This document shows positions 1-64,000 of a stretch of DNA of 64,000 bases, piece after piece. A program made the translations under genes and the position numbers. The stretch is from Octopus sinensis (lineage: Eukaryota): positions 159,526,001 to 159,590,000 of the forward strand of contig NC_043000.1 of NCBI RefSeq assembly GCF_006345805.1, written 5' to 3'. The notes under the pieces were generated by a model. It saw only the letters and a list, made by a program, of their open reading frames with translations. It was not told the DNA's origin and searched no databases. Position 1 is the stretch's first letter, and each line of letters starts with the position of its first letter.

Positions 1-1281
1 TCTCGTAGCTTCGAGATTTTGAAGACGTGATTACCTATTTTTAGACTGACAGTGTAGGGTAGGAATGAGGGGACAAATTTGGCTGGTTTTAACATAAAAT
101 GGGTAGAATAGTTGGGCCTAATACAGCTGGTTTAAATGCTAAAGAGGTATGACAATTAATTAATTAATTAATAATCAGCAAATCCATAATTATATGCATC
201 TTTCGTATGTTTCCAAGTGGTTATCAATGGCATATACTCAGTGAAGATTAAATTACTAAACGTCATCGCTTACAATCACCTTAAACCACGTGATCGTTAA
301 CAACTTTTACACGTCCTCGCGGAGTTTCACACTTATAGCTTTAAACATAAGCATTTTCACTCATACAACTTTGTTTACAAGCACACTCGCTGACTCGCTC
401 TGAAACACTGTAATGCGTCCACAAATTCATTCTCACATACATGATCCTTTCTCATATTCACAAACAAGGCAAGTCAATCTGTTTCTTAATAGGTATTTTT
501 ATGTAAATGATTCAACGATCTTGGGCTAATGCAGAAATCTTTCGCTCCTACTTATTCTCCCAAAACAGTTCTCACAACTCTTTTAAAAAGACGATATAAA
601 CTACCACTTTCTCACTCTGATATATCAATTCGAGCCTATAACAGCAACAAAACATCCAAGTTTTTTTTTTTTTTTGTTATTCCTCTTCTCTTTTGAAAAG
701 GAAAAATTGTAAAATAGAAATAACGGCAAGCATTTGGTTCTTATACACACTTAGAATTCTGCTATCAGATGTTTCACTGAATTTGTTGCCATGATACCGA
801 TGAATTGTTGTGAAAAACAGAAACGTGCTTCAACAGTGATTACGAGTGCATACGTTTAAAGTTTAGCGAAAGGTATACTCGAGAATGAGTCGAACAACGT
901 CTAGTTTAGTCACGGTCCAGGTTCAAATTTTACCGAGTGTAACTTCTTTGTTTTTCATGTTAGGTTCAATAAAAGTAATATGCAAGCCAAGTACTGAGAT
1001 CAAGTTAAAATACTCCCCTTGCTTCTCACACTGACGATCAATAACCATTATTGCACACATACTCCTTGACCATCAAGGTATTAAAACCGATGATCAAAAT
1101 AATTCCACTTAAGACCACGTTGTACCTTGGATTACATACTTCAACATATTTTTCCTTTGCAGACAGCAAAGTGTGATTCTGAGAGATTTGGCTGCTACAT
1201 CCAACCGATCGAACGCCAACCTTGTTGATTACATTCAAAGTTCTAAGGTGGCATCAACGATAAATGCACAGTCTGAATACC

Positions 1282-1511
1282 TATTTCTTTATTACCCACA
1301 AGAGGCTAAACACAGAGGGGACAAACAAGGACAGACATAGGTATTAAGTCGATTACATCGACCCAGGTGCGTAACTGGTACTTAATTTATCGACCCCGAA
1401 AGGATGAAAGGCAAAGTCGACCTCGGCGGAATTTGAACTCACAACGTAACGCAGACGAAATACCGCTAAGCATTTCGCCCGGCGTGCTAACGTTTCTGCC
1501 AGCTCGCCGCC
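1282..1511 (-). mobile_element. tRNA-derived SINE, family A, full length
   Basis: Minus-strand head GGCGGCGAGCTGGCAGAAACGTTAG..GAGTTCAAATTCC (A/B-box-like), body GCCTTTCATCCTTTCGGGGTCGATAAATTAAGTACCAG (resembles the MetaSINE domain as I recall it), 3' end AAAGAAATA. 16-bp TSD GCACAGTCTGAATACC at 1266-1281 and 1520-1535. Confidence 0.92.
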
Positions 1512-3821
1512 TTCAGCTCGCACAGTCTGAATACCATTTAGTATTTACTTTCGATAATTTATGTTCTAATTTTGAATTCAACCGAGAGATATAAAATCAG
1601 TACCCATCATGTATTAAGTATTGATTTAGCAGAGTAATATACAGCTCTTTTATGAACGTATAGCCTTGTGCATATATGAGAACTCATGATTTCATACTTT
1701 TATTTAGTTTTAGCCACATAGATGCATTAGTTCAATTGCTACACACGTCTTTGGTACGACGCACATCACTGATTGATATAAACAAGATTAGAAACAGATT
1801 CTTGTTTTATATAGGAGTATTAAATGAAAAACAAATAATCATCTATAACGAACGAAACTTAAGAGTTCGTAAACAATTACAAGATTATTAACAACATCTC
1901 ACCTCTGCATAGTCTTCCAAAATTCCCGTCTTTCAGTGAAAGGAAAATAGAAGTAAGATGAAAATTAGAGTTAATGGTTAGATTTTTGTCTGTGTGATGC
2001 AAGAATAATGTTTTACAGGCATAACCAAACAGGTTTCTACACAGACACAAGATCTTCGCATATTTCATGATGTAGACTGAATATTTATTCTTAAATATTT
2101 TCATTTCTATGACCTATATGATTCTGTATCATATCACCCATTGATAGTCAACAAAAACACATACAAGACCTTTTTTTTCTTCCTTCCAGGCTATTATATT
2201 AAACTTTATTATGCTACATACTTTCTCTCCCATTATGAAACACATACATAAAAAAATGGCAAGTCTCAGAATTTGAAATTTTCATCTTTAATAAATTCTT
2301 TATTTTATTCTATTTTCCCCATCTTGTTTGATCGCTTAAACGTATCTCAAAATGTTGAAATTTAGTCTGAAGGAAAATAATGAATAAAACGAATAAATAA
2401 TATTGCCAATAGACAGCATCAAAAAGCTGTTTCTTTTTTTTCTCTTTTTTTTTTGAGTCATCATCGCAGCAAAAGAAGAAACTTACGACCTTCTGGAAAT
2501 AAATCATGTCATACCATCTTCAAAGAAAACATAGGGAAGGACACAGATAATTCAGTTACAGGTACGTTAAGTAATAAATCTTCTGGCGACCACACTATTA
2601 TTTTATACGAAAAGTAAGAAAGCGCTTCAGTATATTGCTTGCTCGAAAGTCAGAGTACTTATTTATTTGGATATCAATAATCTGCACCATTGATATCGCT
2701 TCACAAACTCGTCTTATCCTGTTCAAAAGATGGACGGGAATAAAAACAAACCCTTTTTCTTGAAATTTTCATGCTGGTAACGGGATTTCAACACCCGTCC
2801 TCATGTCTCCAAGTTATTTTGTAATGGTTCATATAACTTCAAATTTACTTCATTCTCAATTCATTGATTTGTCAGATGTCATTCCACAAATTATACTATA
2901 TAAGCTTGAAACTACCATCAAGAGATAAATAGATGTTTTTGTTGTGATAAAATAGATATAAGTTATACGTCAAGCTGTTGTTCAGTACAGATTATAATGT
3001 ATTTGTATCAATACATAATTGAGATTGTCGTATTTAGCCCGTACACAAATGATCCAGCACCCTATGAACAAATCGATTTCCATCCATGAGCAAAGTTTTT
3101 GTTTCCATGTTTTCCTGATATTGGATAATGTATCCCTAGATGTGCTATAGTATGGCTGCTGTTTGCAACAGCATTGCAATATGACATATATATTCCATCG
3201 TTGGTTCGATAAGCAAAAGTCACCCACACAAACAAAACAACAGTGGTGTACTTCTGTCAAATGCATTCCGCCTAAAATATATAATTTACTTATCAGAATG
3301 CTGTTCGAGCATATAATAACAATTCCTCAAACGGTCTCTTTACATTCTATACACTACAATAACTACCATATCGATCACTATATTAGGTGATCGCTTCTAC
3401 TAACCAAGACTTCAACAGCCCAAGTTTCACTTGGATTCCAGTCATTTGTCGTGCAACCTTTCCCATGTACAAGTAAAAATAACGGATAGCAACAGATTTA
3501 CCAATTTCTAATTCTTATACTATAATACCCCACTCAATACTGGGAGCCGACGAGAGCGATTCTATGCATCTCTTGACCTATTACGAGATAATTCCCTTCA
3601 TATCACCTACCATTATCAAAAATTCAAAGGCGCCTTGTATTTTAGTTCTACATACAAGGTCCAGTTATAATAACGATGGTCAAAAGAAGGAACGTTTTGA
3701 ACAGGTTTGTTTGCTTGGTGTGTTTTAATCTTAGGAATGTACTAAAGTCTACATAAAACTTCATTACATCCGGAGCCCATGCCATGTTTAACGCAATTCC
3801 TCTCTGTATAATAAATACTGT

Positions 3822-4124
3822 GGAGGCGCAATGGCCCAGTGGTTAGGGCAGCGGACTCGCGGTCGGAGGATTGCGATTTCGATTCCCATTTCCGGGTGTT
3901 GTGTGTGTTTATTGAGCGAATACACCTAAAAGCTCCACGAGGCTCCGGCAGAGGGTGGTGATCCCTGCTGTACTCATTCACCACTCTTTCTCACTCTTTC
4001 TTCTGTTGGCCTGCTCGCATAGCCAGCGGGGTGGCGTCGTTCGAAGGCTAAAACAATGCGAACGCATTGTGACCAGCGATGTGTAGCAACATTTGATGGT
4101 CTGGTCGGTCACGTGATCACGTGA
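3822..4124 (+). mobile_element. tRNA-derived SINE, family C, tail type 1
   Basis: Head GGAGGCGCAATGGCCCAGTGGTTAGGGCAGCGG..TTCGATTCC; body shared with 33252-33555; ends in (CACGTGAT)x2. Confidence 0.85.
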
Positions 4125-5103
4125 TAATAACTACTAAACAACGATATAGATTTATCATAGATAAATGATAATGAAATCAATTTAGAATTGCTAGAAAAAA
4201 TAAAATACAGCATGCAATTTGGACAAGCGATTAAATGAGATTGTGATTCTTATGACTGATATCACAGTCCTTATGAGAATTATAAGTATGTGGGTGTGAG
4301 TTTGTGTGTATGTGTTTGTGTATGTCTGTGTGCGTGCATGCACACACTAAGATAAAAACGCAGTAGGAAGGAATGGACGGGAAAATATAATGAAATAGCG
4401 ACAAGTAAATCCAACCAACATTTGCTGATTAACACCTAGTATTCTGGCGATCATTGCCAGATTTCAATAGCTTTTAACCGTATGGGTGTACATTTAACTA
4501 CATAATATCTGTTTATGTATTATCTCTTTCTCCATATCTATCTATCTAGACGGACAGATTGGCAGAAAAATATATACATAGATAGACAGATATGCCGTGT
4601 ATTTTACAGACACAATTACTTTTAATGAAATCCTAGGTCAGATTTAGTAAGGTACGTTGTGTAACAACACAGAACTTTTGAAGTTGAGGCATAATATATC
4701 TGAGAGGCTTCTTCAAAGTTTCTATCTCTCTGATTTCACTCCCACAGTTTGCATTCGCACGAAGCTAGAGTGAAAGACACTACAGCAAGATGCTTCAAGG
4801 TTGAATCGATCCCAGAACATCATGATTGCAAAATGATTTTCTTCACCGTTCAGTGTGTGCGCACCCTTACACAGTTCCGACACTATGAACATTCTTTGAC
4901 AACCAAATTTTTCCTTTTCCCTTTTTTTTCTAATTAGAGTTGTTTACTTTTCTCTACAAGTAATTATAGATTAAGATTAATCGTAACTTCAATTCGATAA
5001 AACACAAGTATGGAAACCACGAAAAAAGATAACGGGGATTTTACATGCAGCAAGTCGTGGCTAGTTTCATTACGCGAATTCTTTCCTAAATAATTTTATA
5101 TAT

Positions 5104-5166
<63 letters not shown>

Positions 5167-5584
5167 CAGACAGACAGAGATATCTTTGCAATTTAATGCT
5201 TAAAAAATAAGAGAACTTCCGAGTAACGAAGAGATCGGGGGGGGGATATAGAAGGTTTCTAAAGCCGCGAAGATGGCAGTTCAGAAAGAATTAACTTATT
5301 AGACATCTACTAGAGAAGATGAAGACGCTGGTAAAAACAAAGCATCTAAAATACAGAGAGAGGAGTTTGAAGGATTGCTTTAGTTTAATGGTAGAACGTC
5401 TGCGGGTTCGAGTCCCACTGGCAGACGTCGACTTTTCTATCCAAGACTTTTTAAAAACTCAATATCATCCTGCCATTTATCCATTTATAGCATTATCGCC
5501 TTCGAGTTCAACAGTTACAAAACGAATTCACATACACATACATATATACGAATTTTTATAGGCTACAATATATATATACGCTTT

Positions 5585-5785
5585 GACTTGTTTCAGTCAT
5601 GTGACTGTGGCCATGCTGGAGCACCACCTTTAGTCGAGCAAATCGACCTCAGGATTTATTCTTTGTAAACCTAGTACTTATTGTACCGATCTCTTTTGCC
5701 GAACCGCTAAGTTACGGGGACGTAAACACACAAGCATCGGTTGTCAAGCGATGTTGGGAGGACAAATATAGACATACACACACAC

Positions 5786-5820
<35 letters not shown>

Positions 5821-5982
5821 GACGGGATTCTTTCAGTTTCCGTCTATCAAATCCACTCACAAGGATTTGGTCGGCCCGAGGCTATAGTAGAAGACACTTG
5901 CCCAAGGAATCGTGCAGAGGGTCTGACCCGGAACCATGTGGTTTGTAAGCAAGCTACTTACCACACAGTCACTCCTACGCCT
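5585..5982 (-). mobile_element. tRNA-derived SINE, family B (CORE-like, internal TA/TG microsatellite)
   Basis: Reverse complement of the element at 30341-30780 and 61898-62335; internal (TA)n at about 5787-5819. Confidence 0.88.
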
Positions 5983-6896
5983 ACGCGTGTATATATATAT
6001 ATATAATCTTCCAAGTCAAGTAAATGAAATGCCACTTTAATTTAGCGTGTAATATCTTCAAGAAAAATTATGCAAACTGAACAAAATTTTGTCAAAGTCA
6101 TCTATACATGATCCTTAAGCTATCAGGACTTTCAATCGGTTACACATGGAATTCATTAAATTATCAGCAACAAATTTTGATCCATGTTCACCCACACTTC
6201 GGTTAATGCTGTTTATGAAATTTTCGATAATCCTGCACGCAACTTTCTACCACGATGTTCCCAAATGTTTTCGATTGAATTAATATCGTAGTTTTGAGTC
6301 GTCCAGTTTTGAAATTATCATACGGTATCGCGAAAGCAAATTTTGCTAAAATTCCAGTTTGTGTGTGTGAGTGAGAGTGTGTATGAGTGTCTGTGTGAGA
6401 GCGTGTGTGTGTGAGTGAGAGTGTGCGTGTATATGAATGTTCATGCATATGTGTCTGTGTGTGGGTGTGAGTGCGTGCGAGTGAGTGTTTGAAAAATTGT
6501 GAGCGACATGACGTGGTTGTTTAAATAGAGGTGGAGCCGTTGTATGAAAGGTTCTTATAGTTAAATAGTCCGAAATAATGCTAAATAATTTTTAAATGTA
6601 TATATCCGATATATGTCAATGTACAAGTTTGTATGACCATTCTGTTTCCAAACTAAACAGAGTCCCAGGTCATAAAATCAAGGTAATGCAAGATGAGAAA
6701 AAATCGGAAAAGCAAATTATATACGCGCATATACAAACCGCGAAGTTACAAGGACGTAAACAAACCAACACAGTTTATCAAGTAGCGGAAGGAAGCACAT
6801 GTGATATATATATATATAATTCAAAAAATTTAGAGTCAACGAGAAGGTGTGCGGTTGGACATTCATTTTCAATCACTACAATTGTTTCTACGCAGT

Positions 6897-6898
<2 letters not shown>

Positions 6899-6985
<87 letters not shown>
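6899..6985. repeat. compound (TA)n(GA)n microsatellite
   Basis: Directly visible; source of the YIYI/ERER ORF artefacts. Confidence 0.97.
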
Positions 6986-6993
6986 CGTATATA

Positions 6994-7160
6994 CCGTATT
7001 TTAACGTGTATAATGAACCCTTTTTTGTCAAAATTGGGTTTAAAAAATATGGGAGTTTCTTATACGTGGATAGTATTATAATCCCTTACCTTACAAGACC
7101 TTTTTTCCAAATTTTGAGTCCCCCAAAATTAGGAGTTTCCTTATACACGTTAAAATACGG
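6994..7160. mobile_element. 167-bp MITE, Tc1/mariner-pogo-like
   Basis: Perfect 20-bp TIR CCGTATTTTAACGTGTATAA (6994-7013) / TTATACACGTTAAAATACGG (7141-7160), flanked by TA on both sides. Confidence 0.88.
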
Positions 7161-7369
7161 TATATATCATTACATACGAAAATAACCGTAATTTCATTCT
7201 TAGAAGTCCCACTATTAATGCACGGAGCACGCATTTTCAGTGGAATGCATGAAAAGACTATTTTCAACAACAAAGTTCTGCATACACGAGTAATCATTCA
7301 CTTTTGTATAGAAAGACGTGTTTTCTATGCCTACACACATGCATACAGGCATATATATATATATATAAT

Positions 7370-7545
7370 TGGAATTTACAAAAGAAAGAAAAAAAGAAGA
7401 CGGATATGTAAACAACAAACAGATGTACTAATTTAACGCGCGGGAAGTAAGAAAGTCTTTTACGTTTCGAGCCTACCCTCTTCAACACAAAGGAACACAG
7501 GAATAAGCGGAGAGAGAAAATAAAAAGGCTTAGAGGCTAGCGATA
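7370..7545 (-). mobile_element. short interspersed element with a degenerate hammerhead-like core (putative Penelope pLTR derivative)
   Basis: Reverse-complement homolog of 12620-12790; minus strand reads GTGTTGAA GAGG GTAG GCTC GAAACGTA. Confidence 0.55.
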
Positions 7546-7653
7546 TAATATATATATATATACTAATATAGGATGAAGTTTTTTCTCTACAGAACAAAAT
7601 TCCATCAAGAAATGTGGCAGCATATTAAAATACCTTTACGGTTAAAATTATAA

Positions 7654-8194
7654 ACAACTTATAAGTAAGGGCTAAAGAAAATTATTTCAAAGCCAATATG
7701 CTGATAACAAACTATTAAATCGTCAATTTCCACATATAATCCACTCGCTACAAAAATCGAAGAACTGAAGTCGGGCAAGCTGGCCGTTAGAATCTTTAAA
7801 ATTCGTTATCTCTATATTGAATCAATTTCGGAATTAATCTCATAAAAGACTTATTCCTCTTCAGTAGAGCTTACGAGAGAATATAAATAAGATACTTACA
7901 TGCGCCCATGGAAAAAGCCAAAGCAAAAAACATGAGTACATTTAAGTACCCCAGTATATATGTACGTATCTTATTTATATTCTCTCGTAAGCTCTACTGA
8001 AGAGGAATAAGTCTTTTATGAGATTAATTCCGAAATTGATTCAATATAGAGATAACGAATTTTAAAGATTCTAACGGCCAGCTTGCCCGACTTCAGTTCT
8101 TCGATTTTTGTAGCGAGTGGATTATATGTGGAAATTGATGTTATCAGCATATTGGCTGAGAAATAATTTTCTTTAGCTCTTACTTATAAGTTGT
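7654..8194. mobile_element. foldback element / long inverted repeat
   Basis: Arms 7654-7901 and 7960-8194 are near-perfect reverse complements (one indel of about 13 nt plus a few substitutions); 58-bp spacer. Confidence 0.9.
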
Positions 8195-8222
8195 ATATAT
8201 ATATATATATATACGAAAATGG

Positions 8223-8263
<41 letters not shown>

Positions 8264-8789
8264 TTAGTTTAGTCTCGTACTTTATTTTTGGCATTTTTTG
8301 CTTTTTTCCAGACATATGTATATTTACATATGCATTTGTGTATATACTTATTTCTTTAAAAACATTCGTACACGTATAAACACAAACTACAGTGTAGCCA
8401 AAAAGTAAGTTCAGAGTTATCACGCAGGCACTTTAAATTTCTTTTAAAACATTTTTAAAATTTAAATTTCTATCTTACAAACTGAAAAGGGAACTTGACA
8501 AAATTAACTAAATTAGCATAGAATAATGGTTCCACATTTTTTTACAATTAAGATCTAAACTCTTTCTATATGAATGAGAAAGAGATAGTTGATTAACTGT
8601 AAACCTACTTTTGAGTATGTTATATGTTCTGTATGCTACCAACAGTAATATACTATGATCCAAATGTATATATACCTACATATTTATGCTTGCTCGATTG
8701 CAAACCTCTATCAGTCCAGTAATCTGTGATAAGCGTATCGTCAGAGTATCAAATTGCAAGCTAAGATGCAACTAGCTAACAACGCTATC

Positions 8790-9480
8790 AAATGCAGGCA
8801 GGCACCTTAAAACTGAACATATGCAGTTGCATAGGCAGGCATGATACATTGTTGTACGTAACTTCACATGCATACACCCACATATGCGCATAAAAATATA
8901 ACTCATAGATTGGATACATGTATATGTAATACTGAAACCCGGTGGTACATTCGTTCAAAGTTAATTTAATACAAACACACGCGAAACCACAAAGACTTAT
9001 AGAAATGCTGTTAAATGCGCGTAGAGTCCTGCTGAATAGCAACTGAACACATGCGCGCACTTGAAAATATGCACACAAAACTGCAACTCAACACACGAAC
9101 ACATAACGGCAGATCAACGCACAACTGCAGTTATGTGCAGCTGCAGTTATAAGCTGCTGCTGAACATCCACACACGTAACTACATCACAAACACGCACAT
9201 ACACACACAGAGGCGTCCGCGCATGCACAAGTGCTGCTGAACACACAACGATAATTGAGGATGCACAACTGCAACTAAACATGGACACAATTGCAAATGA
9301 ATACGCAACTGCAATGCAATAATTGCAACTGAACAAACACACGCACATGCAAAGAGCTACAATGGAACTCTCTGCCACACACACGCACACACATACATAC
9401 ACACAAATAAAGCTGAACGCACACGACACTTCATTTGAACAGCTATACACATAACTTCAGCTGACCGACCATACACATGC
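8790..9480. repeat. degenerate CA-rich low-complexity tract with recurrent GCAACTG/GCAGCTG
   Basis: Similar tracts at 22770-23290 (opposite strand), 31200-31990 and 34740-35000. Confidence 0.6.
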
Positions 9481-9687
9481 AGATGGAGAGACACAAACAA
9501 ATTCGATTGCACACTGACATTTTACAATGAATCCTCTAAGGATTATTTCCTTGGTGCAATAGAATGCAGCTTCGTTGCCACTCACGGGCACATACAATAC
9601 ATTTCAGTTTGTGACACATACACACATACACACATACATGTATGCAGGCGCTCTTTACACACAGTACATAAACAGCCAGTGGGGTAC

Positions 9688-9724
<37 letters not shown>

Positions 9725-10704
9725 AAACATATCTCTGTGTGTGTATTTATAAGGTATTTGAATATTCTCATACTTTGTACGAAAAATGCTGAGCTACACA
9801 CATTTACGTGTGCGCGATGATGTGTTTGTTTGTTTGTTTGTTTGTGTTTATCTGCTGCTACTCGTACCTGAGAACTGACGGATGCACCCCACCCTTTCAC
9901 ACCATGCAAAATGAAAACGCGTGCGCAAAAACACACATAAACTTGATAAAAAAGTAAAGATATGCAGATTCCCAGATATGCAAATTCCGTTCATAGTGCA
10001 ACTTTCTCGAATAAACACGGTTTAATAGTCAAGCACATGAGTTGTTTCGCTACTTCAGATGAGTTCTAATCCAGTAGCCCTATCGCAACCATCCTGATTT
10101 ATTTTTATGTGTATTTAAAACAACATTATCCAATGTATCCATGATGGTACGACGTGAATTGAGTAAGGTTTAGCTGCTATTTCTAGCTCAGTAATCCCCT
10201 ATGGAGAGGCTCACTCGCTGACTCGACGCAGTTTAATTTCTCCACACAAGAATAGATTGACATTTCAGTTCAAAAGATATCTAGACCGACAATTAACGCC
10301 ACAACCATACACATACATATACTAGAAAGTGAATTCTTGCAGAGAAAATGCAGAATCTAGTGCAAATTAACTCCATGCAATATGATATATAGTTGTGCAG
10401 AAGTGTAGCAGAGAGAGAAAAAAGACAGCTCAAACATACTGCATAAGTGTGATGACATTTCTGCTTCAATGAGTCTTAAATGAAATATTAGTGGGGCATT
10501 ATCTAAGCAATTGTGTGTATACATGTTAAGTTATTCTTATTAATGTTGTTTTTTTTTGTGTGTGTTTTAGTTTAATATCAGGACTAATGTTCTTGGTCTT
10601 CCCTCCAGCAGGCCACTCACGTGAGCACTGCACTTTTTCAATCGAAAACTTCAAGCAAATACCAGGATGAATCGACGACGTCATTTAGTCAGAGGTATAT
10701 AAAG

Positions 10705-10761
<57 letters not shown>

Positions 10762-10762
10762 T

Positions 10763-11330
10763 CTAGCAGTATAGCGCGGCTTTGCCCGGGATTAAGTTAG
10801 GATTATCAAGCTAATCAAGTTCTTTATTTCAAACCAAACTAAGTAACATCGACGTCAAATTTGGGCGAAATCCGTTAAAATTGGTAAACTTGTGGCTGAA
10901 AATGAGTTGCAGTCAACATAATTGGGTAATCCCACAAGGAATCGGTTTATCGATTTTTTTTATCCTGATTAAATGGAAAACCCCATAAGGAATCAGTTTA
11001 TTTATTTTTCAACCCAAATAGGACTTAACCGAACACAATATAGCTGATTCAAAAACATCTATATTTATACTTTAAAGTTGGTATTCACACCCAACCCAGT
11101 TCTGCAGAATCAATGCCGCGACGGGAGCGCATGGGTTGGGAGTTTGATCGGCAGAGGTGAACAGGTTGCACATGCCAGCCCTTTGAAAACACCACCACTA
11201 TCATCTACCCCCCCCCATTTGCCCATGGATTGGGAACCCTTCGAGCAAGGAAAATAGAATGCCCCAAAAGACTCCCGATTCTGTGTCAGAAGCGGTTATG
11301 TTCAGATCAGAACTAAGTCTTAAGTATATA
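10763..11330 (-). mobile_element. non-autonomous Helitron candidate
   Basis: Minus-strand 3' end CCCGGGCAAAGCCGCGCTATACTG-CTAG resembles the end of the 29084 element; the 5' end is lost in a (TA)n run. Confidence 0.55.
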
Positions 11331-11812
11331 TATATATATATATATATATATACGGGCTACACACACTCACATACACACACGCACGTACGTATACCTATTG
11401 CATACATGTTTTTTGTACGCATACATGTTCGCGCGCGTATGTACGTGTGTAAATGTGTGTGTGTGTGTGTTGCCCATATATCAACAAAACACTTTTTCCT
11501 CGATGGAAAAACAACAACAAAAGTCTTAATAGAAACTTACTCGTCGCTAGAAAGGGAATTAACTCTTGTTTGTAAACAATGGTGATTTCTCCGACTTGAA
11601 AATTGTTAAAAGTTTTGATAAGTTTTGGTTGAAAATTAATTTTTACTTCTATTCGCTAGTGCCTCTGGTAAAAATGAGTTGACGAAACTACTGCTAGGGT
11701 CATGAGGAATGTCCTCCTAAAATAGGAGCGACATGTATGCAAATTTATGGACGTACATGAATTACATTCACGTAGACATACACACATATTCTGCCTTTTC
11801 TATAAACAGATA

Positions 11813-12029
11813 ACAAAAGGGGTTGAAAAGTTCCTGGTTTTATTGGTGTCGTGAAAGGCCTGGTTCGAGGCCCAAACTTCCGAGTTCTTTTACAGGGCTT
11901 AGAAAAACTGAAGGACCACTGCAATAAGTGTGTGAATCCGAGAGAGGAATATCTTGAATAAAATCATAATTAACTGATCCTCCTGTATTTTCTTTTATCC
12001 AAAGCGAGGAACTTTTCAGTATCTTCTCG
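11813..12029 (+). mobile_element. mariner internal-deletion derivative (MITE), copy 1
   Basis: TIR-like ends GGGGTTGAAAAGTTCCTGG / GCGAGGAACTTTTCAGTATCTTCTCG-TA; homologous to 24197-24414 and retains the transposase C-terminal codons. Confidence 0.78.
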
Positions 12030-12357
12030 TAAATACACATATATACATACGTACACACGCTTCAGATTTGCGTAAAACATAATAGAAAACGCATACATTA
12101 TGTAAATCTTCTTCATTTAAGGCAATGGATGCATTATCAGTTGTATGTTACGCAAACTTGAAACGTACGTATTAAATGATTTCAAATTTTCACTATCAGT
12201 GAAACTTCATTATCACAAATTATACGACTCAATGCCGGAACTAGCAGGTTTAGACTCCAATTAAGTCGACATTATGACAATGATTTGGAGCACTATATTA
12301 ACTCGAGTCGAAAAGTCTGATACTGTGCATGGCTTCTTAGCATAGCACCAAATCCAT

Positions 12358-12402
<45 letters not shown>

Positions 12403-12598
12403 TTATATATATATATATATTATATATATATATATTATATATATATATACACATATATATATATACACATATATATATACACATATATATATATACACTA
12501 TATATATATATACACATATATATATATACACTATATATATATACACATATATATATATACACATATATATATATACACATATATATATATATATATAT
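12358..12598. repeat. (TA)n tract with periodic CAC interruptions
   Basis: Directly visible. Confidence 0.95.
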
Positions 12599-12619
12599 GA
12601 GGCACCATGATAGATCGTT

Positions 12620-12790
12620 AGCCACTACACACATTTTTCTCTCCTTGTTTTCTGTGTTCCCTTCTGGAGAAGAGCGTAGGCTCGAAACATAAGACTTTTT
12701 CTATTCCTGAGCGTTATACTAATGCATCTGTTTGTTTTGTACACCACCTGTCTTCGTCTTTTGTTGTTTTTTTCGTAAACTCTCCCTATA
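12620..12790 (+). mobile_element. short interspersed element with a degenerate hammerhead-like core (putative Penelope pLTR derivative)
   Basis: CTGGAGAA GAGC-GTAG-GCTC GAAAC at 12664-12688; homolog at 7370-7545. Confidence 0.55.
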
Positions 12791-12811
12791 TATATATATA
12801 TATATATAAAA

Positions 12812-13714
12812 ACTTAGATAAATTTAGATATGTTTCGACCAAAGATTGGTCCAGGCCATGTCTAACTTAATAGCACCACCTGATAGGATTATTCGAATCC
12901 TGTTTAAGGCAAGTTTTGTTTTTGTTTAAGTCAAGTTTTGTTCAAGTAGTGAGTTCTTGTTGGGCGAGTTGTATCCAATTATGGGTGGCTTATCTGGTAT
13001 TCTTTAAAGGAATCTATCCAGACTCCGTTTAAAGTTGATGGGATCCTTTTCCTCTTTGATCTCCCTCGGAACAATGTTAAACAGAGCAGGGCCTGTTGAG
13101 GAAAAGAAATTATGTTGCAGTGTACATGTATGTTGTGATCTTGAATTGGGCAGGGGACGTATGGCCCGTGGTCCCAGTCTTGGATGAACCTTGAAGCTAA
13201 TGTTAAGGTCGTTTGGGCAAAGTTGGCGGTATATTTTCCACATCGTACAAATGATGTACCGCTCACGGCGACGCTGGAGGGAGTAAAGTTTCATGGCTTT
13301 AAGGCGATCCCAATAATCGAGAGCAGCCATGCCTTCAATTCGTTTAGTGAGTGCCCACTGGGGTGACTCAATTCTGGAGATGTTTTGTCTTGTATGGGGA
13401 GACCACAGTGGGCAGCAGTATTCAAGGTGTGGCCGTCCAAGGGAGGAAAAAAGTGTTATGATGACACCTTGTTCTCTGGACCGGAAAGTTCTTAAGATCC
13501 AGGAACTCATCCTACGAGCTATATCGACCTTCTTGTTGATGTGTGCACTCCAACTGAGATCGTCATCAACAATTACACCCAGGTCTCTGATATTGTTAGA
13601 GGCTGTGAGCGGTTCCCCTTAAGGAAGAGTGTATGGTTGTTTTAGTGAGGAATTTCTTCCAAAATTTTCCCTCATTCAGTTGCATTTTGTTTCTGTCTGC
13701 CCATTGACTCACAG

Positions 13715-13717
<3 letters not shown>
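12812..13717 (-). mobile_element. 5'-truncated CR1/L2-group LINE: RT C-terminus/thumb plus 3' UTR, frameshifted
   Basis: Three overlapping minus frames: [40 protein letters not shown] and WILRTF..PHLEYCCPLWSPH..LYSLQRRRERY..GPALFN. The 3' end has a stem-loop and TATCTAA repeats. Confidence 0.9.
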
Positions 13718-13755
<38 letters not shown>

Positions 13756-13801
13756 TATAAATACATGCATATATATATATATATATATATATACAAATAT
13801 A

Positions 13802-13843
<42 letters not shown>

Positions 13844-15801
13844 CATACATACGTATTTCTAAACTCATTATCACTTTAAAATATTTTTTTAAATATGCCA
13901 AAAAAAACCAAAATTATAATGGTATTCACTTGAAAATAAATTTTTTTTTAAATTAAAATATTTTCAGTTTAAAGGAAGCTAAAATATAAAAACTTACTGT
14001 GCAAACAACTTACATTTTTGAAATCACATTCACTTAAAAATATTTGTAAATGATTAAAACATTGTGTTTAACAAAAGTGAAAATAGAAACATTCACTGTA
14101 AAAAACAACTCGTGTTTTTTTCATTGACAAGTCACTAAGACTTTGCCCAACATAGTGTGTCTAACCGAAAGGTTAGAGTTTCTTCCCTTTCATGGTGAAA
14201 TAATTTTCGGAGTATTTTCCCCATTATACACCGTTTTGGATATTTCTGTCCCCCAAACCCCCAATATTTCAAGAAACATCCGATTTACGCGAAACGTGTT
14301 TTATTCTGTTTGTATTCACATTTCAGGGGCACTTAATTCATAGTATTTTCCCATTAAGCGCCAGTTTGGCTGTGTAGTATTGCAAGCAAGCAAAATCTGA
14401 AGTTCGGTTTTAATATAATACAGACACACACACACACACACATGGACATGTGTACAGACATATATATTGCTCTGCTTATATATCTATTACACGGGTTTTA
14501 TGAATAAATATATATGTGCATATGTGTGTGATGCATGCGTAAGTAATATCTTATTACCGATTTCCACCTTGTACTGTAACAGAATCTGGTCTCGGTGCAG
14601 TCGAGAAACAAATCCGAGTTGTATACCCAGTGCACCTACTCAATAACAAACTCTCGAATTGCAGTGCCTCAACATCCCTGCTCATTCACAGAGCGGCACA
14701 TTTGCACGCGCACTGAGAATCAGGAGCACTTTCGTCGGATGACAAAGTGACTTTCACAAAAACACACTGAATGGAACATTGACATCCAAAAGCACACAGA
14801 CGCAACACCATAGATGCAGACGGATGGACACGGCTTAAAAATGAAACGAACTCTTGCATGACAAGTGCCGAAAACTTAATTATTTCCTCGCCTCAAGACC
14901 TGCATACATACTCTTTGACTCATAGAATCTCACTGTTTCCTGCGCGAAGAAATACACGCTCTCTCTCTCTCTCTCTCGCACACACCCACATACACACACT
15001 ATTTATTATGCAATCACAATATTTCTGTCCGTCTTTCATTAACAGTCATATCTGTAGGTCATCTCTTTGGCTAACCGTCACCTCAAGCTTTCTAATAGAT
15101 TGTGTTGTGTTGACAGAAAGGAAGAGAGAAAGAGAGAGACAGAGGAAGAAAGAAAGAAAGAAAGAGAGGGAGAGAGGGGAGAGAAAGGGAGACATAGAGG
15201 GAGAGTGTATGTTTGTGTTTGAGTGTATGTAGATGTGTGCGTGTCTTTATTTCCCCGGTTTCTCTCTCTCTCTTTCTCTCTCTGTCGGTCTTTCTCTTCT
15301 TACTAGGTCACACCATTATTTCTCTTGCACACACAGACTCTCTCTCCCCCTCTCGCTCCCTATATCAATACATCTCGTCTCACAAATTATTCTTTCCCTT
15401 ATCCTACTATTTCATAAGGTAGAATTGATTGTCTTGTTTCTATACTTCTCGTTTCTTGACAAACACGTATGACATACAGTCTAAGGTTACCTTAAACAGC
15501 ATGTCTCATTAAATTGAAGTTGCACCTGCGCATAACCACACAACATAATTGCACACACACACACACACACACACACGCATACAAACGCTGTAAGATCACA
15601 TTGCATGATCAAAGATAACTGCACACAAAATTATAGATCAAAATATAGTGAAATAATAAAGTACAGAAGTTGGAAGAATGACTCGGAATAAGTAGATTGG
15701 CGGATACCTCAAGTTGCTTCGGCACTTAGATGACTGTACACACTCATACACACACATACATACATACGCACACAAACACACACAGTTCGCATTCAACATC
15801 T

Positions 15802-16215
15802 TATTTTCTTATTGCCCATAAGGGGCTAAACATAGAGGAGACAAACAAGGACAGACAAATGTATTAAGTCGATTATATCGACCCCAGTGCGTAACTGGTA
15901 CTTATTTAATTAACCCCGAAAGGATGAAAGGCAAAGTCAACCTCGGCGGAATTTGAACTCAGAACGTAACGGCAGACGAAATATCTATTTCTTTACTACC
16001 CACAAGGGGCTAAACACAGAGAGGACAAACAAGGACAGACAAACGGATTAAGTCGATTACATCGACCCCAGTGCGTAACTGGTCCTTAATTTATCGACCC
16101 CGAAAGGATGAAAGGCAAAGTCGACCTCGGCGGAATTTGAACTCAGAACGTAAAGTCAGACGAAATACGGTTACGCATTTCGCCCGGCGTGCTAACGTTT
16201 CTGCCAGCTCGCCGC
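15802..16215 (-). mobile_element. SINE family A tandem dimer
   Basis: Two consecutive copies (15802-15982 and 15986-16215); TSD GCATTCAACAT at 15789-15799 and 16219-16229 flanks the pair. Confidence 0.9.
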
Positions 16216-16754
16216 TTTGCATTCAACATTTTCTTATCGGTTTCTTGCCCTTCATTAGGTTTAGTAGAACAGTTATGTTACGAAGACGTAAACAAACCAA
16301 CACTAATTGTCAAGCAGTGATGGGCACACGCACACACACACATATATATATAAGTGTGTGTGCGTAAAATATTTAAGGCAGACTTCTACTTTTCTACAAG
16401 GTTTTTTCCAGCTCGATATTATTTCCATACTATTATTTAGAACTTTATATATACTTCGAAAACTAATTCTTAGAAGGAATTTGTATATATAAATATATGC
16501 ATTTCGTTTAAGCATAATGATAATAATAACCGAGTGTAGAACTCAATATACGTATCCTTTTGAGCGAACTGTTAGTCGAGTGCTGAGTGGAAATAAGACA
16601 AGTGATGACAAAGGAATAAACGATTATCCTACGAACTTCATAAGGTGTTATTCGGGCAGTCAACTATGAACAGACCGCATCATATAGGGGAAACAGCTGC
16701 AAGCTAATGAAGACCATAAGATAACCGTTTATGGCTTTTGTCATCTCTTCTCTT

Positions 16755-16836
16755 CATATATATATATATTATATATATATATATGAATAAGATAAGTTTT
16801 ATTTTTGAACGTAAAAATTAAAATCTTATACAATAC

Positions 16837-16882
<46 letters not shown>

Positions 16883-17015
16883 GATAGATAGTTAGATAGA
16901 TAGATATATATATATAGATAGATATATAGATATATAGACAGACAGACAGACAGGCAGACAGACAGACAGACAGGCAGATAGATAGATAGACAGATAGATA
17001 GATAGACAGACAGAT
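16755..17015. repeat. compound (TA)n/(GATA)n/(GACA)n microsatellite
   Basis: Directly visible. Confidence 0.95.
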
Positions 17016-17111
17016 AAAAAATTATGTGTTCAAATAAAAGTTTTACTGTGAAAATATTAGTGTATACTTTCATAGAGTGAGTTTTATTCAAAATATAGAA
17101 ATCAAATTTTA

Positions 17112-17180
17112 CTTTGATACTTTGATAGGTTTCGGCCATTATTGGCCCAGGCCATGTCTAACTTAATACCACCACCTGGT
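17112..17180 (-). mobile_element. 3' terminal stub of the same LINE family as 12812-13717
   Basis: GGTGGT..ATTAAGTTAGACATGGCCTGG is shared with 12840-12880; ends in (TATCAAAG)x2. Confidence 0.75.
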
Positions 17181-17503
17181 GAAAAGTTTTCATTTAAAAA
17201 AGTTTTTCTGAATATATTTTAGTGCATATTTTAACCAAATAAGTTTTACAGGAAAATGAAAATCACATTTAACTAACCCGTTTACGCTGAACATAGCCCC
17301 TCAAAGTTTAAAGTATGCTCTTTAATGCATTTTTATACCATGTGGTGAAAGAAGCAAGGTATTTAAGTTTCTTAATACAGAAATGTAGTTTATGATTTTT
17401 GTAGGACGAGAGACATACCTGTTACTTTGTATGTTTCATGTCACTTTATGTTCTTTTCATATACTGGTTAATGTATTCGGAAAGTAATAGTTTTATTTAA
17501 ACA

Positions 17504-17676
17504 GAGGCGGCAAGCTGGCAGATTCGTTGTCCGTCTTTGCGTTCTAAGTTCAAATTCCGCCTTTCTTCCATTCGAGATCCATAAAACAAGTACCAGTGGA
17601 GCACTGGGGTCGGTTGAGTTGACGAACCCCCTCCTCAGAAGTTTCTGCCCTTGTGCCTAAATTTGAAATCAATATT
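17504..17676 (+). mobile_element. degenerate SINE family A variant
   Basis: Head GGCGGCAAGCTGGCAGA, B-box-like AGTTCAAATTCC, AAGTACCAG..TGGGGTC; internal deletions. Confidence 0.7.
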
Positions 17677-18378
17677 TTTACTTCTACAGAAGAGGTTCTT
17701 TTAAGAGAGAGAGAAGGCGAAAGAGAGAGAGAGAGACGGGTGCTAATTGAAATACCAAATAAAAATATAAAGGAACAAATTTTCGTTTTTACAAAAAAAT
17801 GCTTACTCCTCCACCACCACCAATATAAAAAAATCCTACACATTTATAATATATGTTTGTATATAAGGGCATCTGTTCTTATTGAAAGTACAAAAAATCA
17901 GAATGCCATATAATATGGGAAAAAAAGACCTAAATGGATTATAAAAATCACACACCAGAACAACCTACGTGGTTCTTATTCAACACTGCAACTATTTAAC
18001 GATCATAATCCATAGCGTGAAGGAAACCCCATTGCTTTGAACAGCCCACAATGTCCCCCGCCTTTGAAACTGCAGTCGATCTTTTTTGGTTATTTGCCAA
18101 AACGACCTCAGCTAATTTTGCAGTATCCTTCTTTACTCCACTTCTTAACTACGATGTTTTGTGAGAAGAACAACCAAGGGGAAGTAGCGATAAGATGTTT
18201 CTGCGTGTGCTTGACTGGCGTTACGATTCGATATCGAGTCGATACGAATTGAATCAACACAAATTCAGTTTTTAAAATAAAAAAATATTCTTATATGCTA
18301 ACAAAAAAAATTGCAACCGTTACTACGAACGACAAAGAAAATATGTTTACACAAGGAAGAAAATTCGAAGATTATATT

Positions 18379-18599
18379 TATTTCTTTACTGCCCACAAGG
18401 GGCTAAACATAGAGGAGACAAACAAAGGGATTAAGTCAATTACATCGACTCCAGTGCGAAACTGGTACTTATTTAATCGACCCCGAAAGGATGAAAGGCA
18501 AAGTTGACCTCCGCAGAATTTGAACTCAGAACGTAACCGCAGACGAAAAACCGCTAAACATTTCGCCCGGCGTGCTAACGATTCTGCCAGCACGCCACC
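18379..18599 (-). mobile_element. SINE family A
   Basis: Full body; TSD AAATTCGAAG(A/G)TTATAT at 18361-18377 and 18603-18619. Confidence 0.9.
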
Positions 18600-19152
18600 A
18601 GTAAATTCGAAGGTTATATGTCATATTATTGAACCGGATATAACTCTAGTCGCCATCATGTATTTCTTGGAGTTATCTGGCTTGGATGTGTTACTGCCAC
18701 CGCCGCCATCGTCGTCGTACATTGTCTTGGTGCTGCGGACATTGCTTTCTGTTTCTCTGCTGCTATCTACAGTCTAGTGGTTTAAAAAGTGCTGAATATA
18801 TAAAAAGTGCTGAATATATAGCCAACGTTCTTGTCAGAAAATTCACACCAAGGATGGAGTTATTTATTACCATAAATTTGAATGAATCGTTAGCATTTTG
18901 AAGACGTCAGCAATATTTCAGCAAATGGCGTTCGTGATTTTTAATTGATTTTGAATCAGATACAGTTGTAAAGGTTCAAGTTTTGCTTTGCAGCTTCTAG
19001 ATATTCCTCACTGTACACACTAGATAAATCACCTCATAAACTATTCTTTCCATTCTACAAGGGTCAACGGCCACGCACACATATACCGCAAGTGCAAAAC
19101 TTCTTCGAGTGGCTTCAAATTAAAAAAAGACACTGACCTTTACACTATAGCA

Positions 19153-20554
19153 TCTATAATCTTGCTATAATGGGTGTTATGTCCGTCTGTCTGTCCCTCT
19201 GTTCCCTTTTCACGGTCAAACGGCTGGACCAATGGTCACGATGTTTTTCGGGATTACGAAGGGGGTAATCAGGAAGGTTTTTAGCGAAAAACAAATGTGA
19301 AAAAGTATGATTATTTTGTGGGTACCGAGTTTTGTATTAATAAATCCCCTTTGATATTTTTTTGTCAAAATTCCGGCGACGAGGATTAACTCTGGATTCC
19401 CCCACCCCCGTATAGTTCGTGAATTCAGAGGGTTTAGATTTGCGATATTATCCCTTTATTTATCATCGCAGATGGGCAGATTTGCTACATTACTATAATG
19501 GGTGTTACATCTGTCTGTCTGTCCGTCTCTTTGTCTGTTCCCTCTTCACGGCCAGACGGCTGGACCAATGGTTACGATATTTTTCGGGGATTACAAAGGT
19601 AGACGTCAGGAAGATTTTTGGCATTAAGAAATCAGGAAGTATGATTATTTCGTGGATACCGATTTTTGAATTGAAAAACCACCTTCACATTTTCATTAAA
19701 AATTTACCGACCACGAGAAACTCTGAATTTTCATCGTATACTTCGTAGCTCCATCGTAGATACGAAGGGGGTCACGAGGACGATTAATAGCGAAAATAAA
19801 ATGGAAAAAGTGTGTGTCAGTATATTGTGTGTGTAATTATTTAGTGGTTTCTGAAGTTTGTTGGTCTCGAACAGGATTCGAGACGGCTAATCGAAGCGGC
19901 TGTTGTTTACAGCTCAGTTTCGTCAATCAAAATAACCCATGGTACCAGAACATCCAGATATTATTCGCATAGAACAGTGAGAGGTGAGTTTTAGTTTAGT
20001 TTTTATTAACTCTGATGTTTACACACGTCGCTATGAATAGAGCAACGGACTCCAGTTATTTAAAAATGAATGTCGACCAAACAGAAAATATCTAGAAAGA
20101 AGTTTTGAAATCATATTAATATAATCGAAAAGAATAAGATTCATAATTTAACTAAGGAAATTTGAGAACGTTGAATGTATTAGAGTATTAACAAGCGTAA
20201 AAATATTGTAAAAACCTAAAATAAAAGTATAACTAAATAATATTTTATTAATACATTTTATGTAGTGGTCGAAGGAAGCTGCGGCTTTCGTTAGGAGTGG
20301 TCCACATAACCATTCATGATACAGAGGCTGGGAGCCTATTTCAGTTCCGGAGCGAGTCGTCATCACATATCACTTAGTCGAAAACACATGTCATATAGCT
20401 GCAATAGAACGCTGTATCATCAACAATAATGTGATTTCTGTAAGACATCACCCAGTAATCTACCAAGTCCATTTACACACTTCTCAATACACACTGCTGC
20501 TATGTCTTCCCTCCCTCAATTTATGCCTCCATCGTCGATGGGTAGATTTGCTAG
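19153..20554 (+). mobile_element. head-to-tail non-autonomous Helitron units
   Basis: 5' A|TCTATAATCTTG; unit 1 at 19153-19488 with an eroded end (GATTTGCTAC); unit 2 from about 19490; 3' hairpin CCATCG-T-CGATGG followed by GATTTG-CTAG|T at 20551-20555. Confidence 0.7.
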
Positions 20555-22199
20555 TTTTAATTAATGCGAATAGATCAAATCTGCATACTTATTAATTTAT
20601 CTCCCCCTTCTCTCTCTCTCTCCTATCTCCTTCATACACATATCCAAACTCATTCATCTTCTCCTCCACTCGTCACTCAGAATGAGTCCACCAAAGTCTG
20701 CCAACCCTTCCTCCTTAGAACTTCGTCTTTCTAAAGTTCTGTTCCTGTACACGGTTACCTGCAGTCTTCGAAATGTAGCTTTTCAATCGGAAGTTTAATG
20801 GCATAAACCGCTTTTATCTCTGAGGGCATGGAAAGGACATGGACAAATCCTCCTCCTTGGCACCAAACTAATAAATAAATATTTATAACTTCGGTTGTAT
20901 GGTGAAGAAGCTCAATTTGGAGCCATCTGGTTTCGAGTTCAGCCCTCTTGCGCGGTACGTTCGCAAATGTCTTCTTCTATGGCTCCAAGTCAATCAGTCC
21001 CTTGTAAGTGAAATTGATAGATAGAAACTGTGAAAGCCAATCATTTACGTATGTTCCGGTGGGTGCGCGTGTCTCTCTGTGACTGGGAGTCTGTTTTTTC
21101 ATGTGTATCTTTCTGTATCTGTGGGTGCCTTAGAGTGTATGCGTACATTTCATATATAACTCATTCCTTCGTCCAACAAAATATATTGTTTCATCCATTT
21201 TGTCATTTTGTTGGTCTTTAGTCAAAGTGGCCAGATATAGAGATTGTTGTAACTTGTTAGCCCCTAGAATAAGTGTGTGTGTTTCTGTCCTCCCACCACT
21301 TGACAACCGGTGTTGGTTTGTATACATCTCCGTAGCTTAGTGATTCGGTAGAAAGAGATCGATAGAATAAGTACTCGACCTAAAAGAAAATTAGTACCAG
21401 TTGAAATAGTCCGACTAAAACCCTTCAAGGTGCTTTCCCACCTTGGCCGTGAACAAGTAGAATATAGAAGATAAAACGCACTCGTACAAGCGAAGGAAGT
21501 AATTCAGTCTAAAGTAACACCGGGTTTTATCGTTCGTACGATAAGCTTTTAACAATTTTACATCTCTGTTTCGTCGTTACAGTCTAAATGAGAATAAGAA
21601 AGAGTTACAAAGGAAGCCTGTTGAGTGCATTAGATTTCGCCCTAGTACAACCGATTCGAGCTTCCGTTCAGACAAGTTCAGGCGAAACATATAATTTATA
21701 TGGGGTGTAATTCTATCTTTATCGATTCACTGAACTAGACCTTCAGATTATGTCGTCGAGGACGATGAAGTCTCAGTGAATGCCCTTCACCGACATACAG
21801 AACTATACTCTGTTGAGTATTTGTAAGAAAATCAAGGATATAGTGACATCAACATTCACTGTTTCACTTCTGTCTTTATCTCTACCCGTCCATCATTCTC
21901 CACACTCACGTGAACCTACTCATCCATCCTTGCTTGATAATCGGTCCATATTATCTCTTCATCTATTGTCTTGTACCTTGATTGTACATCTTGTTACCTC
22001 ATTTCCACCGTCCTTTCTTTCTTGACTGCTGGAGTAGCCATGTATCTCTACTACAGAAAGATACCTGTTCCTGTCTCACAATCCTACCTATGTCTCACAA
22101 CAGCTGGCACAAAACTGCTTCCCTCAATAAAGGGTCCCCACTTTGTAAAGGGTCCCCACTTTGTAAAGGGTCTGGCCATGAGAGTTGTTTGATTAATCA

Positions 22200-22392
22200 C
22201 TAGTACCGGTGCCACGAAGTAAGCACCTACGCACTCTGTAAAGTGGCTGGTGTTGGGAAAGGCATCCAACCGTAGGAACCTTGCCAAAGTAGGCATCGGA
22301 AGCCAACGCGGCCTTCAGACAAATCGGACCTTGTCGAAACGTACAACACACGCCAGCATGGAATACAGATTTTTAAATGATGATGATAATTA
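22200..22392 (+). mobile_element. 3' part of an RTE-tail SINE or LINE
   Basis: GGCATCCAACCGTAG..GCCAGCATGGAA..TTAAATGATGATGAT ending in (GAT)n; family assignment is from memory. Confidence 0.55.
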
Positions 22393-23559
22393 TATAAACA
22401 AAAATCGAAACTAAACATAAATGACTAACATTAAGTATATGGCCGAGGTTGACCTTTTCTAACCTCAGGGAATTTACGAACCACCTGATCTATGATCCAA
22501 GATATTTCAGCCTTAACCATTGAAAATCTCTGTGTATCAAGAGTTATAATATCGAAAGAGTCTTTCCTACTTTTAAGACGGTATATCATGAGCTATACAA
22601 GTGTGGTTTGTTCGTTTACAAGTGTATATTCGTAAGACATTAAAAATTTAATTACTGCAGTTAAACTACGGGATAGCGCATTGTTTTTCAACAAGTGTTT
22701 ACCAGTGCACAATATTATCACAAGTTGTGAAAGTAAATAATAATATTAAAAATTTTACAGTTAGAATAGCTGATGTACAGCTGTAATGCATCATGTTCGG
22801 CCAAGTGTTATAACTGTAGTGTATGTGTGTATGTATGTGTGTATGTGTGTATATATATATATATATCATATATGCAATTCAAACATACATACACACACGC
22901 CCATACACTCCTATTCACACACACACACACACACACACATACACGCCGCGCACCACACACATACTTGTGTATGCTGATTTGAATTGTCTGTGCATTCGAG
23001 AACGTGGGAGGAGCCATGGATACCTACGGCAGCACGTTGGTTGGTGCAGCAATTTGCATATGCATGTATGCTGTATGTGTTGCAGGAATGTTGGAAATAT
23101 TGGAAATTGTGTTTGCAGCTGAAATGCAACTTTATGCAGCTGCGTTTTGTGACTTAGCAGTTTGTGTTAAGTATGCATGCGCTTGATTTATGTATCCCTA
23201 TATGTATGCGTAAGCCTGCATAATTGTGTAATGCATGTGTGTAGGTATGTGTGTGTGGTGTGTGTATACGTGTGTATACGTGCGCGCGCGTGTACATCTG
23301 AATGGTTAACCTGTTTGCTTTACAACCACGAGGAACAGGGTTCTATTTTTATGGCATCTTGGGCAAATGTCATTCTCTCGCCTCAGACGGCCCCATAACT
23401 TAAGAGTGAAATTTGGCAGATGGAAATTGTATAAAAGCTTTTTGAGTGGTTTCTGGCTGAGAATTACATTACGGATACAATTGTCTGTGGAATGCTCCAC
23501 CGCTTACATGTATTCAGAGGCAAGTAATTCAGTTGGTCAAATAACTAAATCCTCATCGC

Positions 23560-23935
23560 CGAACGATGATTGCTTCTCAACAACGTGATTCCGGGTTCTA
23601 TCTCACTACGTGACACCTCGTGCAAGTGTATTCTATAATAGCTTCGTGCCGACCAAAGGCTTGTTAGTGGATTGGGTAGAAGGAAACGGAAATATGCCCG
23701 TCGTATTTATATATGTATATCTATATGTTTGTGTGTATCTTTGTGTTAGTGTTTGTACCATACCACCGCTTGACAACTGGAATTAGTGTCTTTATGTCTC
23801 TGTAACCTACCGGTTCGGCAAACGAGACCAATAGAAGAAGTACCAGGGTTACAAAAGAGAGTACTGGGGTCGATTCGTTCAACAAAGGTTTTTTCAAGGC
23901 GATGCCCCACAATAGCCGCATGACTGAAACATGAA
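23560..23935 (+). mobile_element. SINE family B, diverged
   Basis: Collinear similarity to 30341-30780. Confidence 0.78.
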
Positions 23936-23967
23936 TGCGTGTGTGTGTGTGTATGTATGTATGTATG

Positions 23968-24035
<68 letters not shown>

Positions 24036-24196
24036 AAGAGATAAAGAGAGAGGTACAGAGAGAGAGAGAGAGAAAGAGAGAGAGTGCAGTATCTTTATGT
24101 GTGATAAGTGGAATGGCCGAGTAGCTAATAACTTCGCATTGCAAACATGAATTCTCTGATTCGATCCCACTGGCGGGTTTGAGAGGTAAGTGTGTA

Positions 24197-24414
24197 CGAG
24201 GGGATACTGAAAAGTTCCTAGCTTTAAGGGTGACACGAAAGGCCTGGGTGGAGGCCCAACCTTCCGAGTTCTTTTACAGGGCTTAGAAAAACCGAAAGAC
24301 CGCTGTAATAAGTGTGCTAATCTGAGAGCAGAATATGTTGAATTAAATCGTAATTAGCTGATCTTCCTCTACTTTCTTTAACCTAAAGCCAGAAATTTCT
24401 TCAGCAACCCCTTG
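24197..24414 (+). mobile_element. mariner internal-deletion derivative (MITE), copy 2
   Basis: TA|CGAGGGGATACTGAAAAGTTCCT ... TTTCTTCAGCAACCCCTTG|TA; internal frame LQGLEKPKDRCNKCANLRAEYVE matches the mariner transposase C-terminus. Confidence 0.85.
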
Positions 24415-25055
24415 TATTTATCATAGTCTGGGTTTGATTCTAATTTTGTGTGTGACTTTCAGTATACCAAAACTGCGCGCAAGACCATCGGACTGATTCT
24501 GCCTGTCATTAAGGTTCATCCGCGCTACATATTTTGCTAGGCTGATTCGATTTGAGAATGACATAAATAAGTGACTGTGTCTGTGCAATAGTCAGTCATA
24601 CATACTTCAATTTCAAAGCCGGACGTTTAGTTACTCGTACAATTATTTACCTATCATTGTAACCGAAGCAGGAACCGTCATGTGTGATACACAGAACAAT
24701 TGATTTATACATACACCACAAGTCTCCATAGATTGTTTCAGTACGTATGACACAAGTGCGAACTTTAAAACAGGTTATATAAAACCAGTAAGGTATGCTT
24801 GGCGATGTTTCTAATTTCGAGTTAAAGGTAAACCGATGGAGAAATCTTTTACAAGAAATATCTAACTTAACAGTCCATATTGGAATATGACAAAAACTAA
24901 CACAATCTGGCATTTCAATAAAGATTAATGTCACAAAATTTTCAACGTCAAATACCAATACTGTTTAGTCAAAGAGGAATGTGTTTGGAAATTTAGTAGA
25001 ACACTAGAGAAAATGTATCATGGTATTTCGTTGCAATTGTTTAAGTTCTGATTTA

Positions 25056-25356
25056 TAACCACAACGCCATATGCCCCACGGGTATATGGCGTTGTGGTTA
25101 AGAGTGCGGGCTGCTAACCCCAAGATTCCGAGTTCGATTCCAAGCAGTGACCTGAATAATAATAATAATAATAACAATAATATACCATCGAAAAATACCT
25201 GAGGAATGAGAACCCAGGTTCGAAATTTCCCCAAGATATCTGATGAAGGCTGGAGGGTATATCAGCCGAAACGTTGTGTTAACAACAAACAAGATGAAGA
25301 CAAATATCCGTGAAATGTAAATAATGTACATAATTCCCCATCTTTTAAACATAGAA
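25056..25356 (+). mobile_element. tRNA-headed non-autonomous retroelement with 5' foldback and hammerhead motif
   Basis: A box TGGCGTTGTGG 25087-25097, B box GAGTTCGATTCC 25130-25141, (AAT)n spacer, hammerhead core 25235-25280. Confidence 0.75.
25235..25280 (+). ncRNA. minimal type I hammerhead ribozyme-like motif
   Basis: Stem I GATAT/GTGTT (three G-U pairs), CTGATGA 25240-25246 plus an extra A, stem II GGCTG/CAGCC, GAAA 25268-25271, palindromic AACGTT stem III; predicted cut after 25275 (GUU). Confidence 0.55.
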
Positions 25357-25647
25357 CAAAATTAAAATGATAAAAGGGATTCTTAATTCATCCATTATAT
25401 AAGTTATTTGTTTTATTATAATTGTTGCTATTATTATTATAGTCCTAAAATTTATAGGTAGTGTGTCTACTGAGTTTCATGTTTCAATTTACCAAATTTA
25501 ATATTAATTGAGGTTTCATGTATCGGGCATACTGACTGACTTTTGAGTAGTGACAGTACAATCAGACTAAGTAGTTTGTTACAAACTTGCAGTAGTGAGT
25601 GAGTCGTCTTCTCAGTATTTTTATTGTATGATAGGCAAGACATTTAG

Positions 25648-25823
25648 GCATTTTTCAAGACCCCATGAAGCGCCAATAAGTATTCGGTTTCTGTTAATCA
25701 AAAAATATATTTGAAGTAAATTGTTGACTAAATTTTCTATGTACTCACTAATCTAATTGAAATATATCTTTTGATTAACAGAAACCGAATATTTATTGAG
25801 GCCTCGTGGGTCATGAACAATGC
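25648..25823. mobile_element. MITE-like inverted repeat
   Basis: Arms of about 65 bp (25648-25712 and 25760-25823), core CAATAAGTATTCGGTTTCTGTTAATCAAAA and its reverse complement. Confidence 0.72.
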
Positions 25824-27954
25824 GTTTGTTATCAATTGATGAATTGCTGACTTTTTACGAACTTCAAGTAATACTCACAATGGTTGGCTACCCCAGCACC
25901 CGGAATTCTGCCGCTCATGATACTCGAATATGCGACAAAGGTCATGAACAATGGCCCAATCTCTTGACTAAATTACTCAAACTTAATAGACTTCAAGTTA
26001 GTAATGTACAAGCAACACTTGCATCGTGTTGTTCTGCTAAAATAGAAAGCCAATACGTCCGATAGCATCACATACAACTATGTGACCCGATTCACTGAAA
26101 TCTATCCGTCTAGGTCAGCAATGACAAACCGTTTTAGCCCAGCATGTCGAAATATTAATTTCTTTAATACTTGTAATTGAAGTATCACTTACATGTAAAC
26201 ATGTATTTTTGTTTTAGCTACTTGCTTATTAGATAACATTTTTATATAATAAAGATTTCTTCATATGCCACCTTAAAACTCTAAACATGCTAACATGTGT
26301 TTCAGAGATTCATTACCGTTGGCGTCTAAGTAATGAACACAGATAAACGCCAAGGAGAGTAAGGGAAACAACACAATGAAGTATATATTAATAGTTGGCT
26401 GTCTGATAGTACAAAAATTCGAATATTTGGAGCCCTAAATACCCCAATACAGCAAAAGGTAAACATTTTTGTGCTCTTTTTCTTCCAGTCTACGCTAGTG
26501 TAGTTAATTTCTACAACTAAAATTTTATACACAACAACAAACGTGAACAAGCATTTAAACACGCAAGATGTCCAAGGAACGTTAAAAGTTAATGAAATGG
26601 TCAGTGAAAAAGCACATTCACAGACGATAAGGAAACCTACAGCCTGTTCACCCAAGCAGTCTAAATGCCTATGATGAATAAGTCATAACACGAATGTATT
26701 TATATTTTATCCAAATCAAATAACTTCTTATCTAGCGATGAACCTTTTTTACTTTTACTAAGTTTTACATTCACATTATATTTCAATTGATTGGATGTCC
26801 GACAATCATCAAATTCCTTCTTACAAAATGTAAACGTATGGAGAGCAGAGAACAAACCGAACAAAACGTAGTATAAATGTTAATATTTAGAAAAAGAACT
26901 TCCATCTCCAGAGATGATTTTGATGGCTACAGAAATTGTAATATCATTCTTTACCGGATTTTGAATTTGTAATTATCATCATTGTAATGTACTTAGTTCT
27001 GTTGCTTGGTGTTAGTTTGGAAAAGCTGGGATTTTCAAGCAAAGAAGAGGCCGTATAACCTGTAGTGTGCAAATCCAATTTGTGGTCGAACAGTGAAAAT
27101 ACGTACAAGTATTATTGTTACCAAAAGCCCAGTAAAAGGGTTTTGATTCATAGTTGCAAACAAGCCTGAAGAAATATTAAAACGACACATAGGCAACAAT
27201 TGGCATAACTAGACGCACACACAAACATATATATATATATATATTCACTGCACATACACATACAAAACGTACCCAAACCATCACACGCACTCCTCCCTCA
27301 TATATGAATCCTTCACACACAAACTCCGAATACAGCCACTCCCAACCACACGCGCCCGCACGCACGCACATGCAATGGATAAGTATTTATCCTTAGAATT
27401 ATTGTAAGAAAATGTCAGATATCTATCAATAACTAATAAGAGCATTTCTTTTAATTGCTGAACCAAAAGAAGAAGGGCAATAACCGTAAGTCATTTTAGT
27501 GCCACCAACACGGATAGCAAAGAAAGAGAATGTGATCATCAAACCGCATATCTGACCTGACTACTGAAAACAGTTTGTGCTCCGCGGAAGGGAAGTTCCA
27601 GATCGCGGTGTTAAAGTGGAAGATGGATTAAGTTGACCAACGAAGAAGTTATATTCCATGACTAGCTTCTACACTTTTTCTTTCAACTCAGATCCATTCA
27701 GAAAAAAATTAGTCGATCCAAGGCTTTGGTAGAAAATATTTGTCTAAGGTTCTGCATAGCGTGTACGGAACTTAAGCCACATACTTTCGAATCGAAATCC
27801 TTTAACTCACAGCCGTGTCAGGTACCTAGCTTCTCTAGCTACATGAAATGAAGTAATATAGACAAAAGCGTCTTGCTTAGACAATGTAAAGCGTATAAGA
27901 ATTTGAAATCATAATCTTGGATTTAGTTGGTCAATATCTTACCTATAATTCGTT

Positions 27955-28160
27955 AGCAGGCCGGCCGGGCGTTTTGTCTGTCCCGGGTTCAGATTCCTCT
28001 GAGGGCGACTTTGATTTCCGGCTTTTCGGGTTCGATAAAACAAATACCAGTTGAGCACTGGGATCGATAAAATAATTACCAGTTGAACACTGGCGTTGAT
28101 GTAATCAACTTAACACTTTTCAAAAATTGCAGGCCTTTTAACCAAAATTTGAACTCAATA
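27955..28160 (+). mobile_element. degenerate SINE family A variant with an internal duplication
   Basis: TTCGATAAAA..TACCAGTTGA.CACTGG occurs twice in tandem. Confidence 0.65.
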
Positions 28161-28186
28161 TCTTACCTACAATGTCACTACATACA

Positions 28187-28219
<33 letters not shown>

Positions 28220-29083
28220 AAGGTATACATCCCAGGTCAAGAAGCACTGTTATTACCTACATATTTCCTCGAAACCAAGAAAGCAGCAACCAGTTGGAAA
28301 CGTACATATTTACTTTAAAAGAAGTGAAAATGGATAGCATTGGAGGTATAAACCAGAAGTAATCCTGGACTTGAAGTACTGAACATATAGAATATCAGAT
28401 AGCAAAGGTCAGTTCCATACGAGTCAGGAATAAGAAATCTTAAATACATCGTGCGGAAAGTAAAACATTAAAAAAATAATAATAAAACAAATGAAAGTGG
28501 AGAAAACGTAGATAGAAATATTGATGAGGCTGTTGCTAGAATAGTGTGGAAAGAATGATGTGAAACAAATAGATATTGATCAAGGAATAAGAGAAGAACA
28601 AGCAAAACTGACAAACCTTGTAAAATTTAACCGTTACTGAAACACATTTTAATAAAATCTACAGGATATTGTTATCAGAAATCAACAGCATATTGTTATC
28701 AATACTAACACTATGTCAAAGTACTTACCGCCAACGTGAAAACAAAAAGGAAGGAAGAAATGAGAGAGAAGTCATCCATGAGCTTATTATTGCGAAGTTT
28801 CCGACTGCAGTAGTTAAAATACAAACTCTGACTAATCCCAAACATTACTGGATTACAATGTAAAAAACCTACCAATTTGTACGGAACAAATAACTGGACT
28901 TGCGTTCTCAGAAAGAAAAGAAAGATACGAACACCACGGTTCATTCTAATGTAAAATTGACACGAAGATAGTGGTGTTACATAGATATAAGTACTAAATA
29001 ACAGCCATGGAGAGAAAATGATAGACTGAGCAGTTCGAGATACCATGGTCCGTTTCATTCTCTCTCTTCCCCTTTATTTCTGA

Positions 29084-29475
29084 CTAGCAGTATCGCCCGG
29101 CGTTGCTCGGGTTTGTAAGGGAAATAACTATATAAGCATTTTTAGAGATGTAAAGTATAATAGCCATCTCAATATGGCTAACCACAAAGCTTTACTGTAG
29201 CTTTTTACGTTCTGAGATTTAATAATAAATTTTTAGAGAGTTACTTCCCTTATATATGCCAAAAATGCATTAAAAATGGAAAAAAAATTGATGGTAATTT
29301 TTTTTTTAATCGTAGACTCATCGTAGACGCGCGCTAATACCCAGAAGGGCTCGATATGAATCACGACTATAAGATACCCGGTTTTGGGTAAACTGCACCG
29401 CCAAATGTGGGAGTAGTTAGGAATCTAAATCGTAGGAGACAGACAGACACACAACCTCACTTTTATATATAAAGA
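29084..29475 (-). mobile_element. complete 392-bp non-autonomous Helitron
   Basis: Minus strand: A|TCTTTATATATAAAAGTGAGG...CCCGAGCAACGCCGGGCGATACTG-CTAG|T. It has the 5' TC, subterminal hairpin, 3' CTAG, A|T target and no TSD. Confidence 0.85.
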
Positions 29476-29665
29476 TTAATGCATATGGTCAGCAATTTTA
29501 AGACAGTGGGCTGCTTAGCCGATGCCATCGACCCTAATACACGAGCATTACATTATTACATCGACCCTGAAAGAATGTAAAGCAAATTTGACCTACCTCG
29601 GTGGGATCTGAAATCTGAACGTAGAAGAAATACCGCATAGCGTATTGTTCGACACTAAGATTTCT

Positions 29666-30069
29666 TATTTCTTTACTGCCCACAAGGGGCTACACAGAGA
29701 CAAACGGATTAAGTCGATTGTATCGACCCCAGTGCGTAACTGGTACTTATTTAATCGACGAGCTGGCAGAAACGTTAGCACGCCGGGCGAAATGTTTAGC
29801 AGTATTTCGTCTGCCGTTACGTTCTGAGTTCAAATTCATCCGAGATCGACTTTGCCTTTCATCCTTTCGGGGTCGATAAATTAAGTGCCAGTTACGCACT
29901 GGGATCGATATAATCGACTTAATCTGTTTGTCTGTCCTTGTTTGTCCTCACTATGTTTAGCCCCATGTGGGAAGTAAAGAAATAGGTACTTATTTAATCG
30001 ACTCCTAAAGGATGAAAGGCAAAGTCGACCTCGGCGGAATTTGAACTCAGAACATAGCGGTAGACGAAA
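29666..30069 (-). mobile_element. SINE family A (outer, 5'-truncated), interrupted by a nested copy
   Basis: TSD GACACTAAGATTTCT at 29651-29665 and 30075-30089. Confidence 0.88.
29760..29984 (+). mobile_element. SINE family A (inner, opposite orientation)
   Basis: Exact 18-bp TSD GGTACTTATTTAATCGAC at 29742-29759 and 29985-30002. Confidence 0.9.
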
Positions 30070-30340
30070 TGTTTGACACTAAGATTTCTACCAACCGGCC
30101 GTCCCTTCTCCTCTTTGTAATAATAGCTTCTAACGCAGACACAAAACAACGTATTTTGAAGATATGGGAGAGTTGAACTTGATAAATCAGGATTTAAACT
30201 CAGACCTCAATGGAAAGTAACTGAATACTTACTTTGTTCAATACTCTATTCTACTATGACACCAGACAGGTGATTTATAAACGCAAGAAGCGCATATAAC
30301 CGACGAGGAAGTAGCTTTAATACATACAAAAATTCATATA

Positions 30341-30502
30341 GGCGCAGGAGTGGCTGTGTGGTAAGTAGCTTGCTAACCAACCACATGGTTCCGGGTTCAG
30401 TCCCACTGCGTGGCATCTTGGGCAAGTGTCTTCTGCTATAGCCCCGGGCCGACCAATGCCTTGTGAGTGGATCTGGTAGACGGAAACTGAAAGAAGCCTG
30501 TC

Positions 30503-30562
<60 letters not shown>

Positions 30563-30780
30563 GTGTGTGTATGAGTTTGTGTGTCTGTGTTTGTTCCCCT
30601 AGCATTGCTTGACAACCGATGCTGGTGTGTTTACGTCCCCGTCACTTAGCGGTTCGGCAAAAAGTGACCGATAGAATAAGTACTGGGCTTACAAAGAACA
30701 AGTCCCGGGGTCGATTTGCTCGACTAAAGGCGGTGCTCCAGCATGGCCGCAATCAAATGACTGAAAAGAGTAAAAGAGTA
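30341..30780 (+). mobile_element. SINE family B, full length
   Basis: Head GGCGCAGGAGTGGCTGTGTGGTAAG..GGGTTCAGTCCC, CORE-like TTGGGCAAGTGTCTTCT, internal (TA)n(TG)n, 3' AAAGAGTAAAAGAG. Confidence 0.9.
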
Positions 30781-31414
30781 TACGAATGAATGATTTGTCG
30801 CTTTTTAAAGAATTCCACTCCCTAGTTATTGGTCGGCCAGGTCCAAGGGTAGAAGATTCTAGTTCAATGTGTCTGAAGTGGAACAGAACCCGAAACTTTA
30901 TGAACGTGAGCGCGAACTTCTTAACTATTCCACGACTCATGTAGATATACTCATACGTACAATCAGTCCAGCAGGCTGATTTGTGCCTAATTCGAATGAA
31001 AGATCTTTATTTCTATGTTTCAAACCGGCTCTTTCTCTATTGAGGAGAAATTTGAAAAAATAGATCATGCGCATAAGTATTTTGCACAAGCGAAACGGTT
31101 TACATCATACATGCACGACCTAACATACATACAAACAAACACATATATAGAGACATACATATATAGGTTCCAAATAACTAGGCAGGGTTTTATATTGCAA
31201 TACAGAGCCAGAATGCATTCAATATGAAGCTAAGCCGGTTGTACAACTGTTGTGCACATCTATTTTTACTGCAACACTTCAAAGAGTATTTCTTATGGCA
31301 CATTGACATACACAGGTGTGCACACACGCATAAAAAAATCTTACATCCATGTAAGCATATTTATTTGCAGCTGCACAAAAATTATGTTCTGATTGCACAA
31401 CTTCAAACAATAAC

Positions 31415-31415
<1 letters not shown>

Positions 31416-31455
<40 letters not shown>
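31416..31455. repeat. (GATA)n microsatellite
   Basis: Directly visible. Confidence 0.95.
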
Positions 31456-31456
<1 letters not shown>

Positions 31457-31667
31457 AGCTTACATTAATATACAAACTTACGCATTCCATTGTGCACACC
31501 TTCAAAAACAATTGCAGCAACTATATTCAAACGCTGTGACATGCCTACAATGTATTGAAGTTGCAACATCGAAATGCAATACAGAGAAAATGCGACATGC
31601 ATACATACAGCTACAATGAATTGCAGTCACATAATAAAACTGCAGGACCTCGAACATCGCCGAAATT

Positions 31668-31709
<42 letters not shown>

Positions 31710-32079
31710 CTGAATCGACAACGTACAAACCTAGCTTTATATCGTGATACACAAGTGACACACTCATGCACACACACAAAGCTACAATATGGAGCCAAGC
31801 AATTTACTTTGCAGTTGCATAGACATTCTTATTGCACAATGTCATCTCAACATTGCTGCTGCAGCCACATATCCAGATATAAACTATAGCCACATACCCA
31901 GACGCAAACATGCATGCATAAATACACACGCAGCCACAAACGTACATAATCAATCGCACACTTTTATATAATTAGACAAATACCTCACTTCTAACATATA
32001 CATACGCAAATACAACATTGCTCTCTCTCTCTCTCCCTCATATATGTGTATTTGCAAACCCATCCTTATATACATACAT

Positions 32080-32135
<56 letters not shown>

Positions 32136-32549
32136 TATATATAATACACAGCGCAAATAATCTTTATTTACATACATACACAGGCAAGTATCCTTATTTG
32201 CAAACGCTTACAACCATACCACGGCTACAATGCTGATTTAAATAGCTAATCTCTCATGACCACAGTTTATATGTACAAATGCTTGTGAGTCATTAGTTAT
32301 AAACAAAGCACAAATATTTTCCTTTGGGCAGAAAAATTAAGTGCGTGCAGGTCAGCAGATGTGATATCCTTCGGGTCACTAAGATGTAGATTTGATCTCG
32401 AAACCTGATTTAAATTGCCTTTTTAATTACTTTAACCAAGGTCGTTCAATCTTCTATTTACTTCTAAAAAGAGCAACATTCCAGTAATTAGTTTCTTGCC
32501 CTTACTTTTTTTAATGTTTAGGAAAGTTCTTGAAAATACGGGTAAGTAA

Positions 32550-32850
32550 TTTTTCGACATAGGCCCCTTGCTTTTTATGTTCCACTTTTTTCACAGGAGC
32601 ACGCCTTCATGAAAATTCATTTTTGGTTGAGAAATAAGGGACATAGTATATTACGTCCTTCACTTCTTCATCCGTGACAAATCGACTACCACTTAAGTCA
32701 CCTTACATAGGCGCACAGGTAATAATCGAAAGGAGTTAGGAATATGGGCAAATTATTAAAATTTCAGCTTCTGGGGAATCCCCACGACGTGGGCAATAAT
32801 ATGACAGTGGTTATAGCATTTCGCTATAACGAGCACTTTACTATTCGGGT
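32550..32850 (-). mobile_element. highly decayed mariner transposase C-terminal remnant
   Basis: Minus-strand pieces EILIICPYS, PFDYYL, LSGSRFVTDEEVKDVI, QPKMNFHEGV and KQGAYVEK in mariner order, with stops and frameshifts. Confidence 0.55.
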
Positions 32851-33164
32851 CTTCTCCCGATAACGCTCAGATATTGACTCACGACACGTCAGTATCGCCA
32901 TTCTAACTGTTGGTCGGGTTTTTAACTTTCTCTGACTGGCGACTGCAGATGTTTCCATTCTATACTCTGGGTTTTATTTACTAACCGACTTGTAGAGTTT
33001 TATCCAATGACAAAAGTCAGTTTTCTTTCTCCAACGTATCATCTTCGTTACCACAGCAATCCTAAGGTCGTGGGCAGAATTCGAAGCGATATTGTTATAA
33101 TTTTAAATTGTCTGCATCCCAGCTTGAACAAACTTTATTATAAACAAGTATTTTTCTTTTATTT

Positions 33165-33750
33165 CCTTTACTTGTTTCAGTCATTTGACTTCAGCCATAC
33201 TGGAGCACCGCCTTTAGTCGAACAAATCGACCCCCAGGACTTATTCTTTGTTGTTGTTTGTTCCTTCTCGAGCCATGCCTGGCTCATAAGGGCCGGTTTC
33301 CCGGTTTCCTTGGCGTATAGGTTCCCCACCTGAACGGGACGCCGGTCCGTCGCAGGTGAGCTGCAAGATGCTGGAGGAAAGAGTGAGAGAAACTTGTGGC
33401 GAAAGAGTCAGCAGAATTTCACCATTACCTTCTGCCGGAGCCGCGTGGAGCTTAGGTGTTTCATTCATAAACACACACATCGCCCGGTTTTAGATTCGAA
33501 TCCGCGATCCCTCGACTGCGAGTTTGCTGCTCTAACCACTAGGCCATGTGCCTCCAGGACTTATTCTTTGTAAGCCTAGAACTTATTCTATCGGGTCTTT
33601 TGCCGAACAGCTAAGTTAAGAGAACGTAAACACGCTAGCATCGGTTGTCAAGCATTGATGGAAGTGGGGGTAGGGGCAAATACAGATACACGCAATGGGA
33701 CTGAACCCGGACCCATGTGGTTGGGAAGCAAGCTTCTTACTACACAGCCA
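33165..33750 (-). mobile_element. SINE family B, interrupted by a family C insertion
   Basis: Family B sequence resumes on both sides of 33252-33555; middle part deleted. Confidence 0.82.
33252..33555 (-). mobile_element. SINE family C, tail type 2, full length
   Basis: Head GGAGGCACATGGCCTAGTGGTTAG, (AAC)n tail; 16-bp TSD AGGACTTATTCTTTGT at 33236-33251 and 33556-33571. Confidence 0.9.
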
Positions 33751-33770
33751 GTTATTACATAAAATACTTA

Positions 33771-34160
33771 GGCGCAGGAGTGGCTGTGTGGTAAGTAGCT
33801 TGTTTACCAACCACATGGTTCCAGGTTCAGTCCCACTGCGTGGCACCTTGGGCAACTGTCTTCTACTATAGCTTCGGGCCGACCAAAGCCTTGTGAGTGG
33901 ATTTGGTAGACGGAAACTGAAAGAAGCCCGTCGTATATATGTATATATATATGTATGCGTGTATGTTTGTGTTTGTCTCCCTAGCATTGCTTGACAACCG
34001 ATGCTGGTGTGTTTATGTCCGTCACTTAGCGGTTCGGCAAAAGAGACAGATAGAATAAGTACTAGGCTTACAAAGAATAAGTCTGGGAGTCGAGTTGCTA
34101 GACTAAAGGCGGTGCTCCAGCATGGCCGCAGTCAAATGACTGAAACAAGTAAAAGAGTAA
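33771..34160 (+). mobile_element. SINE family B, full length
   Basis: Near-identical to 30341-30780, with a shorter internal microsatellite. Confidence 0.9.
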
Positions 34161-34891
34161 TCACTAACCACTCATTTTTTCAAGAGAACCATATCGCAGA
34201 ATCGCTCAATGGTGTCATCTGCACGAGACGTGGTCGGGTTCCTTCGAGATGTGTAACATTTATGGCGGCCATATTTCAGTATTACCATTCAAGTCTCTTT
34301 GATTATGACTCTTTGTACATAGAGATCTACCTGAATTTTGCATTTATTATGTTTTCGTATGTCTGTGTGTCCATACACTATGTTTTTATATGCCCTGAAT
34401 TATGTATGTGTATATTTAAGTTTGAGTACATCTGTATATATTTACAGTGATGTTTTGAATAACCAAAGCGAGTTAACGAATGAGTCACTACATGGCCGCT
34501 AGATCTGCTAGATATAGCAACCAAATTTCCCAAAATCTCATTGAAGTGTATGTATTAGATAATAACGAAAGATACACCAGAAAATGTAGCTTTTGACAAA
34601 AGAGAGAAAAAAAGAAAATTAGATGGGAAGGTCATAAGAGGAACGTTTTTAATCATAGTTCTTCTCAATCTGAACAGGCCGGGGGCTAAACAGCAACGAA
34701 ACTTATATTAAAGCAGCACATGGAATTTAACTGCAAGACCAATATGCAGTAATTGATAGCCAACTGCATTACAAGCTGCAGCGCACATAATTCAATTGCA
34801 CAACATCAAACATCACTGCACACACATACACCGAAGCACATGGAGGGCTGTTCACATGCTCAGCGAGAAATACACATTCATAAACATGTCG

Positions 34892-34929
<38 letters not shown>

Positions 34930-35029
34930 GTTACAATCCATGATCTAAGCAAATTACATTGCAGCTGCACACAGAAACTGCAAGACCAATGTGCAGTAAT
35001 TTACCCCTCCCCTACCTGCCAGTGATGAC

Positions 35030-36638
35030 AGTGACACCGCCCTCCACCTACGTTCTGCAAATTCCTCTAGCTACTCCTCAAATTATAGAAATACTATTTC
35101 TATCTCATTTCCTCTCCCTCTTTGCAACTCCCTTACTCATTATTACTACTTTTTTCTCCACTGCCCTTCTCTCCTCTCTCTCCTTTTCCTTTTCTATAAC
35201 AGCTTTTATCATCTCTCCACCTTAGAAGTCTTTATTTCACATCCTCCTCCTCTCACATTCTCCTCCTCCCGTTGGTTTGGATGATGAATTCTCCCCTTTC
35301 ATTTGCCTATCCCCACCCTTTACTCTGCCTGTTGGTAGATCCCACCTTTTCTCTCTTCCTCCACCTTTCTTGCACCACCCGTCTGTCTAATTCCTCCTCG
35401 CCCACCCTTTATCCTGTGTTCTTTTTTTTTATCCTCTCTCCACTCTCCCCCCCCCCCTTACTGTATTCACACTCCTATCTTTCCACCGCAAACACAAGCA
35501 CCACCAACACATACGTCGCCGCCATCACTACCACTAATACAAGCACCACCATCTCTACCACCGTCACACCTACCACCAACACGAGCCCCGCCGCCATTAC
35601 CATCAGCATAAAAAAGAGATCCACTACAACCGCCTATAAATCAACCGACATTACTACCTGCACCCTTTACTCTCTCACTCTCTCTTTTTTTTTATTTATC
35701 AACAACAATGATTAGCTAGATCCAATGCCAACTTTAGGAAAACTACTACCAAAACCACACTCACTACCACCAGTAATACTATAAAAGTTACTACCACCAC
35801 CGCTACTCCTTTTACAAGCGCCTCAACCATCGCCACGAAAGCGAGACCGCTATTGTAAAATAGCGGTCTGCTTTTCGTGGATCAAATATTAAGGATCAAA
35901 TACTAACAGCTCAAACATTACTGCCAATCCTGCCATTACCTGCCTCTTGTTACTGACATCAGCACCACCACCGGCGCCAACCTATTAGCTCAATAAACAA
36001 TTATATTGATAATGATGATCGCCATCGTAATCCCCTTCGCCATCGTCATTAACGTAACTGCTACCCAGAACTTTCTCGTACAACCACACTTTTATTACTA
36101 TCAAACAGTCGCATCGCTACTCTCCACACCTCCTCCTCCTCCTCTACCCTCAAACTTCTCCGCCTCCAACCAATCCACTGCCGTTCGATCGTTTACTCAC
36201 TCTCACTCACTCGGGCAAATTTAGTAGGGATAACTATGCATCTTCGCGCATGTGTGCATTGGATCGAGAAACTGCAAGAGAATGGATGACAGAGGATGAA
36301 TGAGGTGGGGGGAGGAGAGGGCAAGAGGGGAGATAGAGAGAGAGAGAGGGAGAGAGAGAGAGGGAGAGCAATAAGATAGATGAGAACACATTAAGGAGAA
36401 AGAGAGCGGGGGATAAAAGAAGGAAACCGAAAGGGAAATAACTAAATGAAGAGAGATAAAAATAAAAATAAGGGGAGAGGGATAAAAAGAGGAGGAAGGG
36501 GAACGATGATAAAGATAGGAGAGGAAGAATGTGGTGGTGGTGGGGGGGGAGAGATATGGGAAGAGACAAGAACGAACGGGAAAAATAGCTGAGAAAGGAA
36601 AAAAGAAAACAATAAAGAGAAATAAAGATTCGGCAAGG

Positions 36639-36683
<45 letters not shown>

Positions 36684-37060
36684 AGGGAGAGGGGGAACAG
36701 AAGTGTGAACAAGAGGAGAGAAAGAATCAGGGATGAAATAAAGATAGAGAGATCAATGTGAGTGGATCCATGTATATGTGTGTATATATGCTGATACATG
36801 TTTGCAAGCATGCCCTCATGCATTTGTGAAATGTCAGCTTATTTCTATGTATGCGTCTTCCTCCTGTCTTTGTGTATGCGCATGCGTACGTTTATTTCTG
36901 TGAGTGGTTATGTCTACATATTCATGTGTAACGACAGTTGTTGTGTATGTACGCGGCCTCCACTGTTTCTTAATGGATGTGTGGAAGTTCCTACGAAGCC
37001 ATGTGCGCGCGTGTATGTCCATGTGAGTGGATTTTCATTACTGATTATCTATGTGCATGT

Positions 37061-37099
<39 letters not shown>

Positions 37100-37940
37100 T
37101 TGTGCGTGTAGCGTTTCATATATGTACGAGTGTGTGCGCGCGCGAGTGAATTTCTGTTAGAACTCAGTGTACGTATATGCGTGTGTGCTTGTACCCGTAT
37201 AAGAAACGAAACTAGAATCTATACCGACTTCACATTTCCTACACACACACACACACACACACATGTATACACGCAAATACAGACATATACACGCACACAC
37301 TCATACACGAATCCATTGATGAGAACGACTTCAATTTAAAGTAAAACTGTAAAGGAGAGTGAGTGTGAGGGAGAAGGATTGAGGAAGAGGAGGAGGAGGG
37401 GACCAAGGATAGTGGTAGGAAGAAATGCCGAGGGATGAAAAACAGTAGGAGGATTGGTGGATTGATGTGGTAGGAGGATTAGAAGCGGGAGGAAGCAAAG
37501 AGGTGGGGGGAAAGAAAGCAGGAAGGAAGAAGAGAAGGGAGTGTGAGGTGATTTAGGAGAGCAGTAGTAAGAGAAAATGTTGATGGGGGGGAAAAAGGCT
37601 GGTAAAAGGAATAGCGAAGTGGAGGCAAAGGGAAGCAGGAGGGAGAGATGAGAAAGGATCACGGGGAGAAGAGGAATAGTGGGAGTAAGTAGTGCCCAGT
37701 AGTTGTGGGGGCACGCAATGGAAGAGGAAAAAGGGGTGGAATGATTAAAATCACAGTGGGGGGATAAGGTAAAGGGTTGGGGGAAATGTCAGCGACATGT
37801 AAAGGCCGTTGTGTTGCACAAGTTAATACGTAAAACTGAACAAGGGTTGAGTGGGGGGAGGGTTAAAATTTGATTATAATTAGTAGTAGTAGTAATAGCA
37901 GTTGAAACAGCAGTGGTGGTGGTGATGGTAGAGGTTGTAA
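35030..37940. repeat. mosaic of cryptically simple tracts (CT-rich, ACC/ACT, GA-rich, TG, GA-rich, GTA/GTG)
   Basis: Strongly strand-skewed blocks are visible; they are the source of S/L/P- and T-rich spurious ORFs. Confidence 0.8.
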
Positions 37941-38461
37941 GGATGGGAATCCCTATATTGCTGAATCTGCATTTTGTGCGACACCCTTACCGATCCTACC
38001 AGGCCAATACACAGTCACTACAATTGCTAGACATAGTTACTAAAACTCGTTAAAAATCATATTCTAGTGTCTTATACAAGCACCGAAACATTCGATAATG
38101 AAATCCTTGAGTGTGTTATGTCTGGAGAAAAAATAAATTGAGATAGGATGGTTCCGGTTAAAAGGTTTTTCAGTAGAGATGACCTTGGGTCAACCGTCAA
38201 CAACAACGAAAATATTACTGGAAGAAGCGTGGTGAATAAGGATGAACTTAGGGAAATATATTCAAATGGGGTGGTGGTAAGAATTTTGCTCAGTTAAGGG
38301 GTATGTAGTCAATGTCATACGCAATAGACGGTGGGGGGGGAGAGAAAAATTTCTATCTTTCTAAACTAGGAATCGAAACATTTCGAACTTCTACAGAGAA
38401 AGCAAACAAACACACACACACACACACACACGTGTATTTATATTACATGAACATGTGCGAG

Positions 38462-38494
<33 letters not shown>

Positions 38495-38593
38495 ATTTGT
38501 GTGTGTGTGCGCGCGCATAAGTTGGGAAAAAATTGTAACACCACCTACGGTGTTTGAAGTGCTACATTTGCGAAAAACATATATATATATATA

Positions 38594-38826
38594 TATTTCT
38601 TTATTGCCCACAAGGGGCTAAACATAGAGAGGATAAACAAGGACAGACAAAGAAATTAAGTCGATCACATCGACCCCAGTGCGAAACTGGTACTTTTATT
38701 TTATCGACCCCGAAAGTATGAAAGGCAAATTCGACCACGGCGGAATTTGAACTCAGAACGTAACGACAGACGAAATACCGTTAAGCATTCCGCCCGGCGC
38801 GATAACGTGTCTGCCAGCTCGCCGCC
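38594..38826 (-). mobile_element. SINE family A
   Basis: TSD TTTGCGAAAAACATAT at 38567-38582 and 38827-38842. Confidence 0.9.
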
Positions 38827-39389
38827 TTTGCGAAAAACATATCGATGTTCTAACCACTACACCAAAGCTACTCCAGACTTTGACAGTTCAAATTAGTAGA
38901 CTTCAACTAAATAGCTACGACAACGTACTAGTAGCAATACACATGGACACAAACCCAATTTGTTGCTTAGGAGCAATTGTAAACAGAAAAATGAGAGTGA
39001 ATGTCCTTCATGCTTTTCCCTCAAGTTCTCAAAGAAAGTGAAAGCGTTTTCACGAAGAATGAGGTGAAATATCATTTGTGGAAGTCGATTTTGACGCAGC
39101 TAGCATTCTCCAGTATGTCACTTCTACTGATGCCTTACACAGGTACAGAGTCAGTGAGTTGCGTGGCAATATAATGAAATTATCAATGCTCAGGAGACTC
39201 AATAATGTTACAAATCCCGGTAGAGCAAAAATGTAATTCCCTCAGCGGGATACAATACATAAAATCAACTGAACTGCGACTTCGAAGCACCAACATCTTG
39301 TTACATTAATTCATCACTTGACACGACACATCCGAGGTTTTGACATATTAAGACTTGAAATTGGTTGCTTCTGTTGTTCAAATATGAAG

Positions 39390-39570
39390 TTATCCCTGAC
39401 CGATCAAGCCTATCTTTAAAAGACGTTCTAACCGTCTTCATCTCGTCTTTTTTTTTTTTTTTTTTAGATAGATAGTGGATGAAATATCATAGTTTTTGAA
39501 GAAAGAAAGTGCACAATTTGATGAAGATTTAGCCGCTATTTCTAGGAGATCGTGTGACCGTATAGAATCA
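39390..39570 (+). repeat. old unclassified interspersed repeat (representative copy)
   Basis: A motif like GATTTAGC.GCTATTTCTAG.AG.TCG..TGACC recurs near 10170, 40790, 46950, 51440, 56950, 58280 and 59500, and inverted near 34500. Confidence 0.5.
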
Positions 39571-39605
39571 CTCGCTTTCTCTAGCGTAAAGGTGAGAGAT
39601 AGAAA

Positions 39606-39652
<47 letters not shown>

Positions 39653-40519
39653 AGACTCCCTAGACCTATAGCTTGCATTTGGATATGACACCAGGTACTC
39701 AACAGTAAGTTCCCAGAAGTTGTGTTGCGAAAATTAAGGCAATGTTCAAAGAACTGTCCAACAGGAGATGTGACTTCACACACTATGAATTGGTGGTACA
39801 ATACTGTATGAAGTCGGCCATTCGGCTTTAACAAACCATTGCAATGCTGCACCAGCAATATCGATTATTGTGGATGTTATTGTTCCTAGCTGTAGCTGAG
39901 ATGGTGTTGGAGGTGTTGGTGGCAGCAAGTTGTGGTATTGGTGACTGCAGAAGCGTTAATAAACAGAATTTGGTAAGGCCCTCATCTCCTTAAGAAATAG
40001 GTCAAGAGGATATTTCAGAACCTTTTCGTTGTTTGTCTAACAATATTAATCTATGCCTCCAACCCATCACCATTTACATGCTGCAAATCTTGTTGTTTAT
40101 TATTATTATTATTATATATTTTTGTACTTGTGAGTAGTAGTGGTGGTACTGTACTAGTTTTAGTAACGGACAATTTGGCGTTGATTTTACGGGGGAGCCA
40201 AGAACTGATGGATAAAAAAATAAGACACACAACCTCATCTCAACAAACACATACACCAGAGAGAAAGAGAGAGTCAGATAGACAGATAGAAACAGAGAGA
40301 GGAGCGAGGAGAGAGAGAGGGGAGAAAGAAAAAGAGAGAAACACACATAATGTACGAAAGCACATAAGAGCACACAAACAGTTGCAGTTCAGTTCCCGGT
40401 CAGCCTTGATCAAAAAGAGTTACGACCAAAGATATTCCAGCCGTGACCATCTCATCTTTTCTCTGTATGCAAAGAATCCAGGATGACAGTATCCCGTTTA
40501 TCCTATTCTAAAATTATGT

Positions 40520-40750
40520 ATTTCTTTACTGCCCACAAGGGACTAAACATAGAGGGGACAAACAAGGACAGACAAAGGAATTAAGTCGATTACATCAACT
40601 CCAATTGGGAAACTGGTACTTTATTTATCGACCCCGAAAGGATGAAAGGCAAAGTCGACCACGGCGGAATTTGAACTCAGAACGTAACGACAGACGAAAT
40701 ACGGCTACGGATTTCGCCCGGCGTGCTAACGTTTCAGCCAGCTCGCCGCC
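40520..40750 (-). mobile_element. SINE family A
   Basis: 18-bp TSD CCTATTCTAAAATTATGT at 40502-40519 and 40750-40767. Confidence 0.92.
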
Positions 40751-41554
40751 CTATTCTAAAATTATGTGATTTGAAGAAGGAAATTTAACTGCAATTTCCA
40801 GCAGGTTGAGTGACTTCATAGTGGGTCCCACAGTGGCTAATTGACAGAATTTATGCACTTTTACTAATGGATGCACATAGGTATATCCAGTACATACATC
40901 TTCTTTACCTTTTCTGTACAAAAGTGAGCGCGGATCTTTGAAGGTGGTCTTGTGCTATTTTTCCTCAAGCATTCGCAGCTCATTCTCTTCTTGTCTTACA
41001 TATTATGCCCCTTCTTAGCACCGCAATAACTACTACGCTTAGATCAACCTCCACAGAATGTCAACCCTTTGGCTAGCCATCTTTACATATATTTTCCCAG
41101 TAGCATTTGACTTTCAACCTTTTAAATAGGAATGTTAACAACATTGATTTCGCTGGGGTCACAGGCGTTTTGCGAAGGTCATCGGTTCACTCTGTTTCTC
41201 CAGAATAAGCAAATGAAGAAAAAAAAATTATGTCTATAAATGCATACAATACACACAATATCTGCATATATAGAAAAGTCCTTATACACAGCTAGATGTA
41301 CGAATACAAAACACACACGCACACACATGACGCTAATACACACGTTTACCTCATCTATCCATCCATGCGTGCAACTGGTATACAATACGCCAGTCAATAA
41401 GCGAGTATATTTATGTGGTCAGTCGAATTTCTTGAAATAGTAGTTACCTCTGCCTCAAATCTCACGATACTCTCATCACAAAAAGGATAAACTGGACAAT
41501 GTAGTTCATATGCAAGCATCAATAAGAGCAGAGCACGATTCGAGCATATCAACC

Positions 41555-41699
41555 GTACATACATACGTACATACATACATACCTACCAACCTACCTACCT
41601 ACCTACATACATACATACCTACCTACCAACCTATCTACCTACATACATACATATGTACGTACATACATACATACGTACATACATACATACATACATACC

Positions 41700-41731
<32 letters not shown>

Positions 41732-41738
41732 TACATAC
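41555..41738. repeat. (TACA/TACC)n(CA)n microsatellite
   Basis: Directly visible. Confidence 0.95.
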
Positions 41739-42164
41739 CTTTGTAATTGAATACATACACAAACATCAAAGCAAAGAATACTGGGGCAACATTCTGATCA
41801 AAACATCTGTCAAGTGTAAACCTAACAAACGTGATAATATTGTGTGGGGCAGACGAGAAAAATTATGCATAGTCACAGAGGTCAGCTGTCCTGCTGATGA
41901 GAACGTCTCCTTGAAAAATCTAAGAAAAAGAGGATAACTACGGACAACTGCGTCGAAACCTTCAACTTCAATCTCCAGATTATATATTCACATTTATACC
42001 AATAACAATTAGTGTACATGGTTTTGTGAGTAAATGCTTAAGACAATCTGGGTAAGTTAAGATCTTCGAAAAAAGAAATCAACCTAACTAGCGCCTTACA
42101 AATACAATCTGCGGTAAGTGTAACAATAAAAATATGCAAAACTTTTCTCAAGTTTAAAATGTGA
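41739..42164 (+). mobile_element. 3' fragment of an RLE-type (R4/Dong-like) non-LTR retrotransposon, decayed
   Basis: YWGNILIKTSVKCKPNKRDNIVWGRREKLCIVTEVSCPADENVSLK, frameshift, EKEDNYGQLRRNLQLQSPDYIFTFIPITISVHGF, frameshift, LQIQSAVSVTIKICKTFLKFKM*. This fits the PD..(D/E)..K restriction-like endonuclease C-terminus. Confidence 0.72.
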
Positions 42165-45094
42165 CAATTGTTTTTGTTATCTACATTCCAGCGATGGAGC
42201 TTTGTAACCTTTTAAGAAACGAGATCCTTCCTCAGATGAATTTAAATAATTAAAATGGAAAGCAGATATATGCATAAACTTTACACACTGCTACCACAAC
42301 CGGTTCTCGTTTCGACACACACACACACACACACTTTTTTATCATAATTCTAATAGTATTATCATATTCGACCATACACAATAGTTCCATTAAGTATTCG
42401 AACATATCTAAGTGGAAGAAATTCTAAAAAAATATATTATTAAATATAAAAAAAAACACAAAGAAAGACATAAAAAAGACAGACAGCCAGCGAGAGATAT
42501 TCTATATAGACAGAAAGATTAATTAAGATGCAACAAATTAGAGAAAACTAAATGAGAGGAGATAGAATGGATAACAGAAAAGTAATACAGAGCCAGCATG
42601 TAATTAGTTTCGTATTTAACATTTTAAAAAATAAATATGGCTGCTGATCAATGAATACATGTTACGTTTAGCATTTTGAGTGCAAGTATGTTGATTTAAG
42701 TATACTTATAACTAGACAAATTATGAACATACAAAGGTGCGAAGCTACAGACTATCGCACGTCTGGCTAGAAACAGTAGCCAAACATCACTCAAACCACG
42801 CTCAAACATCCAGGTGGGATCTCAGTTAAACCAAATACCTATCACATGGTAGTCTTTACTTGATCGTTCTACCGCTGGAAATAGCAGTATAGCTCCTCTA
42901 AATTTATGATTTATCTCGAAAAGTGACATGAAGCGTTGGTCTGTCGTTCTGAATACATTGTCTAGAAATAAGGAAGGTGATAGTTGAAACAGTTTCATAT
43001 AAGTCTGCTTGATAAGGTTTAACCTGGGGTTAAACAATAAGTACCAATCATAATCATGGAATCGATTCAGTTAATTACACGCCTGTCTGGAATAAATGTT
43101 TGGCTCTGTGCCATTGTTAGACAATAGTATTTCGAATATCTCTCAGAAACTCTTAATTGGTTAATGAGCGCAATGGCTGATTAAGATGGTTGGAATCTCT
43201 CGCTTGAAATTCCTTTTTACGTTGCGAGAAAAAAAAAAAGCTTTTGCTTTACAGAGTAAAACATTATTTTCAGGAATGTAACACAGTCGAATTGAAAGAC
43301 TTTCCGGTAGTGTGATATCGGTGTTAATGATAAACGGTATGTGCTAGATTGATTATGAGAACCATGATGAGAGATTTGCAGATAGCTGTGTTTGAAATTA
43401 AAAGAAGATAAACACAAGATTAGTTCATTTTATCTTGCTTTACTCATTTGTAGATTCCAGTTCGTTTTTTTTTTCTTCTTTTGCTTCTCATTTCAGATGG
43501 TATGGTTGTCAACGTGATAGCAACGTATACTACCCATACTCACGTCACCAAGGACTTAGTTAAACGGATATAGCATTCAAGTGACGATAAAAAGCAGATT
43601 AGAGAATATGATTATTTGTTTACATACAGATAAATACATATATACATATAACAATTGTTACTGCGATGCTGGTTCATAGCCAAAAGTAATGAGAAGTCTC
43701 TCTGCGACATAAACTATGCGTGCTGGTAGACAATCGAAAGTCCCATGTGTAAAACAACATTTAAATTACATTTCAAATGCAGTCTTACATAAATGAGACA
43801 CCTGATATGTGTGTATATGATATGAATTAGTTGAAACAGTTTACCAAGCGCACAACGTCGTCTAGGCTTGCCATAAAGCAAAATGCTGATTTTAGTATAA
43901 TAATAGCGATAGTTTTTAACATCCGGATAATGCCAGTATTTTTCAGTTGAAAGGCTTAGTTGATTACATCGAACCTAGTTTTTGACAAGTAATTTATTTT
44001 ACTGACCTCGGTAGCATGAAGAACAAAACTGGCACTGGTAGGATTTTAAGCGAGAACATAAAAGAGCCAGAATATATACTGCAACGTATTTGGGATGAAA
44101 AGTGAAGGGCAGAGTTGAATTGGAGAGATCCGTGAAAGAAACGCGAAGAGAATTCAACTGACGGCGTTAGGATATATTATACGGCATTTTATGGATTCTG
44201 GCATCCACTAGTCTCAAAAGGATTTCTTACGTAGCCTTGAGGCAACACATTTTAAGAGAGCTGTTCCATTGAATCGTTATTTCCGCTTCCAGCTGAGAAC
44301 GAAACATCACGAACGTATTTAGAACATTATCTCATCGTCTTTTAGGCTCATACCTTTCCACTTGAAGCAAACCTATAGAGAAACAGGATATGTTTATTAT
44401 TTCGGACGTACCTAGATAGATGAAATGTTACCGCAATATGAGGGGTTGTAACTACCCCTGCCTGTGCAATACATGGGTGCCGCAACTATGAAATTACGAT
44501 TCATTAACACAATTAGACATCAAACATCCAGTTATACAGTGTTTATTTTCAGGTATATTTTCAGATAGAGGGACCGTTATCACGGTGCTAGGAGCTTTGC
44601 CTCGATTTTAAAAGCAGGGACACAACAACATACTCATACTAGCAAACATACGTATACACAGAAACATAGTAATTTGACACTGTACACGTTCTCCAAGTTG
44701 ATTATTTCTATTAGCTCACAAGTCTAAGAGATGAAATCAATTATATTTACCTTAATGATTAACTCGTGCTAATTTTATTGCCCCAAGAAAACAAAACTGG
44801 TATATGCCGTGGTTTAAAATCACAACATAAAGGAATATAAGACACCTATCCACCGTTCGGTTGTATGACTGCGACGCAAGGAATTTTTTTTTATTGAAGA
44901 TTTCTGTTATAAGGCACAAATTTAGCTGCCGTTCCATGGTACTTATTTATAAGTTGGTATTTATTTTAAAGCTTGAAGAAGGAGTGAAAGTAAAAAGAAA
45001 AAAATCAACACTGGCAATTTCTGAAATTGAAATGTAAAGGGGTATAACTATCAGAAATCAGTTTGTCTCTCGTTGTATAGAATGTTCAAAATAA

Positions 45095-45440
45095 TAATGG
45101 TTTCAAATTTTGGCTCAAGGCCAGCAATTTTAAAGGTAGGGGCTTAGTCGATTGCCTTGACTCCGGTGAACAACGAAGTTAACATCAGTGGCATTTCAAC
45201 GCAGAAATTACAGAGCCGAAATGCAGTAAAGCCAACTTGCCGTCATATATAATTCTTTCAAATTTTGGCACAAGACTAGAAATTTCAAAAGGGAAGGTAG
45301 TCGATGATATCGACCCCATCACTGGACTAGTATTTTATTTGAACGGCCCCGAAATGTAATATACACTTCAGTGGAATTTGAGCTCCGATGTAGAGTGCCG
45401 GAAAAATGTCAATTTTACCGATGCTCTAAATCTTCGGCCA
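45095..45440 (-). mobile_element. two diverged SINE family A variants (tail ..TTGTGCCAAAATTTGAAA)
   Basis: Collinear, decayed similarity to other family A copies. Confidence 0.6.
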
Positions 45441-45493
45441 GCATATGCCGTCTTCCAGATAATAATGATAACAAGAGCATTCAGAAAGCGCAA

Positions 45494-45840
45494 ACCTCCA
45501 CCAAGGCAACACCAACTTCCTCTCAACGATTAGCCAGAGATGATTTTTAAAATGAGAATATCTGAAATAAACACAACTGCTCTCACAAACGAGAATACTA
45601 CAAATGAACCCGACCGTTCTCAAAAATTAAGTACCCCCCCCCCAAAAAAAAAAACAGGAAAAATGATCCAGAATATTTGTCCGGTATCGGATCGATCCCA
45701 AAATCTAATCAGATTGTGCCAGTCACGAGTCCAAACATCCCTGAAAGTTTCATCTGAATCTATCCAGCGGTTCTTGAGATATCTTGTCCACGGAAAAACA
45801 AACACAACTGAAAACAATACCTCCACCTTCACTAAGGCGA
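45494..45840 (+). mobile_element. DINE-1/HINE-like (Helentron-associated) non-autonomous element candidate
   Basis: ACCTCCACC..AAGGC motif near both ends; internal AAGTTTCATCTGAATCTATCCAGCGGTTCTTGAGATATC..GAAAACAATACCTCC resembles such elements as I recall them. Confidence 0.42.
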
Positions 45841-45844
45841 ATCC

Positions 45845-45984
45845 TTCTATTACAGGTACAAGGCCTGAAATTTTGGTAGACTGGTACTTATTTCATCGAC
45901 TTCGGCGGAATTTGAACTCAGATCATGAAATGCTGCTAACCATTTTGCCTGGCGAGCTAACGATTCTGTCATCTCGCTGTCTTA

Positions 45985-46040
<56 letters not shown>

Positions 46041-46370
46041 CTTTTCTACTAAAGGCACAAGGCCTGAAATTTTGTGGGAAGGAATAATTCAAATACATCG
46101 ACCCCAGTCTTCAACTGGTACTTAATTTATCGACTCCGAAAGGATGAAAGGCAAAGTCGACCTCGGTGGAATTTGAAGTCAGAACTTGAAGACAGACAAA
46201 ATACCTATTTCTTTACTACCCACAAGGGGCTACACACAGAGGACAAACAAGGACAGAGAAACGGATTAAGTCGATTATATCGACCCCAGTGCGTAACTGG
46301 TACTTATTTCATCGACCCCGAAAGGATGACAGGCAAAGTCAACCTCGGCGTAATTTGAACTCAGAACATA
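45845..46370 (-). mobile_element. cluster of three SINE family A copies with an intervening (TAA)n at about 45989-46039
   Basis: Repeated GGTACTTA..ATCGAC..GGAATTTGAA segments. Confidence 0.8.
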
Positions 46371-46559
46371 GACACTCATTACCTTCCATAGGAAGATATA
46401 GCAAATGCCAAAAAACTAAGGCATTCAGAATTTAATAAAATAATCACGCCACATCATTTTCATGTCATGGAAAGTAGATGTTTAGTTACAGCTCTGCTTT
46501 CATCCAGCAGGGACCGCGCTGTTGTCTGCATCGTTTTTGCCGAAGATATTATTCTTCTA

Positions 46560-46925
46560 TTCTTTTACTTGTTTTTGTTATTTGATTGACTGCAACCATG
46601 CTGGAGCACCACTTTGAATGGTTTAAGGCGAACAAGTCGACCTCGGGTCTTATTTTAAAGCCTATTACTTATTCTATCGGTCTTTTCTTACCGAACTGCT
46701 ATGTTACGGGGACGTAAACACACCAACAACGGTTGTCAAGCAGTGATGGGGGGACAAACACAAGCACACACACATACATAGACACATATATATGTATAAG
46801 ATGGGTTTTTTTCAGTTTCTGTTTACCAAGGCTATAGTAAAAAACACTTGCCCAGGGTGCCACGCAATGAGATTGAACCCGGAACCATGTGGCTGGGAAG
46901 CAAGCTTCTTACCACACAGCCACTA
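46560..46925 (-). mobile_element. SINE family B, diverged
   Basis: Reverse complement of the family B layout. Confidence 0.8.
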
Positions 46926-47803
46926 TAATTTGAGAGAGATTTTGTTGATATTTCTAGCAGGCTAACGACCTGGTAGAAAATACTTTGTTGATTCGCATCG
47001 AAATTAGCAGCGGTATGCGGTAATGTGAAGCATGTTAGGTTTCAGATTATACCGGAACACTTACAGTGACGACATCTTGGCAATTTTTCAAATCAGATGT
47101 AAGAAACGTAAACTGAAACCAACTGTAAAATAGTTAGAAAACATCAGCTAAGGAAAAATAATTCGTAGGCCAATGCATGAATTTCGACAACCTAGGTTGG
47201 GTTCGATTGTAATGTATTGTATGACGTAAGCAGAAGAGAAATTATCAATGAATTCAAATTTACCTCATAAAGAAAGAGCAGAACCTAGCGGAGATTATAC
47301 GCAATTTCCAAAGAAAAGAGATTGCTCCAAGAAACTAAGAGCATATTTCATAGAATAGTTAAACTCTCATATTAAGGAGTAAATCTGATTTCGCGGTAGC
47401 AAGCAAGGTAACAGTTAAAGACACACCTTTGTAGTATTACATCTCATCAGTGAAGCAGAGAATTCGCAAGATTGGTTAATTGGTAGACCACCGTGTACAA
47501 AATGAAAACAAAAATTACGACCAATACAGGCTTGCGAAGACCATGCTTCGTTAATGAGCTCTAATAAGGCTCCCAAAATGACCGGTGCCGTCCAACTTTC
47601 TGCTACTAAACTTCAAAGGAATTCTCCAAGAATGACATAATTTATGTGAAATTAATTACGTATCTCTTGGAATCATCTCCTGCAGTTGGGAGTCGCGAAC
47701 AACTTCTTTCAAGGGTTTTGTTTTTCCCTATCGTTCTCCAACTAAGTAGCAAATTTGAATTCAGAACAATAACTTTGGGGCGCACGCCATTCTGTACATC
47801 ACC

Positions 47804-47840
47804 ACTTACCTGAGAAATGCTAGATGTAGGAGGCAAAGTA
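47804..47840 (-). other. candidate recursive splice site or 10-nt microexon
   Basis: Minus strand: TGTTTACTTTGCCTCCTACATCTAG CATTTCTCAG|GTAAGT. Confidence 0.3.
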
Positions 47841-47929
47841 AACAGTATTTTGTATCGTTCACGCAACGGTTTTGTAAAGTTATTCTCCAATTTTCTCTTT
47901 ACTTGTTGCGGTCTTTGAATTACGGTCAT

Positions 47930-48345
47930 GGTCGAATAAATCGACCCCAGTCCTTATTCCCCTTTAGTTTGATATTTATTCAATACCGAACCGCTAAGAT
48001 ATGGGGACATAAACAAACCACCATCGGTTGTCAAGAGCGGTAGAGGCAAACACGAAGAGATGCACGCACTCACGTACATTATACATATATATCGCAGTAT
48101 TGACCAGATTATAAGATGTAGTGACACATCGCTAGTCACAATGCACTTCGCATTGTTTTAGCTTTCAAATGTCGGCTAGGTGGGTAGACCAAAATTCCGA
48201 CTGAACAGAACGTCAGTCTCACGCAGAGTTAACCATTAAAGTTGAGTGAACTGGAGCAACATGAACAAGAACACAAGGCATTGCCCGTCTGGGGATCGAA
48301 ACCATGATTTTGCCATCGTAAGTGCAACGATCTAGTCACTAAACC
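47930..48345 (-). mobile_element. adjacent partial SINEs (family B 3' half, family C tail type 1, family D-like head)
   Basis: Segments match 30600-30720, 4040-4095 and 53233-53370 respectively. Confidence 0.6.
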
Positions 48346-48349
48346 ACGT

Positions 48350-48380
<31 letters not shown>

Positions 48381-48403
48381 AGGTGGGCTGCCACACAATT
48401 TCT

Positions 48404-48817
48404 TATTTCTTTACTGCCCACAAGGGGCCACACACAGAGGGGACATACAAGGACAGACAAACGGATTAAGTCGATTACATCGACCCCAGTGCGTAACTGG
48501 TACCTATTTAATCGACTCCCAAAGGATGAAAGGCAAAACCGACCTCGGCGGAATTTGAACACACAACGTAGTGGCAGACGAAATACCTATTTCTTTACCA
48601 CCCAAACGGGGTTAAACACAGAGAGGATAAACAAGGACAGACAAACGGATCAAGTCGATTATATCGACCCCAGTGCGTAACTGGTACTTAATTTATCGAC
48701 CCGAAAGTATGAAAGGCAAAGTCGACCTCGGCGGAATTTGAACTCAGAACGTAACGGCAGACAAAATACCGCTAAGCATTTCGCCCGGCGTGCTAACGTT
48801 TCTGCCAGCTCGTCGCC
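48404..48817 (-). mobile_element. SINE family A tandem dimer
   Basis: TSD GGCTGCCACACA at 48386-48397 and 48820-48831. Confidence 0.9.
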
Positions 48818-49019
48818 TTGGCTGCCACACAGTCTCTGCCAAGGAAGTTCACTCACAAAACATTGGTTTATCCAAGGCTATGGAACATGACTCTTGCACA
48901 AGGTACCACGTAATGGTACTGAATCTGAAAGCATGAGGCTGCAAAGCGAAGCTCTGAAGTTAATTACTCACTTTTAAAAATTTTTTTCATTTTGCAATAG
49001 ATTCCATTCTTATGTTGGT

Positions 49020-50045
49020 GTGGACCGGTGTGTGTGTGAGCGTGTGTTGTATGTGTGTGTGTGCGCGCGCAAGTGTATATCCGAAGATGCGCATGCGTTA
49101 GGGAATGTGCGTTAATATCTGCAGAGATATCCACAAACGTACTTTGGGAACATGCGAATGCCAATACTTGCGTGTGTGGTCGCGTGCGGGAGTGTGCATT
49201 TATGCGTGATCTTACGTGTAAATGTGTGTGCGTGTGTGTGTGCGTAATCGAAAGACTGCGTTGATGTGCGCGTGTGTGTTTGCACGGACATATGCATTTC
49301 TATGCATGGACATGTGTGTGTCTTCGTGAGTGACTGTGCAAGCTTCGATGACAGAGTTCGTGTCCGTGTGTGCGTGCCTGAGTAGCGTTTTCCTGCGCTT
49401 CATTGAGCGCTTATACGCTCGCGAGCGAGCTTGTGCATACGTTTGGGTATTTCTGCATGCACATGTGAACGTGTATGTACTTCTATGGCACCGTGTAAAT
49501 ATTTGCATATGTGACTACATGTGAACGTGTGTGCGAATATTAAAGCATGTGAGCGCACAGAAATGAGCATATGCAAGCGCATGCAACCGCGAGTATTTAT
49601 GCTTGTATGTGAACGGGTCTCTGTGCATGTATGCGTGTGTATATGTATGTGTGCATGCGCGCGCATGCAGACGCACGTGTATGTGCACGTATGCGAATAC
49701 AAGTGTGCGCGAGCGGATGCAAACAAGTGTGCACTAGAAAGCGTATGCAAACAGCTGTGCATGCGCAAGTGCGAACACGGATGTGTGTACGCGTATGACA
49801 ACACGTGTACGTGTGCACGTATGAAAGCGCAGGTGTGCACACGTGTATACGAACACAACTATGTGCACGCTTCTGCGTTTGCAAGCGCAACTTTGCATGC
49901 GCCAATGCGAAAGAGAGATTATTCTCTGAGCTTGTGAATGCGCAAATGAAAATGGAAAATGTGTGCATGTGATCGTGTCACGTGAAAGGACATGTGCACA
50001 CCAATAAACATACACACGAGCGAATATTTGCACGCGTGTTTGCAA
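49020..50045. repeat. about 1-kb decayed (TG)n tract retaining purine-pyrimidine alternation
   Basis: Dominated by TG/CG/CA/TA steps (GCGC, TGCA, CACG, CGTG). Confidence 0.8.
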
Positions 50046-50439
50046 TGCCTTTATTGTATGCCATGGTGCCTTACTGATTGACTAAACAGCAACCCAATCG
50101 ATCCTACCAATGAGAGAATGGTTACGTAAGGCATGAGAACATCAGCCCTCACTATTCCTGATTAAATTATGCTAAACAGTGACGAGACGAATAAAGAGAT
50201 ATAAGCATGGATAGAAATGAATTTAATCTTGCACAAGTAAGGTATAAAATGAACAGGTGCTTGCGCTCGCAAACCAACATAAGCACAGAAATACATATGA
50301 AACAGAAATGTCGAGATTACATGAGACACAAAAGAGAAGGAAATAATTCAGAGAGAGACAGACAGAGAGAGAGAGAAAGAGAAGCGGGGTAAAAGAGATT
50401 CTAACACAACCAAAGATGAATGGCTGAAAGGAGTTGAAT

Positions 50440-50660
50440 ATTGATTTCAAATTTTGGTACAAGGCCAGCAATTTCGAGGGAGGAAGTAAGTCGACTAATA
50501 CAGGCTTCCTAGTATTCACTTAGTTCTTATTTTATCGACACCGACAGAATGTAAGGCAAAGTCGACTTCGGCGGGATGTGAACTCAGAACGTGAAGACGG
50601 ACGAAATGCTTAGCGGCGTTTCGTCCGGCGTGCTAACGATTCTGCCTGCTCGCCGCCTTG
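50440..50660 (-). mobile_element. SINE family A variant
   Basis: Head end CTCGCCGCC at about 50650-50658 and the variant tail. Confidence 0.78.
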
Positions 50661-50675
50661 AACGAGTTAAATATT

Positions 50676-50709
<34 letters not shown>

Positions 50710-51283
50710 ACCGTTTAGCTGTCACAAGCAAGCGTGTATTACCTAGCAGGTTATACCAAACTTACGCTAGCTGTTTTCGGTGGCGATGTAGTCGAGAGCA
50801 GACAGAAACACCAGGCTACGTGATATGTTCTTCTTTATATAATACAAGCAAGGCAAACACACTGAAGCACAAGTATAAGCTTGGGTGCTTTTCATTTCTT
50901 ATTCTTGGTTGAACACTTGGGGGCGAGTTTGAGGTTATTGGTCCCGAAAAGAAGTTATTTCTCTAATGAAATTCCTGACGAAGAGTATTTCCACGTCAAA
51001 ATAACTTCGTTTAAATACAAAACAATGTTACTGTTTCCCACCCCTCTTTTCTGCAGCAAACATCTACATCTGTTCATTTCTCAATAACAACCATAACAAT
51101 TTCTGTACGATAGACATGTGTGTATGCATGTATTTAAGAACCGTTGAAAAAATTCATTTCAAACAAAAGTGAGTCAATAATGCGTAAGAAGTTCCAAATG
51201 CTGAAGAATGCTATTCAGCCATAGATCGGCCCAGACGAAATAGGCCAACTGGCTAAGGTGTTCCAGCCTTGACCATTTCGTCA

Positions 51284-51360
51284 TCTATATAAATAAAAGC
51301 GAAATTCTGTCTGTCCGGGATCCCTGTATCTCAGTCTATATAGACATATGCCTTTTAGGA
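51284..51360 (+). mobile_element. Helitron-like 5' end fragment
   Basis: A|TCTATATAAATAAAAGCGAAATTCTGTCTGTCC resembles the 5' end of the 29084-29475 element; no 3' end found. Confidence 0.4.
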
Positions 51361-52894
51361 ATCAGAAAGATCCCGGAATTGAAAATCTACCCTTCATTTG
51401 GTTCTTGAACAACCACCTTGGGGATCTAATTTAAAAGCGTTTAGTTTGCTATTTCTAGCAGGTAAAGAGACCGTGAGAGGTTTCAATGGTATAGTAGAAG
51501 AGTTACCTCCCTTAGCTTTAAGTTTAGTATGGAAATTTAGTGGTTCTTTTATCTTTTCCAGTCATCAAACTGCGGCCACACTGGGGCATCGCCTTTAATT
51601 TTAATCGAGCAAATCGACACCAGTTCTTTTTTGTGCCTGATACTTTTTCTATTGGCCTCTTTTACCGAATCACTAAGATATATTATATATATATATATGA
51701 ATAAAAACCTCTATTCTAATTTTAAAAGAACTCCAACTTTATTATTTTTGTGTGTAGGCGTAAATTTGAGATAGCAACAGATATATCTTGGACAACATAA
51801 TCTGACGTCTCTTTTAGATAGTGAGAAGTATTATGTATGCAGATTCGCAACATATCACTTTGCTGTGTGTGAGGGAGAGAGTGGGTGAGTGAGAGAGAGA
51901 GAAACAGACAGACAGACAGAGACATATTTTGGCTTGTTTTGGAGTATGTTAAATGCAAAGGCTAAAGATGTTTCATATGATAATAATATTTCTCCCGAGT
52001 CTACTATAGCTTAATGTGGGTTAATTGTTACACGAGTTGGTGTCGATGATGGAAGAAAGATGGCGGAGGGAGATAGTGATGGAGTTGGAAAGAATCAGTA
52101 ATATAACAACACTCGTTTCAGATCTTCATATCGTCAAACCAGCCACCATTACAAACGCTTCCACCTCCAACAGGACATAACCAATAGCTTCTACATCATT
52201 ACTGCTACTAAAGTTTGTTTTGTCCCCTTGCTTTTTTTCCTTTGCCTTTCTTTTCATCTTTTTTTTTGTTTTTGCCTCTATATCAAAATATTATTTTAAG
52301 CAAAAGTCAAGAGATGTTGGCGAGGAAGGGGCTTGGGGAGTAAGGGCGTAGAGGTTTTGGGTGTGTGGGACTGGGGAATTCGCAAATAGAACACCAATAA
52401 GGGTTAAAAGCGGTGGAGGACGGTGGGGTAGAAAAGCTACAGAGATAAAAAGAAGGGAGAAAGAAGACCGTGTGTGTGGTGTGTGTGTGTGTGTGTGTGT
52501 GTGGATAAAAGTGTGAGGATGAAAACGAAAAGTGGGAACGGAGCAGAATGAAAGGTAAAGAGACAAGGAGGGAAAACGTGATTAAAAAGGAAAACATAAA
52601 AAAAAATACTTGTTTTTAACTGTTTGCGAATGCACAGTGATATGCATGACCGTGTGTGTAATGACGTTTGCACATATGTACATATATGCACTTGTGTATT
52701 TGCATAAATTTGCAGTTGATCGTCTGTGTGTGTGTGTGTGTGTGTGTGTACGTATGTAAATATGTGTGCGTGTAATCAATGTATGTATAAATGATGACAT
52801 TGGAAAATCTCTCCAAGGTACCGTCTGCATATATATATAACAATTGCAGCGTAGAAGATGTTTATAAGCCATTTAAAAATACACAAAAAAATCT

Positions 52895-53078
52895 GTTAGA
52901 TTCACTTCAGCATTTAAATTCAATTTGCGTCAAAATATTTTCGTCGCTTTCAAACCGCTACCTGTTCACTGACAAAACTTAGTACAACAGGTAAGTTTTG
53001 TCAGAGAAGAGGTCGCAGTTTCAAAGCGACGAAAATATTTTGACACAAATTAAATTTAAATGTTGAACTGAATCTAAC
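52895..53078. repeat. imperfect 87-bp-arm hairpin (MITE-like)
   Basis: Arms 52895-52981 and 52992-53078; 10-nt loop GTACAACAGG. Confidence 0.82.
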
Positions 53079-53232
53079 GGTGTGTGTGTGTGTGCGCGCG
53101 CGCGTTTGTTTTCAAATGGCTTATAAACATCTTCCACGCTGCAATTGTTTTTGTTTCAGCACACGATCTCAGATCATGTTATTTGCTATGCAAGTACATC
53201 TCCGAAATATTATATTGTGCTAAAGACGTAAA

Positions 53233-53520
53233 GATGCGTGGATTAGTGGTTAGGGTATTCGAACCGCGATCGTAAGTTCGTGAGTTCCATTCTCGGCGGC
53301 ACTTTGTGTCCTAGAGCAAGACACTTTATTTAATATTTACTGCTCCAGACCACTCAGCTCGCAAAATGAGTTTTACCTGTAATTCAAAGGCCAGCCTTGT
53401 CGCATCCTATGTTATCCTAAATCTCTCTGAGAACTACGTTTAGTGTACGCGTGTCAGTGTAGTGCTCTGCTACGTTCCGTAGCTTGGATCAACCGAAACA
53501 CTCGGAGTGTCGACGAAGTG
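53233..53520 (+). mobile_element. tRNA-derived SINE, family D (V/CORE-like central domain)
   Basis: Head GCGTGGATTAGTGGTTAGGG, then TGTGTCCTAGAGCAAGACACTT..TGCTCCAGACCACTCAGCT..AAATGAGT. Confidence 0.7.
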
Positions 53521-55001
53521 CCAGTTAATGTTTATATTCTAGAACATATTATTATTATTATTATTATCATGGTAACTGCAGATTTTTATAAATGATGTAG
53601 ATAAACTGGTACTGTGAATGATGCAATTATAAACGGATAGCATAATCACAGCGATACTGAATAGATTTGAATGTAAATTTCTTTCCAAGTAGAAGGTATT
53701 TAGTACTTAAACATGTCTATTCCAACTTTTCAGATAGTTTAAATAACAATGCTGAAACATGTAGACAACTGCCGGATCCTCAAATTCTAGACACGTTACT
53801 TTGAAATTGAACACAAGGCAACCTCTTCACATTCTACAGTTAGCAAATAAACTTCGCACAAATCACAGTCTTGAGAAGAACACTTTATAATTTAGTACTA
53901 GATAACCGTAGATAGATGCGATGTTCATGAGTGAAATGCCTTTAAACTTAAGTCTACTTAGCGTCGATATGAATCTTAATAACAACTGACCACATCACAA
54001 GCAAAGAAATATTAGCTTGAACTAAGAACCCTAAGATCTGAGTACCCTATGCACTATTCGCACTAACAATACGTAAGCGTGCTGAACACGTCCATGCGTG
54101 CATGTGTGTGTGTGTACGTATTTTATTGACTTAGGAAACGGAAGAGCAGTAGCAGAAACAACATGAGCAAAGAAAGGGCTTCAGGAGAATAATCCTGGAG
54201 ATAAAGAACTGGATGAAGCGGTTAATACAGAAGATCTAGGAGCTGAGATATAATGAAGATAACCAAATAAGGATAGAGACTTGTGTTGAATATTCTTTAT
54301 TGGGGAGAATATGCTAGAAAGGAATGTTCAGAAAATCTGTGGCCGCTTTAAAAGCTACAGAAAACACCAAAAGATGAATCCAAGCATCTAAGAGATCGTG
54401 ATTGCAATGTATTGTAGAGTTAATTTGCATTTCTCACCAGTCAACTTGCAATATGTGTGTGCATGCTTATTGTGTATGAATGAATTTATAAATTGAGTGA
54501 ATGTAAACTCAAATGCCTCATAAGAAAGAGAATTAAAAAGCGAGTATCCGAGGCGTTAACTAGGAGGCGTGGTTTCACCTCCCACCGGATAATCGTTTCT
54601 GATATTGTGTCGCGTAATTTGGTTTTGCAACAACTTAATTTTAAATTCTAAGTGCTCGTATTATTTGTTCAATGCTAGATTATTTCACACACACACACAC
54701 ACCACACACACACACACACATTTGTGAGGTGGTGTTTCGATCTCGCTACCATTTCATTCCCCGCGCTCTCTCTTTCTCTCTCTCGTTTTTACACACACAC
54801 ACACACATACATATATGAGAGAAAGTGAGGGGGATGAGAGAAGGAGAGAAAGTGGGATCGAAATACCACCCTCAAAAACCTGAGAAAAAGTTTGTACAGT
54901 TTTAATAGTGCACATGAAAAACTATATTCGTTTTTCTGACTTTTCCACCCTCTTTAATTTCGCTCCTCCCCTACCAGTAGTCTTGACTTTGGATCCACCT
55001 C

Positions 55002-55043
<42 letters not shown>

Positions 55044-56051
55044 ATAATCCAAACAAGAAAACAAAAAAGACAACAACGCAAGGACGTGGAACAATTAAAG
55101 TATTATTAGGCGCTCAGGAAAAAAGGGAAGAAGGAGGGTATATATATATGCTTGCAGAAACTGCTCCGAGAGGTCTCCTCGTACATTATATAATATATAA
55201 ACAGCTGTTCTTTCGACACATTGTCCAAAGTGTCGTCCCAGACGTAATTAATATGATATGACCTGAGGAAAATATTGCCGCTATTTTATAATCGATGTAC
55301 ATTGATTATTGTAAATATGTGTATTCATCGCGCAAGTATATAGTAATAGATGATTACATATAACAACCACATACATACTCTGCATCTTTAATCTGTATAG
55401 AACTAAATTTAACAATGTGCCGTTTTATAATATAAAATGATAGGGAGTAATTTTGGGGAAATGTAACCCGATTTCTACCATGTAGGTCGATTCTGCAGGG
55501 ACTTCCCAAGGCTTAAGAATTTCTGTTTCATGTGGTAGTTGAACAAAATCCATGGGGAAATTATGTATGTCTTTATCACCTCGGTGAGTTGGTTATTTTT
55601 CCTAAGTGTTATTCCCTACTTTAAGATGGTAGGGTTTACTATGAGGGAATTTTAGATGTTCTTTGCAGCAGCTGGTCGACTTTGAGTGACAGAATTGAAA
55701 ACAATGTACGGACACTTCTATTCCCCAACTTTCACTCTTACGGTTACGTTGCATCTTAAGGGTCACGGACGAACACGCACCGCTTCTTTCCGCATAAACA
55801 GAGAAATGCCGAGGAGTCTAGCAACCTTGTCTCAAAGAAATGCTGCTATATAACAAGAATCGTCTTACGTTGGCCGGAGGCACAATACAGCACGAAACAA
55901 ATTAATAAGAAAACAAGATGATACATCATTTGTAAACTTATGTAATATGATGTTAGATAATTTAGTATGATACTGTTTATGATAATTTTTTTCTGCATTT
56001 GGTAAAAGCTAAAATTATACAGACCGAGCAGAACTGTAAATATATACGCAA

Positions 56052-56089
<38 letters not shown>

Positions 56090-56091
<2 letters not shown>

Positions 56092-56495
56092 GGTTTCAAA
56101 TTTCAACAACTTTGGAGGAGGGAAAGCCGATTACATTAACACCATTGTTCAACTGATACTTATTTTATCGACCCTGAAAGGATCAAAGACAAAGTCGACC
56201 TCTGCGGAATTTGAACTAAGAAAGTCAAAACGGATGAAATGCTGCTAAGCATTGTCGGCATCCTAACGAATCTGACACCACCTTAATAATAATCCTTTCT
56301 ACTATAGACACATTTGGAGGAGGGGATGAAACAATTAAATCGACCCGAGTAATCAAATAGTACTTCTTCTATCGACTCCGAAAGGATGAAAGACAAAGTT
56401 GACCTCGGCAGAATTTGAACTCAGAACGTGAAGGCGGTCGAAATGCTGTTAAGCATTTTGCCCGGCGTGCAACGATTCTGCCAGATCCTGCCTTA
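56090..56495 (-). mobile_element. two tandem diverged SINE family A variants
   Basis: Two GAAAGGAT.AAAGACAAAGT.GACCTC..GAATTTGAACT segments. Confidence 0.78.
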
Positions 56496-56510
56496 ATAAT
56501 AATAACAACA

Positions 56511-56597
56511 ACTTACCCAGAAATTTTCAGCAAGTTAGTGACAAAGTGAACAATCAAAAATTGCCGGTGACTTACCTGAAAAATAGGAAAAAAAAGG
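56511..56597 (-). other. candidate recursive splice site with a 59-nt RS-exon
   Basis: Minus strand: CCTTTTTTTTCCTATTTTT CAG|GTAAGT (junction 56576/56575), 59 nt to TGG|GTAAGT (junction 56517/56516). Confidence 0.55.
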
Positions 56598-59107
56598 CTG
56601 AGTTGGAAATACTGAAGTTATTTTTATCATCATCAAACATTCTCATAAACACAACATAATAAACATCACAAAAGTCAACAACCATCACCATCAAAATCAT
56701 CATAGTTTGACATTCACATCATCATCTCGTATTTTCTTTGCTTATATTTTCCATTCTCCAAATACCTAGCAGTGAATGAAAGCCTTGCTTGACACACTTA
56801 TCAGAGACACTGATGTTTAACTAGAACTCCTCTCAGATTGAGTAGATTTATGATCAAAGGTATTACATCTTTTGTTGTACATCAGGTACTAATTACATTG
56901 TCAATACTATCCTTTTTTTATTTAAGAGTGTAGCGTGCAATTGGATGGAGATTTTGCTGTTTCGAGCAGATCAAACGATCGTAGAAAGCGTAACTAGGGA
57001 CTAAGAAGTTTGTAAGTGAGAGAGTTTGCAGCCTTTATATATTTTGCTCTTTTTAAATCTCTGCCTTCTCTTTAAATATTAACTTCAAAAATGTCTACAT
57101 GTAATATTATGATGAAATGCATGTACGTTACAGTCACAAGGACGTTAACAACAGCTATAATTCGAAATATAGAAGAGGATTTTCAACTGATAGCTACACG
57201 CGTATATATGGAGCAGTACCTGAGTTTGGAAGAAATCACTTGTTAAAGGCTGGATCAGTGTTAAAGGTTGGATCAGTAATAAAGGTGAATCAGTGATGTG
57301 TCAAATATCTGATTTTCATAAGGTAAGTGGTAAGTATTGTACCGCATCAAATTAGTACCCAGAATAAGATTATTCCGGGTTGATATTTCGTGTCCGTGTA
57401 TTAAAAAGGAAGAGGGCAGTGAATTGTAGTCGGGAGGGAGGATTTCAAATAGTGTCTGTAAAAGAAAAGTAGTGGCAGGTGAAAAAAATTTGAGAAGCAA
57501 TAGTGAAGGCTCCCTTCCGTTGTCTCAGTATACAGAAACTTATATTTCGATATTCACGAGGTGGATTTGTAGCCCATCGACTAACAACTCCCTGATAAAA
57601 GGTATTTTTTTTCATCTCTCAAGTAGAATTTCAGCATTCTGAGCCTACGGAAACATTCGGCGATTTCACAAAGATACTGCTTTTATATAAATGTGTTATG
57701 TAAGCTTTCTTTTGAACTAAATAATGATATTGAGAATAAGTAACTTGACAATAGATGAAAAGCGAAGCAAATACAGTATCGTAGCAATGGCCTTCTCTTT
57801 TGGTTGACATATCTCCTAGCATCTCTTTTCTGTTATTTCACAAGACCTTTTTCTTTTTTCTCATCCGATTCTAAATTCTACCACATGTGATTTTGCTTTT
57901 CAGAATTTACAAGTCAATAAAATAAGTACCAATCAAGTAATGAAGACAAAATTACACAGCTACGTCTATCTTCAACCACTAAAATGTCTTTGCTTTTAAT
58001 GATTTCTTCGAAGTAAAATAAAATAGGGTGAAAAGTACAAATGCAATAATTATCCAATAATTATGCAGCTGTGTATTTCATTTGAATACGAGACGATTTC
58101 AAACGCACGAAATATATTTGGAGTAAACCCACGTATTTAAAGTACATTAAATGTATAAATTACAGCAAATATGAAACGTCAAGAAATCTGAAAGTAGTTT
58201 TTGTCTAGCATTAAGCCAGCCGTAATCATCCCATCTTATTTTTCAGGCAACTTGCCCCTCAACGTGTAATTTGAGGGTGCTATTTCTAGCATATCGAGCA
58301 CATACGAAGGTTACGTCTGAAAGGATTTTCCAGTGGATTATTTACATAAAGTATTTTTACTTGATAGGGCGAGTGATTATGTGTGGGATTACGCTGATAG
58401 TGAAAGAAATTCAATGCCGACATGCTTACAGTGTATAACTGGCACTAAGAGCTACACACAAAACAAACTGTGCCATGAAAGACGCATACAATACCATAAG
58501 GGCAACGTAGGCGAGGATTATAATTTACTTGCAGCGCAGCAATGTGTAAACTATACAAATCTCTGGAAAAAAATTAAAATCGTTTGAACAATATTTGTGA
58601 AGTGGCGAGAATAAATGAAATGAAAAGGAATCGTTAGTTTATTAGACGAAACATTTCATCGTATTTGTTTTGACTCTTTACATTCTGAGCTAAACCCCTC
58701 TTGAAGTCAAACTTGACTTTCATCCCTTCGCGTTCGATACAATAAAGTATATGTTAAATATTGGGGTTGATGGTATCGATTAACCATGTTCCCAGAAAAC
58801 GGCTGACCTTGTGCCTGATTCACAAACTATAATTACAATTATTATTATTTATATTATCAACGTTGCGGGAGGTGCAAACAGTAGCGCAACGGGGATATCA
58901 CTCGTTGTGCTTGCTTAGACTTCTTTTACGTGCAATTCAAATCAAGCAGAATCAATTTTGACTACAATCATTTTGCAGGGCGCATAAAACGGTACCAGGT
59001 TTAGTTCTATATAATAGATTGATGGTTCGTTATGGATGTATCATATTCCGACGACAAGTTATCCTTTCAAAGAGACTCAGTGTTGTTGACATAGAGTGTG
59101 ATTTGAT

Positions 59108-59332
59108 GAGCAGGCAAAAACGTTAGCACGCCGGGCGAAATGCGTAGCCGTATTTCGTCTGCCGTTACGTTCTGAGTTCAAATTCCGCCGAGGTCGACTT
59201 TGCCTTTCATCCTTTCGGGTTCGATTAAATAAGTACCAGTTACGCATTGGGGTTGACATAATCGACTTAATCCGTTTGTCTGTCCTTGCTTGTCCCCTCT
59301 GTGTTTAGCCCCTTGTGGGTAGTAAAGAAATA
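59108..59332 (+). mobile_element. SINE family A
   Basis: Complete body through the 3' AAAGAAATA; no clear TSD. Confidence 0.88.
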
Positions 59333-60632
59333 GGTTCTGTCTAATCCGAGGTCATACTGAACAAGCAAACTTATGATCGAAGTCATGTCGTTCAAGTTGT
59401 TATCATCACATCTCTTTCGAGACAACAGACTACATTATCTAGTCGGTCCTTCACTTTATAGGATGATGAGGAAAAGATGATTTGAAAACGATCTGAGTGT
59501 TGTTTCTGGTAGGTCAAACAAAACGAATAACGATGAGACAGCGTTTTCGATTAAGAATTATGTGATAAAAGAAGGGCAGTATTAATAGGGAAATTATTAT
59601 TTATTTAGGTGTTCGCTGTGTTGGTATAGTGCTGTGCTAGTGTAGATGTAAATGTTGTGTCAGTAAAAGAAGCCTTGGGTAGTGTGTGCCACTTTCAGTC
59701 ATTCAGTCGTTTGGAATTCCGAGAAAGTAAAAATGGAAAACTCCAAAAATACAAATAAAAAAACAATGTAAAAACAAGCAGTAAACCAAGAATTTCTAGA
59801 ATTCTTTATTATTATTATCTTTAGAGATTCCAGAAATAACCGCCCACGCAGTCAGCAATCCTCAACATACTACACACAACTAAGCACCATACAGCTCGCC
59901 AAAGACTAAAGTATTATATTACCAAACCCTGACCATTCCACCTACCTTCGAAAATAAAGAAATGGATACGAAGTGGGGGTTGGCGATACCAGAGAAATAC
60001 CAAGATTTGCAACCAGTTCAAAATGGTAGTTTCCCCAACCCAAAGAATATTAATGACCAAAGATCCCTGGTTCCAGTCGCGATTTCGATCCTTGAAATAT
60101 CAACCCTTTTTCTGAGGAGGTCGTTAGTTTTCTTCCATAAGAAAGAAGTGCTACCAATTAAATACAGTCGTGTAAAGTAGAAGCGAAGCAATTGCACGTA
60201 GAATGTAAGAGCATTATTCTGGTAAAGCATTCCGTCAAAGAACTACGTCCATGTTGATTACTAATTCCCAGATTTAATCAGTTTTATTGACTCGTCTGTT
60301 TTGCCTAATATTCATTTGATTGGTGTCGAAAGGTATGAAATTATCATTGGTTATTAAATAAGAGGAGATAACTCAGTCGGTCATCCCACACTAATGCCAC
60401 TCCATACATGCATGCACACTCACACACGTGTCTGTGTGTATGTGCGTGTATGTATGCAGTGGTATTTCAGTACCTTGGACACCATGCACATTGGCCAAAC
60501 AAATAATAACAATATTAGGACATATTTAGTTCTGAATTAAATCGATGTTTTAATAATTTCCAAAAGTAAAAAATCATTCATTCATTCATTCATACATTCA
60601 TACATACATGCATGCATGCATGCATGCATATA

Positions 60633-60900
60633 CTAGCAGCTAATGCCGGTTTCACCAGGTTGATTTGGATGATGTAACTGTAAAACCTGCCGTGTAATCA
60701 CTCGACTTGTTTGAGGGCATGCTTACGTTAAAAAACAATTTTAGAATGACTTTTGTCTGTAAATGAACTAAAAATATCTGACCAACAAAAAGTAAACAAA
60801 AAAAAAACAACCACGATTCAACCAAATCAACTAATAAACCCAAATACTAAACGAACAAAGACCCATCCCACTTTCATTGCCTGAACACATTTATATATGT
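60633..60900 (-). mobile_element. non-autonomous Helitron candidate
   Basis: Minus 3' end CCTGGTGAAACCGGCATTAGCTG-CTAG|T; 5' end eroded (ATATATAAATGTG). Confidence 0.5.
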
Positions 60901-60919
60901 TTTTACCTATTCAGCTATC

Positions 60920-61216
60920 TTCTTACAGCATTCACCCGGGGTGGGTTGAGCTGGCTTTATTCATCCTCAATGCTGCATCTCTCACAAACGCCGACCAGGC
61001 CTGGCGATTTGAGGCTAACGACCGCGTGATCTCCAACCACTCCTTATTCCAGCGGCGAACGCCGTAGTTATGGGGGCCTAGGTTGGGTTCCAGATCAGCC
61101 TTGACTGTCATCAACCAGGTTTTTCGTTGTCCACCACATCGCTTTCGCCAAACCTGAAGGGGAGCTCGGGCAATTGCTTGGTAGATGAATTCTCCTGGTT
61201 GTCGACGGAGAATACG
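60920..61216 (-). mobile_element. 5'-truncated RTE-clade LINE 3' end
   Basis: Open frame 61216-60932: RILRRQPGEFIYQAIARAPLQVWRKRCGGQRKTWLMTVKADL..LASNRQAWSAFVRDA..*, typical of the RTE ORF C-terminus. Confidence 0.82.
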
Positions 61217-61224
61217 TTATATAT

Positions 61225-61228
61225 ACTA

Positions 61229-61265
<37 letters not shown>

Positions 61266-61315
61266 ATATATATATATATTATATATATATATATATACAC
61301 CTTATATAAATATAA

Positions 61316-61351
<36 letters not shown>

Positions 61352-61478
61352 ATATAAATATAGGTGTTATATATATATATATACCTTATATAAATATAAG
61401 TGTATATATATATATATATATATATCTTATATAAATATAAGTGTTATATATATATATATACACCTTATATAAATATAA

Positions 61479-61521
<43 letters not shown>

Positions 61522-61557
61522 TACATATATATACTACATTATATACCACACACACAC

Positions 61558-61609
<52 letters not shown>

Positions 61610-61620
61610 CATATATACAC
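61225..61620. repeat. (TA)n tract containing five copies of a palindromic CCTTATATAAATATAAGTG core
   Basis: Cores at about 61298, 61348, 61384, 61426 and 61461. Confidence 0.9.
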
Positions 61621-61897
61621 TTCAGAAGCCAAAATATTTCCAGATGATTTCTGGGTCTGAAACTTCTTGGGACGCGGTGAACTGCTATGGCTCCACACCC
61701 TAGATTGCTGCTTTGTCTGGGGTTCAAAATGATGAGGCTAAGTTTCATCAACTGTAACTAAACGCACAATAAAATCAGCCTCTCCCGCTGCAAACCGGTC
61801 GAAAATCGTCTTTGATGTCGTCACTCTGGTGTGCTTCTGATCTGCGTTCAGGTATTTCGGCAACAATTTTATGGAAAGCTTTCTCATGTTTAGAAAT
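61621..61897 (-). mobile_element. mariner transposase internal fragment (irritans/Himar-like)
   Basis: Single frame MRKLSIKLLPKYLNADQKHTRVTTSK..RLVTVDET*PHHFEPQTKQQSRVWSHSSSPRPKKFQTQKSSGNILAS, with a TAG at the conserved DETW tryptophan. Confidence 0.88.
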
Positions 61898-62060
61898 AGG
61901 CGTAGGAGTGGTTGTGTGGTAAGTAGCTTGCTTACGAACGAAATGTTTCCGGGTTCAGTCCCACTGAGTGGTACCTTGGGCAAGTGTCTTCTACTATAGC
62001 CTCGGGCCGACCAAAGCCTTCTGACTGGATTTGGTAGACGGAAACTGAAAGAAGCTCGTC

Positions 62061-62123
<63 letters not shown>

Positions 62124-62335
62124 TGTGTGTGTTTGTGTGTCTGTGTTTGTCCCCACAACATCGCTTGACAACCGATGCTGGTGTCTTTACGTCCCCGTAA
62201 CTTAGCGGTTCTGGAAAAGGGAACGATAGAATAAGTACTAGGCTTACAAAGAATAAGTCCTGGGGTCGATTTGCTCGACTAAAGGCGATGCTCCAGCATG
62301 GCCACTGTCAAAATGACTGAAACAAGTAAGAGAGT
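61898..62335 (+). mobile_element. SINE family B, full length
   Basis: Same layout as 30341-30780, with a long internal (TA)n. Confidence 0.9.
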
Positions 62336-62370
<35 letters not shown>

Positions 62371-63799
62371 CACGTACATTTATTACATATACACATACAT
62401 ACAGGTATATAGACAGGAACACACACATACACACACGTAGGTGATGTGCTTCCACAGATTTCCCGTCTACCATACATATACGCTAAGAGGATGTTGAGCG
62501 TAAGTTAATACAAGAAGATACCTTTGTAAAGTTTCACACATTGGGATCGAACCCGGTAGTAAATGACTGCAAAGAGAACTTATCAGCCACGAGTGCTCTT
62601 GATCTGGAAATGAACACGTAACCCTTGCTGTCGTTTCATTTGTGACTATTCTTATGTGGTCAAGTGTTGACCCCTAAGAACTTGAAAACGTAATAAAATT
62701 GTGACCTGACACTTCAATATGTTTGATCGTGCACTCCAGGAGAGAGAGAGAGAGAGAGAGAGACAGAGAAAGAGAGAGAGAGTTAGAAAATTATCAGGTA
62801 AGTATGTGATTGTGGACACACACACATGCGGATGTGGTCATGTTCGGTTGTATGCATGTGCACATCTGCACATGCGCAAATGCGTGTATGACTTTCCCAT
62901 GAGTTTCGCCGCTTAATGTTAAAATTGCTATAGACGAGTGATTTTTCACTATTTGCACTTCTCAACCGTTTTTTCAAACCAGCTTCCGTCTTTCTTTCCC
63001 CGTTTTGACCGACCCTCTTCTACCAACCCGTGTTCCGCATTGCTACTCCCCATCCTTCACATTTTCACTGCTTTAATGATTTTTCTCACTTTATCCACTC
63101 AATCTCCTATCACTTTTAACAGTTCAGGTCTCTCCGGCAAAAGACTCAACGTCAAACGTTCGATTTCTTTTTTTTTTACTCGTGTTATTAAATGCATTTC
63201 ACTCTGAAGTTTTTTGGGGTTTTTTAAAATTTTTGTTAAGTCATCGCTAAAAGTCCTTTTCCTGACATTACATTAAGACACGTTTGCCTGAAAAGCCACT
63301 GTGATCCTTTTTGCGCCAAGTGCAGCGGATGACGCGTTTGCACCCGGACTGTTATGAAACTTTCTTTTTTATCAGCAAATCCACGAAATAGCAGATCCAG
63401 TTTACAAGAGAGAATAAAAAGGAGGAACTTTTCAATGAATTAAATCCATTCCACTGTGCTCAGTATATTACATACACTTTATCAGATCAAGAAACATACA
63501 TCAGAGCAGTGATGTTTGAAAATCGTACAACATCAATATGGCCAGCTAAAACCTTCACTACATACTGAGACCATTTTTTAACATTTATTTTCTGTACCAA
63601 AGGGTGATATCAAATCTATTAGAGAAAATACTTGGTCATCATTCTCTCTGCGATACCTACATGAACTAAATCAATCTTGCAATAAATGCCGTTTTATATC
63701 GATGAATTTTGTGTCACGGAAAGAGAACCAGGTCAATTGCTGAGTTAACTCGCTTAGTTTTATAGATAGTGAATCTAGAAAGGCCATCTTACTGTTTCA

Positions 63800-64000
63800 G
63801 TTGTTGTTTGTTTGTTCCTTCAAGAAATATGCCTGGCTCATAAGGACCGTTTTCCCGGTTTCATTGGCGTATAGGTTCCCTAACTGAACGGGACGCCGGT
63901 CCGTCGCAGGTGAGCTGCTAGATGCAGGAAGAAAGAATGAGAGAAAGTTGTGGCGAAAGAGTCAGCAGAAGATCGCCATTACCTTCTGTTGTGCGGAGCT
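63800..64000 (-). mobile_element. SINE family C, tail type 2 (cut by the window edge)
   Basis: Homologous to 33252-33450. Confidence 0.85.

What the first reader, a model, noticed from the sequence alone, without database searches (positions are those of the whole stretch)
56511..56597. Textbook recursive-splicing site with a 59-nt cryptic RS-exon on the minus strand
Seen: a 19-nt polypyrimidine tract with one purine (CCTTTTTTTTCCTATTTTT) runs directly into CAG|GTAAGT. This is a strong acceptor whose first exonic bases regenerate a consensus donor, and a second GTAAGT donor follows 59 nt downstream. The 59-nt segment does not match any repeat I can see elsewhere in the window. Established: this 3'SS/5'SS plus short cryptic exon plus downstream 5'SS layout defines ratchet points and RS-exons in very long Drosophila and vertebrate neuronal introns. 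Inference: the window lies in a giant minus-strand intron that is removed in steps. I am not aware of recursive splicing being characterised in cephalopods, which have long introns in neural genes. Inclusion of 59 nt would shift the reading frame, so it could also act as a poison exon.
Basis: partly seen in the sequence, partly recalled or inferred. Interest (0 to 1): 0.72.

Follow-up and report, generated by a model that had tools for sequence, protein, structure and literature searches.

The report
Candidate recursive splice site, unverified
The minus strand really carries a near-perfect "acceptor fused to donor" splice signal, then a 59-base mini-exon and a second donor, as at recursive splice sites in giant fly and vertebrate introns, but I could not test whether it lies in a transcribed intron, is conserved, or is used.

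Summary
The parts are a polypyrimidine tract at 56597-56579 (18 of 19 pyrimidines), CAG at 56578-56576, GTAAGT at 56575-56570, a 59-nt segment at 56575-56517, and a second GTAAGT at 56516-56511.

It is the best fused acceptor/donor among 366 AGGT positions in the window (24.4 bits; the next scores 15.8). I expect about 0.0002-0.002 such layouts per 64-kb window by chance. That is unusual for one window, yet still roughly 10-90 per multi-gigabase genome.

Every feature of a ratchet point with a cryptic RS-exon that sequence alone can show is met. None of the features that decide membership could be tested. These are location in a long intron on the transcribed strand, conservation, and RNA intermediates.

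No coding exon is recognisable anywhere in the 64 kb. Two strand signals are each significant but, read by mammalian rules, point opposite ways. No orthologous or transcript sequence was reachable.

My estimates are about 0.4 for a genuine recursive site and about 0.38 for an unused chance motif. The cephalopod origin was not verified. This is a reasonable candidate, not a discovery.

The parts
56602..56608 (-). Best candidate branch point, UUCCAAC, with the branch A at 56603 (-28 from the junction)
   Evidence: It matches UACUAAC at 5 of 7 positions. No yUnAy lies between -18 and -50. The AG whose G has 22 nt between it and the junction lies only 4-5 nt past this A, too close to compete. An alternative UAAC has its A at 56618 (-43). 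Inferred, weak.
56579..56597 (-). Polypyrimidine tract CCTTTTTTTTCCTATTTTT (18/19 pyrimidines)
   Evidence: It is one of only 5 tract-plus-YAG sites of this purity on both strands of the window.
56576..56578 (-). CAG acceptor; the junction lies between 56576 and 56575
   Evidence: The acceptor scores 11.8 bits and ranks 3rd of 7087 AG.
56570..56575 (-). GTAAGT: intronic half of the donor that would be regenerated (ratchet-point donor)
   Evidence: With the genomic CAG it scores 12.7 bits and ranks 1st of 7799 GT. The real exonic half would come from the unknown upstream exon.
56517..56575 (-). 59-nt putative cryptic RS-exon (37% G+C); frame 1 is open (VSHRQFLIVHFVTNLLKIS) and frames 2 and 3 have stops
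   Evidence: It is unique in the window. It contains CACTAAC, a branch-point-like heptamer of no obvious role.
56511..56516 (-). Second donor, GGG|GTAAGT
   Evidence: It scores 8.9 bits and ranks 44th of 7799 GT.
56495..56510 (-). TGTTGTTATTATTATT microsatellite-like flank between the second donor and the SINE head
   Evidence: Other SINE copies have unrelated 5' flanks, so this stretch is flank and not SINE.
56054..56494 (-). Tandem pair of diverged SINEs in minus orientation (about 56494-56284 and 56293-56082) ending in a (TTA)12 tail at 56090-56054. This is context, not part of the splice signal.
   Evidence: Copies are 74-84% identical to 16 other copies in the window. The head is AAGGCGGCGAGCTGGCAGAAACG.

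Best explanation
This is a genuine spliceosome-readable composite: an intronic ratchet point with a cryptic 59-nt RS-exon on the minus strand.

The proposed mechanism is inferred from the fly and vertebrate model and nothing in it was shown here.

1. U2AF and U2 bind the long pyrimidine tract, the CAG, and a branch point near -28.
2. U1 binds the downstream GGG|GTAAGT, so the 59-nt segment is defined as an exon.
3. The upstream exon is spliced to 56575.
4. That junction recreates a donor, made of the last three exon bases plus GTAAGT. This donor out-competes the downstream donor.
5. The 59 nt and the rest of the intron are removed in a second step and leave no trace in the mRNA.
6. If the regenerated donor loses the competition, the 59 nt is included, shifts the frame, and acts as a poison exon.

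Only the sequence anatomy and its statistical rarity were shown.
For: - The layout is exact.
- It is by far the best fused acceptor/donor in the window: 24.4 bits against 15.8 for the next of 366 AGGT sites.
- The chance expectation is about 2e-4 to 2e-3 per window.
- The 59-nt length, out-of-frame content and downstream donor match the description of fly cryptic RS-exons: about 50 nt, generally out of frame, flanked by a splice donor (PMC8605326).
- The acceptor is very strong, as at all nine reference human RS sites (PMC6110456).
- No exon is recognisable in 64 kb, which is compatible with a very long intron.
- T exceeds A by 3.9% on the minus strand (p=0.014). From my own knowledge, this is the direction seen on the sense strand of mammalian introns.
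- In human data, 60% of conserved intronic AGGT sites with a strong acceptor have junction reads. A site this strong would probably be used if it is transcribed.
Against: - There is no evidence of minus-strand transcription, an enclosing gene, conservation, or RNA intermediates.
- A multi-gigabase genome should hold tens of equally good chance sites.
- SINEs (14:4) and both LINE fragments lie in sense on the minus strand. Under the mammalian rule that retroelements in introns tend to be antisense, this argues against minus being the gene strand.
- No consensus yUnAy branch point lies in the usual window, and two AGs lie upstream, at -22 and -36 by the distance of their G from the junction.
- The two donors have identical intronic halves, so the required donor hierarchy cannot be judged.
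- In humans only 342 of 36,870 motif-based sites passed the junction-read criteria, and 16 showed a sawtooth.
Confidence: 0.4

Rival explanations
1. This is a fortuitous juxtaposition of splice-like signals in non-coding, repeat-rich DNA that is not used. The site would be intergenic, antisense to the local transcript, or simply ignored.
For: - Extrapolating the window's own frequencies to about 2-3 Gb gives roughly 10-90 sites of equal quality by chance.
- No exon, gene or conserved element is detectable in the window.
- An old SINE pair sits 16 nt past the second donor, and the surroundings look like ordinary AT-rich filler.
- The branch point is mediocre.
- From my own knowledge plus PMC5534336, intron and intergenic DNA are roughly equal in animal genomes. 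That gives only about 20-25% prior odds that a random site lies in an intron on the sense strand.
Against: The per-window expectation is only about 1e-3. The motif is not merely good: it combines the top donor with a top-3 acceptor, and it has a properly spaced second donor and an out-of-frame segment. Each of these is an independent requirement of the RS-exon model.
Confidence: 0.38
2. This is an ordinary alternative exon, either a 59-nt cassette or poison exon or the first part of a longer exon. Its 5' end merely happens to begin with GTAAGT. It would be included through the second donor without recursive re-splicing.
For: The acceptor and the downstream donor are both strong, and the pair ranks third among all acceptor-donor pairs in the window. 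Frame 1 of the 59 nt is open. In mammals most exons with RS features are expressed exons rather than silent ratchet points (PMC8605326).
Against: The 19-residue translation has no detectable relatives, and the segment has intron-like composition at 37% G+C. A length that is not a multiple of 3, with stops in two frames, is typical of cryptic RS-exons. A GTAAGT at the very start of an included exon would normally be re-spliced unless it is repressed.
Confidence: 0.12
3. The signal is a by-product of a mobile element or belongs to the other strand. On the plus strand the pyrimidine tract reads AAAAATAGGAAAAAAAAGG. It could be the decayed A-rich tail of an old plus-oriented retroposon, as antisense Alu tails create acceptors in primates. 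The unique block 56512-58712 could then be a mid-copy element not repeated within 64 kb.
For: The window is dense in retroelements, with 18 SINE pieces, 2 LINE fragments and a MITE-like family. From my own knowledge, antisense A-rich tails are a well-known source of cryptic acceptors.
Against: There is no second copy of the block in the window even at word size 7. Its open segments have no Pfam or protein homology. The window's own SINEs end in (TTA)n, not in A-rich tails. This origin would also not exclude use as a recursive site.
Confidence: 0.05

Closest known systems
Drosophila intronic ratchet points with cryptic RS-exons (Ubx, kuz, Bx; Hatton 1998, Burnette 2005, Duff 2015, Joseph 2018/2021, Pai 2018)
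   Same: It has a long pyrimidine tract, then CAG|GTAAGT, then a short (about 50 nt) out-of-frame cryptic exon, then a downstream donor. The window is consistent with a very long exon-free stretch (PMC8605326; PMC6110457).
   Different: Fly sites are defined by location in annotated long introns, ultraconservation of the acceptor|donor core, and sawtooth or junction RNA evidence. None of these is available here. The organism is different and not verified.
Vertebrate RS-sites and RS-exons in long neuronal genes (Sibley 2015; Zhang 2018; Blazquez 2018)
   Same: It has an AGGT core, a very strong 3' splice site, a downstream 5' splice site that defines an RS-exon, and a premature stop or frameshift on inclusion (PMC6110456).
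   Different: Human sites were accepted only with conservation (PhastCons of at least 0.5) plus junction reads, and 16 of them with a sawtooth. The regenerated donor is scored with the upstream exon's last 3 nt, which are unknown here.
Poison or cassette exons and cryptic pseudoexons in giant introns (e.g. DMD pseudoexons, PMC7175933)
   Same: It is a short, frame-shifting segment flanked by good splice sites deep in non-coding DNA.
   Different: Such exons need no donor at their own 5' end. Here the first six bases are a perfect GTAAGT.
Exonisation of retroelement-derived polypyrimidine tracts (antisense Alu model)
   Same: A T-rich tract precedes an AG in retroelement-rich DNA, and a SINE pair lies 16 nt beyond the second donor.
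   Different: The tract and the 59 nt are not part of any repeat detectable in the window. The local SINEs carry (TTA)n tails and lie downstream, in the same orientation.

Membership tests
Recursive splice site (ratchet point) with cryptic RS-exon | [quoted passage not shown] | tested here: met
   CAG|GTAAGT lies at 56578-56570 on the minus strand. It is the best of 366 AGGT positions, at 24.4 bits against 15.8 for the next.
Recursive splice site (ratchet point) with cryptic RS-exon | Strong 3' splice site (long polypyrimidine tract, YAG) | tested here: met
   The tract has 18/19 pyrimidines. The acceptor ranks 3rd of 7087 AG with a generic weight matrix. MaxEntScan was not available.
Recursive splice site (ratchet point) with cryptic RS-exon | Branch point 20-50 nt upstream | tested here: inconclusive
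   No yUnAy lies in that range. UUCCAAC has its A at -28 (5/7 match to UACUAAC) and UAAC has its A at -43. Intervening AGs lie at -22 and -36 by the distance of their G from the junction.
Recursive splice site (ratchet point) with cryptic RS-exon | Short cryptic RS-exon bounded by a downstream 5' splice site | tested here: met
   The segment is 59 nt. The second donor GGG|GTAAGT scores 8.9 bits and ranks 44th of 7799 GT. The fly norm is about 50 nt.
Recursive splice site (ratchet point) with cryptic RS-exon | RS-exon out of frame or carrying stops, so that inclusion is deleterious | tested here: met
   59 mod 3 = 2, and two of three frames have stops.
Recursive splice site (ratchet point) with cryptic RS-exon | Regenerated donor stronger than the RS-exon donor | tested here: inconclusive
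   Both intronic halves are GTAAGT. The exonic half of the regenerated donor comes from an unknown upstream exon.
Recursive splice site (ratchet point) with cryptic RS-exon | Location inside a long intron, on the transcribed strand | not testable with these tools
   No annotation was available. No exon was found in 64 kb on either strand. Strand signals conflict.
Recursive splice site (ratchet point) with cryptic RS-exon | Evolutionary conservation of the acceptor|donor core | not testable with these tools
   No orthologous DNA was reachable. The exact 25-mer is absent from JGI metagenomes. Open segments within 1.5 kb have no relatives in the protein collection. That collection does not hold the window's own ORFs either, so the negative says nothing about conservation.
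Recursive splice site (ratchet point) with cryptic RS-exon | RNA intermediates: junction reads into the site, sawtooth coverage, lariats | not testable with these tools
Ordinary coding cassette exon | Reading frame preserved, and coding sequence with relatives or conservation | tested here: not met
   59 nt is not a multiple of 3. The open segments around it have no Pfam or protein hit.
Interspersed repeat (SINE, LINE or MITE) as carrier of the motif | Other copies of the sequence | tested here: not met
   The window holds no other copy of 56504-57100. The SINE begins only at 56494. The window is 64 kb, so a mid-copy family cannot be excluded.

The most novel reading that the evidence does not exclude
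Cephalopods, or whatever large-genome invertebrate this is, use fly-style silent ratchet points with cryptic RS-exons to remove giant introns, and this site is a first concrete example outside insects and vertebrates. That would imply the mechanism is either ancestral to bilaterians or arises repeatedly wherever introns become very long.
Probability: 0.3. Interest if true: 0.55.

Novelty: new member of a known kind. Interest (0 to 1): 0.33.

Why it matters
In the literature I could search, recursive splicing has been characterised in Drosophila and vertebrates. No paper in the searched library links it to cephalopods or other molluscs.

A validated site in a third, distant lineage with giant introns would show how general the mechanism is. 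It would also give a handle on how such genomes process very long neural genes.

A single motif cannot carry that weight. Its main value is as a seed for a cheap genome-wide test: count the motif on sense against antisense strands of long introns, then check RNA-seq. If the site is unused, it only illustrates how good a chance splice-like signal can look.

Tried and rejected
1. Looking up window ORFs in the public protein and contig collection, to find the source contig, its annotation or identical transcripts. None of the 11 ORFs tried is on record.
2. Rfam and tRNA scans of the window. Nothing found.
3. A systematic exon hunt. All stop-free segments of at least 40 aa that passed a sequence-complexity filter, in six frames, were scanned against Pfam, and only chance-level hits appeared. 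A crude splice-site-pair exon finder found no coding-like exon. A 3536-aa concatenate of the most protein-like segments had no relative among 5.8 billion proteins.
4. An orthologue hunt for conservation. A concatenate of open segments within 1.5 kb of the site had no hits. The exact 25-mer was absent from JGI metagenomes. Both negatives are uninformative, because the collections evidently do not cover this genome.
5. Taxon check. The LINE fragment's best relatives are unnamed, and the top hit sits on a 934-bp contig of GCA_024449705.1. The SINE head sequence was not found in the paper library. The cephalopod origin stays unverified.
6. Inferring the transcribed strand from composition. The TA skew favours minus (p=0.014). 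SINE and LINE orientation favours plus under mammalian rules. Poly(A)-signal counts are equal. I rejected this as inconclusive.
7. The idea that the motif is part of the adjacent SINE, or of a repeat in the window. I rejected it.

Full report
**What is there**

Reading the minus strand confirms the finding base for base. The sequence runs:

...UUCCAACUCAG-CCTTTTTTTTCCTATTTTT-CAG|GTAAGT-CACCGG...TTTCTGG|GTAAGT-TGTTGTTATTATTATT-[SINE].

| Feature | Window coordinates (minus strand) |
|---|---|
| Pyrimidine tract (18/19 pyrimidines) | 56597-56579 |
| CAG acceptor | 56578-56576 |
| First GTAAGT | 56575-56570 |
| 59-nt segment | 56575-56517 |
| Second GTAAGT | 56516-56511 |

The 59 nt are 37% G+C. 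They shift the frame (59 mod 3 = 2) and have stops in two of three frames.

**Is it more than chance?**

- The window has 7 AGGTRAGT octamers on its two strands. Only this one follows a strong pyrimidine tract.
- Using the window's own statistics, there are 30 tract-plus-YAG sites with at least 16/19 pyrimidines and 5 with at least 18/19. GTAAGT follows AG with frequency 8.5e-4.
- That gives an expectation of 0.025 or 0.004 fused motifs per window.
- A GTRAGT 30-150 nt downstream adds a factor of about 0.08. A donor at least as good as the one seen adds about 0.04.
- The whole layout is therefore expected about 2e-4 to 2e-3 times per 64-kb window.
- Order-5 Markov simulations agree. They gave 0.0075 fused motifs per window. 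With the second donor required as well, no tract of at least 16/19 pyrimidines turned up in 400 windows.
- With a generic splice-site weight matrix (frequencies from my own knowledge, not MaxEntScan) the site scores 24.4 bits, the best of 366 AGGT positions. The runner-up scores 15.8 bits.
- The acceptor ranks 3rd of 7087 AG and the donor 1st of 7799 GT.

The feature is a real statistical outlier in this window. Scaled to a genome of 2-3 Gb, the same numbers still predict roughly 10-90 equally good sites by chance.

**Surroundings**

- The block 56512-58712 has no other copy in the window.
Sixteen bases after the second donor, a pair of diverged SINEs begins in minus orientation (about 56494-56284 and 56293-56082). 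It ends in (TTA)12 at 56090-56054.
- Comparing the 5' ends of other copies shows that the SINE head is AAGGCGGCGAGCTGGCAGAAACG. The TGTTGTTATTATTATT stretch is flank, not SINE.
- The copies are about 74-84% identical to their relatives in the window, so the insertion is old. It does not touch the donor.
- The branch point is the weakest part of the acceptor. No yUnAy lies between -18 and -50.
- The best candidates are UUCCAAC (A at 56603, -28) and UAAC (A at 56618, -43). Upstream AGs lie at -22 and -36, measured from their G to the junction.

**Gene context**

This is the crux of the interpretation, and I could not settle it.

- Stop-free segments of at least 40 aa that passed a sequence-complexity filter, in six frames, were scanned against Pfam. 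Only chance-level hits appeared.
- A splice-pair exon finder found nothing coding-like.
- A 3536-aa concatenate of the most protein-like segments of both strands found no relative among 5.8 billion proteins.
- Rfam and ARAGORN found nothing.

The only protein-like pieces are retroelement debris:

- a LINE reverse-transcriptase C-terminal fragment at 13007-13618 (minus strand), with 712 relatives, some carrying PF00078;
- a second fragment at 60935-61216 (minus strand) that I identify by eye, from my own knowledge, as a LINE C-terminal tail;
- SINEs;
- a MITE-like family.

So the window is 64 kb of exon-free, repeat-rich DNA. That fits part of a giant intron and intergenic sequence equally well.

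Two strand asymmetries are statistically real:

- T exceeds A by 3.9% on the minus strand in unique sequence (t-test over sixteen 4-kb bins, p=0.014).
- SINEs lie 14:4 in minus orientation (the two-sided binomial p of about 0.03 is my own calculation).

Together they hint that the region is transcribed. By the rules known from mammals (my own knowledge), the first points to minus as the sense strand and the second to plus. Poly(A)-signal counts are equal. I treat the strand as undetermined.

**Conservation and expression**

- None of the 11 window ORFs I looked up is in the public protein and contig collection.
- Open segments within 1.5 kb of the site have no relatives there.
- The exact 25-mer across the junction is absent from JGI metagenomes.
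- These negatives say only that the collections do not cover this genome or its relatives. They are not evidence against conservation.
- The taxon is not verified. The cephalopod label rests on my recollection of octopus SINEs. The SINE head was not found in the paper library, and the LINE relatives are unnamed.

**Comparison with the known kind**

- Joseph et al. describe fly ratchet points as tandem acceptor|donor pairs in long introns.
- The core is ultraconserved, and the ratchet donor is generally stronger than the RS-exon donor.
- They report more than 500 sites in flies and nine fully suppressed ones originally in mammals (PMC8605326).
- Zhang et al. list four genomic features: long intron, AGGT, strong 3' splice site, and high conservation.
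- In their human data 36,870 motif-plus-conservation sites shrink to 342 with junction-read support and 16 with a sawtooth. Even so, 60% of the putative sites have some junction reads in 70 billion ENCODE reads (PMC6110456).
- Pai et al. found detected fly sites to be twice as conserved as control AGGT sites (PMC6110457).

Against this list, the present site meets every feature that sequence alone can show. These are the fused motif, the acceptor strength, the GTAAGT, the RS-exon length, the downstream donor, and the out-of-frame content. The branch point and the donor hierarchy are inconclusive.

The regenerated donor is the upstream exon's last three bases plus GTAAGT.

The three features that decide membership could not be tested. 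They are the intron and strand context, conservation, and RNA intermediates.

**Weighing**

From my own rough estimate, the human genome should contain about 5-30 chance sites of this stringency. About ten real, robust recursive sites have comparable motifs. A site this good is then real with probability around 0.25-0.65 in a vertebrate-like genome. The probability is near 1 in a fly-like genome and 0 if the lineage does not use the mechanism.

| Reading | Probability |
|---|---|
| Genuine ratchet point with cryptic RS-exon | about 0.4 |
| Unused chance motif | about 0.38 |
| Ordinary alternative or poison exon | about 0.12 |
| Retroelement by-product or other-strand feature | about 0.05 |

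The two leading readings are not separable with the evidence in hand.

**Novelty and interest**

No paper in the searched library connects recursive splicing with cephalopods or molluscs. A validated site would therefore be a new member of a known kind in a new lineage. That would be worthwhile but not surprising, because the mechanism needs only the ordinary spliceosome and very long introns.

As it stands this is a well-formed candidate resting on one motif. The quickest way forward is the annotation look-up, neural total RNA-seq, and a sense-versus-antisense census of the motif in long introns.

Noticed in passing
window 47809-47831 (minus strand): A second CAG|GTAAGT lies on the same strand, 8.8 kb downstream in minus-strand terms. 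It reads CTCCTACATCTAGCATTTCTCAG|GTAAGTGG. It is the second-best fused acceptor/donor in the window (15.8 bits). Its pyrimidine tract is weak (acceptor 3.1 bits), and no GTRAGT follows within 400 nt.
   Followed up: partly
window 13007-13618 (minus strand): A 204-aa open segment is the C-terminal part of a non-LTR retrotransposon reverse transcriptase. It has 712 relatives at E<=1e-5, the best 72-73% identical, and longer relatives carry PF00078. It has no Pfam hit of its own.
   Followed up: yes
window 60935-61216 (minus strand): An open segment (...GGQRKTWLMTVKADLEPN...NRQAWSAFVRDA...) looks to me like the extreme C-terminus of a LINE ORF2. It has no Pfam hit, and I left it out of the homology query.
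   Followed up: no
window 33552-34089; related pieces at 5772-5945, 30249-30641 and 61741-62307: A MITE-like element of about 540 bp has 41-nt terminal inverted repeats (93% complementary) and an internal 62-nt hairpin. Its copies share the translated motif RQASFSFRLPNPLTR and a (TA)n microsatellite.
   Followed up: partly
whole window: Two strand asymmetries are present. SINE copies lie 14 on the minus strand against 4 on the plus strand. T exceeds A by 3.9% on the minus strand in unique sequence (p=0.014). Together they suggest the region is transcribed, but by mammalian rules they point to opposite sense strands.
   Followed up: partly
window 34000-38000: G-C skew flips sharply, from -0.33 at 34-36 kb to +0.38 at 36-38 kb. 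The 34-36 kb half shows up only as low-complexity open frames rich in S, L, P and T. (CA)n- and (TG)n-rich arms lie at 37242-37307 and 38447-38509.
   Followed up: partly
window 48900-50100: This is the most G+C-rich stretch of the window (0.47). It is made of degenerate CA/TG-rich repeats that give long H/T/C/R-rich open frames on both strands. It has no protein homology.
   Followed up: no
window 57241-57295: An 18-nt tandem repeat (about 3 copies, 84% matches, unit TGTTAAAGGTGGATCAG) lies in the unique block 0.7 kb from the site.
   Followed up: no
window 56534-56540 (minus strand): CACTAAC, a near-consensus branch-point heptamer, lies inside the 59-nt segment, 18-24 nt before the second donor. 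No acceptor follows it, so its role, if any, is unclear.
   Followed up: no
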